IMG/VR virus record: IMGVR_UViG_3300017963_000077
Origin: a virus
Reading direction: 5' to 3' (one strand)
Length of the DNA stretch: 50,736 bases
In this document: piece by piece, positions 1 through 50,736 of the stretch
Layout of the letters: each line of letters begins with the position of its first letter
Position numbering within the stretch: position 1 is the first letter of the stretch
Made by a program: the position numbers and the translations under genes
Notes under the pieces: model-generated
Told to the model about the DNA's origin: nothing
The model's database searches: none
Seen by the model: only the letters and a program-made list of their open reading frames with translations

Positions 1-184
1 ATTCAGAAATGAATAGGTATTCAGAAATGAATAGGTATTCAGAAATGAATAGGTATTCAGAAATGAATAGGTATTCAGAAATGAATAGGTATTCAGAAAT
101 GAATAGGTATTCAGAAATGAATGGGTATTCAGAAATGAATGGGTATTCAGAAAAATGAATGGGTATTCAGAAAAATGAATATTG
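1..184. repeat. Tandem array of 10 direct 18/20-bp units (ATTCAGAAATGAATAGGT; variants ending GGGT; 20-bp variant ATTCAGAAAAATGAATGGGT), iteron-like
   Basis: Units start at 1,19,37,55,73,91,109,127,145,165. Each unit contains the dyad ATTCA-N4/6-TGAAT. The last unit is degenerate and runs into the palindrome AAATGAAT-ATTG-ATTCATTT (173-192). Confidence 0.95.
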
Positions 185-499
185 ATTCATTTCTTTAATA
201 AAATACATATATATCTCAAGATTTATAATAAAAAACGTATTTTAACAACATTTTTTGTAAGTTATTGTTTTTTATAGGCCAATTGTAAGCTGTTTATTTT
301 ATTGATTTTAAGCTATATTTTTAAAAATATTGTTCTGCTTAAAATATTGCATCCTGAAAAACGGCTTTAAACGACTGACTGAATTGACATAAGTATATAT
401 AAATAATATATTTATAAAATAATGTAAAAAAAACTTGCAAAAGTAATATATATATATGCCTTTTTCAAGTGTTTTTTGCAATTTTGGAAAACAAAAAAT

Positions 500-587
500 G
501 AACACCCATTCATTTTTCTGAACACCCATTCATTTTTCTGAACACCTATTCATTTTTCTGAATGAATGTTCATTCATTTTTCTGAAT
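500..587. repeat. Four inverted-orientation copies of the 20-bp repeat variant
   Basis: 504-522 and 524-542 are the exact reverse complement of TTCAGAAAAATGAATGGGT (146-164). 544-562 is the AGG variant. 572-587 (ATTCATTTTTCTGAAT) is the exact reverse complement of the 145-160 core. An extra palindrome GAATGAA-TG-TTCATTC lies at 560-575. Confidence 0.9.
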
Positions 588-641
588 AGTCGTTCATTTA
601 AAAGTCGTTCATTTTAAAGAATAAAATAATTAAATTTACTA

Positions 642-670
642 TTGACTTGCATAAACAAATTTTATATATT
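642..670 (+). promoter_or_regulatory. Sigma70-like promoter TTGACT-17nt-TATATT
   Basis: TTGACT at 642-647, a 17-nt spacer, then TATATT at 665-670. The same hexamers and spacing occur at 18589-18617. Confidence 0.4.
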
Positions 671-746
671 ACCAACGTACTCCAAATGGACGGTTTTTTA
701 TAACTACTTTTTCCGTCCGATTTATTCATATTTCTCCTTAATCCAG

Positions 747-766
747 AGGGCGACGACGGTCGCCCT
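747..766. terminator. GC-rich hairpin AGGGCGAC-GACG-GTCGCCCT (weak intrinsic terminator or structural element)
   Basis: Perfect 8-bp stem with a tetraloop, unusually GC-rich for this AT-rich region. It is followed by TTCTCCATTTATT, only a moderate U-tract. Confidence 0.35.
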
Positions 767-769
767 TCT

Positions 770-796
770 CCATTTATTCCATTTATTCCATTTATT
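770..796. repeat. Three perfect tandem copies of the 9-mer CCATTTATT
   Basis: Copies at 770-778, 779-787 and 788-796 are identical. They lie in non-coding DNA between the hairpin and the 814-842 promoter-like site. Confidence 0.9.
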
Positions 797-813
797 ACTT
801 TTGTAAAAAACTC

Positions 814-842
814 TTGACTTTCTTGTAAATAAGTGTTATTTT
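814..842 (+). promoter_or_regulatory. Promoter-like TTGACT-17nt-TATTTT upstream of the first + strand gene
   Basis: TTGACT at 814-819, a 17-nt spacer, then TATTTT at 837-842, about 50 nt upstream of the ATG at 895. Confidence 0.3.
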
Positions 843-894
843 TCATAGTACTTTTAATTCATCAAATTAATTCATTTAATGAAGGAGATTTTTT

Positions 895-1173
895 ATGGAA
901 GGTCTTGCTCTTCACAATTCAATTGTTGTTATATCGGGAATCGTTGCGCCAGTACTTTTCCAATTTTTAGTAAAAAACGTGAAAAAAGAATTGGCAAGAT
1001 TCTGGATTGTGATTGTTCTAAGTATTGCAGTTGCGATATTAAGCATGATTTTAAGCGGGCAAATTAATTTGCTTGACTATAACACTTATTTAGCAATTTT
1101 TACATTGTCAAGTATTGCGTGGAAAACAATCTGGAAACCACTGTTCATTAAAGACTGGACAACATCTAATTAA
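895..1173 (+). CDS. Small membrane protein, holin-like by size and topology
   Basis: 92 aa with hydrophobic stretches (VVISGIVAPVLFQFL, FWIVIVLSIAVAILSMIL, LAIFTLSSIAW). SD GAAGGAG lies 8 nt upstream. The overlapping 879..1067 ORF is judged spurious. Confidence 0.55.
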   Translation: MEGLALHNSIVVISGIVAPVLFQFLVKNVKKELARFWIVIVLSIAVAILSMILSGQINLLDYNTYLAIFTLSSIAWKTIWKPLFIKDWTTSN

Positions 1174-1179
1174 TCAACT

Positions 1180-1196
1180 GGGGGCATTAAGCCCCC
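1180..1196 (+). terminator. Hairpin GGGGGC-ATTAA-GCCCCC after the 895..1173 gene
   Basis: Perfect 6-bp GC stem 7 nt after the stop codon. No clear T-tract, so terminator function is uncertain. Confidence 0.35.
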
Positions 1197-1209
1197 TGAA
1201 AGGAATATT

Positions 1210-1482
1210 ATGTTAGTGATTAAAGACAACCAACCAGAAATAAAATTTAATTATCAAGAAATTAAAAAAATATTGAGAAAAGAGAAAAAAAGTTTGCAAG
1301 AACTTGGCGATATTTTAGGCGTGACTAGAGAAGGTCTTAGATATTTTCTTATAAATGATTCAAAATATATTAGCGCTTCCATGTTAAAAATTATAATAAC
1401 TTATTTACACCCAGAAAATTTAGAAGATATCATATTTGCAGAACGTAGCGTCATAGAGCTTATAGAACAAGATGTAATATAA
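1210..1482 (+). CDS. Helix-turn-helix DNA-binding protein (putative early regulator)
   Basis: 90 aa. SLQELGDILGVTREGLRYFL has the classic HTH pattern. Confidence 0.55.
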   Translation: MLVIKDNQPEIKFNYQEIKKILRKEKKSLQELGDILGVTREGLRYFLINDSKYISASMLKIIITYLHPENLEDIIFAERSVIELIEQDVI

Positions 1483-1501
1483 AAAACAAAAGGAGATAAA
1501 T

Positions 1502-1990
1502 ATGTTTAATATAACACAACAAGACGAAATAAACTGGTATCGATATCCGATTTATTTAATGGAAAAAAGTTATAAAAAAAACTCGTTTAGATCACTACTC
1601 ACATACAGGGAGCTTTTTTTAAATTTAATTTCCGATTTAGATTTTGAAGACCAAGAAGAATACAAAGATGAAATTAAAAAAATTAAAAAAAAAGAAGTTA
1701 AAAATATTCCTGATTGGCTTGAGTTATGCCATAGTGTTATTGATCTATTTGGTGTACGTGAATCAGAACGGGAAACAGCTTTATCGGCAATTAAAATTTC
1801 ATTAAATAATATTGAGCAAACAGTTGCAGATCGTAAAGTCGTTTCTTTTATTCAAAAGCAAGGTATAATTTTAATGCTAAATAATCTTCCAGGGTTGCAA
1901 TTAAAAGTCAAGAAATTAATAGAACAAGAAATTGACAACGATCTTGATTTTATAGCGATGGTCACTACAGCAATTATAATGGAGAGTTAA
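1502..1990 (+). CDS. Hypothetical protein
   Basis: 162-aa ORF with SD AAGGAGA upstream. Its stop abuts the next start. Confidence 0.6.
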   Translation: MFNITQQDEINWYRYPIYLMEKSYKKNSFRSLLTYRELFLNLISDLDFEDQEEYKDEIKKIKKKEVKNIPDWLELCHSVIDLFGVRESERETALSAIKISLNNIEQTVADRKVVSFIQKQGIILMLNNLPGLQLKVKKLIEQEIDNDLDFIAMVTTAIIMES

Positions 1991-2824
1991 ATGAATAGAA
2001 CAGAATGGTTAAAAAAAAGACAATCAGGTATTGGCGGTTCTGATATCGGCGCGCTTCTTGGTGGGCCATTTGCAAGATTTGGAAACACGCCACTGGATGT
2101 ATTTTACTCTAAAGTTAATCCTGTCAGTGATGATGAGGCTATTTCCGACCCAATGTTGGCAGGCTTATATATGGAAGATTCGATAAGAAAAATATTTGAA
2201 AAAAAATCTGGCATTGAAGTTGAAAAAGGAAAATTTATGCGGCACCCGGAAAAACCTTTTTTAGTTGGGACGCCAGACGGTATATTTAATGAAAAGGGAT
2301 TTATAGAGATTAAAAATGTTCAAAGATGGGTATATAAGCAATGGGAAGAAAACTATAATCCGCCCATTCCGCTATATTATTATTCTCAGGTGCAGCATTA
2401 TTATTCAGTTGGTGGATTTGAAAAATGCTATTTTGTTCCATTTGTAAACGGGTTTGAATTATTTTATTTTAAAATTGATAGAGATCAAGAATTTATTAAT
2501 TTTATGACTGAAACGGCAGAACGATTTTGGAACGAACATGTAATACCAAAAATACCGCCAGAAGTTGAGACCGTTGAAAGTATGAAAAAATATCCAAACA
2601 GAAAATTGCTTCAAACATTAGAAACAAAAAAACCAATTTATGACACTTTAAATTTAATAAAAAGAAAAGAATCCGCTGCTAAAGAAATGTTAAAAGATGT
2701 TGACAGTCTAAAAAATAATGTTAAATTATTAATGAAAGATCATCAATATCTTGAATATAATAACAGACTAATTGCAGAATATAAACAAACGGCAAGAGGT
2801 CGCAGATTTAAAATATTAATATAA
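1991..2824 (+). CDS. YqaJ-type (lambda Exo-like, PD-(D/E)XK) recombination exonuclease
   Basis: The N-terminal RTEWLKKRQSGIGGSDIGALLG matches the YqaJ signature. It sits directly upstream of RecT. Confidence 0.85.
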   Translation: MNRTEWLKKRQSGIGGSDIGALLGGPFARFGNTPLDVFYSKVNPVSDDEAISDPMLAGLYMEDSIRKIFEKKSGIEVEKGKFMRHPEKPFLVGTPDGIFNEKGFIEIKNVQRWVYKQWEENYNPPIPLYYYSQVQHYYSVGGFEKCYFVPFVNGFELFYFKIDRDQEFINFMTETAERFWNEHVIPKIPPEVETVESMKKYPNRKLLQTLETKKPIYDTLNLIKRKESAAKEMLKDVDSLKNNVKLLMKDHQYLEYNNRLIAEYKQTARGRRFKILI

Positions 2825-2834
2825 GGAGAATAAT

Positions 2835-3824
2835 ATGGAAAGTCCAAAAAATGCAGCACAAAAAGAAGTTGGTATTGGTAAAATTGAATTGCCAAAAAAT
2901 TTCTTAGGAAAAACTACAGACGAAATTCAAGAACTATTAAGCCAATACGAGCCTCAAATAAGCAATATTTTGTCAACACGAGATGAAGTGAAAAATTTAT
3001 TGCAGGTATGTTCAATTGTGGCAAGAAGTAAAGATGTTGCAAAATGTACCGCATCAACGGTTGTGGGCGCTGTATTACAAACGGCCATGGCAAGACTTGA
3101 TCCAAATCCTATTATGGGTGAAGTATATTTTATTCCTCGTGAAATAAAAAACGGTTCTGGTGTTTATGGGTGCACGCTTACGATAGGGTACAAAGGTTAT
3201 ATTCAATTTGCCGAAAGATCTGGGAAAATCAAAAGTGTTTATTCGTATCCTATTTATTCAGAGGAAATATTTCAAGCGCATTATGGGACAGATTTAAAGA
3301 TTGAACATTTTCCAAAGCCTCCAAAGGACAGGGGTGTTTTAAACGGCGCTTATTCAGTCGTAGAATACATAACTGGAGGTAAAATAATTGAGGTTCTTTA
3401 TAAAGACGAGATTGAAAAAATACGCAAATTGTCACCAGGTAGCCACTCAAAATATAGTCCTTGGGTAAATTTTGAAGCCGACATGTACCGGAAATGTCCA
3501 TTGCGAAAAATAATGAAATATGTTCCGTTAAGTGCAAGAGAAAGAAAAGGTATGTCTGTTGACGATGGAATAGTTGACATTGAAACTACTACATTTCAAA
3601 GTGATGGCGTTGTTAGTGCAGAAGAAATAAATTTCATGACTCCTGAAGATGCTAAAGCACCAATAAAAAATATTAATGAATTATTAATAAAATACGAAAG
3701 CCTTGTCGGCAAACAAAAAATAACTCCAGAACAACAATCAAAGTATGACGCTTTTTTCTCACAAGAAACCATTACACAAGTTGAATACGAAAACATAAAA
3801 AAAGAATTAGATTCTATAAAATAG
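2835..3824 (+). CDS. recT: RecT-family single-strand annealing protein
   Basis: LDPNPIMGEVYFIPR ... TIGYKGYIQFAERSGKI matches RecT core motifs. It is paired with the YqaJ exonuclease. Confidence 0.85.
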   Translation: MESPKNAAQKEVGIGKIELPKNFLGKTTDEIQELLSQYEPQISNILSTRDEVKNLLQVCSIVARSKDVAKCTASTVVGAVLQTAMARLDPNPIMGEVYFIPREIKNGSGVYGCTLTIGYKGYIQFAERSGKIKSVYSYPIYSEEIFQAHYGTDLKIEHFPKPPKDRGVLNGAYSVVEYITGGKIIEVLYKDEIEKIRKLSPGSHSKYSPWVNFEADMYRKCPLRKIMKYVPLSARERKGMSVDDGIVDIETTTFQSDGVVSAEEINFMTPEDAKAPIKNINELLIKYESLVGKQKITPEQQSKYDAFFSQETITQVEYENIKKELDSIK

Positions 3825-3834
3825 GAGAAATTTT

Positions 3835-4104
3835 ATGGACGCAAAAAAAGTATTAAAAACAACAAAGTCAATCCAGTCGTTAAAAAATAAAATTCAATTC
3901 TATTCTATAATGGCTGGAATTATGCAAAAAGCTTGGGAAGGCAGGCGCTTATATATTGTTCCTACATCCTTGGGGGTGTGTTCAGAAACAAATAAACACA
4001 ATCTCAAAGATTTGGGATATCAAATAAGTGAAAACAGGCAAGGCGAAACGATAATTAAGTGGATTAAAGCGCCATATGTAGACAACACGTCAGAAGAGGG
4101 TTAA
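3835..4104 (+). CDS. Hypothetical protein
   Basis: 89-aa ORF with SD AGGAGA upstream. Confidence 0.55.
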   Translation: MDAKKVLKTTKSIQSLKNKIQFYSIMAGIMQKAWEGRRLYIVPTSLGVCSETNKHNLKDLGYQISENRQGETIIKWIKAPYVDNTSEEG

Positions 4105-4106
4105 TA

Positions 4107-4409
4107 ATGAAAAAAACCATATTGTTTATTGAATCAATTTCTGACAATGTATTTTATTATGTTGTAAAGTCAAAAGTGCATGCAGAAGATATATTAGGAG
4201 AAATAATTTTTATATTTAATAATGTGAAAAGAAAAAGGGAATGGATGTTTTTTATTTCAGAACCTGAAATATTGAAACAAGTACAAATGAAGGAAATTTA
4301 TGAAAAATTAAAATCTTTAAATGAAAGTGAAACAACAAACGACATAGCAAAACTTCCAATAGCTTTAATAAAAAAAATAAAAAATAAGGAGTTTAAAAAT
4401 GGAATCTAA
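4107..4409 (+). CDS. Hypothetical protein
   Basis: 100-aa ORF, tightly packed in the operon. Confidence 0.55.
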   Translation: MKKTILFIESISDNVFYYVVKSKVHAEDILGEIIFIFNNVKRKREWMFFISEPEILKQVQMKEIYEKLKSLNESETTNDIAKLPIALIKKIKNKEFKNGI

Positions 4410-5676
4410 AAAAATAATTGGGTTTTATGTTGAAAATTTTATGGGTTGTAAAATAGCTGAATTCACACCTGAAAAAAATATAACAATTGTTTCTGGAGCA
4501 AATGGTCAAGGTAAAAGTTCTTTGATTGACTCAATGTGGTTTTTATTTACAAATTTAAAAGGCTCTTCGATTTCAGAGCCAATTAATTACGATGCCGAAT
4601 ATACCGTTGTGACGGCAGAACTGTCAAATGGTTTTACCATTGACAGAATCCAAAAAAAATCAGGACAAACGTCACTAAAAATTAAATGGGAAGGCGCAAT
4701 TCTGCAAAGTCCGCAAAGTGTTTTAAATAAACTTTTAGGACTAAACATTGACCCAATGGAATTGCTTGAAAAAGAGCCTAAATATCAAGTTGACTATTTA
4801 CTTTCACGATTTGGACTAAAAGATAAATTAAATGAACTTGAATCCAAAAGAATCGATATATATACTAAAAGAAAATATGTAAACAAAGAAATTAAAAATC
4901 TTGAAGTTTTAACTGCAAATGAAATCACAGAACCGGACATCGTAGACAATCAGAAAATTAAAGAAAAATTAAAAAAATTACAGGAAGCAAAATCAACGAG
5001 AGAAAAATCAGAATCCAAAATTAAAGAAATAGAAAATGCAGTAACAGAGTCAGAACAAAAAAAAGAATTTTACAAAAAAGAGATTGAAAAAATTAATGAA
5101 CAAAACGAACAAAGATCAAAAAATCTAATTGAAATACAAGATTCACTTTCAAAAATTCCGTCCCTTGAAAATCTTGAAAGTCAGATAGATGTTGCGTTTG
5201 AAGTGTTAGCAGAAGCGGACGAGACTGCAATGCGCTTGAATCAATACAAAGAATATCAAAAAAACATTAAACTGCTTGAAACAAGAAAAGAGGAAGCGGG
5301 AAAATTAAGTTCTAATCTTTTGAAAATTACAAATGAAAAAATTGGCATATTAGAACAATTAAACTTTGACATTGAAAATTTAGAAATCAAAAATGGGGAA
5401 TTGTTATATAACAATATTCCACTGTCTCAAAGCTCAAGTGCAGAACAATTAAAAGCATGCACGGAAATAGCAATAAAAACAATACCAAAGGATGGATTAA
5501 GAGTTATATTGATTAGAGATGGGAATAGACTTGATTCTAATAATTTTAAAATCCTTGAGGAATTAAGTCGAAAAAACGATGTTCAGATTATAATTGAAAG
5601 AGTTGATGAGACTGGAGAACAAGGTCTTTATATGGAAAATGGTGTTATTAAAAAGAATAATTACAACAAGGAATAA
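4399..5676 (+). CDS. SMC/SbcC/Rad50-like ATPase with central coiled coil
   Basis: Walker A at GANGQGKSSLIDS. Long Lys/Glu-rich coiled coil. Signature-like LSQSSSAEQ and Walker-B-like RVILIRDG near the C-terminus. Confidence 0.7.
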   Translation: MESKKIIGFYVENFMGCKIAEFTPEKNITIVSGANGQGKSSLIDSMWFLFTNLKGSSISEPINYDAEYTVVTAELSNGFTIDRIQKKSGQTSLKIKWEGAILQSPQSVLNKLLGLNIDPMELLEKEPKYQVDYLLSRFGLKDKLNELESKRIDIYTKRKYVNKEIKNLEVLTANEITEPDIVDNQKIKEKLKKLQEAKSTREKSESKIKEIENAVTESEQKKEFYKKEIEKINEQNEQRSKNLIEIQDSLSKIPSLENLESQIDVAFEVLAEADETAMRLNQYKEYQKNIKLLETRKEEAGKLSSNLLKITNEKIGILEQLNFDIENLEIKNGELLYNNIPLSQSSSAEQLKACTEIAIKTIPKDGLRVILIRDGNRLDSNNFKILEELSRKNDVQIIIERVDETGEQGLYMENGVIKKNNYNKE

Positions 5677-5681
5677 TAATT

Positions 5682-6056
5682 ATGTTACAAATGATATTTA
5701 AAATTATCAAAGAAAAATATATATTTATATTATATAAAATATATTTTTTATTTAAAATTGATTCAATTAAACATTTATTAATTGTCAGAGATCAAGAAAC
5801 TAAAATTAAAAGAATAGAAAAAACTAAGAATCCAAAATGTTTTTATTGTGGGAAAAAAATATTTATAGGTGATTGGGAAAAAAAGAATATTCAACATGAA
5901 GATTTTTATATTGATGACTTTTATTTTTTTATAACATATAAAAATAAAGTATTTTATGCACATAACAATTGTTTCCCAAACGCCGAAAAATATTTGAATC
6001 AAGAATTAAAATTGACAAGAGAAACTAAAAGACAAACACACAAAATCAAAAAATAG
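5682..6056 (+). CDS. Hypothetical Cys/His-containing protein (start uncertain)
   Basis: 124-aa ORF with a very AT-rich 5' part. Contains CFYCGKK ... HNNC, a possible zinc knuckle. Confidence 0.4.
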   Translation: MLQMIFKIIKEKYIFILYKIYFLFKIDSIKHLLIVRDQETKIKRIEKTKNPKCFYCGKKIFIGDWEKKNIQHEDFYIDDFYFFITYKNKVFYAHNNCFPNAEKYLNQELKLTRETKRQTHKIKK

Positions 6057-6065
6057 GTAATTAAT

Positions 6066-6401
6066 ATGGAAATTAAAAAGCAAAATATGTGGGTTGTGTT
6101 TAAATGGCAAGAATATAAAAAACCTATGCCAATTTTTATAAGTGATTGTAGAGTGACAGCGGAAAAAATTTCTGCTGATATTGATGTAAAAACGACAGTA
6201 AGTAAAGTAGAAGGCTTTTATAAAGACGGGTATTTATTCGGTCCCGTTCATATGGTAAGGGGCTCTAATGAAGAATACGAAGCAGAAAAAAATTTAACAA
6301 CTTTAGAAGATTTAATTGGAAAATTGAAAAACAATATCGCTATAACAAAAGAAGAAAAATTATTTTTAGCAGAAAATTTGGAGTATAACTATGGAATTTG
6401 A
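6066..6401 (+). CDS. Hypothetical protein
   Basis: 111-aa ORF in operon context. Confidence 0.55.
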   Translation: MEIKKQNMWVVFKWQEYKKPMPIFISDCRVTAEKISADIDVKTTVSKVEGFYKDGYLFGPVHMVRGSNEEYEAEKNLTTLEDLIGKLKNNIAITKEEKLFLAENLEYNYGI

Positions 6402-6750
6402 TCCGATTGATTTTAAGCTTAATATAAAATTCGTGCCCGACAAGCTATGGCAGTATAAAACAGATTTTAAATTTTTTATTAACAACAAACAAATAGAAAA
6501 ACTTAATGAAATTAAAACAGAGGAAAGCGTTATATTATTTACTGTTGTGAAAAAAGACGGTGAAGAAATTTATAATGGAGAAGCTAAGCTGGCAAATATG
6601 AAAATAACAGAAATTAAAAATGAAAAAAGCATCTGTTCAATTTCACTTGTATTTAATTCAATCCTTAAAGATCATTTTTTGTGTGAATATTTGGCCGATG
6701 GTTATTTTGTGATATTAGAAAAACCTCAGCTTGACTTAGGATTGTCTTGA
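6391..6750 (+). CDS. Hypothetical protein
   Basis: 119-aa ORF with SD TGGAG upstream. Overlaps the previous gene by 11 nt. Confidence 0.55.
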   Translation: MEFDPIDFKLNIKFVPDKLWQYKTDFKFFINNKQIEKLNEIKTEESVILFTVVKKDGEEIYNGEAKLANMKITEIKNEKSICSISLVFNSILKDHFLCEYLADGYFVILEKPQLDLGLS

Positions 6751-6863
6751 TTTTTTTAATAATGTTTATTAGATTAAAATTAAAATGATATATTTTAAAT
6801 ACAAAATCATAAAAGTTCAAAAAAAATAAACACAATTATAACAACAAATAATAAAAAAAAGTA

Positions 6864-7181
6864 ATGGAGTCAATTATGGATTTTGAAAAATTGCCAAAAG
6901 AAAAAAAGCAATATTATTTTGAACAAGCCGAAATAATTTTAGATGGCCTTTTGTATTGTACACGAGTTTGGGATGCATGGGGACAAGGAACAATGAATGA
7001 AAATGATTTTATTCCTGCTGACAAAGACGATAATATTATTATTTACACTGCAGAAAAATTGTATATAATTGTTGAGTCTGGACTGGAAGATATTCGGAAA
7101 TATGAATTTAGAGATGGCTTTAAATCAGGGGTTGAAGCAACTGGCAATGATATAGACGATTATAAATATTGGACAGAATAA
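6864..7181 (+). CDS. Hypothetical acidic protein (start may be the ATG at 6876)
   Basis: 105-aa ORF. The GGAG at 6866-6869 is better placed for the second ATG at 6876. Confidence 0.55.
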   Translation: MESIMDFEKLPKEKKQYYFEQAEIILDGLLYCTRVWDAWGQGTMNENDFIPADKDDNIIIYTAEKLYIIVESGLEDIRKYEFRDGFKSGVEATGNDIDDYKYWTE

Positions 7182-7222
7182 AAATTTTTTTATAGTTATA
7201 AAAGATTGAAGGGAGAAAATAA

Positions 7223-7504
7223 ATGGAAACAAAAAATAATTCATACGCAGGTTTTATAATGATTCCGATGCGCAACATTATAACAACACGCCTAACACCG
7301 ACCGAAAAGCTGGTGTTGTTTTATATTTGCGCCGACATGTCAGTTTCTGGATACAGTAGAATACAAGACTCAGAAACTTCAAAAACTTTATCAATTCCAC
7401 TTGATGAAGTAAAAAAAATTTACAGGAAATTAATAGTTGAGGAATTTATTTCGGTTGAAGATCACAATGGGATTGACTATTTTACTTATGGCAACAATTA
7501 TTAA
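7223..7504 (+). CDS. Small winged-helix-like DNA-binding protein
   Basis: 93 aa. LTPTEKLVLFYICADMS ... SKTLSIPLDEVKKIYRKL resembles the N-terminal HTH of the next gene. Confidence 0.45.
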   Translation: METKNNSYAGFIMIPMRNIITTRLTPTEKLVLFYICADMSVSGYSRIQDSETSKTLSIPLDEVKKIYRKLIVEEFISVEDHNGIDYFTYGNNY

Positions 7505-7516
7505 GGAGAAAAAAAA

Positions 7517-8599
7517 ATGAAAACAGACAATTGTTTATTTGAAGATGGTTATGGTTTAATGTCAAAGCTTGCATTAACAGACAAAAGATTTACATGGCAA
7601 GAAAAAGCAGTATTTAATTTTATAATCATGATGATTGGAAAAAATGATAAATGTTGGCCGTCAAATAATTATATTGCAGATCAATTGGGCATGACGCCAA
7701 GTTATATATCAAAAACAATAAATAAATATAAAGTAAATGGATATTTTAAAGTAAATTATATATTCAATGGCAAAATGTGCCAAAGAAGATATATTTCAAT
7801 AAATTTTAAAGAGTTAAAAAAGTATAGAGGTCAACTTGAAAAAGAAAATGCAAAAACTTTAAAAACAGTTGAAAAGCCAGACGAAACAGATGATTTTTAT
7901 AACAAGCCCGAAAACTATTGCCAAGTTTTGCCTCCCAAAAAAGAACAACAAAAAATAGATATTGATGATATTAATACTGTTAAAGTAAACAATATAGATA
8001 TTGTTGACACAAATAATATAGTTGAAGAAAACAAGACCGGTATTGTTAATACAAAAAAGCAATATTGTTCAGGTAATAAGTCAAGTATTATTCATACAAA
8101 CAAGTATAAAAGTAATAATATAATTAATAATAAAAATAAACACTCTAATAATAACACAAAAGAATTGAGAGGGAATAAAAAAATTGATTTTAAGGGTGAA
8201 AATGAATTCGCTTATGGAAGCGCACTAACTAAAGAAAGAGAGGTGTTTCGTTTATTTGAAAAAACTAATCCGGAATTGAAAGAAATGTGGAAGGAATATT
8301 ATTATGGTGTGCAGCAAGTAATGGCACACCCCCTTGTAAATTTTGAAAAAATAAAACAGGCGTTACAAAATCTTGAAAATTCTACATATTTTAAAAACAA
8401 TTTTCCACAAATAATTGACTTTTTTTATATATTTGACGTGGAGCACAATTTTCAAGCCGCACCATTAAGGATAGCAAAATATGCTAAGATGAAAAAAAGA
8501 AGTTTTGATATACCAAAACAGATAAAACCAGAAATATCGCAAAAAGAATACATAAAAAAACAAGTTGAAAAAAGATTGAAGGGAGTACAAAATGGATGA
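7517..8599 (+). CDS. Replication initiator / replisome-organizer-like protein (N-terminal HTH, Asn-rich linker)
   Basis: FTWQEKAVFNFIIMMIGKNDKCWPSNNYIADQLGMTPSYISKTINKY is typical of phage replication HTH domains. It sits upstream of a G39P-like gene. Confidence 0.5.
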   Translation: MKTDNCLFEDGYGLMSKLALTDKRFTWQEKAVFNFIIMMIGKNDKCWPSNNYIADQLGMTPSYISKTINKYKVNGYFKVNYIFNGKMCQRRYISINFKELKKYRGQLEKENAKTLKTVEKPDETDDFYNKPENYCQVLPPKKEQQKIDIDDINTVKVNNIDIVDTNNIVEENKTGIVNTKKQYCSGNKSSIIHTNKYKSNNIINNKNKHSNNNTKELRGNKKIDFKGENEFAYGSALTKEREVFRLFEKTNPELKEMWKEYYYGVQQVMAHPLVNFEKIKQALQNLENSTYFKNNFPQIIDFFYIFDVEHNFQAAPLRIAKYAKMKKRSFDIPKQIKPEISQKEYIKKQVEKRLKGVQNG

Positions 8600-9068
8600 A
8601 CGGCAACTCGCAGATTTTTACAAAACAGTTTGCTTAACTTATCAAAAAGAACCTGATGAAATTCAGCAAAATGAATGGATTAAAACACTGAATTTATTTA
8701 CTGATGAAGAGTTGGAAATATGTTGGATAAACATAAAAGAGGAATGGGCAAAAATGCCGCCAATATCCGCTTTTGTTAATATGCGCCTACAAATGCTTGA
8801 AATAGTGAGAAGAGAGGAAGAAAAAGAAAAGCTAAGAAATAAAATAAATGGATACAAAAAAGATGCAGCACCGATAAAAGATGGATTGAAGATGTGGGGG
8901 AATGCAATTGTAAAAACAATAGACGAAAAAACTATGCCCACAACTTCTAAAAGTGATGATTTTAATTCTTTGGGTGAATTAATGGTGAAAGCGTTTTTAA
9001 AGAAAACTAAAATGCACGCAAGCAAAGAAACCTTGGAAAATTGGAAAAAGGATGGGTTTGAAATATGA
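8592..9068 (+). CDS. SPP1 G39P-like helicase-loader candidate
   Basis: LADFYKTVCLTYQKEPDEIQQNEWIKTLNLFTDEELEICWINIKEEWAKMPPISAF follows the G39P pattern recalled from memory (Y-x-W-L-E-PPI). Confidence 0.4.
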   Translation: MDERQLADFYKTVCLTYQKEPDEIQQNEWIKTLNLFTDEELEICWINIKEEWAKMPPISAFVNMRLQMLEIVRREEEKEKLRNKINGYKKDAAPIKDGLKMWGNAIVKTIDEKTMPTTSKSDDFNSLGELMVKAFLKKTKMHASKETLENWKKDGFEI

Positions 9069-9119
9069 TTTATACAGATCAACGTACAATAGAGCAACAA
9101 AACTAATAGAGGAGAAATA

Positions 9120-9392
9120 ATGGAATTAAAATTAAATCAATTTAATTTAATAGGATTTTCAAGTGAAGCAGAAGTTAAAGATTTTTTTTCTAAAAAGACT
9201 CAAAGTGGTGCTGATAAAAATATTAAAAAACATTTAACAGAAATCAGAGACGATGTTATTGAATTCATAAAAAATGATTATCCACAGGTTATTTTTTTAT
9301 TTATATTAAAAAATGGTAAAAATTCTTTTACGTCGTATATTGGCGCAATAGATATTAAAAAAATACAAGTATTTATCCAAGGTTTAAAATGA
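9120..9392 (+). CDS. Hypothetical protein
   Basis: 90-aa ORF with SD GAGGAGA upstream. Confidence 0.5.
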   Translation: MELKLNQFNLIGFSSEAEVKDFFSKKTQSGADKNIKKHLTEIRDDVIEFIKNDYPQVIFLFILKNGKNSFTSYIGAIDIKKIQVFIQGLK

Positions 9393-9640
9393 TTAATCAA
9401 TTATGGTTTTTGAAAGCAAAAAACTTGAAGTATTTATTAAAAAATATTCCTAACAATCAAAAACTAAAAAAAGAAATTAAAAAATCATTACAGTTAAATA
9501 AAGATTGGCCGAAATGTTTTTTGATTTTGAAATATGAAAACAAAGAAAGTTTTGATATTGTTGCTGAAATATCGACCGAAACAATATTCAACATTTATAA
9601 TCAACTTGAGGAAATTGTTTATGCGAAAGATACCAGATAA
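9389..9640 (+). CDS. Hypothetical protein
   Basis: 83-aa ORF with an ATGA start/stop overlap with the previous gene. Confidence 0.45.
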   Translation: MINQLWFLKAKNLKYLLKNIPNNQKLKKEIKKSLQLNKDWPKCFLILKYENKESFDIVAEISTETIFNIYNQLEEIVYAKDTR

Positions 9641-10046
9641 AATAAAAAAAGTTTTAACCGACGATCCATTCATGAAAAATTGCGTTGCTTGTTTAGCAGA
9701 GGGAATAATTACATCAGAAAAACCAGAGTGGCACCACCCATTTATTTACGATAAAAAACAAATGACAGACGAGATATGGCAAATAATCCCGCTATGCAAA
9801 AAACATCACGCAGAACAAAAAGCCAAAGATTTGGCTGAATTTTTGGGTTTATTAAGATATTCGATAATAGAGCATGATTTATACTTTAAAAAATTGCAAG
9901 AAAAATTTCCCAAACATCCCAAATGGATTGTTGACTATGAATATAAAAAAGAAGATGCTTATTATAATTATGAAGCAACTATGTTACAATTAGTGATTAG
10001 TTTGGCTATAGCAAGTTTTGAAAAGCATGAAAAAAAACAGGAATAG
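9621..10046 (+). CDS. Cys/His-rich HNH-like (beta-beta-alpha-metal) protein
   Basis: The internal ATG at 9621 is preceded by GAGGAA. Contains CVAC ... EWHHP ... PLCKKHH. The upstream part of the 9534 ORF overlaps 9389..9640 and is rejected. Confidence 0.45.
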   Translation: MRKIPDKIKKVLTDDPFMKNCVACLAEGIITSEKPEWHHPFIYDKKQMTDEIWQIIPLCKKHHAEQKAKDLAEFLGLLRYSIIEHDLYFKKLQEKFPKHPKWIVDYEYKKEDAYYNYEATMLQLVISLAIASFEKHEKKQE

Positions 10047-10062
10047 AAAAAAGGGTTTAAAT

Positions 10063-10596
10063 ATGAAAGAAAAGCTTTTTGGTAAATCAAGGGCGATTTG
10101 GGGTAAAGTTGAAAATGGAAGATTTAAGTCTGAAATAAAAAAAAATGAGGACTATATTCATAACTGGCTAAAAAAAAGAGAGGGTTTAAATGTTTGCGTA
10201 CAATTTACAACGGAAAATAATGAATTTTCTCTGCCATGGCTTCGGTTTATTTGGGGCTATGTGATAGAGGAATTGAGACTGAGATCAAAATTTTGTGAAC
10301 AAATGTATTCTAAGGATGAAATGTATGAAGAATTTAAAAAGATTTGGTTTTATGTTCCAGATCACGACGGTAAACCTATTACAAAGAATGGCCAGACACT
10401 CGTTTTTAGTTTATCAAGATCTGGACAAGTCGGAGAATCGTGGCTAAAAGCAAAATGGCCATACATACAGCAAGATTCTATCATTAAATATGAATGTATT
10501 TTGCACAACAAAGGAGAATATTTCGACGAATTCACAGGACATAATCAAGAATTTAATTTACATGAAGAGCCATATAATTTAGAAAAGGGAGAATAA
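10063..10596 (+). CDS. Hypothetical protein
   Basis: The ATG at 10063 avoids overlap with the previous stop at 10046. 177 aa. Confidence 0.55.
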   Translation: MKEKLFGKSRAIWGKVENGRFKSEIKKNEDYIHNWLKKREGLNVCVQFTTENNEFSLPWLRFIWGYVIEELRLRSKFCEQMYSKDEMYEEFKKIWFYVPDHDGKPITKNGQTLVFSLSRSGQVGESWLKAKWPYIQQDSIIKYECILHNKGEYFDEFTGHNQEFNLHEEPYNLEKGE

Positions 10597-10597
10597 T

Positions 10598-11182
10598 ATG
10601 TTAACTTTTACGTTTTTAATTATGACCGCTTCTGCTAGTATGACTGGTTGGAATTATATATATATAAATGAATATACTAACACATTGGATTTTATGAGTG
10701 CACACCCACAGATAACTTCAATGGCAGTAGAAGAAAACGGCGGATACACCCAGACTATTAAGGGACTATATTTCACAAATTTTGAGATTGTACCGGGAAA
10801 TTATTTTATTGCTACTAACGCCGATTTTTATTATACAACAAATATCCCAGAAGATAATAAATATATCTCAGCTTACGATAAAGAAGTTGAGGAAAATACA
10901 AAGATATTAACATGGGATTTTTTGAAGCAAGAATTTATTGAGAATTATAATAAAGTGGAAAGAGGTATGCCTTACAAAATAATTAGAACGGATACTTTTT
11001 CCGCATATCCAAATCCATTCAACAATGAAATAAATGTTGATACTGATAAAGTTATTTATGTTTATAATTTGTTAGGCCAAAAAGTGGACCAATTTATGAA
11101 TAGAGGCGGAAAATTATTACCAGCAGGTACATATTTTTTAGTAGCAGGACAAGAAGTCATACAAGTAAAAAAAATAAAGTGA
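10598..11182 (+). CDS. Secreted protein with N-terminal signal peptide and T9SS (Por) C-terminal sorting domain
   Basis: N-terminus is MLTFTFLIMTASASM. C-terminus is YPNPFNNEINV...IYVYNLLGQKV...LPAGTYFLVAG...QVKKIK, matching type A T9SS CTD motifs. Confidence 0.75.
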   Translation: MLTFTFLIMTASASMTGWNYIYINEYTNTLDFMSAHPQITSMAVEENGGYTQTIKGLYFTNFEIVPGNYFIATNADFYYTTNIPEDNKYISAYDKEVEENTKILTWDFLKQEFIENYNKVERGMPYKIIRTDTFSAYPNPFNNEINVDTDKVIYVYNLLGQKVDQFMNRGGKLLPAGTYFLVAGQEVIQVKKIK

Positions 11183-11191
11183 GGATATAAT

Positions 11192-11578
11192 ATGATTAAT
11201 TTAAAAAAAGCAAGAATGATCTGGAAAAATTTTCGCGCAAAAAGTGAATGTAACCAACATTTTGAACCCTATTATATAGATGAGGACATTTTCATATTAA
11301 AACACAAAAGCCATACCGTCAGACCAAGATTGGTAAAAGCAAAGGGGAAATATACTTGTCCGACAAAATATTATTATTTTAATATGGACTTTCCATTTGA
11401 AATAGATGAATTGAGAAAAGAAAATGCGGTCTGTTATTTTGCTGAGACAGAAAAATTTGACAAAAAAGCCAAAGAAAACTTAAAATATTTATTTGAATTT
11501 GATATAAATCCAAGATCAAAAGAAAATAAATATCAAGTTATTAAGTTGCAATCAATGGGAGAAATGCAATATGCCTAA
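11192..11578 (+). CDS. Hypothetical protein
   Basis: 128-aa ORF with SD GAGGA upstream. Confidence 0.55.
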   Translation: MINLKKARMIWKNFRAKSECNQHFEPYYIDEDIFILKHKSHTVRPRLVKAKGKYTCPTKYYYFNMDFPFEIDELRKENAVCYFAETEKFDKKAKENLKYLFEFDINPRSKENKYQVIKLQSMGEMQYA

Positions 11579-12056
11579 ATTAAATTTTGGCAAACATGCC
11601 GGCAAGGACATTAAAGAAGTTCCAACAGGTTATTTAACGTGGATGGTTGAAAAAGAAATAAAAAACTATAATGATGCAAAAGAGGAATTAATCAGACGAA
11701 AAAAGTCAAGTGTGCCATGTGAATTAACTAATAAAGCAATTGACATGGCAAGCGTAAACATGCTTGATAAATTTCTGGAGCGAGAAAATTTAAAAGAAGG
11801 GATAGCAACATTTTTCTCAAAATTGGCACTTGAAATAATTGAACAAGGCGCTGAAATGGAGGATGGTATATTTGGAAAAGATCATATATTTGTCATGACA
11901 AATAAAAACACAATTAATCCTGTTGTTTATTCTATTTGGGAAAATCAACATATATCAACTGACAAATATGAGGCAGAAGAAATTCCAGATTCAGAAGATC
12001 CGACTGGGCAATATTCAAACAAGAGTGATGAAATAAATGATAGTTTGCCATTTTAA
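11571..12056 (+). CDS. DUF3820-like protein with acidic C-terminus
   Basis: The N-terminal MPKLNFGKHAGKDIKEVPTGYLTWMVE matches the FGK-x-GK...YL-W motif of DUF3820. Confidence 0.55.
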   Translation: MPKLNFGKHAGKDIKEVPTGYLTWMVEKEIKNYNDAKEELIRRKKSSVPCELTNKAIDMASVNMLDKFLERENLKEGIATFFSKLALEIIEQGAEMEDGIFGKDHIFVMTNKNTINPVVYSIWENQHISTDKYEAEEIPDSEDPTGQYSNKSDEINDSLPF

Positions 12057-12073
12057 AAAAGGAAGAAAATAAA

Positions 12074-12454
12074 ATGTTGAAATTAAAACAATATGCCAAA
12101 GACACTATAACGAATTATCAAGGTATTATTACAGCTTACGCTATTTTTGCTTCTGGAGAGGCAACTGTGGAGATAACGAAGCAAACGGATTCAGAAATAA
12201 AAACAGAATGGATATCAGAGCCAAGGGTTTGCGTTATTGGCGGCGACGAAGAAGAAATTGTTGACCTGAAAAAATATTTAAATAAAAGTTTTATTTGCAA
12301 AGCGGCACCCGAGTTTTATGGGACATGTACCGGAGCAGCTCAATATTGCACCGGATATATACGGTTAGAAATAACGCCGGAATTTTTAGGCAAAAAAAAC
12401 AAAAAAGTTATTCGCCAATGGTTTTATGTTAATGAATTAAGAATTAAAATTTAA
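12074..12454 (+). CDS. Hypothetical protein
   Basis: 126-aa ORF with SD AAGGAAGA upstream. Confidence 0.55.
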   Translation: MLKLKQYAKDTITNYQGIITAYAIFASGEATVEITKQTDSEIKTEWISEPRVCVIGGDEEEIVDLKKYLNKSFICKAAPEFYGTCTGAAQYCTGYIRLEITPEFLGKKNKKVIRQWFYVNELRIKI

Positions 12455-12468
12455 ATAAGGTAAAAAAC

Positions 12469-13026
12469 ATGAGCAGACAACAAAAAAGAACTTTTATATT
12501 TTTTATTTTTATGTTTATTGTTGCAATAAGTATGATTATAATCAATATAAATTGTATTGCACTAAAAGAAACTAAGCCAACATTGTCACAAATTCCAAGA
12601 GCTACGCAATGGGAAATAGCCTGGGACGAGGTTAATGATCCAGATTTTAGTTATTACACAGTTTATATTTATAAGGGTGTAGATCAATTCAACATACCCT
12701 TGGTGACAGAAATTAAAGTTGATACAAACTATTATAAAGTTTTAGGTAATACTTTAGATTTGCCACATGATATAAATATTATTAAATTTTATGTTACAGC
12801 AACAGATTTAAATGGAAATGAAAGCGCTTACGATACGACTATTTCAAAAATAATTTATAAAAGTTCTGGAATAGTTGGTGATGAAAATAAAAGTGGAGTT
12901 TTTGATTATGTAGAATATTTAAGAATGATTGATTTTATCAAAAAAAATAAATATTCTATTTATTATGATTTTAATTTTGATGTGAAACTTGATTCTTTGG
13001 ACTTGGAAATAGCTTTAAGTGATTGA
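12469..13026 (+). CDS. Membrane-anchored FN3-like / dockerin-like protein
   Basis: N-terminal TM segment FIFFIFMFIVAISMIIINI. FN3-like WDEVNDPDFSYYTVYIY...VTATDLNGNESAY. Two EF-hand-like segments, GDENKSGVFDYVEYL and DFNFDVKLDSLDLEIAL. Confidence 0.5.
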   Translation: MSRQQKRTFIFFIFMFIVAISMIIININCIALKETKPTLSQIPRATQWEIAWDEVNDPDFSYYTVYIYKGVDQFNIPLVTEIKVDTNYYKVLGNTLDLPHDINIIKFYVTATDLNGNESAYDTTISKIIYKSSGIVGDENKSGVFDYVEYLRMIDFIKKNKYSIYYDFNFDVKLDSLDLEIALSD

Positions 13027-13387
13027 AATTTTTAAAAAAATTGAGGGCGAAAAATACTATCTCGTCTCAAACTTAGGAACCGTACTGCGAATTGAGCATT
13101 CAAGGCTAATAAATGGTATTAAACGCCATTACAGAAAAAAAATAATAAAACCTTTTGATAACGGTAATGGCTACTTGAAAGTAAAATTAACGGACGAGAA
13201 TGGTTGCAATATCTATTATATTCATAGATTAGTGATTAAAACTTTTTGCCCTCAATTAACTCCAAAAGAACAAGTTAGACACAGAGATGGAAACAGGCAA
13301 AATAACTGCCTTGAAAATCTTGAGTGGGGAACTCCCCTTGAAAATGCACAAGACAAAAAAAATTATAATGTAAAGCGACCTATATAA
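13019..13387 (+). CDS. HNH homing endonuclease (NUMOD4/HNH_3 type)
   Basis: YLVSNLGTVLR ... GNGYLKVKL ... YIHRLV ... VRHRDGNRQNNCLENLEWGTPLEN. GTG start overlapping the previous stop. Confidence 0.85.
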   Translation: MIEIFKKIEGEKYYLVSNLGTVLRIEHSRLINGIKRHYRKKIIKPFDNGNGYLKVKLTDENGCNIYYIHRLVIKTFCPQLTPKEQVRHRDGNRQNNCLENLEWGTPLENAQDKKNYNVKRPI

Positions 13388-13420
13388 TAGTTCATCTGAC
13401 CTCTTTTAGGAAAAAACGAT

Positions 13421-14656
13421 ATGCCAATGGAACTGGAATACTTATTAAGGTGCATTGAATCAACACAAGAACTGGGACATGAAGAAGCAGCTTTTCAGCT
13501 TGGGATTAAAATATCTACGCTTGAAAGATATTTGAGAGAAGCACGAGAGCGCTTTGGTATTGATCTAAATTCTGATGTTGAAATGATAAAATCAAATGTA
13601 AAATATAAACAAGAAACTTTAAGGGCAAGAGATACAAACAGAATAGAAAGAAAAACATTCCGAGAATTCGCCAGAGTATCAAATGCCGTTCAAGAATATC
13701 AAAAAGAAATTATTAAAATAATAAAAGAAAATAATTTTGCAGAAACTAAAAAACATACAATCAAAAACTCAAAAGCATCTGGAATAATTCATTTAACAGA
13801 TACGCATTTTAACGAATTAGTAAACATGGAGGGATATAATTACTATGACTTTTCCGTGGCTTCCAAAAGGTTGTATAAGTTCGCAAACGAATCTATTAAA
13901 ATTTTTAAATTATATAATATAGAAAATGTATTAATCGCCATGACTGGCGACATGTTGAATTCTGACGCACGACTTGACAAGCTTTTAAATGCAGCTACGA
14001 ACAGAGCGAAAGCAACTTTTGTGGGTGCTGATTTATTAAGGTCATTTATATTTCATATCAATCAACATTTTAACGTTTCAGTCGCGGCAGTTTCCGGGAA
14101 TGAGTCTCGTATTGGTGATGAAGTTGGTTATACAGATATGTTGGTTACTGATAATTATGATTTTACAATATTTCAGATTCTAAAATTAATATTCGAGGAT
14201 AAACCCGGAATAAAGTTTGCGGATTTTGGTGGCAAGGAGCAAGATATAATTGTTGGCAACAAAAGAATATTGCTCATGCATGGCAACGAAACAACTTTGC
14301 GTGGTGATGTTGAAAAAGGAATTTCGCAATTGATGGGCAAATATGCTGACAAAGGGAAAAAAATAGATTTTGTAATTTTTGGTCACATTCATTATGCAAG
14401 GATTGGCGACAAGTTTGGTCGTGGTTCATCCTTGGTCGGTGCGAATGATTATTCTGACAAAGGGCTACATTTAATATCAAGAGCCAGTCAAAATATACAT
14501 ATTATCACTAAAGAGGGTGATATTCATTCAATCAAGATTGATTTACAAAATACCACCAACGAAAAATATGATTTCAATAAAGCACTTGAGGCATACAATC
14601 CAAAGTCGGCCGGCAAGCTCAAACAAACAACAAAAATTATGGAAATCGTAATATAA
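13421..14656 (+). CDS. Calcineurin-like metallophosphoesterase (Mre11/SbcD-type) with N-terminal HTH-like region
   Basis: Five phosphoesterase motifs: HLTDTH, TGDMLNSD, SGNESR, LLMHGNE, FGHIHY. The N-terminus contains LGIKISTLERYLREARE. Confidence 0.8.
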   Translation: MPMELEYLLRCIESTQELGHEEAAFQLGIKISTLERYLREARERFGIDLNSDVEMIKSNVKYKQETLRARDTNRIERKTFREFARVSNAVQEYQKEIIKIIKENNFAETKKHTIKNSKASGIIHLTDTHFNELVNMEGYNYYDFSVASKRLYKFANESIKIFKLYNIENVLIAMTGDMLNSDARLDKLLNAATNRAKATFVGADLLRSFIFHINQHFNVSVAAVSGNESRIGDEVGYTDMLVTDNYDFTIFQILKLIFEDKPGIKFADFGGKEQDIIVGNKRILLMHGNETTLRGDVEKGISQLMGKYADKGKKIDFVIFGHIHYARIGDKFGRGSSLVGANDYSDKGLHLISRASQNIHIITKEGDIHSIKIDLQNTTNEKYDFNKALEAYNPKSAGKLKQTTKIMEIVI

Positions 14657-14681
14657 ATAATATTATAAATCCATACAGAAC

Positions 14682-14721
14682 AAAAAAAACCCGGAACTTT
14701 GAAAATTCCGGGTAGTTTTTT
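14682..14721. terminator. Bidirectional rho-independent terminator between convergent genes
   Basis: A8 tract, stem ACCCGGAA / TTCCGGGT (14689-14696 / 14706-14713), then a T6 tract. Lies between the + gene ending at 14656 and the - gene ending at 14741. Confidence 0.8.
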
Positions 14722-14740
14722 GTTGAATAGTATGTATAAA

Positions 14741-15088
14741 TTAATCAATTTTAATAATCATTGATTTTGGACTCAAGTTTTGTATGACACGTTCAATATG
14801 ACCAAATGATTCAAAATAGTTAGCGACAACTTTATTATTATTTTTTGCTCGCCAGTAATGTTTACAAAATTCTACAGTAAAAACATTACCTTTTTTTATT
14901 CCAGGTGAAAGGATTGGAGTTTTGTTTGCTTTAGTATATTTTTTTTCATGAACATGACATTTAATTATCGCGCTTGAATTTGAATCACAAGTTGCGATTA
15001 TATCATTCGTGTCAGCATCAATTAAATCATAGCATCGTGAATGGATTTTTTTGATAATAATAGTTTCTGCTTTTTTAAACTTTCTCAT
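14741..15088 (-). CDS. Hypothetical protein
   Basis: 115-aa ORF with SD GGGAGAAATAAAATG. Confidence 0.55.
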   Translation of the reverse strand: MRKFKKAETIIIKKIHSRCYDLIDADTNDIIATCDSNSSAIIKCHVHEKKYTKANKTPILSPGIKKGNVFTVEFCKHYWRAKNNNKVVANYFESFGHIERVIQNLSPKSMIIKID

Positions 15089-15100
15089 TTTATTTCTCCC

Positions 15101-15397
15101 TTAAGGATTAACGTTCCAATTGTTCCAAGACCCATTAATTACAGCTTCCCAAACATCGTCATAATAATCAAAGTTTTTTATTGAATCAATCCATAGTTCA
15201 GCGTGTTCGTATTCATCTTTATCATAATCTCCAGATTCAACATCTTTACAGTGAGGGTAATAAGTGCCTTGTATGCAAATCATTTCGTTTTCGTGTAATT
15301 CCAATACTCCGTCATGTATAAAGTGTCCATTTTCAAAAAGATCAAATAAATAACCATGTTCAATTTTTTGTTGTTCTGCCATTTCAACTTTTTTCAT
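15101..15397 (-). CDS. Hypothetical, strongly acidic small protein
   Basis: 98 aa, rich in D/E and aromatic residues (DVESGDYDKDEYEHAELWIDS..DYYDDVWE). SD GGGAGAAATAAAATG. Confidence 0.55.
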   Translation of the reverse strand: MKKVEMAEQQKIEHGYLFDLFENGHFIHDGVLELHENEMICIQGTYYPHCKDVESGDYDKDEYEHAELWIDSIKNFDYYDDVWEAVINGSWNNWNVNP

Positions 15398-15422
15398 TTT
15401 ATTTCTCCCTTGTAATTATTAA

Positions 15423-15752
15423 TTAATCTTGAAATCTTTTTACAATATAACCAACTAACTCGACTTCAGCGCCATTGTTTAACTCTAATAAAAAAGAAAC
15501 TGTATACTGTGTAAAACTGCTTGTAATGGATATCAGGTTTCCTTGTATGTTCAATTCACTTTCAGTGTTATTAATATCTGATTGCTTTGAAAATACAATC
15601 CTGATTCCATTGTCCGTTGTCGTTATAAGTTTTAAATTATCAGATTCATAATATTCTGGTTCTGTATAATTTTTACCTAAAACAAAAACATCTACATTAT
15701 AACCTTTTAACAACTTTTTTAAGTTTCTAAGTTCTTCATTTGCTTTTTTCAT
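15423..15752 (-). CDS. Hypothetical protein (first gene of the promoter-copy-B operon)
   Basis: Start taken at MKKANEEL, preceded by AAGGAGAAATAAAATG. The 13-aa extension in the ORF track is the translated duplicated leader. Confidence 0.6.
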   Translation of the reverse strand: MKKANEELRNLKKLLKGYNVDVFVLGKNYTEPEYYESDNLKLITTTDNGIRIVFSKQSDINNTESELNIQGNLISITSSFTQYTVSFLLELNNGAEVELVGYIVKRFQD

Positions 15753-15859
15753 TTTATTTCTCCTTTTTTGTTTGTGTAAGTAAGTAACCAAATATAATAT
15801 TTTATATTATATTTGTCAAGGACTTTTTGCATTATTTTAACTTTTTTTTATTGTTTGTT
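15745..15859 (-). repeat. 115-bp duplicated promoter/operator/5' leader, copy B
   Basis: Identical to 18460-18574 except for one mismatch (15829 G vs 18544 A). Confidence 0.95.
15791..15819 (-). promoter_or_regulatory. Promoter TTGACA-17nt-TATATT with overlapping 10-bp inverted repeat (copy B)
   Basis: On the minus strand, TTGACA is at 15819-15814 and TATATT at 15796-15791. The palindrome AAATATAATA-TTTTA-TATTATATTT spans 15790-15814. The -10 region also reads TAtaTTTG. Confidence 0.6.
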
Positions 15860-15892
15860 AAAAAAAAAAGCCCCCTCTTGGGGGGCTTTTTT
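15860..15892. terminator. Bidirectional rho-independent terminator
   Basis: A10 tract, stem GCCCCC / GGGGGC (15870-15875 / 15881-15886), then a T6 tract. Ends the upstream minus-strand operon. Confidence 0.85.
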
Positions 15893-16079
15893 ATGGAAGT
15901 TTTTTCAAACTAAATTCAATGAGGGCCATTTTAATAATCTGACTTGTATTTAGTTCAATTTTAAAAGCATGTTTGTAATTATCTTTAATGTATTTAATAA
16001 GTTTTTCCGAATCTTCGGTTAAATAAATTGAACAAGGTCGCCCTTTTTGTCCCAATACTTTCGATTTTGTTAATGGCAT
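15891..16079 (-). CDS. Ribbon-helix-helix (CopG/Arc-like) candidate regulator
   Basis: 62 aa. RPCSIYLTEDSEKLIKYIKDNY...NTSQIIKMALIEF fits a strand-helix-helix layout. Confidence 0.45.
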   Translation of the reverse strand: MPLTKSKVLGQKGRPCSIYLTEDSEKLIKYIKDNYKHAFKIELNTSQIIKMALIEFSLKKLP

Positions 16080-16090
16080 TACAATTCTCC

Positions 16091-17173
16091 TTAATTAATA
16101 TTGTTTAAGTTATTCCAGTGTTTTTCAGATACATCAATAAATTTTCCGGCTTTTCGCTCAAGCTCAATTCTGCGATCATAACTTCTCACTGATTGGGCCG
16201 TTTGTGTTAGTGCTTGTGATGTTCCATATTGTGAATAATCACCTTCGGAAAGAAAATTTTCAAGGTATGTATTTTTTTCATTTTTCCCTAAATTAAAGTT
16301 ATCCGCGACAACTTCACAAAATTTAACTTTGTCTTTTGCGGTCACTTTTCTTTCGGCAGAAATTTCAAGGCGATTACATTCATTTCTGAACCAGTCTGGA
16401 TTAAAGAAAGTTCCCAGAATTATATCTTTCATTTGCATTGTAACAGTTTTCATCATTTGAATTTGTGTAGCTTGTCTATAGTGTTCATTGTCTTCATCAA
16501 TATTGCCGCCAACATGGTATTTTCTATATACGTCGGCAGATATCATTCCATTTTTACATACTTGCCGCCAAATAAAAGGTTCTATTCGAACACTTCCGGC
16601 GCCAACTTCGGAATTGCTTAAAATGATTCCGGGAAAAACTCTATCGTTTGCTTTTACCGAAGTATTTATTATTTCATCTCTTGATCTGTCAATCAACTTT
16701 ATATACATTTTTTTTTCTGTTAGTGAGCAATCTTTAGTTTCAATGTCCAGTCCGGTATCAACAAGGTTGTCTTTAATAATCAAAAGCAATGAATTTAAAA
16801 CATTTTCGTTATCAATTTTTTGATACCGTTTTGATAAAAATGCTCTCGCTGTTCCGTTTATTGTTCTTATATATCTTTTGTTGTCGTCAAGAGCTAAAAA
16901 AGTGTTTACTGTTATTTGATACAGATCAGGGTACTCATTTCGTAGTCTGTCATAATACTGCTTGGGTATTTTGTATGCTGATGAGATTTGTTGGTTAAAA
17001 TGATCATTCATGTCAAACATTGTTTGTGATGAGTCGTCAATATTAAGTTTGTTGTTTCTGTCAATCCACACGCTTGATGGAGTGACTGCATAATCTTTTT
17101 TGTTTTTACTCTGAACTTTTACAAGTTCTGCGACTTCTCTAAAATCTGAATTTGTTTTTGTTGTTAATTCCAT
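16091..17173 (-). CDS. DUF932-like phage/plasmid protein
   Basis: 360 aa. ILSNSEVGAGSVRIEPFIWRQVCKNGMI resembles the conserved NS-x-DGS...R-x-VC-x-NG core of DUF932. Confidence 0.55.
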   Translation of the reverse strand: MELTTKTNSDFREVAELVKVQSKNKKDYAVTPSSVWIDRNNKLNIDDSSQTMFDMNDHFNQQISSAYKIPKQYYDRLRNEYPDLYQITVNTFLALDDNKRYIRTINGTARAFLSKRYQKIDNENVLNSLLLIIKDNLVDTGLDIETKDCSLTEKKMYIKLIDRSRDEIINTSVKANDRVFPGIILSNSEVGAGSVRIEPFIWRQVCKNGMISADVYRKYHVGGNIDEDNEHYRQATQIQMMKTVTMQMKDIILGTFFNPDWFRNECNRLEISAERKVTAKDKVKFCEVVADNFNLGKNEKNTYLENFLSEGDYSQYGTSQALTQTAQSVRSYDRRIELERKAGKFIDVSEKHWNNLNNIN

Positions 17174-17188
17174 TTTAATTCTCCTTAA

Positions 17189-17494
17189 TTAATTAAATGC
17201 GTCAAATTCTATTGTTATGTTACCAATAAAAAATTTAACAGTAATGGATTTATACTTTTTATTTATTTCAATGCACTCTATTTTTCCGGAAATATTTCCG
17301 CATCCGCATGGCAAAAAATCGTATTGCCATTCATTTCTACTTTTATAATATGCTAGGGCAACCCTTGTTATTCTTTGGAAATGGTGGTCATTACTTTTAT
17401 CCCAATTAATTTTAACAAAGATTTTTTCAAATTTATTAATTTCATAAATTTTGTTATTAATCGTTCCGAGTAAGGGATTATATATGACTCTCAT
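17189..17494 (-). CDS. Hypothetical protein
   Basis: 101-aa ORF with SD AGGAGAAATGAAATG. Confidence 0.55.
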   Translation of the reverse strand: MRVIYNPLLGTINNKIYEINKFEKIFVKINWDKSNDHHFQRITRVALAYYKSRNEWQYDFLPCGCGNISGKIECIEINKKYKSITVKFFIGNITIEFDAFN

Positions 17495-17510
17495 TTCATT
17501 TCTCCTTTTC

Positions 17511-17783
17511 TTATAAAAATTTAATATGTCCGTTTGCTGTGATTAATAATAATTCGGTTTCTTTTATCAACATTTTAATAACTTTTGCACCTATACTGAA
17601 AATCCCGTTGTCAAAAATTAAGGTTAAATAATCTGAATTACTTAGTTTGACAGTATTAAATGAAATGGTTATTGTTGTATGGTTACTTGTGAACTGGCAA
17701 ACAGTAAACGGATTTTTATCAATCTTGGAAATTGCATCTAAGACTTGTTTTTTGGACGGATTTAAAATTTCTATTTTTGCCAT
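17511..17783 (-). CDS. Hypothetical protein
   Basis: 90-aa ORF with SD AAGGAG upstream. Confidence 0.55.
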   Translation of the reverse strand: MAKIEILNPSKKQVLDAISKIDKNPFTVCQFTSNHTTITISFNTVKLSNSDYLTLIFDNGIFSIGAKVIKMLIKETELLLITANGHIKFL

Positions 17784-17802
17784 TGATTAACTCCTTAAAT
17801 TA

Positions 17803-17820
17803 AAGCTGCCCCCTCAGCTT
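17803..17820 (-). terminator. Intra-operon hairpin AAGCTG-N6-CAGCTT (possible attenuator)
   Basis: 6-bp stem between 17829..18467 and 17511..17783. The U-tract is poor. Confidence 0.25.
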
Positions 17821-17828
17821 GGTTATTA

Positions 17829-18467
17829 TTATATTACAAAAGTGCCTTTGAAAGAAATATTAATAATTTGATCTAAATGAAAGGATCTTATTCCGTTATA
17901 AATATCTTTTACGATTAGCAAAGTTGGATCAGTATTTACTTTATCGGTTTTCTTTTCATATTTAAATTTTTTCAAACAAAACATTTTGCGGATTGTTCCG
18001 TCTTTTTTCTTAAATTCAACATGAACAATTTTTCCGTTTGAATATTCAAATATTTTTTGTGCAATATCGCAAGTGTCAAAGTCTTTATACTTAAAATTTA
18101 CAAAAGGCATCTCTTCTGTGATTAATAAAGAATGTAAGTGGTTTCCGAACTCTGATAAAATTTCAATAGCCTGGGCAACAAGGTTTTTTTCATAAAATTG
18201 GGTTGTAAAAGTTTCAAAATCCGAACAAATCGAAAAACTCGTTTCATCAAGAACAAGTTCAAATGTTTCTGTAACAGCAATAGTCTCATAATCAACTTCC
18301 GGGTTGCTTTGATTTGCAAATGCCGGAAAATCATTATAATCGTAAGAAACAGTTAAAAACAGTTGATCTTGTTCTATACTTTCATAAAGTTCAACATCGG
18401 CGTCGCCATAGAAAAAACCGTCTCTAATTTCTTTTTCCAAAACATCTTTAATAGTTAACTTTTTCAT
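17829..18467 (-). CDS. Acidic N-terminal domain + DUF2693-like C-terminal domain protein (first gene of the promoter-copy-A operon)
   Basis: Start at MKKLTIKD behind AAGGAGAAATAAAATG. C-terminal VHVEFKKKDGTIRKMFC...LLIVKDIYNGIRSFHLDQIINI resembles the (T/E)F-KKDG-x-R...W/Y-x-x-x-x-x-RSF-x-LD pattern recalled for DUF2693. Confidence 0.55.
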   Translation of the reverse strand: MKKLTIKDVLEKEIRDGFFYGDADVELYESIEQDQLFLTVSYDYNDFPAFANQSNPEVDYETIAVTETFELVLDETSFSICSDFETFTTQFYEKNLVAQAIEILSEFGNHLHSLLITEEMPFVNFKYKDFDTCDIAQKIFEYSNGKIVHVEFKKKDGTIRKMFCLKKFKYEKKTDKVNTDPTLLIVKDIYNGIRSFHLDQIINISFKGTFVI

Positions 18468-18574
18468 TTTATTTCTCCTTTTTTGTTTGTGTAAGTAAGT
18501 AACCAAATATAATATTTTATATTATATTTGTCAAGGACTTTTTACATTATTTTAACTTTTTTTTATTGTTTGTT
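18460..18574 (-). repeat. 115-bp duplicated promoter/operator/5' leader, copy A
   Basis: 114/115 identical to 15745-15859. Confidence 0.95.
18506..18534 (-). promoter_or_regulatory. Promoter TTGACA-17nt-TATATT with overlapping 10-bp inverted repeat (copy A)
   Basis: Same sequence as copy B, offset by 2715 nt. Palindrome at 18505-18529. Confidence 0.6.
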
Positions 18575-18588
18575 TATGGATTTTCCCA

Positions 18589-18617
18589 TTGACTAAATAT
18601 AAATTTATTGATATATT
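18589..18617 (+). promoter_or_regulatory. Divergent + strand promoter TTGACT-17nt-TATATT
   Basis: TTGACT at 18589-18594 and TATATT at 18612-18617, in the divergent intergenic region. Confidence 0.45.
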
Positions 18618-18687
18618 CTTTTATCTATTGTTTTTTGTGAAAATATAAATAAAGAAATTTTGAACGGAATAATATTAAAAAAAAATA

Positions 18688-18716
18688 TTGAAACCTTTGT
18701 AGGCAAGGCATATATA
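18688..18716 (+). promoter_or_regulatory. Second promoter-like site TTGAAA-17nt-TATATA abutting the TTG start at 18718
   Basis: TTGAAA at 18688-18693 and TATATA at 18711-18716. If it is used, the transcript would be nearly leaderless. Confidence 0.3.
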
Positions 18717-18717
18717 A

Positions 18718-19575
18718 TTGAATCCTAAATATCCGATTTATATTATTTCAAAAGGGCGCTGGAAAGATAGATTGACAAGCAAAGCCCTTGAAAAAACAAA
18801 TGTTCCGTATAGGATAGTGGTTGAGCAGCAAGAATACGAACAATATGCACAAGTTATTGATGGAAAAAAAATTCTTGTTTTGCCATTCTCAAATTTAGGA
18901 AAAGGCAGTATTCCTGCAAGAAATTGGGTTTGGGAGCACTCAATTAAAGAAGGACATAAAAAACATTGGATATTAGACGACAATATAAGAGAATTTTACA
19001 GATACAACAACAATCAAAAAATCAGACTTGCCGATGGCACTGGGTTTAAAATAATTGAGGATTTTGTAGACAGGTTTAATAATGTCCCAATGGCGGGAAT
19101 GAATTATGAATCATTAGTTCCCAGAAGGCAAAAACACCCACCTTTTCATTTAAACACGCGGATTTATTCTTGCATTTTATTGTCCAATGAAATAGGCCAT
19201 GTTATTAAATGGCGTGGCCGATACAATGAAGACACTGATTTATCGCTTAGATTTTTAAAATTTGGTTATTGTACTATATTATTTAATATTATTCTTGCAA
19301 AAAAAATTGCAACAATGTTAATGAAGGGTGGAAATACAGACGAATTATATAAACAAAATTCTGACTTTGATGGCCGTTTAGAAATGGCTAAATCTTTACA
19401 AAGACAGCACCCAGACGTTGCTAAAATCACATGGAAGTGGGGGCGATGGCAGCATCAAGTAAACTATAAGCCATTCAAAAACAATAAACTTAAATTAAAA
19501 GAAAATGTTGAGATTCCAAAAGGGATTAATAATTATGGTATGGTATTAAAAAAAATTGATCGTAAAAAAGACTGA
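18718..19575 (+). CDS. GT-A-like nucleotide-sugar transferase candidate, paralog 1 (TTG start)
   Basis: 285 aa. YIISKGRW, HWILDDNI (DxD-like) and RGRYNEDTDLSLR (ED.DL..R, as in GT2/GT-A). An in-frame TAA at 18715-18717 forces the TTG start. The N-terminus is conserved with the paralog at 21684..22592. Confidence 0.55.
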   Translation: MNPKYPIYIISKGRWKDRLTSKALEKTNVPYRIVVEQQEYEQYAQVIDGKKILVLPFSNLGKGSIPARNWVWEHSIKEGHKKHWILDDNIREFYRYNNNQKIRLADGTGFKIIEDFVDRFNNVPMAGMNYESLVPRRQKHPPFHLNTRIYSCILLSNEIGHVIKWRGRYNEDTDLSLRFLKFGYCTILFNIILAKKIATMLMKGGNTDELYKQNSDFDGRLEMAKSLQRQHPDVAKITWKWGRWQHQVNYKPFKNNKLKLKENVEIPKGINNYGMVLKKIDRKKD

Positions 19576-19592
19576 AAAATAATGGTAAGAAA

Positions 19593-20258
19593 ATGAAAAT
19601 AGAATTAAAAGATTATCCAAACAATCCCCGGACTATTAGCGATGACGCCTTAAGCAAACTCGGAAAATCCATGCAAGAGTTTGGCGACCTGTCTGGGATA
19701 GTCTTAAACAAAAAAGACGGATATTTAATATCTGGCCACCAAAGAGTTAAATCACTTTTAGAACGTTACGGCAAATATGATATTGACATAGTCGAAATGC
19801 TCCCGGATGGTGAACAAAGGGGTTATGTGGAGCCGGAACACATATCTTTTAGATTAGTCGACTGGGATGAAGGTAAAGCCGGAGCAGCACGATTAGCCGC
19901 AAATAAACATGGCGGCGAATGGGAGCAAGACAAACTCGAAAAAGAATTAAAGAAACTAATTGACCTTGATATTGATATGGATTTGAGCGGGTTTGATGAT
20001 GATGAAATAAATATTGATACAAATTTTGATAATAAAGAAATAGCTCATAAAACTTTACAAGAGAGGTTTTTAATTCCCCCGTTTTCTGTTTTAGATGCAC
20101 GTCAAGGTTATTGGCAAGAACGTAAAAGGGCCTGGATTGCATTGGGAATAAAAGGTGAAGAAGGCAGGAAGGGGGACATTTTAATTAATGCGGAACAATT
20201 GACAACGGAAAATCTGAATTATTATCGAAACAAAAAAAACAGGCATAATCGGAGGTAG
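19593..20258 (+). CDS. ParB/Srx N-terminal-domain protein carrying the N-terminal part of a ParB-methylase fusion
   Basis: NPRTISDDALSKLGKSMQEFGDLSGIVLN..GYLISGHQRV is the ParB-like box. The C-terminal PPFSVLDARQGYWQERKRAWIALGIKGEEGR is, from memory, the linker normally continuous with a methylase domain. Confidence 0.7.
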   Translation: MKIELKDYPNNPRTISDDALSKLGKSMQEFGDLSGIVLNKKDGYLISGHQRVKSLLERYGKYDIDIVEMLPDGEQRGYVEPEHISFRLVDWDEGKAGAARLAANKHGGEWEQDKLEKELKKLIDLDIDMDLSGFDDDEINIDTNFDNKEIAHKTLQERFLIPPFSVLDARQGYWQERKRAWIALGIKGEEGRKGDILINAEQLTTENLNYYRNKKNRHNRR

Positions 20259-20284
20259 TCCCTTACCAATGGATAGAGGTTGGC

Positions 20285-21046
20285 ATGGGTAAAAACGCAA
20301 GAACATGCGGACAGGATTTAATGAAAGGTGAAAACATGACGGCTGGCACTTCAATATTTGACCCCGTTCTTTGTGAAATTATATATAAATGGTTTTGTCC
20401 TGACAACGGACATATATTAGACCCGTTTGCGGGTGGTTCTGTAAGAGGTATTGTGTCCAATTATTTAGGCTATAAATATACCGGTGTTGAATTAAGCCCT
20501 GATCAAGTGGATGCAAACATAAAACAGGCAGAAGACATTATACCAGTTAATAAACCTACATGGGTGCTCGGTGATTCTGTAAATATAAAACAATTAGTAA
20601 AAGGTGAATTTGATTTAATATTTAGTTGCCCACCATATTTTGATTTAGAAATTTATTCTGACAACAAACAAGATTTATCTAATTATGAAACGTATGAAGA
20701 TTTTATTAAGGCTTATAAACAAATAATTCAAGATAGTGTGTTTCTATTAAAAGAAGATAGATTCGCTTGTTTTGTAGTTGGAGACATACGAGACAAGAAA
20801 GGATTTTATAGAAATTTTGTAACCGACACTATAAACGCTTTTAATAAATCAGGCTGTTTATTATATAATGAGGCTATACTTGTGACGAAAGTTGGCTCTT
20901 TACCTATAAGGGCCGGGATATACTTTCAAAGTGGCAGAAAATTAGGGAAAACACATCAAAATGTTTTAGTGTTTTATAAAGGCAATCCTAAAAACATAAA
21001 AGAAAATTTTAGTGAAATTGAAATAAGTGATAAATTATTAAATTAA
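20285..21046 (+). CDS. SAM-dependent DNA methyltransferase (N6-adenine / N4-cytosine class)
   Basis: TSIFDPVLCEIIYKWF..GHILDPFAGGSVRG is motif I. FSCPPYFDLE is the (S/D/N)PPY-type motif IV. Confidence 0.75.
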   Translation: MGKNARTCGQDLMKGENMTAGTSIFDPVLCEIIYKWFCPDNGHILDPFAGGSVRGIVSNYLGYKYTGVELSPDQVDANIKQAEDIIPVNKPTWVLGDSVNIKQLVKGEFDLIFSCPPYFDLEIYSDNKQDLSNYETYEDFIKAYKQIIQDSVFLLKEDRFACFVVGDIRDKKGFYRNFVTDTINAFNKSGCLLYNEAILVTKVGSLPIRAGIYFQSGRKLGKTHQNVLVFYKGNPKNIKENFSEIEISDKLLN

Positions 21047-21082
21047 TAAAGTCAATACAATAAAAAATAATGGTGTCTGAAA

Positions 21083-21715
21083 ATGAAAATAAAATTAAAA
21101 GATTATCCAAACAATCCCAGGACTATTAGCGATGATGCCTTAAGCAGACTTGGAAAATCTATGCAAGAGTTTGGCGACCTGTCCGGGATAGTATTAAACA
21201 AAAGAGACGGATATTTAATATCTGGCCATCAAAGAGTTAAATCTTTAATTGAACGTTACGGCAAATATGATATTGACATAGTCGAAACACTCCCGGACGG
21301 TGAACAAAGAGGCCACGTAGAACCTGAACATATATCTTTTAGGTTAGTCGACTGGGACGAAGGCAAGGCTGGAGCAGCACGATTAGCCGCAAACAAGCAA
21401 GGCGGCGAGTGGGTGCAGGATAAACTTGATGATGAATTGCAGAAACTAATCGACCTTGATATTGATATGGACTTGACTGGGTTTGAGGAGTCACAAGAAG
21501 TTGATTATGAAGAAATGTGGCAAGGTATGCCTGAATATAACAATGAAGACAAAACAAGTTTTAGGCATATAACGGTACATTTTAGAAATCATGAAGATGC
21601 TTTTGATTTTGGAAAATTAATCGGACAAAAAATAACGGAAAGCACAAGGTCTCTTTGGCACCCCAAGATAGATATTGAAACTTATGCAGACAAGGTGTAT
21701 ACAAGTGAATCCTAA
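21083..21715 (+). CDS. ParB/Srx N-terminal-domain protein, paralog 2, with a different C-terminal domain
   Basis: The first ~133 aa differ from 19593..20258 at about 12 positions. The C-terminus is MPEYNNEDKTSFRHITVHFRNHEDAFDFGKLIGQKITESTRSLWHP. Confidence 0.7.
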   Translation: MKIKLKDYPNNPRTISDDALSRLGKSMQEFGDLSGIVLNKRDGYLISGHQRVKSLIERYGKYDIDIVETLPDGEQRGHVEPEHISFRLVDWDEGKAGAARLAANKQGGEWVQDKLDDELQKLIDLDIDMDLTGFEESQEVDYEEMWQGMPEYNNEDKTSFRHITVHFRNHEDAFDFGKLIGQKITESTRSLWHPKIDIETYADKVYTSES

Positions 21716-22592
21716 ATATCCATTATATATTGTATCGAAAGGTCGCTGGAAAAGTAGATTAACAAGTAAGGCATTAGAACAAATGAAAGTGCCTTACTAT
21801 ATAGTGATTGAAGAACAGGAGTATAAAAAGTATTCTTCAGTTATTGATAAAAAGAAAATTTTAATACTTGATAAAAAATATCAAGACGAATATGATACTT
21901 TTGATAAATTGGGAGACTCGAAAAGCAAGGGCCCTGGGCCTGCAAGGAATTTTGTATGGGAGCACTCAATAAAAAATGGCAATAAATGGCATTGGGTAAT
22001 GGATGATAATATTGCTCGCTTTTTTCGCTATAACAACAATCTTAAGGTCCCCGTTACTAACGGGACATTATTCAAATGTATGGAAGATTTTGTCTCAAGA
22101 TATACAAACATAGCAATGGCTGGCCCAAATTATTTTATGTTTGTATCACGTAAAAGTAAAATGCCACCAATTGTATTAAATACAAGAATTTATTCATGTA
22201 ATTTAATTCGCAATGATGCCCCTTTTCGATGGAGGGGACGTTATAATGAAGATACTGATCTATCGTTGAGAATGTTAAAGGCTGGTTGGTGTACGGCACA
22301 GTTTAATGCTTTTTTACAGGAAAAAATAACAACTCAATATCTTAAGGGCGGGAATACTAAAGAATTTTATATCAAAGAGGGAACTTTACCTAAATCACAA
22401 ATGCAAGTCGCTATGCATCCAGATGTATCAAAAATAGTATGGAGATTTGGACGGTGGCATCACTATGTAGATTACAGGCCATTTAAAAACAACAAACTCA
22501 AATTAAAAGAAAATGTTGAGATTCCAAAGGGGATTAATAATTACGGAATGGTTTTAAAACAAGTCAATACAATGAAAAAGAAAAGACTGTAA
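21684..22592 (+). CDS. GT-A-like nucleotide-sugar transferase candidate, paralog 2 (start 21675 TTG, 21684 ATG or 21705 GTG)
   Basis: YIVSKGRW, HWVMDDNI and RGRYNEDTDLSLR are conserved with paralog 1. The last 27 aa block PFKNNKLKLKENVEIPKGINNYGMVLK is identical. The 5' end overlaps the ParB paralog 2 stop. Confidence 0.55.
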   Translation: MQTRCIQVNPKYPLYIVSKGRWKSRLTSKALEQMKVPYYIVIEEQEYKKYSSVIDKKKILILDKKYQDEYDTFDKLGDSKSKGPGPARNFVWEHSIKNGNKWHWVMDDNIARFFRYNNNLKVPVTNGTLFKCMEDFVSRYTNIAMAGPNYFMFVSRKSKMPPIVLNTRIYSCNLIRNDAPFRWRGRYNEDTDLSLRMLKAGWCTAQFNAFLQEKITTQYLKGGNTKEFYIKEGTLPKSQMQVAMHPDVSKIVWRFGRWHHYVDYRPFKNNKLKLKENVEIPKGINNYGMVLKQVNTMKKKRL

Positions 22593-22648
22593 GGACTTTG
22601 AAAATATTTTATTAACAAGTTTAAAAAAATAATAGAATAGGATTAAAA

Positions 22649-23119
22649 ATGTCAAGACCTCACGGTAAAAGTGAAAAAGAAAAATTAAAGCTTAAGATAT
22701 CAGAGTTATATTTGAAGGGATACCGGCAGAATACAATCTGTAATAAATTAGAAATTTCCCAAACAACTGTTTCAAAATATTTAAAAGAAGCGATTAATGA
22801 TTGGAAGCTTGAATCTTTAAATAATATAGATGAAAAAATTGAAGCAGAGCTGGCAAGAATAAACATGCTGGAAGTTACTGCATGGGAGTCGTTTCAAAGA
22901 TCGACCGAAAATAAACAAAAAACAGTCAGGCGGCAAAAAAGAACACAAAGAGGCGAAGAGACAGACGGCTCAATTCAAGAGGAACAATTAATTGGTGATC
23001 CGAGATTCTTGTCAATTATACAATGGTGTATTACTAAAAGAGTAGAGTTGATGGGGTTAATAATGCCGCAGGAGAACAAACATGTTGTAATTATAGCGCC
23101 TGAAAAAAATGATGAATAA
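22649..23119 (+). CDS. terS: Terminase small subunit candidate (HTH)
   Basis: 156 aa directly upstream of and overlapping terL. HTH at ICNKLEISQTTVSKYLKEA. Confidence 0.55.
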   Translation: MSRPHGKSEKEKLKLKISELYLKGYRQNTICNKLEISQTTVSKYLKEAINDWKLESLNNIDEKIEAELARINMLEVTAWESFQRSTENKQKTVRRQKRTQRGEETDGSIQEEQLIGDPRFLSIIQWCITKRVELMGLIMPQENKHVVIIAPEKNDE

Positions 23120-24386
23120 ATTCTGGATTAAAAATTTAATAAATCCAAAGCCGGTCGTGACATTACAAGGCTATCCGCAAAGTTTTCACTCTAAACATTT
23201 TATTCCCTTGTTAGAAAACAAAGCAAGAATATTGTTACTAATGGGAGGCGCAGGTTCCGGAAAGTCCAGATTTTGTGCTTTAAAAGTATTACATAGAATT
23301 ATATTTGAACAAGAAGGTCAAAGGATATTACTTGTCAGAAAAATTCATAAAAATATACGGCGGTCGTCATGGCAATTAATCAATGACATTATATATTCGT
23401 GGCACTTACGAGATTATTTTACGATTAATAAATCAGAAATGTCGTTGACTTACGAGCCAAACGGAAACCAAATAATTTCTGCAGGAATGGACGATCCTGA
23501 AAAAATAAAAAGTATTGAAAGAATTACGAGCATATGGGCAGAAGAGGCGACAGAACTTACAAGAGACGACTTTATACAACTTGATATAAGAATGCGCGGT
23601 AAGCATCTTGGAATATATAAGCAAATTTTAGCATCGTTTAATCCTATTTCTAAATATCATTGGATTAATGAAGATTTTTTTATTGACAACAAAATATGGG
23701 ACGATTATACAATAAATGTTTCAACGGTCGATAACAATGAATTTATTGATTCTGAATATAAAAAACGTTTAGAATCTTTGAAGCGCATAGATATCAACAA
23801 ATATAATATTTATAGGAATGCCGTTTGGGGGGAATTGCAAGATCAAATATTTTCAAACTTTACATATATTGACAAGTGGGCACCAAAGGGGGAGAAAATT
23901 TATGGATTAGATTTCGGGTTTGTTAATCCGTCTGCATTAATTGAAATTCATGTTAATGAAAATGATATATACATCAGGGAATTGATTTATGAATCTGGAT
24001 TAAAAAATCGGGATTTAATCCGTAAAATGAAGTGGCTTAAAATTAGCAATCAAAAATATATATATGCAGACGCCGCAGAGCCTAACAGGATTGAAGAAAT
24101 ACAAGCCGAAGGTTATAATATACACCCGGCTAAAAAAGATATAATAGCAGGTATCGATTATGTCAAAAGCTTAAATCTGTTAATTGATAGCGAAAGCGTG
24201 AACATCAAAAAAGAAGTTGAAAATTATTCATATAAAAAAGATAAAAATGGAAAGAAATTAGAAGAGCCGGTTAAAGTCTTTGATCACGCAATGGACGCCA
24301 TACGCTATGCTTTATATACTTACTATATGGAAAACCTGGGCTTTGAAGATTATTCCAATTGGGTTGGTTCAGTAATAGAGGATTGA
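23109..24386 (+). CDS. terL: Terminase large subunit (PBSX-like family)
   Basis: Walker A at LLMGGAGSGKS, Walker B-like SIWAEEATE, nuclease-domain GLDFGFVNPSAL ... DHAMDAIRYAL. Confidence 0.9.
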   Translation: MMNKFWIKNLINPKPVVTLQGYPQSFHSKHFIPLLENKARILLLMGGAGSGKSRFCALKVLHRIIFEQEGQRILLVRKIHKNIRRSSWQLINDIIYSWHLRDYFTINKSEMSLTYEPNGNQIISAGMDDPEKIKSIERITSIWAEEATELTRDDFIQLDIRMRGKHLGIYKQILASFNPISKYHWINEDFFIDNKIWDDYTINVSTVDNNEFIDSEYKKRLESLKRIDINKYNIYRNAVWGELQDQIFSNFTYIDKWAPKGEKIYGLDFGFVNPSALIEIHVNENDIYIRELIYESGLKNRDLIRKMKWLKISNQKYIYADAAEPNRIEEIQAEGYNIHPAKKDIIAGIDYVKSLNLLIDSESVNIKKEVENYSYKKDKNGKKLEEPVKVFDHAMDAIRYALYTYYMENLGFEDYSNWVGSVIED

Positions 24387-24388
24387 AA

Positions 24389-24664
24389 ATGTTTAAATAT
24401 TTTATAAGTTATTTTTTTAATAAGCAGATTGTTAACGCCCACATTGTAGGCGGACAGTCTGGTAGTTCTGGCTTTGGCAATATAATTGTTGAATCTAATG
24501 TACTTTTAACCGATAATTATCAAATTAAGCAAGTCGAAAAAGATATTGCTAAACAAAGAAATTATTCTCAGTGTGCAATAGTTAATGTTAATTTTTTAGG
24601 ACAAGCAAATGATTCAGGAAGCGACAAGAAAAGAAGTGTTAAGAGTAGTGACAAAAAACAATGA
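24389..24664 (+). CDS. Hypothetical protein
   Basis: ATG at 24389 behind AGAGGA. 91 aa. The upstream extension overlaps terL. Confidence 0.45.
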   Translation: MFKYFISYFFNKQIVNAHIVGGQSGSSGFGNIIVESNVLLTDNYQIKQVEKDIAKQRNYSQCAIVNVNFLGQANDSGSDKKRSVKSSDKKQ

Positions 24665-24797
24665 ATTAGTAAAAATGTTGTATGAAATTATAAGCAGAAA
24701 AAGCAGATCGAAATTATTTTATAAGAAGGTAAAACTTATATTAATAATGCAGAACCTTAACAATTAATATAATACAAATTATACTTTAGGTTATAAT

Positions 24798-26180
24798 ATG
24801 AAAATACCTTTTACTGACTTACAGATTTCACCGGTTGGTGAAAAACAGCTTAATAGTGAAGACCAATATGTTACTTCACAAACAAAAGAATCAATGGACG
24901 CTAATTATATGACAGAGTTTGGTTCATACAATCCGCTAAAGCACAACATGGGATTATATGAGCTAATAAGAGAATTGATTCCATTCATTGACATTGCAAT
25001 AACTAAACTTTCAAGATTGATTGGAAGCTTTGAAATAATAACAGACGACGAAAACTTAAAAAAAGATATTGATGACTTTAGGACTAATGTTAAAGTTAAC
25101 TGGTTTGAACGTGGACTTGACAAATATATCATGGAACTTGTGGACGCTACTTTAACAAAAGGTGTTGGCTGGGGGGAAATAATACCGACTGAAAGTCTGG
25201 ACAACATTTATAGATTGAAAATGGCAGAAAGTAAAAACTTGCGATTTATTTTTAAAGATGGTAAAATGTTACTTGCCGAAAAATCACAGGATAGCTTGCA
25301 CCCTAAAATATTGCCAAATCAAGATTTATTAACATATGTAAGCTTCAATACAAGAGAGGGACACCCGCAAGGTTATTCGCTTTTATATTCTCTTCCATTT
25401 GTAGCAGAAAACTTTATTAAACTTCATAACGTAATTAGAAATTTATCAGATCGAATCGGAGACCCGATTTTTGTTGTCTGGGTTGAGGGCGCAGCAAACG
25501 AAAAAGGGATGACCTCTGCAAAAAATATTGCATCTGGCCTTGCAACTGAAGTACAAAAAGCAATGAAAGAAAAAAAAGTTGGAAAGTCACGAGATATTTT
25601 TGCAGCTACACCGAACGGGGGTAAAATACATATTGACGTCGTAGGCGCTGACGGTTCAAAATTAATGAATATTGAATTCCCAATGAGATCGACTCAGGAG
25701 CAACTTATGGCAGCAACGCATCTGCCGCCTTTTGTATTCGGAGCGTATAATTGGAATAGTAACTATAAAATGTCACAAGATCAGGTTGATATGCTTATAA
25801 GTCAAATCAATTCTTATAGAGAGTCTTTAAATCCAATTATAGAAAAAATAATCGATTCTTTTTTAATCTATACTGGAAAATACGGGAGTAAATGGAAATT
25901 TGAATGGAATCCTGTTAACATTATGGATGAGGTTGAATTATCAAGAGCGAAATTGAATTTTGCAACGGCAAGCGCAAAAGAAGTGGAAACCTTGTTAAAG
26001 CTTTACGAATTTAACATGCTAAGTGATGACGAGGTGATTGATAGATTAATTGGACTTGGATATGGGACAAAATTGTCCAAACAAGAATTGAAGGACAAAA
26101 TACAAAGCATGAATTATATTCAAAGATCACAAGGTGGGGCGATCAGGGATTTAGTGAGGAGTCTCAAAAATGCAGAATAA
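24798..26180 (+). CDS. Portal protein (positional and size inference)
   Basis: 460 aa, between terL and the MuF-like head morphogenesis gene. Confidence 0.65.
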   Translation: MKIPFTDLQISPVGEKQLNSEDQYVTSQTKESMDANYMTEFGSYNPLKHNMGLYELIRELIPFIDIAITKLSRLIGSFEIITDDENLKKDIDDFRTNVKVNWFERGLDKYIMELVDATLTKGVGWGEIIPTESLDNIYRLKMAESKNLRFIFKDGKMLLAEKSQDSLHPKILPNQDLLTYVSFNTREGHPQGYSLLYSLPFVAENFIKLHNVIRNLSDRIGDPIFVVWVEGAANEKGMTSAKNIASGLATEVQKAMKEKKVGKSRDIFAATPNGGKIHIDVVGADGSKLMNIEFPMRSTQEQLMAATHLPPFVFGAYNWNSNYKMSQDQVDMLISQINSYRESLNPIIEKIIDSFLIYTGKYGSKWKFEWNPVNIMDEVELSRAKLNFATASAKEVETLLKLYEFNMLSDDEVIDRLIGLGYGTKLSKQELKDKIQSMNYIQRSQGGAIRDLVRSLKNAE

Positions 26181-27204
26181 AACAGCATCTATAATTAAGG
26201 GATTGTTGCCGCCACTTGATGAAGCTCAAAATCTATATGAAAAATATTATAAAAATTGTGGGTGTAATAAAGAACATTCTGGATTTAAAGTTGATAATCC
26301 CATTCGGCTTGAACATTATTTAGCATCAAGACAGCATAGAAACGCCCAGGTTCGTAAATACATGAATGAATTTTTTTTAACAATTCAAGAGGGTGTCACG
26401 TCGCTTGAAAAAGAATTGTTATATATTCTTAATCTTCCTGATATTGAGACGACTCGCAACTTTGTATTAGGTGCAGCAGAAAAGCCGAATTTAAGAAAAA
26501 AATTTGAGATCAACAAAAATCAGATTAATGCAATAAAAGAAGAGATTAAAGAAACGCAAAATTATTTTATTGGAAATAAAAACATAAAACAAACTGATAT
26601 AGAAGAAGAAGAAAATCCAGTTTATCAATTTTATATGTTATTATTTTTTGGGATATGGACACGTAAGCAAGTAATGGAATTTATACGACTTGGGAATTCT
26701 GGACTATCAGAAGAACAACTCAGAAACACAATTGTATCGCCGAACTTAAAAAATAAATTTATAAGCGCTGTAATTAACAGAGGTATCAAAAGTATTACAA
26801 ATATGATTGGGAATCCAAAGTATGAATTCATAATAAACGGATTAAAGCGGCACGCTAAAGCAGGCTCTCACCCGTTTGACGTTGCAAAGTGGATACATCA
26901 ATATATTGGTGAAGGTGAACTTTGGAGATGGAACAGAATAGTTCGGTCGGAATCCACACTCGCACTTGAGGCAGCTTACGATGCTCAAAGCAACGCTTCT
27001 GGAATTCAATATGACGAATGGAGTGCAGGCAGCGGCGCTTGTCCAATTTGCAGTTCACTTGATGGCTTAGTTTGGAAAAGAGGCGAGGGCGCTATTCCTG
27101 TTTCAGATACACATCCGCATTGCCTTTGTAGGCGTGTTGGTTATTATTCAACTAATAAAATTATTCAATCACGTTGGGAGGAGCCAAGCCCGTATAAAAA
27201 TTAG
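26170..27204 (+). CDS. Head morphogenesis protein, Mu F / SPP1 gp7 family
   Basis: The C-terminal WSAGSGACPICSSLDGLVW...THPHCLCR is the Phage_Mu_F signature. Confidence 0.8.
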   Translation: MQNKTASIIKGLLPPLDEAQNLYEKYYKNCGCNKEHSGFKVDNPIRLEHYLASRQHRNAQVRKYMNEFFLTIQEGVTSLEKELLYILNLPDIETTRNFVLGAAEKPNLRKKFEINKNQINAIKEEIKETQNYFIGNKNIKQTDIEEEENPVYQFYMLLFFGIWTRKQVMEFIRLGNSGLSEEQLRNTIVSPNLKNKFISAVINRGIKSITNMIGNPKYEFIINGLKRHAKAGSHPFDVAKWIHQYIGEGELWRWNRIVRSESTLALEAAYDAQSNASGIQYDEWSAGSGACPICSSLDGLVWKRGEGAIPVSDTHPHCLCRRVGYYSTNKIIQSRWEEPSPYKN

Positions 27205-27336
27205 TCCATACGAAAAACACTTTTCATGTGGACCAAATAAATAATATATGGGAAAAATAAAAAACATAATATAATATGCAAATTGGCATGCAAAAGAAAA
27301 TTGATTGAAAAACAAATTAAAAAACAGGTCAATTAA

Positions 27337-27519
27337 ATGACAGCAGAAGATTTTAAAAATTTAAACAGATTATTTAAAGCATTAAAATTGTTGTCCAAAA
27401 TACAAGATGAAATATTGGGAAATACACGAGAACAAATTGAGTTAAAAGAAATAACTAAAAAAGTTTTTATTGATCTTGCAATTTATATAAAAAAATATTT
27501 TCCAGAAGTTGAAAAATAA
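27337..27519 (+). CDS. Hypothetical small protein
   Basis: 60-aa ORF, helical and charged. Confidence 0.4.
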   Translation: MTAEDFKNLNRLFKALKLLSKIQDEILGNTREQIELKEITKKVFIDLAIYIKKYFPEVEK

Positions 27520-27543
27520 ATATAATAAGAACGAGGAAATAAA

Positions 27544-27864
27544 ATGGCAATATACAAAGCTGGAAAACTTAAAATAAAAGACCAAGAACACCTTGAGTTA
27601 TTGTTTTATAGATATATCGCCGCGGCCGTATGCTATTACTTAACTTTCAATCCATTCGCAGCATCTTCAATGTTTAGATGCTTTGATGAAATTTCCAATT
27701 GCAAAAAAATAAATATGAGATGGAAAAATAAATATTTTCCGATACAAAACTTAATGAGACTTGAAATGTTTCCACAACATGAAGTGGCTATAAAAAAGTT
27801 ATCTGATAAAAATATTCGGGGCATTGCCAGATCATTAGTAAAATTACACGAACAGGAAAATTGA
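27544..27864 (+). CDS. Hypothetical protein
   Basis: 106-aa ORF with SD GAGGAAA upstream. Confidence 0.5.
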   Translation: MAIYKAGKLKIKDQEHLELLFYRYIAAAVCYYLTFNPFAASSMFRCFDEISNCKKINMRWKNKYFPIQNLMRLEMFPQHEVAIKKLSDKNIRGIARSLVKLHEQEN

Positions 27865-28073
27865 TGAGTAAACCAAGCAGCTGCATAAATTGTATGTATT
27901 GGAATGTAAATAACAAAAGATGCGAAGCAGGTGCATGGCCGGGCGAAGTAGGCGAGCTTGAATATTGCGATTATAGAAGAACTATTTTTGAAATAAGATC
28001 ATTGGGATTGTTGCATTATAACAACGAGATTGGAATCAAAGAAGATAAAGAATTTAAAAATTTAGAAGAATAA
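27864..28073 (+). CDS. Cys-rich mini-protein (CxxC...C...C)
   Basis: ATG at 27864 overlaps the previous TGA (ATGA). Contains CINCMYWNVNNKRCE...YCDY. Confidence 0.5.
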   Translation: MSKPSSCINCMYWNVNNKRCEAGAWPGEVGELEYCDYRRTIFEIRSLGLLHYNNEIGIKEDKEFKNLEE

Positions 28074-28126
28074 AATATGTAACCTTAAATATAATTAATA
28101 GTGTTTTAGTAATATAAGGCATAAAT

Positions 28127-28342
28127 ATGAAACTTTTAAAAAGAGATAAATTGTTCATTTGTAAAAATTGTCTTTACTTTCGCCCGAAGGAAAAAAAGTG
28201 TATAGTTTATAATTTTAGCCGGCTTAATTGTGATTTGGCATGTAAGTCTTTTCTAAATTATTTTGAACTGAAGTTAAAAGAAAAAAAATATAATATATTT
28301 TACAGGTTATTATATTTAATTAGACCTTACATGAGAGGGTAA
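28127..28342 (+). CDS. Cys-rich mini-protein, similar Cys pattern to 27864..28073
   Basis: Contains CKNCLYFRPKEKKC...NCDLAC. 71 aa. Confidence 0.45.
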   Translation: MKLLKRDKLFICKNCLYFRPKEKKCIVYNFSRLNCDLACKSFLNYFELKLKEKKYNIFYRLLYLIRPYMRG

Positions 28343-28345
28343 AAT

Positions 28346-28831
28346 ATGAAATTAAATTTAGGCTGCGGGGAAAATAAAATAGCGGGGTTTATAAATGTTG
28401 ATATAAGAAAAGAAGTAAATCCAGACCAAGTTTGTGATATCAGGAAACTTGAATTTGTAGAAGATAGTTCATGCGAGACAATATATGCGAGCCACGTACT
28501 TGAACACTTTCCAGAATGGCAAGTCAGGCCTATTTTGTATGAATGGAAAAGTAAATTGCAAGAAAGTGGACAGTTAATTCTGGTATTACCAGACTTTGAA
28601 GAAACTTGCAAATATTGTGGAATGGCGTTTGAGTCAAAGCAATATCATAAAGTAAATAGGCATGTTGGAAGCATTTTGGGAAATCAAGATTATCCACAAA
28701 ACTTTCATTTTACTTTGTTTTGGGACAAAAAGATTATTTCGATTCTTAAGGAAGTGGGATTCAGAGCTCCTTTTTGTGAAAAAAAATATATCGATACTTA
28801 CTATTGTTTATATGCAAAAGGAATGAAATGA
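28346..28831 (+). CDS. Class I SAM-dependent methyltransferase (Methyltransf_11-like)
   Basis: MKLNLGCGENKIAGFINVD ... IYASHVLEHF ... GQLILVLPD. Confidence 0.8.
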   Translation: MKLNLGCGENKIAGFINVDIRKEVNPDQVCDIRKLEFVEDSSCETIYASHVLEHFPEWQVRPILYEWKSKLQESGQLILVLPDFEETCKYCGMAFESKQYHKVNRHVGSILGNQDYPQNFHFTLFWDKKIISILKEVGFRAPFCEKKYIDTYYCLYAKGMK

Positions 28832-28986
28832 GAGTATTATGTAAACGATGTATGAAAGTGCATACAATTCCAAAAATAGACGAGAAAACTTTCAAATGCA
28901 AGTGCGGAGCTTCACCGTTTATTTGGGAAGAGAATCAGGAAATCGTAAAACATCTAAAAAATATAATAAAACAAGAGAGGAAATAA
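28828..28986 (+). CDS. Zinc-ribbon mini-protein
   Basis: ATGA overlap with the methyltransferase stop. Contains CKRC...CKC. 52 aa. Confidence 0.5.
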   Translation: MRVLCKRCMKVHTIPKIDEKTFKCKCGASPFIWEENQEIVKHLKNIIKQERK

Positions 28987-28987
28987 T

Positions 28988-29908
28988 ATGTATTTTATTT
29001 GTAAGGAATGTAAAAGGCAAATTTCTATAATGAAATATGATGTTCCTTTTTGGGAAAAGCTCGGCTTTGTGTGCCACAATTGTTATACAATAGTTTCATC
29101 ACACACAAGGAATCCAAAATTAGAAAACAAAACAACAGTTTTCACGGTATCTGGAAAAGCGCTGGGTGATTTCATTAACTTTACAAGTATTAAAAATTAT
29201 TATCCTCAAGATAATCCTGATGAAAAAGTAATATTTTTAACCGACTGGCTGAGTTACGACGATATAATAAGAATATACAATCCCGGAAAAATATTTTGGT
29301 CTAATATTGCTGCTGATCCATATGACTGCTTAACTGACAGATATATCGTTATGAACAAGGAAAAAGCTTACTGGTACAATATGATGAATGAAGTTAGAAA
29401 TTATGCTTCTCAAAATAGATTCCCAATATTGCCATTCCCAATAAGTATTAATCCTTGTATGATACCTAAAGAAAAATATTTTGTAGTTCACTTTAGAAAT
29501 ATTCATGACATTAAAAAGGGCACTGATAAAAATATTAATAAATTTCAAGCTAAAGAAATTATGGATATTTGTTTGTCAACTGGCGCAACATTCGTTTTAA
29601 TTGGAAATGATGAAATATATGATGAAGAGTTATTGGAATGGTGTAACGATAAAGTATTAAACTTAAAACACAAATTAACACTGTCACAAATAAGATATGT
29701 TATAAAACACGCTCAGGGATATGTTGGCTCAGATTCTGGCTTGGCACACCTTGCCGGGACAGTTAATCAAGATATATTTTTATTTAATCAAGTAATAGGC
29801 TGGGAGCCTGTCACAATTAATTCAGATGTTCAGGGGCTACAAAAGCGAGAAATGACGCAGGAAAATATCAACACTTATTTAACTAAATTTATTAAAAATA
29901 GAATGTAA
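28988..29908 (+). CDS. GT9-like (heptosyltransferase-type) glycosyltransferase with N-terminal zinc ribbon
   Basis: CKEC...CHNC at the N-terminus. The C-terminal LTLSQIRYVIKHAQGYVGSDSGLAHLAG matches the GT9 DSG-x-x-HLA motif. Confidence 0.6.
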   Translation: MYFICKECKRQISIMKYDVPFWEKLGFVCHNCYTIVSSHTRNPKLENKTTVFTVSGKALGDFINFTSIKNYYPQDNPDEKVIFLTDWLSYDDIIRIYNPGKIFWSNIAADPYDCLTDRYIVMNKEKAYWYNMMNEVRNYASQNRFPILPFPISINPCMIPKEKYFVVHFRNIHDIKKGTDKNINKFQAKEIMDICLSTGATFVLIGNDEIYDEELLEWCNDKVLNLKHKLTLSQIRYVIKHAQGYVGSDSGLAHLAGTVNQDIFLFNQVIGWEPVTINSDVQGLQKREMTQENINTYLTKFIKNRM

Positions 29909-29973
29909 AAGTTTTTTACATCTTGGATTTAAAATATTAAAATAATAATTTGCAATAAACGTGGAGGAAATTT

Positions 29974-30189
29974 ATGTATTATACATGCAAAAAATGCGGC
30001 ACTATTTTTACAGCATCAAAGTCAGGAAAGACACCGTGCCCAAAATGTAAAAGTAAAAATATAAAACAATATCAAGAAGGCGATAGAAATAAATATATAA
30101 AACCTGAATCAAAGTCAACATTCACAGCTCACAAGCCAAAATCAAAGTTTGGCGATAAAAATCTGATGGACATTCAAAAAGATGCATGA
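29974..30189 (+). CDS. Zinc-ribbon mini-protein with basic tail
   Basis: MYYTCKKCGTIF...CPKCKS. SD GGAGGAAA upstream. Confidence 0.55.
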   Translation: MYYTCKKCGTIFTASKSGKTPCPKCKSKNIKQYQEGDRNKYIKPESKSTFTAHKPKSKFGDKNLMDIQKDA

Positions 30190-31558
30190 ATATAAGTTTT
30201 TATCCGAAACAAGGCGTAGTTATCGCTTCAAATGGCCACGAGGTAAACATCTAAAAGATTCCAACATTAGAGTTGAGGGCGATGTTGTTATTTTCTCAAA
30301 AGATTTGTTTAAAAGCGCAAAATCTGCCGAGGAATTTATTAAAAGCCAAAGCGATACGATACAAGAAAAAAACCTTGTGAGTTCTGAAATTAAAACATTA
30401 GACGTTGAAAAAGAATTTTCAAAATTTGAAAAGTTTTTCACTAAAGATCACGACTTGAAAGCAGGCGACTTTGTTGTGTTTTCTGGGTGGGTGGCAAACA
30501 ATATGATTGATAGAGATACTGAAAGATTTTCTTTACCGGTTCTGAAAAGTTTTGCCAAGACCGCAGTTGGACGCCCGATTATAAAATCACATGACGTACG
30601 GGAGTTTGGAGACGCAAAAATTTACAATGCTCGCATTGAAACCGTTACTTTTGAAGAAGGAATGAAAATGTTGGGGCACGTTCCTTTTAGGGGTTATGCT
30701 GACTTAAGTAAAACAATAGCTCAAAAGGACAAGGGAATTCATTTTTTGGTCGTCGACTATTATATGTTGAAATCAGATACCGACAAGGTGAAACGAATAC
30801 AAGCCGGATTAATTAAAGACATGTCGGTTGGTTTTAGAGCGCCAGTATTAACGCCAATGAATGGCAATGCAGAATCAAGCAAAGACGAAAACGATATATT
30901 ATATTGGGAATATCAAAACTCAAAAGAGAGGGAATCTGAAATATCTGAAATATCGCATGTTTATACTGGGGCACAATACGGAGCTGTAACAAAAAATTTC
31001 AATATTAAAAAAGATTTTAAAACAGAAAGCAAAAAGATGGAAGTAAAATTAACAGCATTAAGTATTTCAAAAGAAATAGATCCAGAAGAAAATTTTGAAA
31101 AATCCGTCAAGGAATTTGCAAACGAAATTGACGAAGCAGTATTGAAAATTCAAAAAGATCAAGACACCGTTAAAATTAGTAACGACGAACTTAAGAATAA
31201 AATCAAAGCTATTGAAAGTGTTTTCGGAGAAGATTATGATCTGGAAACACTCAAAGAAATTAAGAAAAGAGCCGACGAGTATAAGAAAAACCTCGTTGAT
31301 GAATGTATTAAATATAGTGGTTTGCTTGGTATTGTAAAAAAAGAAGACGCTGAAAACAAAAAAGCTTTATACAATACTTTACCAGTGACAGTTATCCAAG
31401 GCATGGTAAACGATTTTAAGACTTTACATAAAAAGCAAAATCCTCCGGCGTCACAAACGGAAGAAAACAATGCCGACAAAAATGCCGCAGAAGACAACGA
31501 TCTTCCAAAGGCAAAAACAATAACAAGACATGATCATAGATACCAAAATGAGGTTTAA
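30182..31558 (+). CDS. Prohead protease (HK97/S78-like) fused to a coiled-coil scaffold-like C-terminal half
   Basis: DMSVGFRAP and surrounding motifs resemble S78 proteases. The C-terminal ~180 aa are Lys/Glu-rich and helical. Sits upstream of the capsid gene. Confidence 0.6.
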   Translation: MHEYKFLSETRRSYRFKWPRGKHLKDSNIRVEGDVVIFSKDLFKSAKSAEEFIKSQSDTIQEKNLVSSEIKTLDVEKEFSKFEKFFTKDHDLKAGDFVVFSGWVANNMIDRDTERFSLPVLKSFAKTAVGRPIIKSHDVREFGDAKIYNARIETVTFEEGMKMLGHVPFRGYADLSKTIAQKDKGIHFLVVDYYMLKSDTDKVKRIQAGLIKDMSVGFRAPVLTPMNGNAESSKDENDILYWEYQNSKERESEISEISHVYTGAQYGAVTKNFNIKKDFKTESKKMEVKLTALSISKEIDPEENFEKSVKEFANEIDEAVLKIQKDQDTVKISNDELKNKIKAIESVFGEDYDLETLKEIKKRADEYKKNLVDECIKYSGLLGIVKKEDAENKKALYNTLPVTVIQGMVNDFKTLHKKQNPPASQTEENNADKNAAEDNDLPKAKTITRHDHRYQNEV

Positions 31559-31561
31559 ATT

Positions 31562-32014
31562 ATGGCACGACGCAGTTTAGGAAATGGAGATCAGGGACCG
31601 CAATTAGATATCGCTCTCGTTCCTGACTCCACTTTTGAAACAGAAATAGCAGCATTAATTGCTGCCGGAACTCAGGTAGCCGGCAAACTTGTCGCTTTAA
31701 CATTCTCAAATAATTACGAATGTACAAGTCCAGCAGCAAACGCAATTCCAATGGGTAAAATCATTGATTGGATTAAAGACCCGGTTTATGGCTATATATT
31801 AACAGTCAGAATGTTTAATTATATAGATCAAAATAACAACAATCATACGGCCGTTAAAATTGTTGAAATTCCGTATGAAGGGACTATTGCGTTACAGGAT
31901 TCAATCATTGTTTATAATTCCGACTACGATTCAGTCGACGACGGCACTTCTGGTGGCTGGGGTGCTGTAATATCAAAAAATACTACATCGGCAAAAGTCG
32001 ACGTCTTAGTTTAG
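31562..32014 (+). CDS. Head accessory protein, possibly DUF2190-like decoration/cement protein
   Basis: 150 aa between protease and capsid. Gly/Val-rich beta pattern (TQVAGKLVAL...MGKIID...GGWGAVIS...KVDVLV). Confidence 0.35.
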   Translation: MARRSLGNGDQGPQLDIALVPDSTFETEIAALIAAGTQVAGKLVALTFSNNYECTSPAANAIPMGKIIDWIKDPVYGYILTVRMFNYIDQNNNNHTAVKIVEIPYEGTIALQDSIIVYNSDYDSVDDGTSGGWGAVISKNTTSAKVDVLV

Positions 32015-32023
32015 GAGCAACAA

Positions 32024-33133
32024 ATGGAAAATACAACTGAAAAACTCAAACAAATATTTAATATTGAAAAGGGCATGTATACAGAAGCTATTAATTCTGG
32101 TAAAACTTTCGGGATGTGGCTGGAAGATTATAGAGTCGACAAGGGCATGGAGCCAACAATTTACCAAGACTTGACAAATTCCGAAGTTCATGCTTTAAAG
32201 AAAAAAATCAAAGCAGCTGGAGAGAAAGTTCCATTAACTACATTTGAAGAAATTTTAAAAGCCTACGATATACGTACTTACGGCCCGCAAACAGATAGAG
32301 TAGAAAAGTTTTTTGCAACAAGTGACACGAGCGTTTTATTTCCTGAATACCTTGCAACTCAAGTATACGCAGGAATAATTCAAGGCGGCCTCGTAGATCA
32401 ATTTATCGCCACCACGACTAATATTTCAGGCGAAGATTTTAGAAAAGTTTATTTGCAAGATGTTGAGACGGAACGTCAATTATCTATTCGTGGCGCAAGC
32501 GGTGAGTTTCCAAGATCACAAATTAAAGTTGGTCGTCAGACGGTTAACTTGGGATATTATGGCAGAGCAGTTGAGTTTTCATATGCCACTATGTCGCAAA
32601 CTCCATTAAACGTCGTTTCAAAAATGATGCAGCGAATTGGCATGCAGATAGATGTTGATGAAACAGACGATATGATTTACACTCTCTTGAATGGTGATGG
32701 AAACAGTAACGGACTTGAGGCAGACCAAACAAAAAATCCAGCGACAACGGCCACAATCACAAAAACAGACGTTATCACTTTTACAAATGCGCTTCCGTCA
32801 GGTTATCAGCTGGATAAATTTGTTGGTCGTGATACATATATTCAAAAATTCTGGGACGCACTGTCTGACATGACGAATCCAATGGCGCAATGGGGTGTGA
32901 CTGGTTTAACTTTACCAATTGGTTATAAATGGGAACGGTCTGTTTTAACGGCAGATTATTTGCTTGGTGTTGACTCGCGCTATGCAGTGGGCAAAATCAC
33001 TAATGATGCCTTAAGCTTAACTGAATCAGATAAAATCATTGACAAGCACCAAGTTTTAACTGTTATATCTAAAAGAACCGCATTCGATATAATTGACCAA
33101 GATGCAATTGGATGCTTAGATTGTGCATTTTAA
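32024..33133 (+). CDS. Major capsid protein (positional and size inference)
   Basis: 369 aa, directly after the protease/scaffold and accessory genes. Confidence 0.65.
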   Translation: MENTTEKLKQIFNIEKGMYTEAINSGKTFGMWLEDYRVDKGMEPTIYQDLTNSEVHALKKKIKAAGEKVPLTTFEEILKAYDIRTYGPQTDRVEKFFATSDTSVLFPEYLATQVYAGIIQGGLVDQFIATTTNISGEDFRKVYLQDVETERQLSIRGASGEFPRSQIKVGRQTVNLGYYGRAVEFSYATMSQTPLNVVSKMMQRIGMQIDVDETDDMIYTLLNGDGNSNGLEADQTKNPATTATITKTDVITFTNALPSGYQLDKFVGRDTYIQKFWDALSDMTNPMAQWGVTGLTLPIGYKWERSVLTADYLLGVDSRYAVGKITNDALSLTESDKIIDKHQVLTVISKRTAFDIIDQDAIGCLDCAF

Positions 33134-33148
33134 AAAGGGAATATTAAT

Positions 33149-33487
33149 ATGAAAAAACTAATGTTAAAAATAACAGGGCCAGGATTTGGTTCTGATCCTG
33201 TTAATGTATATATTAAACTCGACGTGTCAAATCCAATGTGGAATAAAGCTGTAAAAGAAGGCAAAACAATAACGGCCGAGGTACCAGATTCAGCTTTGTG
33301 GCGGGGCAGGGTGTCCGCTGACTATTGGCCTTTTGAATTTACCGAAAAAAAAGGCGACATTCACATTGACACTGTTGCCCTTGCCGAAGCAGAAATTGCA
33401 AAAGAAAACGAAATCGAAAAAGCAAACAAAAAAATTGATGAGAAAAAGGCAAAGGAGACTTTCAAGAATGAAGTTAAAAAGAATTAA
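33149..33487 (+). CDS. Hypothetical head-module protein with Lys/Glu-rich tail
   Basis: 112-aa ORF with SD AAGGGAA upstream. Confidence 0.5.
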   Translation: MKKLMLKITGPGFGSDPVNVYIKLDVSNPMWNKAVKEGKTITAEVPDSALWRGRVSADYWPFEFTEKKGDIHIDTVALAEAEIAKENEIEKANKKIDEKKAKETFKNEVKKN

Positions 33488-34430
33488 ATATATATTATTT
33501 GGGCTATTTCTTGCCGCTTCATTTTTGGTCTTAACAGGTCAAACAGCGGACCCAAATATCCCGGCTCATTGGTATGATAAAGTAATTAATTATATCAAAG
33601 ACGGTCAATTCACAATGACCTATAAAACTTTGACAACTCCGACAATAACAACTCCGACCATATCAGGTGGAACAATAACAGGAAATACAGCTTTTACAGG
33701 TTCACCGATTTTTAAAGAACTAAACTTAGGTCAGGGCTATATTGACTCAACTGGCCGCACCATGATAAAAGTTCAAAATAAATCTGGTAGTGCACTTGCC
33801 GAGGGAGATGTATGCGTATGGGATGCTTCCGCAATCACTGTATTTTCGCTTGATCCCGTTGGGGCTACTTTGTCACTGGACGACACTTTGGCACACGAAG
33901 GTGGATTTTTTGTTTTGTCAATGGATGTCGGCGTGAATGGTACACCGGATGCGGGCGACACTATTACAGTTATTGGAAAAAGTTATGAAGCTGCCGGGTT
34001 GGACACCGTAGGCTATTTGATGCCAGCGGCAAATTCAGAATCGGAAATCAAAGACGGAACAAGTCGAATTAGATGGTATGAAATAGACTCAATCACAATG
34101 AATACAGATGCTCAAACAGGTGCGGACTCAATTGCAATTTATGCAACACCAGTTATGGGCGTTGCGTTGTCTGGTGGTTCTGTGACAACTTTTGCGGGTG
34201 TTGCTACTGGAGCGATTGCTGATAACGCTTGGGGCTACATTTGCAACAAAGGAGTCACAAAAGTCGTGGTTGACGCTGCGAGCACCGATGCAGATCCAGG
34301 CGTTGCTGTAGATTGTGCCGCAAATGGCGACGGCGTGACAGCAGGCTCATGGACAGCCGGCCAAACTTTTGGGGTGGCATGTGAAATGAGTCAATCAGAT
34401 AACACCAAAATATTAGTTGATATAAGGTAG
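33468..34430 (+). CDS. Signal-peptide/TM-anchored Thr-rich protein with DUF2190-like C-terminus
   Basis: ATG at 33468 behind AAAGGAG. N-terminus is MKLKRIKYILFGLFLAASFLVLTGQ. Contains TLTTPTITTPTISGGTITGNT. The C-terminus is Gly/Val/Ala-rich beta. Confidence 0.5.
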   Translation: MKLKRIKYILFGLFLAASFLVLTGQTADPNIPAHWYDKVINYIKDGQFTMTYKTLTTPTITTPTISGGTITGNTAFTGSPIFKELNLGQGYIDSTGRTMIKVQNKSGSALAEGDVCVWDASAITVFSLDPVGATLSLDDTLAHEGGFFVLSMDVGVNGTPDAGDTITVIGKSYEAAGLDTVGYLMPAANSESEIKDGTSRIRWYEIDSITMNTDAQTGADSIAIYATPVMGVALSGGSVTTFAGVATGAIADNAWGYICNKGVTKVVVDAASTDADPGVAVDCAANGDGVTAGSWTAGQTFGVACEMSQSDNTKILVDIR

Positions 34431-34434
34431 CATA

Positions 34435-34899
34435 ATGGCCAACATTACAGGTGCACAAGTCAGAAATAGATTAAGAACTTTAACCAGTGTTGAAGTTTCA
34501 GATACTTTATTATCCGATGCGCTTTATTTAGACGCGAGTGATTCATGGATGAATTTAATTCTTGCAAATAATGGGGCGGGCTCTTATTCTGACTTAAGTG
34601 ACGATAAAAAAGCAATGTGTAAAGTCGCTCAATGCGCTTGGGTTTGTTTGCGAATAATTACATCGGCGCCAGTAGACAATGTCAACGCTGGCCCGATAAA
34701 AATAGCAGAAACTAATAAAGCTGAAATCATAAAAGCATTTACAAACGAAATAGAAGAGACGTTGGGGATGTTAGGTTATACTATTAATGGCGCATTCGTT
34801 ATGAGTTATGGAAGCGACGACTATGCACCTAACGGCACAGATTCGCGAAATATAAGCTTTACAGACCAAGAAAATGGAGATTTTTCCGTATGGCCGTAA
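34435..34899 (+). CDS. Head-tail connector candidate
   Basis: 154 aa. Position after the capsid block, plus a gp6-like N-terminal pattern. Confidence 0.35.
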   Translation: MANITGAQVRNRLRTLTSVEVSDTLLSDALYLDASDSWMNLILANNGAGSYSDLSDDKKAMCKVAQCAWVCLRIITSAPVDNVNAGPIKIAETNKAEIIKAFTNEIEETLGMLGYTINGAFVMSYGSDDYAPNGTDSRNISFTDQENGDFSVWP

Positions 34900-35381
34900 T
34901 GCTGAATACAAGATTATTAAACGCTATTATTCGATATGGTAATACGGCTACTTTGGTATATTATACGGGCGACCAGTGTCCTTGTATGATTTCAAGAGAT
35001 TCTGGGCGCCCACAATATTCCGCAGAATGGCACGAAAACAATCCAGCTCCCGATAATGAAAATTGTTTAAAAACAGGACTAATAAATAAAACAGCATATA
35101 ATTTAACATGTTTGGGTTTTATTTATCTCGTTGATTTTAAAGAAGATTCAAGAGCAGTCAATAAATATGAATTTAAAGAAATTGGACTGTTTGAAGATTG
35201 TGACCTCGTAGCCATTGGGTTGGTTAATTCATCAACAAACGCATTTGTTGACGTGTCTGGATTAGACAGACAAACAAGTGTTTTAACTTATAAAAATATT
35301 GCATACAATATATACAAAGTTCAAAGCATTTATATTAATGATTATGAAGCACAAATAGCAGGCTTTAAAAGGAAAAATTAA
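34890..35381 (+). CDS. Head-tail joining protein candidate
   Basis: 163-aa ORF, translationally coupled on both sides. Confidence 0.35.
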   Translation: MAVMLNTRLLNAIIRYGNTATLVYYTGDQCPCMISRDSGRPQYSAEWHENNPAPDNENCLKTGLINKTAYNLTCLGFIYLVDFKEDSRAVNKYEFKEIGLFEDCDLVAIGLVNSSTNAFVDVSGLDRQTSVLTYKNIAYNIYKVQSIYINDYEAQIAGFKRKN

Positions 35382-35812
35382 TGAGTGATGTTTATCTTGA
35401 TGCCACAAAATTTATTAAAAAACTTAAAAAGATCAAATCTGAATTGCCAGTTTTTTTACATGAACAACTTAACGAAAGTAGAGATATTGTTTTTCGGGAA
35501 GTGATGAACAATCTTTCAGGGCCAGCAATTGGTATGAAACCAAGTCCCGGAGCGCCCGGTATTGGCGAAATGCCAGTGCCAAGAAGATCAGGAAATTTGG
35601 CAAGATCACTTAAAAGCACGCCGGCAAATGACTTTAAAGTTTTTATATTTTGTGATGAAGATATAGCGGAAGATTATCCTCAGCATGTTCATGATGGTAC
35701 AAAAAACATTCCGGCGCGTCCTTTTTTAAAAGAGCCTTTTGTATTAAACGAAAAGAAAATCATTAACAAGATTAATTCACAAGTAAATATATTTTTAAGG
35801 CATAAAACTTGA
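35381..35812 (+). CDS. HK97 gp10-like head-tail adaptor/tail component
   Basis: RSGNLARSL and YPQHVHDGTKNIPARPFLKEPF match the gp10-family motifs (YA..VE.GT....A.PFL). Confidence 0.55.
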   Translation: MSDVYLDATKFIKKLKKIKSELPVFLHEQLNESRDIVFREVMNNLSGPAIGMKPSPGAPGIGEMPVPRRSGNLARSLKSTPANDFKVFIFCDEDIAEDYPQHVHDGTKNIPARPFLKEPFVLNEKKIINKINSQVNIFLRHKT

Positions 35813-36315
35813 GTGCTATATTAAGGGACAATTATTTAATTGACGATGTTCAAAGTGTGTTTCTTGCTTTATTTAATCAATACGCAAGCGATACAACGCC
35901 TTTTACAAGGTGGGATATTGTCAGAGGATTCCCCAATTCATCTATTTTTGATGAAAAAGGGACAGCATTAATTTATATTACAAAGCCTTTGATCGTAGAA
36001 ATTCAAAAAGTTCAAGGGCAAAATAAACCAAATTATGTCCTTGATTTAAGTTTTGGCATTTGGGTGGACTCAAAAGAAGGCGGCGAAGAAGAGCAGGCGA
36101 TTATGATTTCACAATTAACCGCAAAATTTGCCACACCCAACACTATATATAAGAAAACTTTCAACGTTACACTTGGAGCGGTTACATCTTCCAATAAAAC
36201 GTTGTTAAATTGCGGGATTAAAATATTGGGAATCACTGGTTCGAGGACTATTGAAACAACGAATCCCTATAATGAATTTCGTTCTATAATCGATATAAGA
36301 ATTAAAACATTTTAA
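35809..36315 (+). CDS. Tail completion/terminator candidate (TTG start)
   Basis: 168-aa ORF between the gp10-like gene and the tube gene. Confidence 0.35.
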   Translation: MSAILRDNYLIDDVQSVFLALFNQYASDTTPFTRWDIVRGFPNSSIFDEKGTALIYITKPLIVEIQKVQGQNKPNYVLDLSFGIWVDSKEGGEEEQAIMISQLTAKFATPNTIYKKTFNVTLGAVTSSNKTLLNCGIKILGITGSRTIETTNPYNEFRSIIDIRIKTF

Positions 36316-36327
36316 GAGGAAAATAAA

Positions 36328-37116
36328 ATGGCCGCAGTAACAGATCAGTTAGGCGCATTAAACTCCGATTATGAAGTTGATGGCTTATATACCTTGCCCC
36401 GCTTTTTTAGACATGCGGCGGCGGTAGCAACAGACATACAACCGATAAATATTGCTGGAGTTCAAGAAGTCACTGCCGAAGGTTATTCTTGGGGAATTGA
36501 ACGAGACAGCTTTCAGCAGGGCGGCGGCGCCGTTCCGAGAACTACAAAAAGGAATCCGAAATATAGTTTAAATATTAGCATAAAAGGTGGATATGTAGGG
36601 ACATTTTTAACAAATATGTTAGGCCAAAGTTGGTCAACATATTTTGCCGTTCCCTTGCGATTCCCTATTACTGCATTAATAACCTTGGAATTGGTTGTTA
36701 GAAAAGCAGACAACGAAAGTCACTTATATTCTAAATGTTATCAAGATTTGATATTACAGGAGTTTAATGTTGGCTCACCAATGGAAGACGAAATCGTAAC
36801 GATTCCGTTTATGTCATATCACGACCCATTTATATTGAATTCTGGGTATCACTTAGTTTATGATAAATTTAGTGGTGATGGTTCCACAACCGATTTTTCT
36901 TTGACGGGCACGCCAGTCGCACTCGTGGACACTAATGAATTGGCAAAGGAAGACTGGGAACTTGATGACATGGTTTTCGTCAAGACCAAACTTTCAACTG
37001 ATGACGAAGGAACAAGGCAGCGTACGGGCATTTCTCAATCAAGTGGAACTTTAACTTATACGACAGCACCGGCATCAGGTTCTGAAGTTGAGGCGTTGTG
37101 GGCAGAAGCAAATTAA
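36328..37116 (+). CDS. Major tail (tube) protein candidate
   Basis: 262 aa, strong SD (AGAGGAAAATAAAATG), upstream of the chaperone/tape-measure block. Confidence 0.5.
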   Translation: MAAVTDQLGALNSDYEVDGLYTLPRFFRHAAAVATDIQPINIAGVQEVTAEGYSWGIERDSFQQGGGAVPRTTKRNPKYSLNISIKGGYVGTFLTNMLGQSWSTYFAVPLRFPITALITLELVVRKADNESHLYSKCYQDLILQEFNVGSPMEDEIVTIPFMSYHDPFILNSGYHLVYDKFSGDGSTTDFSLTGTPVALVDTNELAKEDWELDDMVFVKTKLSTDDEGTRQRTGISQSSGTLTYTTAPASGSEVEALWAEAN

Positions 37117-37129
37117 CCGAGGTTAATAT

Positions 37130-37393
37130 ATGACAGCACAAATTTATAGAACAACAGATTTATATCGGGCAACAGCAATTATAATCAAAACAGGAAAACA
37201 CCCAGACCGATTTGAGAAAATTGTGTTTTCTGAAAATTATAAACCTAAAATTGAATTAATATGGGAAAATCTGGACATAGATATAATTAACAAGTTGGAA
37301 CGCAGAGAGCTGATTGTGGAGCCAATACAGTTCGGTTCAATTCACGCTCCATTAAAAGGTAAAATTTTAGAAATGGCAAAAGAGGGAATATAA
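37130..37393 (+). CDS. Hypothetical protein
   Basis: 87-aa ORF with SD GAGG upstream. Confidence 0.45.
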   Translation: MTAQIYRTTDLYRATAIIIKTGKHPDRFEKIVFSENYKPKIELIWENLDIDIINKLERRELIVEPIQFGSIHAPLKGKILEMAKEGI

Positions 37394-37394
37394 T

Positions 37395-37913
37395 ATGACT
37401 GATATTAATATTTTACAAAAACTTAAAAATGCAGATAAATATAGAGTTGAAACTTTAACTTTTGACATTCCGCTTGATGGGAATGACGTTATCACAGTAA
37501 TGCTTAAAATGCCAGATTTATATGAAATAATGGCCGAAACGGATGCAATAAAGCAGGAAGTCATAGCTGAGGAAACGGCTCGTGGAAAGCATCAGATTCC
37601 TTTTTCTGCCGAGCAGTGGAAAGCAGAAACAAAGGATATGACTCCAGCGCAAAGAAAAAACATTGAGAAAGATAGGCCGCTAAATATGGCAGAATATAAA
37701 GCATATAAAACAGTTCAATATAAATCAATCTTAGAAATTATACCAAGATATCTGCGAAACAATAGCGGGAAATTGATTTTTCAAACAAATGAACAGCGAG
37801 AGGAATTCAAGGAGCTTGTTTCTGCAAATCCAGACCTTTTTGTGTTACTGGCTAATAAATATGTTGAATTGTTCGGAAAATTAAATGATAAACAAAAACA
37901 ACTAAAAAACTAA
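37395..37913 (+). CDS. Tail assembly chaperone (G-like, zero-frame product)
   Basis: 172 aa, immediately upstream of the tape measure. Ends in the slippery heptamer A_AAA_AAC. Confidence 0.6.
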   Translation: MTDINILQKLKNADKYRVETLTFDIPLDGNDVITVMLKMPDLYEIMAETDAIKQEVIAEETARGKHQIPFSAEQWKAETKDMTPAQRKNIEKDRPLNMAEYKAYKTVQYKSILEIIPRYLRNNSGKLIFQTNEQREEFKELVSANPDLFVLLANKYVELFGKLNDKQKQLKN

Positions 37914-38197
37914 TAAGGCAAGGAGAACCGCCCGAATTTATGTTAAGGGTTCTTCTTGCCCGTATATTTCCCGGATACAGAGGGCCGTTTTGTAAACATT
38001 TAATTAAGGATTTGAAAAATGGTTATAGGCGACAATTTTTAATTGCGAGCTTAGAGATCGACACAGAAACCAAAACATTAATGAGGATATTTGATGTTTT
38101 CCTACAAATGTTTCAAAAATCTAAGGGGGTTAAGCGGCCCACAAAATTATTCCAAGAAAAAAAGAAAACAGATCACTTTTATTGGGACGGTGAATAA
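37395..38197 (+). CDS. Tail assembly chaperone -1 frameshift fusion product (GT-like)
   Basis: The -1 frame is open from 37892 to 38197. Slip at 37904-37910. The downstream ORF stops exactly where the tape-measure ATG begins. Confidence 0.55.
37904..37960 (+). promoter_or_regulatory. Programmed -1 ribosomal frameshift signal (slippery heptamer + stem-loop)
   Basis: A_AAA_AAC at 37904-37910, a 6-nt spacer, then a 13-bp stem GGCAAGGAGAACC (37917-37929) / GGTTCTTCTTGCC (37948-37960) with one G-U pair. Confidence 0.6.
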
Positions 38198-41100
38198 TGG
38201 CCGTTAATATCCCCGGTGGAGCTACTGCCAACATTGTTGGCGTTATTGGTTTAAAAGGGTTAAGCTCTTTCAATCAAGGCTTAGATCAAGCAGGTTCAAA
38301 AGCCACAAAGATTGGTTCAGTACTAAAAGCTGGCTTAGCTGTTGGAATTGCAGCTGCGGGAGCAGCGTTTGGGCACGCTGTTAAAGAAGCAGCGGGATTT
38401 GAAACAAAAATGTTGAGTATTGGGACACTTTTGGGCAAGGGCAGTGAAGCACAAAAGGCCATTGTTGAAATGGAATCTGGAATAAAAGCTCTCGCGAAAA
38501 CAATGCCAACTGGAGCCGGCGAGTTGGCCGACGCAATGTATAATATCGTATCGGCAACAGTGCCGGCCGCCGACGCTATGAAAGTTTTAGAAATATCCGC
38601 AAAAACAGCGACCGCAGGATTAAGCGACTCCAAAAGTTCATTTGATCTTATTTCTGCGGCAATAAAAGGATATGGAAAAGATTGGTCTGAGGCTGGAAAA
38701 GTTTCGGATATTTTCTTTAATGTTGTTAAACAGGGTGTTACTACAATTCCAGAACTGGCAAGTTCACTACAAAAAGTGATTCCAGTTGCGGCTAATCTGG
38801 GAATATCGCTCGAAAACCTTGGGGGGTTAACTTCCACGTTAACCGGTGTAACAGGCAACACAGCAGAAGTAACAACACAATTAACAAGTGTTATGTCAGG
38901 ATTAATGAAGCCAACTGGAGAGCTAGAAAAAGCTTTTGAGAGGCTTGGTGTTAAAAGCGGGAAGCAATTAATAAAAACTTCTGGCGGCTTAGTTGGCGCA
39001 TTAAATAAACTAAAAAAATACACTGGCGATTATGATATTGCAATAACTAAACTTTTAGGAAGGAAAGAATCTCAACTTGCATATATGGCGTTAACTGGCG
39101 CTCAGGCTGACGATTATGTTAAAAAAGTTCAATCAATGTATGAAGCGACTGGCAGCATGCAAGACGCTTTTGATATACAAATGTCCGGTTTTACGAATCA
39201 AATGAAATCTTTTAAAAATTCCATTAATGTTACAAGCATTGAAATAGGACAAAAATTAATGCCCTATTTAAAAGCTTTTGCTGGATGGTTGAATAAAAAT
39301 AGCGGGACGATAAGTAATGTAATAAAAGAATTTTTTGATTGGGGAATGATAGTTGGAAGCGTTTTAATTGATGCTTTTCTTTTATTGTGGGAATCTTTAA
39401 AGCCTACAGTCGATATAATCGCCAATGATTTAATAGATGCTGTTTCGGAACTCGTTGACTGGATTGATCAAAATTCAACAAGCATATCTACGACAATTTC
39501 ATGGCTTAGTAAATTTAACACATTACTCAATACATTTGTTATTGATGGAGTGAAAACTCTTGGAAAAGTTATAGCCGTAGTAGTTGAGAATGTTGAAAAA
39601 ATGGTGGGGTGGTTTAAAGATACTGCATCAGAAACTTTTAAAGACAATGTTGACAAACTTGGGAAATCGTTTGGAACTTCTAACAATGAAGGGTTGCGAT
39701 CTGCTGTGAATGCAGTAAACGACTCGTTATCTGGAAATGAAGGGTTAGAAGGTATAGCGGGTAAAGTTAAAAAAGCAATTGGCGACGATAATTCTGGCCT
39801 TGTAAAAGCAAATAAAGATGCCGCGGATAAAACTAAAACATTAAAAGAAAAAGCCGCAGATTTAATGGAGAAGTTAAAAGGAATTAAAAATGATGCTTTG
39901 GGTGCAAAAGATTCGCTTGGCAGTTCTGGTTCTGGACTTGCAAAGGCTTTAAGCGACAACTCAGATCAAGCAGTAAATATGAAAAATGCGGCAAATGACC
40001 TAAATAACACATTGTCACTTGATAACGGACTTGGTAAAGTCGTGACAGATTTACAAGGCGAAGCACGCATTCCCGGACTTGGTGAAGCGTTAGAAGGTGC
40101 GAAATCAAGTTCAGACGATTTAAAAGATTCTGTTTCAAATCTCACCGGAAGCGAATCGCTTGGAAAAGTTGATAGCGTTTCACAAGAAGCGAAATCTGGC
40201 CTTGAAAAGATTTCAGACGGCGCCGACGCTGGCACGATTTCAGTTAACGACATGTATAATATTTTGGGTGATATGATTAATCAAATGCCCGGGCTGTCTA
40301 CACAAGCAAAAACAATCGGAACAACATTGTTAGGCATGGTAACGTCTGGGTTTAATCCCGCCACCGTAGCAACTGGCGCATTGACTCTCGGTATGAGTTT
40401 GTTTAATCAAAAAGCTGAAAAAGTGCCACTTACAATTGATGATGTTAGAGATTCACTTGAGAAACAAGGTATTGCCATAAGAGATGCAGAGCAAGCGATT
40501 ACAGATATTGGCGACGAATTGACAGATAAATTAGCTCCTGCATTTGAAAATTTATTGGAAAAAATTCTTGCTATTCAAGAACACGGTTATATGTTTCACG
40601 AGCAAGACTTGGAAAATTATAAATCCGAACTTGAAGACCTTACCAAAATTGTTGCGGCTTTAGAATGGCCTCTCAGTTTTATGCAAGGATTTGATGAGAC
40701 TCACGATTTACTTTCAACCATAAATAATAAAACCGAAGAGTTTTTAAATAACTTTACTGGCCCGGCAGCTGACTTTGCTAAAGCTGGCTTTGGTGAAGGA
40801 ATCAGGAAATTTTTAAAAGATGCCAAATTACAGATATTGTCACTCAAAGAAGGTTCCGAAAGGTGGAAAGATTTAAATGATGAAATTATAAGAGCAGAAG
40901 GGTTGCTTGCGGTTCTTGAAGGCAAATATGAAAGTCTTGAAGATTACATGAAAGATCAGGGATATACTTTAGAAGATTTAACAGAAAAATGGGAAGATTA
41001 CTGGGATATGTTAGGGGGACAAAAAAGCCCGTTTAATGAATTTATTTCCGATGTTGATGACATGAAAAAAGCGTTGGGAAATTTTGAATTTTTCGGCGGC

Positions 41101-42645
41101 GATTTGGCTGAACTTGAAAAGAATTTCCAACCAATGATTCAAGGAATGTTAGATTATCTTAACACGCTTGATCCAAATTCAGAGGCTTATAAACAAGCAA
41201 AAGCAGCAATTCAAGAACTTATTACGAAAATGCAAGAGCTGAAAGATGACGCTCAGGGTGCAGCAGGCGAAAATGATGATGAAGGCGTGAAGGCACTTCA
41301 AAATCAATTAAAAATTCTTAAGCAAAATTTGGAAAACGCACAAACAGCGTATACAAACCTTGAAACAGAGCTTGAGAATAAATTAATGATACAAGCAGAA
41401 ATACAAGCTGAGCTTGACAAATTGGGGGATGAACGAGATCAACTTATAAATCAATTAAATGAAATGGAGGCAGAACATTTAAAAATTCAAGCAGAAATAA
41501 AGCTTGAGATGGATGAACTTACCGGCAAGCAAGGCGACTTGCAAGATTTAAAAGATTTTTTGATGACGGGGTGGACAAAAGGAGAAGCAGGTCTCACAGA
41601 TTATTTGCAAGCGGTAGCAGATTTATTGGGCACCGATATTGAAAGCGTTATGAAAACAGGCGGAATGGATTTTTATGCGCTTGATGAATTGTTGGAATCT
41701 TTAACAGGTAAAACTCAAACGTTTTCTTTTGAATGGGAGTCAATGATAAAGAAAATGACAGGTGACTTTTCACAGTTTGGAAAAGATATGGACACGGCAA
41801 CTCAGCTGTTGCAAGACATTCTTTTCTTTAACATCGACCTTGATTCCACTGATGCTGATGAAGCTATTAATGCTTTAATTTTTAAAATGGAAGATTATTT
41901 AGCAACACTTGATCCAGATTCAGATGCTTACAAAGAATTTAAAAATCAACTTGATGACTTGAAACAAAAGTTTTTAGATGCGGGCGGTGCTCTTGATTTT
42001 GATAAAGCATTAAAATTCAAAGGTAAAGAAGCGGAAGATGGCATTGGTGAAATCGACGGAATGTTGAAAAAACTTCAGGACAAATATGATCAAAATGAAT
42101 TAAAATTTATTGCAAATACTAAAGACATACATAACAAGTTAAAACTCATTGAAATGGAGATTAATAAACTCCAAGATAAAAAAATCAAAATTGATGCAGA
42201 TATCAAAGAAGCACAAGAAAAATTAAAAGCTTTAGCAAAGTTAATTGCAAAGTTAAAAGGCAACATTGGCGATATTGGCGGAACTTTAGGTAAGGTCGGT
42301 AGTGGTGTTGGGAAAATGGCTGCATATCATACCGGGGCGGTTGTCACAGCTCACACTGGCCTACTGACCAATGAAGAAGTAATGATAAAAGCTTTAAAAA
42401 ATGAAGTTATATTACCAAGGCGAGCGACTGATAAATTTGGCCGTCAAGCAATGGGAAATTTTATTCAAACACTTAATCCAAATGATCTTAAATCACCCGA
42501 AGAGCAACAAACAACAAACGTTAACATTGTAGTACATGAAGCAAATCCAGACACGTGGGTTGAAATCGTAGATAGCAAGATTTTTCCATTAATCCAAGAA
42601 AAACAAAGACACTATCAACCAACAGAGGACAAATATAAAAAATAA
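38197..42645 (+). CDS. Tail tape measure protein
   Basis: 1482 aa. N-terminal TP901-type TMP motifs (GELADAMYNIVSA...AKTATAGLSD), TM-like segments and long coiled coils. Confidence 0.9.
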   Translation: MAVNIPGGATANIVGVIGLKGLSSFNQGLDQAGSKATKIGSVLKAGLAVGIAAAGAAFGHAVKEAAGFETKMLSIGTLLGKGSEAQKAIVEMESGIKALAKTMPTGAGELADAMYNIVSATVPAADAMKVLEISAKTATAGLSDSKSSFDLISAAIKGYGKDWSEAGKVSDIFFNVVKQGVTTIPELASSLQKVIPVAANLGISLENLGGLTSTLTGVTGNTAEVTTQLTSVMSGLMKPTGELEKAFERLGVKSGKQLIKTSGGLVGALNKLKKYTGDYDIAITKLLGRKESQLAYMALTGAQADDYVKKVQSMYEATGSMQDAFDIQMSGFTNQMKSFKNSINVTSIEIGQKLMPYLKAFAGWLNKNSGTISNVIKEFFDWGMIVGSVLIDAFLLLWESLKPTVDIIANDLIDAVSELVDWIDQNSTSISTTISWLSKFNTLLNTFVIDGVKTLGKVIAVVVENVEKMVGWFKDTASETFKDNVDKLGKSFGTSNNEGLRSAVNAVNDSLSGNEGLEGIAGKVKKAIGDDNSGLVKANKDAADKTKTLKEKAADLMEKLKGIKNDALGAKDSLGSSGSGLAKALSDNSDQAVNMKNAANDLNNTLSLDNGLGKVVTDLQGEARIPGLGEALEGAKSSSDDLKDSVSNLTGSESLGKVDSVSQEAKSGLEKISDGADAGTISVNDMYNILGDMINQMPGLSTQAKTIGTTLLGMVTSGFNPATVATGALTLGMSLFNQKAEKVPLTIDDVRDSLEKQGIAIRDAEQAITDIGDELTDKLAPAFENLLEKILAIQEHGYMFHEQDLENYKSELEDLTKIVAALEWPLSFMQGFDETHDLLSTINNKTEEFLNNFTGPAADFAKAGFGEGIRKFLKDAKLQILSLKEGSERWKDLNDEIIRAEGLLAVLEGKYESLEDYMKDQGYTLEDLTEKWEDYWDMLGGQKSPFNEFISDVDDMKKALGNFEFFGGDLAELEKNFQPMIQGMLDYLNTLDPNSEAYKQAKAAIQELITKMQELKDDAQGAAGENDDEGVKALQNQLKILKQNLENAQTAYTNLETELENKLMIQAEIQAELDKLGDERDQLINQLNEMEAEHLKIQAEIKLEMDELTGKQGDLQDLKDFLMTGWTKGEAGLTDYLQAVADLLGTDIESVMKTGGMDFYALDELLESLTGKTQTFSFEWESMIKKMTGDFSQFGKDMDTATQLLQDILFFNIDLDSTDADEAINALIFKMEDYLATLDPDSDAYKEFKNQLDDLKQKFLDAGGALDFDKALKFKGKEAEDGIGEIDGMLKKLQDKYDQNELKFIANTKDIHNKLKLIEMEINKLQDKKIKIDADIKEAQEKLKALAKLIAKLKGNIGDIGGTLGKVGSGVGKMAAYHTGAVVTAHTGLLTNEEVMIKALKNEVILPRRATDKFGRQAMGNFIQTLNPNDLKSPEEQQTTNVNIVVHEANPDTWVEIVDSKIFPLIQEKQRHYQPTEDKYKK

Positions 42646-43028
42646 TGGCTAATGCTATAAGTGCAAAATTTACTTTAAATTCTGGTGATGTTGAATTTTA
42701 TGACAATGAATTAACAGATGTTAAAAAAACACCCGTTCAAGAAATGGAAATATATTTTAGTTCATCTGGGAAGCCCGTATTAAAAGAAATTGGTTCAGAG
42801 TGGGAGCAATATGAAGCAACGATTGAAGAATCTTATTCAGATACGTTAGCAAAAATAGAACAATTGTTTGATGAAAAAGCATTGATTACATTTTATTATA
42901 AATATCAACATGACAGCTCAGCAAATGTTACAGTTTTTTTAATACCCAAAAAACAAACTAAAATATTGTATTTTGGACAACAAGGTGCGAGAATTATTCA
43001 CACATTAACTTTTTTAAAGAGTTCATAG
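42645..43028 (+). CDS. Small distal tail protein candidate
   Basis: 127 aa, with an ATGA-type overlap with the TMP stop. Confidence 0.35.
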   Translation: MANAISAKFTLNSGDVEFYDNELTDVKKTPVQEMEIYFSSSGKPVLKEIGSEWEQYEATIEESYSDTLAKIEQLFDEKALITFYYKYQHDSSANVTVFLIPKKQTKILYFGQQGARIIHTLTFLKSS

Positions 43029-46000
43029 ATGCCAGCTTATACAGACTTAACAACATCTTTGCAATCTTTAGTTTCGGCTACTGCAGGGACTAAAATAAAA
43101 ATGGATTTTGTCCTTGATCCAGAAAACCGCAACATTGTTTTTTCAGATCAATACGGGCCTATTAAAATTACTGGAATTAAAAATGAAATAAATCTGGACG
43201 TTAATTATGAACGACGTCCGGTGCTTGGGAAAATCAGGGTAGAGCTTTTGGACCCTGAAGGAACTTTAAATCCAAACAATGAAAATTCATATTTTTCTAA
43301 TGCGTGGAGTGTGTTATATAAAAATGCAGAAACGGGCGATACTTCAATTCAAGTTTATGATTATGACACCGCAAATTTTACTTTAAATAGTTGGATAACA
43401 ATAAAAGGTAAAGAACATTCTTACCCTTTTGCGTTTAATGAACTACTTGTAAAAATCACAAGCATAACTGATAATGGTTCATATTTAACGCTTGGGATTA
43501 ATGAAACAATAGATTATTTACACGAGTTTAAAATAGGCTCTATGGTTTTTGTTAATTCATTTAAAGAAGAATGTTTGGTTAGGATGTGGCTTGGTGACGA
43601 TACAACACCAATAACTTTATTTCGTGGCCGGATGACAAAAGAGCCAGCCGCAGGCAAAGACTCTATAATCGTAGATTTATCAGAAACCAAGAAAGAAGCT
43701 CTTGATTCTTTACTGGTGGGTGCAGATACAGACAATACCAATAAATTAATGTTTTTTAATTCGTCTGGCACTTTAACAGACTCAACACAAATAACAAGCG
43801 CATCAGGAACTTTTGACAGAACAAAAGCATATCCCTTGGATGAATGTAGGATTGGAAAGTGGATTGCTACTTTTACAAGCGCCAATGAATTTACGCTTGA
43901 CGGCCCCGGAACTGAAGGTCTTTCATGTAACATTAACTATGGACTAAGGAGCGCAACGACTGTAAGCAATTATCAATATCAAATGGTCGTAGATGGTAAT
44001 TATTTATATTATATCGATGGAGACAACGGCTATTTAAGAATATATAATATAAGCGACCCAGAGTCAATATCATTAACGGGAAGCGTGGCGTTAAGCGGGA
44101 CGGTCGCCGGAAATATTACAGGAATCTCAAAATCCGGGAATTATATATTTGTAAATTATTATACGATATTTCAAAGTAAAGCATGGATTGAATCAATTGA
44201 TGTTTCAACTCCGTCAAGTCCGTCAATTTCTGATACTATTACAACGGATTCAGAGTTGCCGTCTGGCATGACTGATGGCAAGAGTGCCATTTCAGGGAAT
44301 TATTTATATATTACAGATTTAAATGATTCTATACATGTTATAGATATTTCAACACCAGCAGCGATGGTTTATGATAATTCATATGGCGGAGCTGGCTCCC
44401 CAAACTATACGGATTATATCGGACATATTGAAATTTCTGGCAATTATTTATATACAATATCGTTGGTAGACAAATATTTAACTGTCTGGGATATTTCAAC
44501 ACCAACAAGTTTGTCTCTTGCTGGCACACTTGATTTATCAAGTTACGGCACAATTGATTTATTTTTTTATTTATCTGGAAATTATATATATTTTTGTTCA
44601 AATACAGATAACGAAAGTACTTTGCGAGTTATCGATATCACGACTCCCACTTCACCAAGTATTGTTTCGAATGCGACTTTTTCTGGTCGTGAAGCTCCAT
44701 ATTATATATATGATTTAAAGGCAGCGTATCGCTCAGGCAATTATTTATATTGTCTTTTCAGAGAGGCCATTGTTTTAATTAATGCGACAACTTTAACAAG
44801 CATGAGTTTAGTAGAATCAATTCCAACAAATTCTTTGTTAGGGTTCAGCAGTAACTCTTATGGCTGGGCTGTTTCGGGCTCTGATTTTTTTATTAGTTCA
44901 GATGATAAATTAATCACTTATTCTTTAGACCCAACATATATCAACAAACAAGGTTCTAATTACTTTAATATTGGCACTCAAGCCTGGGGGGGAACTTATG
45001 CTGCGGGAGATACAGTAGAGTTTTACACCGGTATTACTTTTAATGATAAAAATCCTATTCAAGCGGTTTATGACATTATTAATAATTATACCAACATTCC
45101 CTTAAAATTGTTGGCTGCATCTGCTTATTTTGGCACTAAGCAGATTGGAACACTATATAGAGAATTAGAAAATGGCGACACTTCAATTTTGGTTAAAGTT
45201 AACACTCCAGAACTTATAAAGACAGGAGAAACTTTAACAATAGATTCAACGGACTTTTCTATTACATCTGGAAATTCAGATACTACAAAATACCCGCCGT
45301 ATATAACATTAACTATTTCAGCGCATTCTGGCTCAACGATTGAAGAGGGAACTGCTGTTTATTGGAAAACTGGCGGCTCGGCCGATACTGATTTTAATTT
45401 TGAAGAGCAACACGAATACGCAAACATTCAAAATATAAAATTGACACTCCATACAGAAATGACAGTCCTTGAAGCTCTTGAAGCAGTAATGAGACATGTG
45501 GACGGCTTTTTGTTTCCGGACAATTGGGGAAAAGAGAATATATATTTATTTAAAGAAAACAATGATACACCTATAGAAATAACCGGAACAACCAACTTAA
45601 TAATGCCAGATCCAACTATTGAAAATTTACCAATGCGCAACGATTTTGTTTATAAATATGGATTCGATTTTTATAATGATCAATATTATTATTCAAAAAC
45701 ATATCAAGGCCATGACGGAGTCAATCGGGGATATTGGAGAACTTTACAAAAAACGAAAGCAGAAATTTATTTACCGGGCTTTTATGAAGAATCAAAGATT
45801 GATGCTGTTAGTTCGGTAAAAATAAGATTATGGCAGTTTGGTGTTCAAGTGATTGAATTCAATACATCACTTGAGGGTATTGTTCTTAAAATTGGTGACA
45901 AAATAAATATAACAAGCACTAATCCAAGCTTAACGTCTGAATCGTTTATTATTATAGGTCGTGAATTTAGATATTATAAAAAATTTGAAATGACATTTTG

Positions 46001-46037
46001 GGCATATAATTATAACAAAGTCTGGGCAGAGGGATGA
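43029..46037 (+). CDS. Large tail tip/baseplate protein with internal LVIVD-like beta-propeller repeats
   Basis: 1002 aa after the TMP. Six or seven repeats of SGNY(L/I)Y....L.V(I/W)DIS(T/D)P.S.S between about aa 316 and 640. Confidence 0.6.
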   Translation: MPAYTDLTTSLQSLVSATAGTKIKMDFVLDPENRNIVFSDQYGPIKITGIKNEINLDVNYERRPVLGKIRVELLDPEGTLNPNNENSYFSNAWSVLYKNAETGDTSIQVYDYDTANFTLNSWITIKGKEHSYPFAFNELLVKITSITDNGSYLTLGINETIDYLHEFKIGSMVFVNSFKEECLVRMWLGDDTTPITLFRGRMTKEPAAGKDSIIVDLSETKKEALDSLLVGADTDNTNKLMFFNSSGTLTDSTQITSASGTFDRTKAYPLDECRIGKWIATFTSANEFTLDGPGTEGLSCNINYGLRSATTVSNYQYQMVVDGNYLYYIDGDNGYLRIYNISDPESISLTGSVALSGTVAGNITGISKSGNYIFVNYYTIFQSKAWIESIDVSTPSSPSISDTITTDSELPSGMTDGKSAISGNYLYITDLNDSIHVIDISTPAAMVYDNSYGGAGSPNYTDYIGHIEISGNYLYTISLVDKYLTVWDISTPTSLSLAGTLDLSSYGTIDLFFYLSGNYIYFCSNTDNESTLRVIDITTPTSPSIVSNATFSGREAPYYIYDLKAAYRSGNYLYCLFREAIVLINATTLTSMSLVESIPTNSLLGFSSNSYGWAVSGSDFFISSDDKLITYSLDPTYINKQGSNYFNIGTQAWGGTYAAGDTVEFYTGITFNDKNPIQAVYDIINNYTNIPLKLLAASAYFGTKQIGTLYRELENGDTSILVKVNTPELIKTGETLTIDSTDFSITSGNSDTTKYPPYITLTISAHSGSTIEEGTAVYWKTGGSADTDFNFEEQHEYANIQNIKLTLHTEMTVLEALEAVMRHVDGFLFPDNWGKENIYLFKENNDTPIEITGTTNLIMPDPTIENLPMRNDFVYKYGFDFYNDQYYYSKTYQGHDGVNRGYWRTLQKTKAEIYLPGFYEESKIDAVSSVKIRLWQFGVQVIEFNTSLEGIVLKIGDKINITSTNPSLTSESFIIIGREFRYYKKFEMTFWAYNYNKVWAEG

Positions 46038-46474
46038 GAAACACGGTATTAAGGGTTGGATATTTATCTGGTGGCGTAGTTACAAACATTGATTTCACAG
46101 ATCACGAAGTAGCAGAGGTCAATATTCAGACGACACAAAACTATGAAATAAAATTTTTGCAAAACAGAAAACCACTTATGTATTTAACGTCTGACGAATA
46201 TTTGCAAATCACTGCAAATATTTACATTGAAAATAATGTAACCATTGACAGACTTGAGGAATTGCAAGGACTTAATGACGCCTTTTTGTTATATTACGAT
46301 TTTTTGAACAATCCCGGAACTGCAATTGCGGCAAGAGTCGACCCAGAAATTTCATCTATTTATTCAATGGGATACGAAGCTGGTGGACATACAATAAGAC
46401 TAAAATTTTATGAAACAAATTATCCGGCAGGTTTTCTTGCTATCGCTTTTAATGAAAATAATGTTGGGAATTAA
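46034..46474 (+). CDS. Hypothetical tail protein
   Basis: 146-aa ORF, overlapping the previous stop by 4 nt. Confidence 0.45.
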   Translation: MRNTVLRVGYLSGGVVTNIDFTDHEVAEVNIQTTQNYEIKFLQNRKPLMYLTSDEYLQITANIYIENNVTIDRLEELQGLNDAFLLYYDFLNNPGTAIAARVDPEISSIYSMGYEAGGHTIRLKFYETNYPAGFLAIAFNENNVGN

Positions 46475-46476
46475 TT

Positions 46477-46740
46477 ATGGCAACATGGGCAAAAGAAAAT
46501 GTAATTTTCAGGTTGGTTGTTTGGAGTACTGGAGTAGCAGATACTACGACACATACCGTAGTATTGCAACCAACAGACCAAACATATCCGACCGGTTCTA
46601 TTTCTTGCACGCATGCAGGGAACGGGTATTATCGGCCAGATTCTGATTTGAATGATACAAAACATTATTATATATATGTTGATACTGTAAAAAAATCAAA
46701 ACTAATTTCAATCGAATCAGAGCCAGCAATTTTAACTTGA
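46477..46740 (+). CDS. Hypothetical tail protein
   Basis: 87-aa ORF. The competing overlapping ORFs 46410..46646 and 46471..46665(-) are rejected. Confidence 0.45.
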   Translation: MATWAKENVIFRLVVWSTGVADTTTHTVVLQPTDQTYPTGSISCTHAGNGYYRPDSDLNDTKHYYIYVDTVKKSKLISIESEPAILT

Positions 46741-46750
46741 GGAATTTAAA

Positions 46751-48046
46751 ATGAAAAAAATAATAACAATATGGATTCTGCTTGTAATAAGTATATTTTA
46801 TTTATATGCCCAACAGGTAATACAATACCGGTCGCAAAGATTTGATTTATCAATTTTAGTAGACGATACAACTTTTGTGGCAGACTCCACGACTTATTTA
46901 TTTAAGGACGGCTCAAATAATTTAAAATTTGTTGATGCAGTAGTAGGCGCAAAAACACTAACAGAACTATCAACGACAACACTTGATTCCGATTTTGTAA
47001 GTTTCACGTCAGACACCTTTTATATAAATGATACAAACACAAAGGTAACAGAGGACGGCTCAAATAATTTAATTTTTGTTGATGCTGTTACGGGAACTAA
47101 GACACTCGCAGAACTATCAACGACAACACTTGATTCCGATTTTGTTTCTTTTACAAGTGATACTTTTTATATAAACGACACTAACACAAAGGTAACAGAA
47201 GACGGCTCAAATAATTTAATTTTTGTTGATGCTGTTACAGGAACTAAGACTTTGGCAGAGCTGACAGCGACAACATCACTTGACTCCGATTTTGTAAGTT
47301 TTACAAGCGACACATTTTATATAAATGATACTAATACCAAAATCACTGAAGACGGTTCAAACAATTTAATTTTTGTTGACGCTGTGACAGGAACTAAGAC
47401 ACTCGCAGAACTATCCGCGGGTGGTAGTGCAGATAGTTCTTTTAAAAAAATAACAGCTGATACAGTGGGAGCAATTGATGACACAACAGTAACTTTTATA
47501 AATCATATAGCATTAACAGACGATAAAAATATTATATTGCAAGACAGTTCTACGGTCTGGCAGGTATTAACGTGTAATTTTCCGTATGGATGGTCAACTG
47601 GTCCAGATTGGGCGACAAGTTACGGTGGGTGGCTTTTTGCAAGCTCAGGAACAGAACAAGTATTTTTTAATTTTAGGCTTCCTGAAACTTGGAAAGAAGG
47701 CTCTACTATTTATCCAATGATTGGGTGGCAAGCCGCCGTCACAAGTACAGGTGACGCCTATTGGAGATTTGCTTACCGTTGGGTGGACATAGATTCAACA
47801 GAAGAAGGGACTTTAACAAATTTAGATATTTTAACGGCAGGGACAGGGACAGCATTTGTTCACCAAGAAGCTTTATTTGCCGGTATTTCTGGAACAGGCA
47901 AACATGTCGGAAGCAACATTAGTGGAATATTGGCAAGACTCGGAAGTGAAGGAGACGACGATCTAGCTGGAGATGCGCTGTTGAAAACTATTAATATAAT
48001 TATCGAATGCGACAGATATGCGGCATCTGGAGCAAGAGAAAAATAA
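46751..48046 (+). CDS. Tail fibre / receptor-binding candidate with N-terminal hydrophobic signal-like segment and 49-aa tandem repeats
   Basis: N-terminus is MKKIITIWILLVISIFYLYAQQ. About 3.4 copies of DGSNNLIFVDAVTGTKTLAELSTTTLDSDFVSFTSDTFYINDTNTKVTE. Confidence 0.55.
   Translation: MKKIITIWILLVISIFYLYAQQVIQYRSQRFDLSILVDDTTFVADSTTYLFKDGSNNLKFVDAVVGAKTLTELSTTTLDSDFVSFTSDTFYINDTNTKVTEDGSNNLIFVDAVTGTKTLAELSTTTLDSDFVSFTSDTFYINDTNTKVTEDGSNNLIFVDAVTGTKTLAELTATTSLDSDFVSFTSDTFYINDTNTKITEDGSNNLIFVDAVTGTKTLAELSAGGSADSSFKKITADTVGAIDDTTVTFINHIALTDDKNIILQDSSTVWQVLTCNFPYGWSTGPDWATSYGGWLFASSGTEQVFFNFRLPETWKEGSTIYPMIGWQAAVTSTGDAYWRFAYRWVDIDSTEEGTLTNLDILTAGTGTAFVHQEALFAGISGTGKHVGSNISGILARLGSEGDDDLAGDALLKTINIIIECDRYAASGAREK
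46907..47413 (+). repeat. In-frame tandem repeat, period 147 bp (one unit 150 bp), about 3.4 copies
   Basis: The GACGG(C/T)TCAAA(T/C)AATTTAA motif recurs at 46907, 47054, 47201 and 47351. Confidence 0.9.
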
Positions 48047-48063
48047 TTTTTCCGGAGAATAGC

Positions 48064-48651
48064 ATGAAAAATTCACTATTAATTTTTTTATTTCTAACAA
48101 TATTGGGAATGTTTATTCTTGGTCAATTGGCGACAGATACAAGCGGAAACAGAGTTTTCTTAAAAGCAAATCCACAGACCGGCGCACTTATAACAATGGA
48201 ATATCACAACCACGAATGGATAGTTGGAAAACGCTATTATCATTCAAGCATAAACAGAGTTTCAGCGAACGACACTTTGGTTTTAGGAATCACAACGCCA
48301 GATAATAATGATATAATTCATTTGTCATGGAATATTAATGGAACAAAACAAATAATCGGAAAAATATTTGAAAATGCGAGTTTTGAACAACAAGCTTGCA
48401 TTCCGATGAAAAATTTAAATTTTAATTATCTTGATCAGAGTAATACAAAAATATGTAATTTAACTAATTATAAAATAGGTGATGAGATTGGCGGCGAATT
48501 AAGTGGAGGCTTAACGTCGCCGGGAAATATAAAAACTGATGAGGGATTGATTTTAAAAAACAATGAAAAATATATTTTAATTATTTATTCGCCTGTTTTA
48601 AATGATATTTCTGTAACATTAAAATGGTCAGAACATAGGCCAATACATTAA
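48064..48651 (+). CDS. Signal-peptide-bearing protein, paralog A
   Basis: ATG at 48064 behind GGAGAA. N-terminus is MKNSLLIFLFLTILGMFILGQ. GNRVFLKANPQTGALITMEYHNHEWIVGKRYY is shared with 48709..49317. Confidence 0.55.
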   Translation: MKNSLLIFLFLTILGMFILGQLATDTSGNRVFLKANPQTGALITMEYHNHEWIVGKRYYHSSINRVSANDTLVLGITTPDNNDIIHLSWNINGTKQIIGKIFENASFEQQACIPMKNLNFNYLDQSNTKICNLTNYKIGDEIGGELSGGLTSPGNIKTDEGLILKNNEKYILIIYSPVLNDISVTLKWSEHRPIH

Positions 48652-48708
48652 CTACATAATAGTCTACTAATAGTTGACTGATATCTATAAATTTAAACTG
48701 AGGACTTT

Positions 48709-49317
48709 ATGAAAAAAATAATATTATTTTTGCTTTTAAGCTTTATTATTTCTTTTGCTCAAACGGCGCATAATGGTAATGGTGAAAGAGTTTATCTTAA
48801 AGTTGACAACTCTACACACGCTTTAAATATGATTGACTATGAACATCACGAAATACACTCAGGGAGCCACTATTTTATTGCAACATCTGACACAATGGCA
48901 TCAGGAGACACTCTTTTTTTTGAGGTGGTTGTGCCAGATACAACAAGAGAAGCCCATTTTTTATTTACTTATACAAGTTCAGGATTATTAAAAGCAAATG
49001 TTAGAGAAGGTACAACTATTACTGGCGGCGACACATTAACAACTTATAATTCAAACCGCAACAGCAGTAAATCATCCATGCTCACAATTGTTGGGGGTGG
49101 GCAAGCGGCTTGCAATCTTGACTCAGCGGGAACAGCTTTATTATCTTTAATTCATGGCTCCTCAGACAATAAGAATCCCTTTGGTGGTTCTGGTGGAAGA
49201 GGTTCAGAAATAATTTTAAAAAACAACACAAGTTATGTATTTGAGTTTATAAGTGGAGCAGATAATAATTATTTTATGGGCGAAGCAGAATGGTACGAAC
49301 ATATTCCAAAGGATTGA
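48709..49317 (+). CDS. Signal-peptide-bearing protein, paralog B
   Basis: N-terminus is MKKIILFLLLSFIISFAQT. Contains GERVYLKVDNSTHALNMIDYEHHEIHSGSHYF ... ILKNNTSYVFEF ... WYEHIP. Confidence 0.55.
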   Translation: MKKIILFLLLSFIISFAQTAHNGNGERVYLKVDNSTHALNMIDYEHHEIHSGSHYFIATSDTMASGDTLFFEVVVPDTTREAHFLFTYTSSGLLKANVREGTTITGGDTLTTYNSNRNSSKSSMLTIVGGGQAACNLDSAGTALLSLIHGSSDNKNPFGGSGGRGSEIILKNNTSYVFEFISGADNNYFMGEAEWYEHIPKD

Positions 49318-49318
49318 T

Positions 49319-49720
49319 ATGGTTGATAACACAGACGTTAAAATCGGAAAACTTGAAGAAGCGCAAAGACTTTGCAAAGAAGATACTCAAAAACAAATTG
49401 CTTTATTATGGGAATCAAATCAACGATTAAAAAAATTGATTTTCGGAAATGGTGATGAAGGAATTAAAGATAAAATTGCAGTTCTGCTTAAAGAAATCAA
49501 AGGCTTTTCAAGCGATCACATTAAGCTAGAAAGTCTGGAGGATGAAATTTTGAAACTGCAATCAAGACATGAACGAATTGAAGATTTTATTGGAAAAACA
49601 GAAAGAACTTTAAATTATTTCTGGGTAAAATTAGTAGGTTTATTGTTCGCACTAATTTTATCAATGTTTGGTTTATTTTATTTTTTAATCAAAACATTAA
49701 CAGAGCATCAAATCCAATAG
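49319..49720 (+). CDS. Coiled-coil protein with C-terminal TM segment (holin/spanin-like candidate)
   Basis: The ATG at 49319 follows the previous TGA by 1 nt. C-terminal LVGLLFALILSMFGLFYFLI. Confidence 0.45.
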   Translation: MVDNTDVKIGKLEEAQRLCKEDTQKQIALLWESNQRLKKLIFGNGDEGIKDKIAVLLKEIKGFSSDHIKLESLEDEILKLQSRHERIEDFIGKTERTLNYFWVKLVGLLFALILSMFGLFYFLIKTLTEHQIQ

Positions 49721-49728
49721 GAAAAAAA

Positions 49729-50604
49729 ATGATATTTTATTTGCATAGAAAAGTAATTAATGGCAAGGGTGTCCTGGGTACCATATTATACAATAGACAA
49801 CACCCATATTTAGCCGCAAATTATAATAATGAATCCAATATTGAAGTCTGTAAAACTTTAGAACTCCCATGGAATTATAACAAAAGAAATATTTCTTGCA
49901 TTCCGGCCGGAATTTATAAATTTTATTATGATAGAGATATCGGTAGATTTTGGGTTTTAAATGTTCTTGACAGGACGAACATACAAATTCATATTGGGAA
50001 TAATGCTCTTGTCAACAATCCAAAATCAGATACAACCGGTTGTATATTAACAGGGATGAGATGGAATTCAAGTCACACTTTTATATACGATTCTGAAAAG
50101 GGTTTTAACAGATTAAAAGAATTATGTTTCGGTGATTCTTATCAAGTTGCAGAACATACATTGATAATAATTGATAAATCATATAAAACATATTTACCGA
50201 ATTTAAACTCTAATATTGATATGTATCCGATGGAAAAGTGGACCCATATTTTTAAACCACATTTGCCATTAGAATATACACCGCAACAAATTTTAAAAAA
50301 GGGAATTGCGGAGTCGTACAAAGGAGGAAAATTTTGGTATAATTTAATACACGAAGAAAAATGGAAACTTTGGTCTGGATATATACTTGGAACTGCATCT
50401 GTGATTTTTTCTTTTTTTAATCCAGCTGTCAGTCAAGTTTTGGCCGGAGGGAGTCTTGGGCTTATTGGCGTTGGCGGAATTCAAGGTGCAAAACACAGCG
50501 AGCCGTCGTGGGATGGGAAAACAGGAAAATTATATATAATTGTAAAAATGGTGCTTGATACAATAAAAGAAATAATTTTAAAAATTTCCTCTAAAAATGA
50601 ATAG
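49729..50604 (+). CDS. DUF5675-like domain protein with C-terminal hydrophobic region (cell-wall/lysis candidate)
   Basis: CKTLELPWNYNKRNISCIPAGIYKF...NIQIHIGN...DTTGCILTG matches the DUF5675 pattern. C-terminal WSGYILGTASVIFSFF..LAGGSLGLIGVGGI. The stop codon lies in the first repeat unit. Confidence 0.6.
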   Translation: MIFYLHRKVINGKGVLGTILYNRQHPYLAANYNNESNIEVCKTLELPWNYNKRNISCIPAGIYKFYYDRDIGRFWVLNVLDRTNIQIHIGNNALVNNPKSDTTGCILTGMRWNSSHTFIYDSEKGFNRLKELCFGDSYQVAEHTLIIIDKSYKTYLPNLNSNIDMYPMEKWTHIFKPHLPLEYTPQQILKKGIAESYKGGKFWYNLIHEEKWKLWSGYILGTASVIFSFFNPAVSQVLAGGSLGLIGVGGIQGAKHSEPSWDGKTGKLYIIVKMVLDTIKEIILKISSKNE

Positions 50605-50736
50605 GTATTCAGAAATGAATGGGTATTCAGAAATGAATAGGTATTCAGAAATGAATAGGTATTCAGAAATGAATAGGTATTCAGAAATGAATAGGTATTC
50701 AGAAATGAATAGGTATTCAGAAATGAATAGGTATTC
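50593..50736. repeat. Tandem 18-bp repeat array at the right end of the window (partial unit + 7 units + ATTC)
   Basis: Full units start at 50607 (GGGT variant), 50625, 50643, 50661, 50679, 50697 and 50715. 50625-50736 is identical to 1-112. Confidence 0.95.

Follow-up and report, generated by a model that had tools for sequence, protein, structure and literature searches.

The beta-glucosyl-HMC-alpha-glucosyltransferase of the T-even phages T2 and T6 transfers glucose onto the glucose already present on 5hmC, and requires gene 42, gene 56 and an alpha-glucosyltransferase. To our knowledge, no DNA glycosyltransferase characterised so far can do without a hydroxyl already in place, offered by 5hmC, 5hmU, 5hoC or a sugar. 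The base J glucosyltransferase of trypanosomes (JGT) is a eukaryotic GT-A DNA glycosyltransferase that follows a hydroxylase and uses the 5hmU made by JBP1/2; among structural relatives of the phage GT-A enzymes it is reportedly the closest. The T2/T6 enzyme belongs to the TAGT family (PMC13216743). GT-A DNA glycosyltransferases associated with TET/5mYOX are known from phage metavirome clusters (Burke et al. 2021, PMC8256090; bioRxiv 10.1101/2023.12.21.572611); TET/5mYOX-associated TAGTs are credited to Iyer et al. 2013, as cited in PMC8056088, and phage GT-A enzymes of a related kind, tested experimentally, glycosylate 5hmC in DNA (bioRxiv 10.1101/2023.12.21.572611). ParB-like proteins activate phage thymine dioxygenases on double-stranded DNA (PMC13229309), and fusions of ParB to methyltransferases are common in phages. 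The sequence-only reading of the locus described here could put no name to the system. This was an overstatement: the literature already covers TAGTs, the family of ParB-methyltransferases and the presence of ParB in hypermodification clusters of phages (PMC13216743, PMC8256090, PMC13229309).

The window, that is, the whole stretch of 50,736 nucleotides that was analysed, is a complete genome with a 112-bp terminal repeat. Five co-directional genes on the + strand lie upstream of terminase where the sequence-only reading had placed them (Table 1); the fifth ORF is present, but starts at 21675 or 21705 instead of 21684. The motifs quoted in that reading were all located in the transferases, ParB-like proteins and methylase to which it had assigned them. 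The site just 5' of terS-terL is the conserved position of the transferase cassette across related loci: terL is found 3' of the cassette and in its orientation in 49 of the 63 related loci with enough sequence, at a distance of <=1.5 kb in 33. A second copy of the TAnnTTTG palindrome listed in Table 1 is found at 15789-15815. Because the motif is no more frequent across the whole window than chance would give, the listed copy serves only as a lead, a candidate bidirectional promoter of the module.

Table 1. Features of the modification module and its surroundings (positions in the window).
Feature	Position	Strand	Description
TAnnTTTG box palindromic pair	18504-18530	.	Divergent gap upstream of TAGT1; Bacteroidota-type -7 consensus
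X-tail remnant	18684-18728	+	14 codons plus stop, NIETFVGKAYIIES; overlaps TAGT1 start by 11 nt
TAGT1	18718-19575	+	285 aa; PF20691 E 4e-44, phrog_842; 'short-loop' TAGT clade; TTG start
ParB1	19593-20258	+	221 aa; phrog_498 E 1e-34, phrog_620, phrog_12517 positions 26-68; GHQR at residue 48
SAM-dependent DNA methyltransferase (ORF3)	20285-21046	+	253 aa; PF01555 E 3e-14, phrog_12517 E 3e-93
ParB2 (whole ORF)	21083-21715	+	210 aa
ParB2 N-domain (ParB/Srx-like)	21083-21487	+	phrog_620 E 7e-29; GHQR at residue 48
Domain X (C-terminal ~70 aa of ParB2)	21488-21715	+	W-x-G-M-P-E-Y ... F ... F-x-x-L-x-x-Q ... W-x-P
TAGT2	21675/21705-22592	+	305/295 aa; PF20691 E 6e-44; 'long-loop' TAGT clade; GTG start
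terS	22649-23119	+	Downstream context, not part of the enzyme
terL	23109-24386	+	Terminase_3, E 6e-45; downstream context, not part of the enzyme

The two proteins of ~290 aa are GT-A glycosyltransferases of the DNA-modifying TAGT family, in agreement with what had been proposed from their motifs. The Pfam TAGT model (PF20691) matches both at ~151 bits, against a cutoff of 27.5 bits; as this is the family of the second glucosyltransferase of T2/T6, the kind of enzyme is already known. SKGRW stands at residue 11 in both proteins, W(I/V)(L/M)DDNI at residues 87 and 100, and RGRYNEDTD at residues 166 and 177. TAGT1 and TAGT2 share 59% identity (E 9e-120), a paralogy far beyond chance. TAGT1 is up to 68% identical to members of its own clade, and TAGT2, whose database copy (P0001) has 295 aa, retains 84 of 84 residues invariant in its own. 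The model of a fusion protein, P0071, which is a TAGT2 homolog (72% identical), has an AF2 pLDDT of 89.9 (90-97 in the X region) and a pTM of 0.88; Foldseek matches it to the GT-A enzymes ColGalT1, LARGE1 and GnT-I in the PDB and to TAGT proteins in BFVD. We regard the family membership and the GT-A fold as shown.

The true partner of the transferase is domain X, the short C-terminal part of ParB2, and not the ParB N-domain. X overlaps the gene that follows it, the start of TAGT2 lying 11 nt within the end of ParB2. In 82 of 85 viral loci X is directly 5' of, and overlaps, a TAGT gene; the remaining three run into a contig end and are uninformative, so that this arrangement, or a fusion of the two, holds in 82/82 informative loci. 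X is upstream of or fused to TAGT in nearly all of the 76 loci of the TAGT1 clade, in 71 of 80 loci from bacterial genomes and in every cultured phage examined. In-frame X-TAGT fusions occur in Aeh1, PTm1, Kuja, Vibrio phages 1.076.O and 1.124.O and Paraglaciecola GD1, and also in P0071, P0054 and P0108; a UXS-like sugar-nucleotide enzyme adjoins the fused X-TAGT in 8 loci. About half of the X partners of TAGT are ParB_N-X fusions. Domain X has no match in Pfam, PHROG or the PDB, and no description of it was found in the literature searched, but its family comprises 2,465 representative clusters at E<=1e-10. X is the conserved partner or adaptor of TAGT, a role that went unmentioned in the sequence-only reading. 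The ParB fold of the N-domain is a profile-based assignment: Pfam PF02195 does not match it, and its AF2 model (pLDDT 90-97) finds ParB, Noc, KorB and Spo0J as best PDB matches, weakly (E 0.03-0.1). ParB2 resembles ParB176, the dedicated partner of the post-replicative thymine dioxygenase 5mYOX176; the N-domain of ParB176 is of the NTP-binding type, and the protein lacks a classical DNA-binding domain (PMC13229309). In ParB2, however, X follows straight after the N-domain in place of the linker and dimerisation CTD of ParB176, and the partner enzyme is a glycosyltransferase, not a dioxygenase.

The other ParB-like protein belongs with the methylase. Residues 1 to ~138 of ParB1 form a ParB/Srx-like N-domain, and the part from residue 160 on (LIPPFSVLD...) is the N-terminal stretch of the methyltransferase family. 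ParB1 is colinear with residues 17-205 of Listeria phage B054 gp77, a ParB-DNA methyltransferase fusion (phrog_498), while ORF3 is 47% identical to residues 187-431 of the same protein and carries motif I (DPFAGG) at residue 46 and motif IV (SCPPY) at residue 115. ORF3 is of the N6-adenine/N4-cytosine class (PF01555), and its nearest PDB entry is 2zie. The two ORFs, which lie in different frames, make up a split copy of the widespread phage ParB-(N6A/N4C) DNA methyltransferase, the same split having arisen independently in Microcystis phage Mae-JY30. Unlike in the known fusions, the N-domain of ParB1 is 88% identical over 138 aa (90% DNA identity over 300 nt) to the N-domain of ParB2, the partner of the adjacent glycosyltransferase. 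The methylase does not travel with the cassette: it is alongside in 1 of 85 viral loci, and the 76 further loci of the TAGT1 clade gave one weak match, which lies several kb away from the TAGT.

TAGT1 belongs to the second TAGT clade and is intact, although its X has been lost. The only copy of X in the window is that of ParB2 (E 8e-30). The remnant upstream of TAGT1 aligns with the end of ParB2 (DIETYADKVYTSES plus stop), with the same 11-nt stop/start overlap, and DNA repeat D2 begins 40 nt 5' of TAGT1. A ParB and transferase pairing present twice, as the sequence-only reading had it, is therefore not what the locus holds: the link stands for ParB2 and TAGT2, through X, but ParB1 goes with the methylase and TAGT1 has no partner beyond its 14-codon remnant.

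We consider it probable that the cassette encodes a split, ParB-tethered DNA glycosyltransferase made up of ParB2 and TAGT2, three domains on two chains. With its DDN and ED motifs, the GT-A core of TAGT2 would bind a nucleotide sugar of the host. X would dock on this core as in the natural single-chain X-TAGT proteins, its last strand perhaps extending the core beta-sheet, and the ParB/Srx N-domain would load or hold the enzyme on double-stranded phage DNA, presumably once the DNA has been replicated, either ahead of packaging or in the course of it. TAGT1 might borrow the X of ParB2 or work without one, and could add a second sugar or serve a different site.

Pfam and PHROGs searches of the complete genome, even at E<=10, returned no TET/JBP, ThyA-like, C5-methylase or alpha/beta-GT family. 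No enzyme known to produce a hydroxymethyl- or hydroxy-pyrimidine is encoded, an absence that the sequence-only reading did not mention. The locus shares with the TET/5mYOX-associated TAGTs the Pfam family, the GT-A fold, the R...DD(D/N)...ED motifs and the neighbourhood themes of ParB, methyltransferases and terminase, but its genome has no C5-methylase, TET/5mYOX or ThyA homolog, and its enzyme is split, with an extra X carried by a ParB-like protein. It shares the Pfam family with the T2/T6 enzyme (PMC13216743), whose name RefSeq and PHROG give to homologs, but gene 42, gene 56 and the alpha-glucosyltransferase are all absent, and a T-even-type homolog (BFVD, Klebsiella phage PKO111, 278 aa) is too short for an X-sized N-terminal extension. 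Aeromonas phages Aeh1 and 65 also lack T4 genes 42 and 56 (PMC2993671). As no precursor enzyme was found, the case for DNA as the probable substrate of the TAGTs comes from the precedent of the family and from the fusion to ParB rather than from a reconstructed pathway.

A divergent phage or host enzyme could still supply the hydroxylated pyrimidine, which the TAGTs would O-glycosylate like their TET-associated relatives. The precedent for TAGTs is O-glycosylation of 5hmC or a sugar (PMC13216743; bioRxiv 10.1101/2023.12.21.572611), thousands of phage 5mYOX contigs have no Pfam TET_JBP annotation (PNAS 2026 paper), and about half of the early-region ORFs of the window are without annotation. 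We nevertheless regard such a concealed first step as unlikely. Permissive scans of the unannotated ORFs of the window gave no hint of a dioxygenase or ThyA; in 161 related loci no precursor-enzyme family recurs and no third gene family accompanies the cassette. X-TAGT is the sole feature that the window shares with two cultured Vibrio phage genomes (1.124.O and 1.076.O, deposited as partial, ~48 kb), and no precursor-enzyme gene is among their annotations. The hosts span many phyla, so a common host enzyme is unlikely.

That the target is something else than DNA, such as a small molecule or a protein of phage or host, with ParB_N-X as a mere localising or regulatory subunit, seems to us quite unlikely. 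The missing acceptor-making enzyme would fit this, as would the facts that GT-A enzymes glycosylate proteins elsewhere and that the top PDB matches are protein O-glycosyltransferases. Against it, the characterised T2/T6 member acts on DNA (PMC13216743) and related phage GT-A enzymes glycosylate 5hmC in DNA (bioRxiv 10.1101/2023.12.21.572611). About half of the X partners bear a ParB/Srx N-domain, which phages otherwise fuse to DNA methylases, and the cassette adjoins a DNA methylase here and terminase genes generally. Host envelope glycans, the other target considered in the sequence-only reading, are unlikely; Pfam and PHROG searches found no signature typical of envelope glycosyltransferases in the TAGTs.

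The loss of X and the TTG start of TAGT1, and the interruption of the methylase relative to B054 gp77, could also mark both as pseudogenes. This is very improbable, as TAGT1 has kept every catalytic motif and 85 of 88 residues invariant in its clade, tandem arrays elsewhere (loci L120 and L126) also contain a second TAGT without X, and both halves of the methylase are intact ORFs, split as in Mae-JY30. Finally, the original proposal that the methyltransferase modifies a base which the TAGTs, in two flanking ParB pairs, then glycosylate draws on adjacent, co-oriented genes and near-identical ParB N-domains, but is hardly credible and is already contradicted, because an amino-methyltransferase (PF01555, motif IV CPPY) adds N-methyl groups that offer no hydroxyl, its co-occurrence with the cassette is near nil, and ParB1 is part of the methylase, forming its N-terminal half.

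With ParB2 and TAGT2 read as a split, tethered glycosyltransferase, the region would be a DNA-modification island heading the packaging and late genes. It would hold two ParB-tethered enzymes, each split over two polypeptides, and one extra transferase. In this genome, which has no recognisable precursor enzyme, X is the small adaptor that joins a ParB-like module to one of the two TAGTs.

The five co-directional genes described by the sequence-only reading are borne out at their positions, as summarized in the table, and all of the sequence motifs it quoted are present. The paralogy within the module is also real. The two transferases, TAGT1 and TAGT2, are 59% identical, and the N-terminal domains (N-domains) of the two ParB-like proteins, ParB1 and ParB2, are 88% identical over 138 aa (90% over 300 nt at the DNA level).

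Features of the module and of other parts of the window discussed in the text
Feature	Position (strand where minus)	Length
Direct terminal repeat	1-112 and 50625-50736	112 bp
ORF with Por_Secre_tail	10598-11182	194 aa
ORF beside first palindrome copy	15423-15791 (-)
Palindrome, first copy	15789-15815
DUF932 protein	16091-17173 (-)	360 aa
ORF beside second palindrome copy	17829-18506 (-)
Palindrome, second copy	18504-18530
Possible micro-ORF	18660-18728	22 codons
X-tail remnant	18684-18728	14 codons
ORF1, TAGT1	18718-19575	285 aa
ORF2, ParB1	19593-20258	221 aa
A8 run	about 20225-20235
ORF3, methylase	20285-21046	253 aa
ParB2	21083-21715	210 aa
TAGT2	21675 or 21705-22592	305 or 295 aa
terS	22649-23119
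terL	23109-24386
Small SAM-methyltransferase-like ORF	28346-28831
GT-B heptosyltransferase-like ORF	28988-29908
ORF with tandem repeats	46751-48046	431 aa

Both transferases belong to the TAGT family and have a GT-A fold. They match PF20691 (TAGT) along the entire profile, with scores of 151.4 and 150.9 bits against a cutoff of 27.5 bits, and phrog_842 with E values of 1e-41 and 1e-51. The family has been published as the "TET-Associated Glycosyltransferase"; it has a GT-A fold, is sister to GT2 and includes the beta-glucosyl-HMC-alpha-glucosyltransferase of T2/T6 (PMC13216743). The fold was checked on the AF2 model (mean pLDDT 89.9, pTM 0.88) of P0071, a natural database homolog 72% identical to TAGT2. 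The top PDB matches of this model were all GT-A enzymes (ColGalT1, LARGE1, POMGnT1, GnT-I and ppGalNAc-Ts, with E values from 2e-5 to 1e-3), and its top viral structural matches in BFVD were TAGT-domain proteins. Because the profile and the P0071 fold matches agree, the earlier description of these proteins as GT-A-like transferases was correct, and the enzyme can now be named a TAGT. The motifs SKGRW, DDNI and RGRYNEDTD occur in both TAGT1 and TAGT2 and are invariant across their respective clades; the active-site motif has been defined as R ... DD(D/N) ... ED (bioRxiv 10.1101/2023.12.21.572611). A reading of TAGT1 as a decaying in-genome copy of TAGT2 was first suggested by its retention of 67 of 84 invariant residues and by a 13-aa loop deletion, but was overturned: TAGT1 belongs to a clade of its own, with identities of up to 68%, in which the short loop is typical, and it keeps 85 of the 88 clade-invariant residues. 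TAGT2 keeps 84 of 84. The catalytic motifs of both proteins are intact, and this conservation of residues indicates purifying selection.

The genomic linkage of TAGT to a second domain is obligate, and in many phages the two are fused. In 82 of 85 TAGT2-like loci TAGT is directly preceded by an ORF that overlaps its start and matches ParB2; in the remaining three a contig end interrupts the upstream ORF. In every one of the 82 loci it is the last ~70 residues of ParB2 that match; this part, here called domain X, has the invariant residues W, M-P, F, F and W-x-P. Roughly 40% of the X partners in the TAGT2-like loci are standalone proteins of ~80 aa, while the others have a longer N-terminal region before X, which in most of them matches the ParB N-domain. 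Of the ParB + GT pairs proposed earlier, only that of ParB2 holds, and there the partner of the transferase is X and not the ParB N-domain. X and TAGT are fused in frame in Aeromonas phage Aeh1, Tenacibaculum phage PTm1 and Vibrio phage Kuja (two copies), and also in Vibrio phages 1.076.O and 1.124.O and in Paraglaciecola GD1, with X at the N-terminus of TAGT in all cases; in Vibrio phage henriette X is an ORF of its own. P0071 and two further close metagenomic homologs, P0054 and P0108, are also X-TAGT fusions. The X region of the P0071 fusion model has pLDDT values of 90-97, which suggests that X is an integral part of the enzyme. The last strand of X in this model (79-83) just precedes the first GT strand (94-97), and probably pairs with the GT core sheet.

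No Pfam family, PHROG family, or PDB sequence or fold relative was found for X. It nevertheless defines a large family: an exhaustive profile search gave 3,343 representative clusters with a threshold of E<=1e-3 (2,465 with E<=1e-10), and among the listed proteins X is mostly C-terminal in its polypeptide or directly before a GT-sized region. The idea that X is a linker domain of ParB-methyltransferases was rejected, as the X profile misses the ParB-methylases of Javan100 and Lachnospiraceae and the ParB of PaBG. Two X domains occur in tandem in the database proteins P0361, P0362, P0363-P0365, P0403 and P0404 and in the PTm1 locus (L089), the pair either standing alone or preceding a region of GT size. 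In three loci on JGI contigs (L003, L004 and L005) the ParB_N-X ORF ends mid-X after '...VVHFKS' and a separate 36-aa ORF lies before TAGT; X may be split or frameshifted in these loci.

Neither ParB1 nor ParB2 matches the Pfam ParB_N family (PF02195). Their N-domains match phrog_620, 'ParB-like partition protein', with E values of 4e-32 and 7e-29, and the best PDB matches of the ParB2 model (pLDDT 88.4) are ParB, Noc, KorB and Spo0J, all weak (E 0.03-0.1). PF02195 is carried by the equivalent partner proteins in loci L001 and L003, and by the database proteins P0261, P0270 and P0298. The N-domain of ParB1 and ParB2 is treated here as a divergent ParB/Srx N-domain. No single-chain ParB_N-X-TAGT was found among the 120 ParB2 homologs listed by a word-index search.

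The proposal that a ParB + GT pair is present twice was not upheld: ParB1 pairs with the methylase, and TAGT1 is without a ParB partner. ORF3 matches PF01555, a DNA methyltransferase family of the N6-adenine/N4-cytosine type. The methylase family phrog_12517 is matched in two pieces, its N-terminal region by the C-terminal part of ParB1 (from residue 160, LIPPFSVLD...) and the remainder by ORF3. Residues 11-209 of ORF2 are colinear with residues 17-205 of gp77 of Listeria phage B054, and residues 1-247 of ORF3 with residues 187-431 of the same protein. Judged by this colinearity with gp77 and phrog_12517, ParB1 and ORF3 make up one split ParB-methylase of a common phage type. DPFAGG (motif I) and (S/T)CPPY (motif IV) are conserved, the latter being typical of the ParB-methyltransferase family. 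Whereas B054 gp77 is a single ParB-methyltransferase of 445 aa, the window version consists of two ORFs; the family member of Microcystis phage Mae-JY30 has its split at this point too, which argues for a natural arrangement. An origin of the split by a slip in the A8 run was rejected, since the stop of the downstream frame lies past the run and a slip there cannot rejoin the ORFs.

In the TAGT1 ('short-loop') clade X precedes TAGT in nearly all of 76 loci, and in several of these (L120, L126, L104, L143 and L144) one X is followed by two tandem TAGTs. The window has only one X, that of ParB2. Ahead of TAGT1 is an X-tail remnant ('NIETFVGKAYIIES*') whose last 11 nt lie within TAGT1, just as the ParB2 stop overlaps the TAGT2 start. 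As TAGT1 and TAGT2 come from separate clades and X occurs once, this genome has one TAGT from each clade and a single X. The possible micro-ORF at the same place, with a TTG start ('LNGIILKKNIETFVGKAYIIES*'), would encode the tail strand of X alone and runs into the TAGT1 start; it may be a working mini-partner or simply a remnant. In the region before TAGT1, a palindrome with two facing TATATTTG boxes occurs twice and a minus-strand ORF begins beside each copy, the first 16 residues of the two ORFs being identical (MVTYLHKQKRRNKMKK). The twin palindromes and the shared N-terminus look like a duplicated bidirectional promoter/leader cassette. The minus-strand block adjoining the module also encodes a DUF932 protein (E 4e-10; phrog_1362, E 2e-44).

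The unit that recurs in other genomes is X and TAGT, with or without the ParB N-domain (the cassette). The methylase was found in one of the 85 TAGT2-like loci, and in the second set, of 76 loci, it was seen as a single weak match several kb from TAGT; none of the other window genes goes with the cassette. When neighbouring genes were clustered all-against-all, for 85 and then 161 loci, only the TAGT, X and terminase families were frequent, and no dioxygenase or thymidylate-synthase family recurred among the neighbours in the 161 loci. terL lies downstream on the same strand in 49 of the 63 loci that have at least 3 kb of downstream sequence, and in 33 of these the distance is at most 1.5 kb. 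The GC content of the backbones that carry the cassette runs from 29% to 66%, and the cassette is 61-78% identical between unrelated phages. It is also found in the chromosomes of Pantoea stewartii ATCC 8199, Erwinia, Pseudescherichia, Chryseobacterium, Rhodovulum and Marivivens, and X adjoins TAGT in 71 of 80 bacterial-genome loci. The P. stewartii copy lies near 3,605,430-3,606,281 of NZ_CP046558.1, and one of the Chryseobacterium carriers is C. gambrini DSM 18014. Directly upstream of a fused X-TAGT, in L145 (3815-4747 of that locus) and seven further loci, is an NAD-dependent epimerase/dehydratase that resembles UDP-xylose synthase, a likeness seen in its N-terminal GxxGxxG motif and in its sequence as a whole. 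Such a neighbour fits a transferase that uses nucleotide sugars, and some cassettes may bring their own sugar-nucleotide tailoring enzyme.

Three other regions of the window drew attention. The small SAM-methyltransferase-like ORF (phrog_6636/5399, E ~4e-6) and the GT-B heptosyltransferase-like ORF (Glyco_transf_9, E 1e-7; TIGR02193, E 8e-6) form a pair in an odd place, between a MuF-like head gene and the annotated protease/capsid genes; this pair was not found in the cassette-bearing loci. The 194-aa ORF has a C-terminal Por_Secre_tail match (type IX secretion sorting, E 4e-5), which suggests that the host belongs to the Bacteroidota and that its T9SS exports this phage protein. The 431-aa ORF carries a ~45-aa tandem repeat (...TLDSDFVSFTSDTFYINDTNTKVTEDGSNNLIFVDAVTGTKTLAEL...) in about three copies and, judged from its translation alone, is likely to encode a tail-fibre or receptor-binding protein.

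The exact terminal repeat identifies the window as a complete, circularly assembled genome of ~50.6 kb (about 50,624 bp). Its ORFs of at least 90 aa, except the 1482-aa and 1002-aa tail-region ORFs, were scanned against Pfam and PHROG, and ten unannotated early ORFs were subjected to a permissive Pfam scan (E<=10). No TET/JBP, ThyA-like, C5-methylase, alpha/beta-GT or DNA polymerase match was found by Pfam or PHROG in the scanned ORFs. A hidden dioxygenase or ThyA homolog was sought in both the standard and the permissive scans, and none came to light. The phage encodes YqaJ/RecT, SbcCD-like proteins and a replication initiator, and we infer that it replicates using host enzymes and canonical dNTPs; any modification would then have to be post-replicative.

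This genome differs from the known systems that it most recalls. By family precedent a TAGT would be accompanied by an enzyme that makes its hydroxyl acceptor, either a TET/JBP 5mYOX with or without a C5-methylase or a ThyA-like hydroxymethylase/hydroxylase, and none was found in the scanned ORFs. The gentiobiosyl-hmC of T2/T6 needs the gene 42 dCMP hydroxymethylase, the gene 56 dCTPase and an alpha-glucosyltransferase for the acceptor glucose, whereas no thymidylate-synthase-family, GT-B alpha/beta-GT or phage DNA polymerase match was found in the window. The ParB-dependent system of 5mYOX (a TET/JBP-type dioxygenase) has its dioxygenase adjacent to ParB (PMC13229309), and none was found in the window. 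The ParB of that system has an N-terminal nucleotide-binding domain and a C-terminal dimerisation domain (PMC13229309); in ParB2 the C-terminal part is X, which has no detectable relative, and the N-domain is ParB-like by PHROG and, in the structure comparison, weakly so. Other cassette-bearing phages are comparable. No precursor enzyme is annotated in the ~48-kb genomes of Vibrio phages 1.124.O and 1.076.O, which are partial deposits and have only X-TAGT in common with the window. Aeromonas phages Aeh1 and 65 are without T4 genes 42 and 56 (PMC2993671), and the entry for the Aeh1 enzyme in a published survey reads 'presumably modifies DNA, unknown base' (PMC8056088).

In the mechanism that we propose, ParB2 would give X in trans to TAGT2, and its ParB N-domain would keep the enzyme on dsDNA. 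The tethering is suggested by analogy with the ParB-activated thymine dioxygenases (PMC13229309), with the ParB-methylase fusions, and with an earlier suggestion that ParB guides the modification machinery during packaging (PMC8256090). The donors would be host UDP-sugars, and TAGT1 might supply a second sugar or act in another context. Candidates for the acceptor are a pyrimidine hydroxylated by an enzyme that escaped recognition, an atom of canonical DNA, a DNA end, or a non-DNA target. It is conceivable, although we consider it unlikely, that X-TAGT (with or without the ParB N-domain) glycosylates DNA with no prior hydroxymethyl or hydroxy group, on a canonical base atom or on a deoxyribose hydroxyl of an end made by terminase. 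If true, DNA glycosylation of this kind, so far undescribed, would be present in phages of many bacterial phyla.

TAGT, the ParB-methyltransferase family and the presence of ParB in phage hypermodification clusters are already known. Four features are new relative to the literature that we found: a domain, X, that goes with TAGT universally; an architecture in which ParB_N-X and TAGT are split; a cassette that is autonomous and mobile and keeps a fixed place before the terminase genes; and a complete genome in which no known step for making the acceptor was found. TAGT without a TET or hydroxymethylase partner is a recognised loose end, the enzyme being solitary in 288 of 753 phage genomes (PMC13216743); according to a published figure, ~65% of GT contigs are without a 5mYOX or ThyS neighbour. 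The locus described here turns this loose end into a defined and testable unit, a minimal cassette with no known precursor route in this genome, and because the cassette is present in cultured phages and cultured bacteria its chemistry is directly measurable. ParB-like proteins, which are emerging as partners of dioxygenases and methylases, would extend this role to a further class of DNA-modifying enzyme, the glycosyltransferases. Should the acceptor be a hydroxymethyl-pyrimidine, there is an unknown hydroxylase still to be found; if it is not, the cassette would represent a new DNA chemistry, with a bearing on restriction evasion and on the sequencing of environmental phage DNA.
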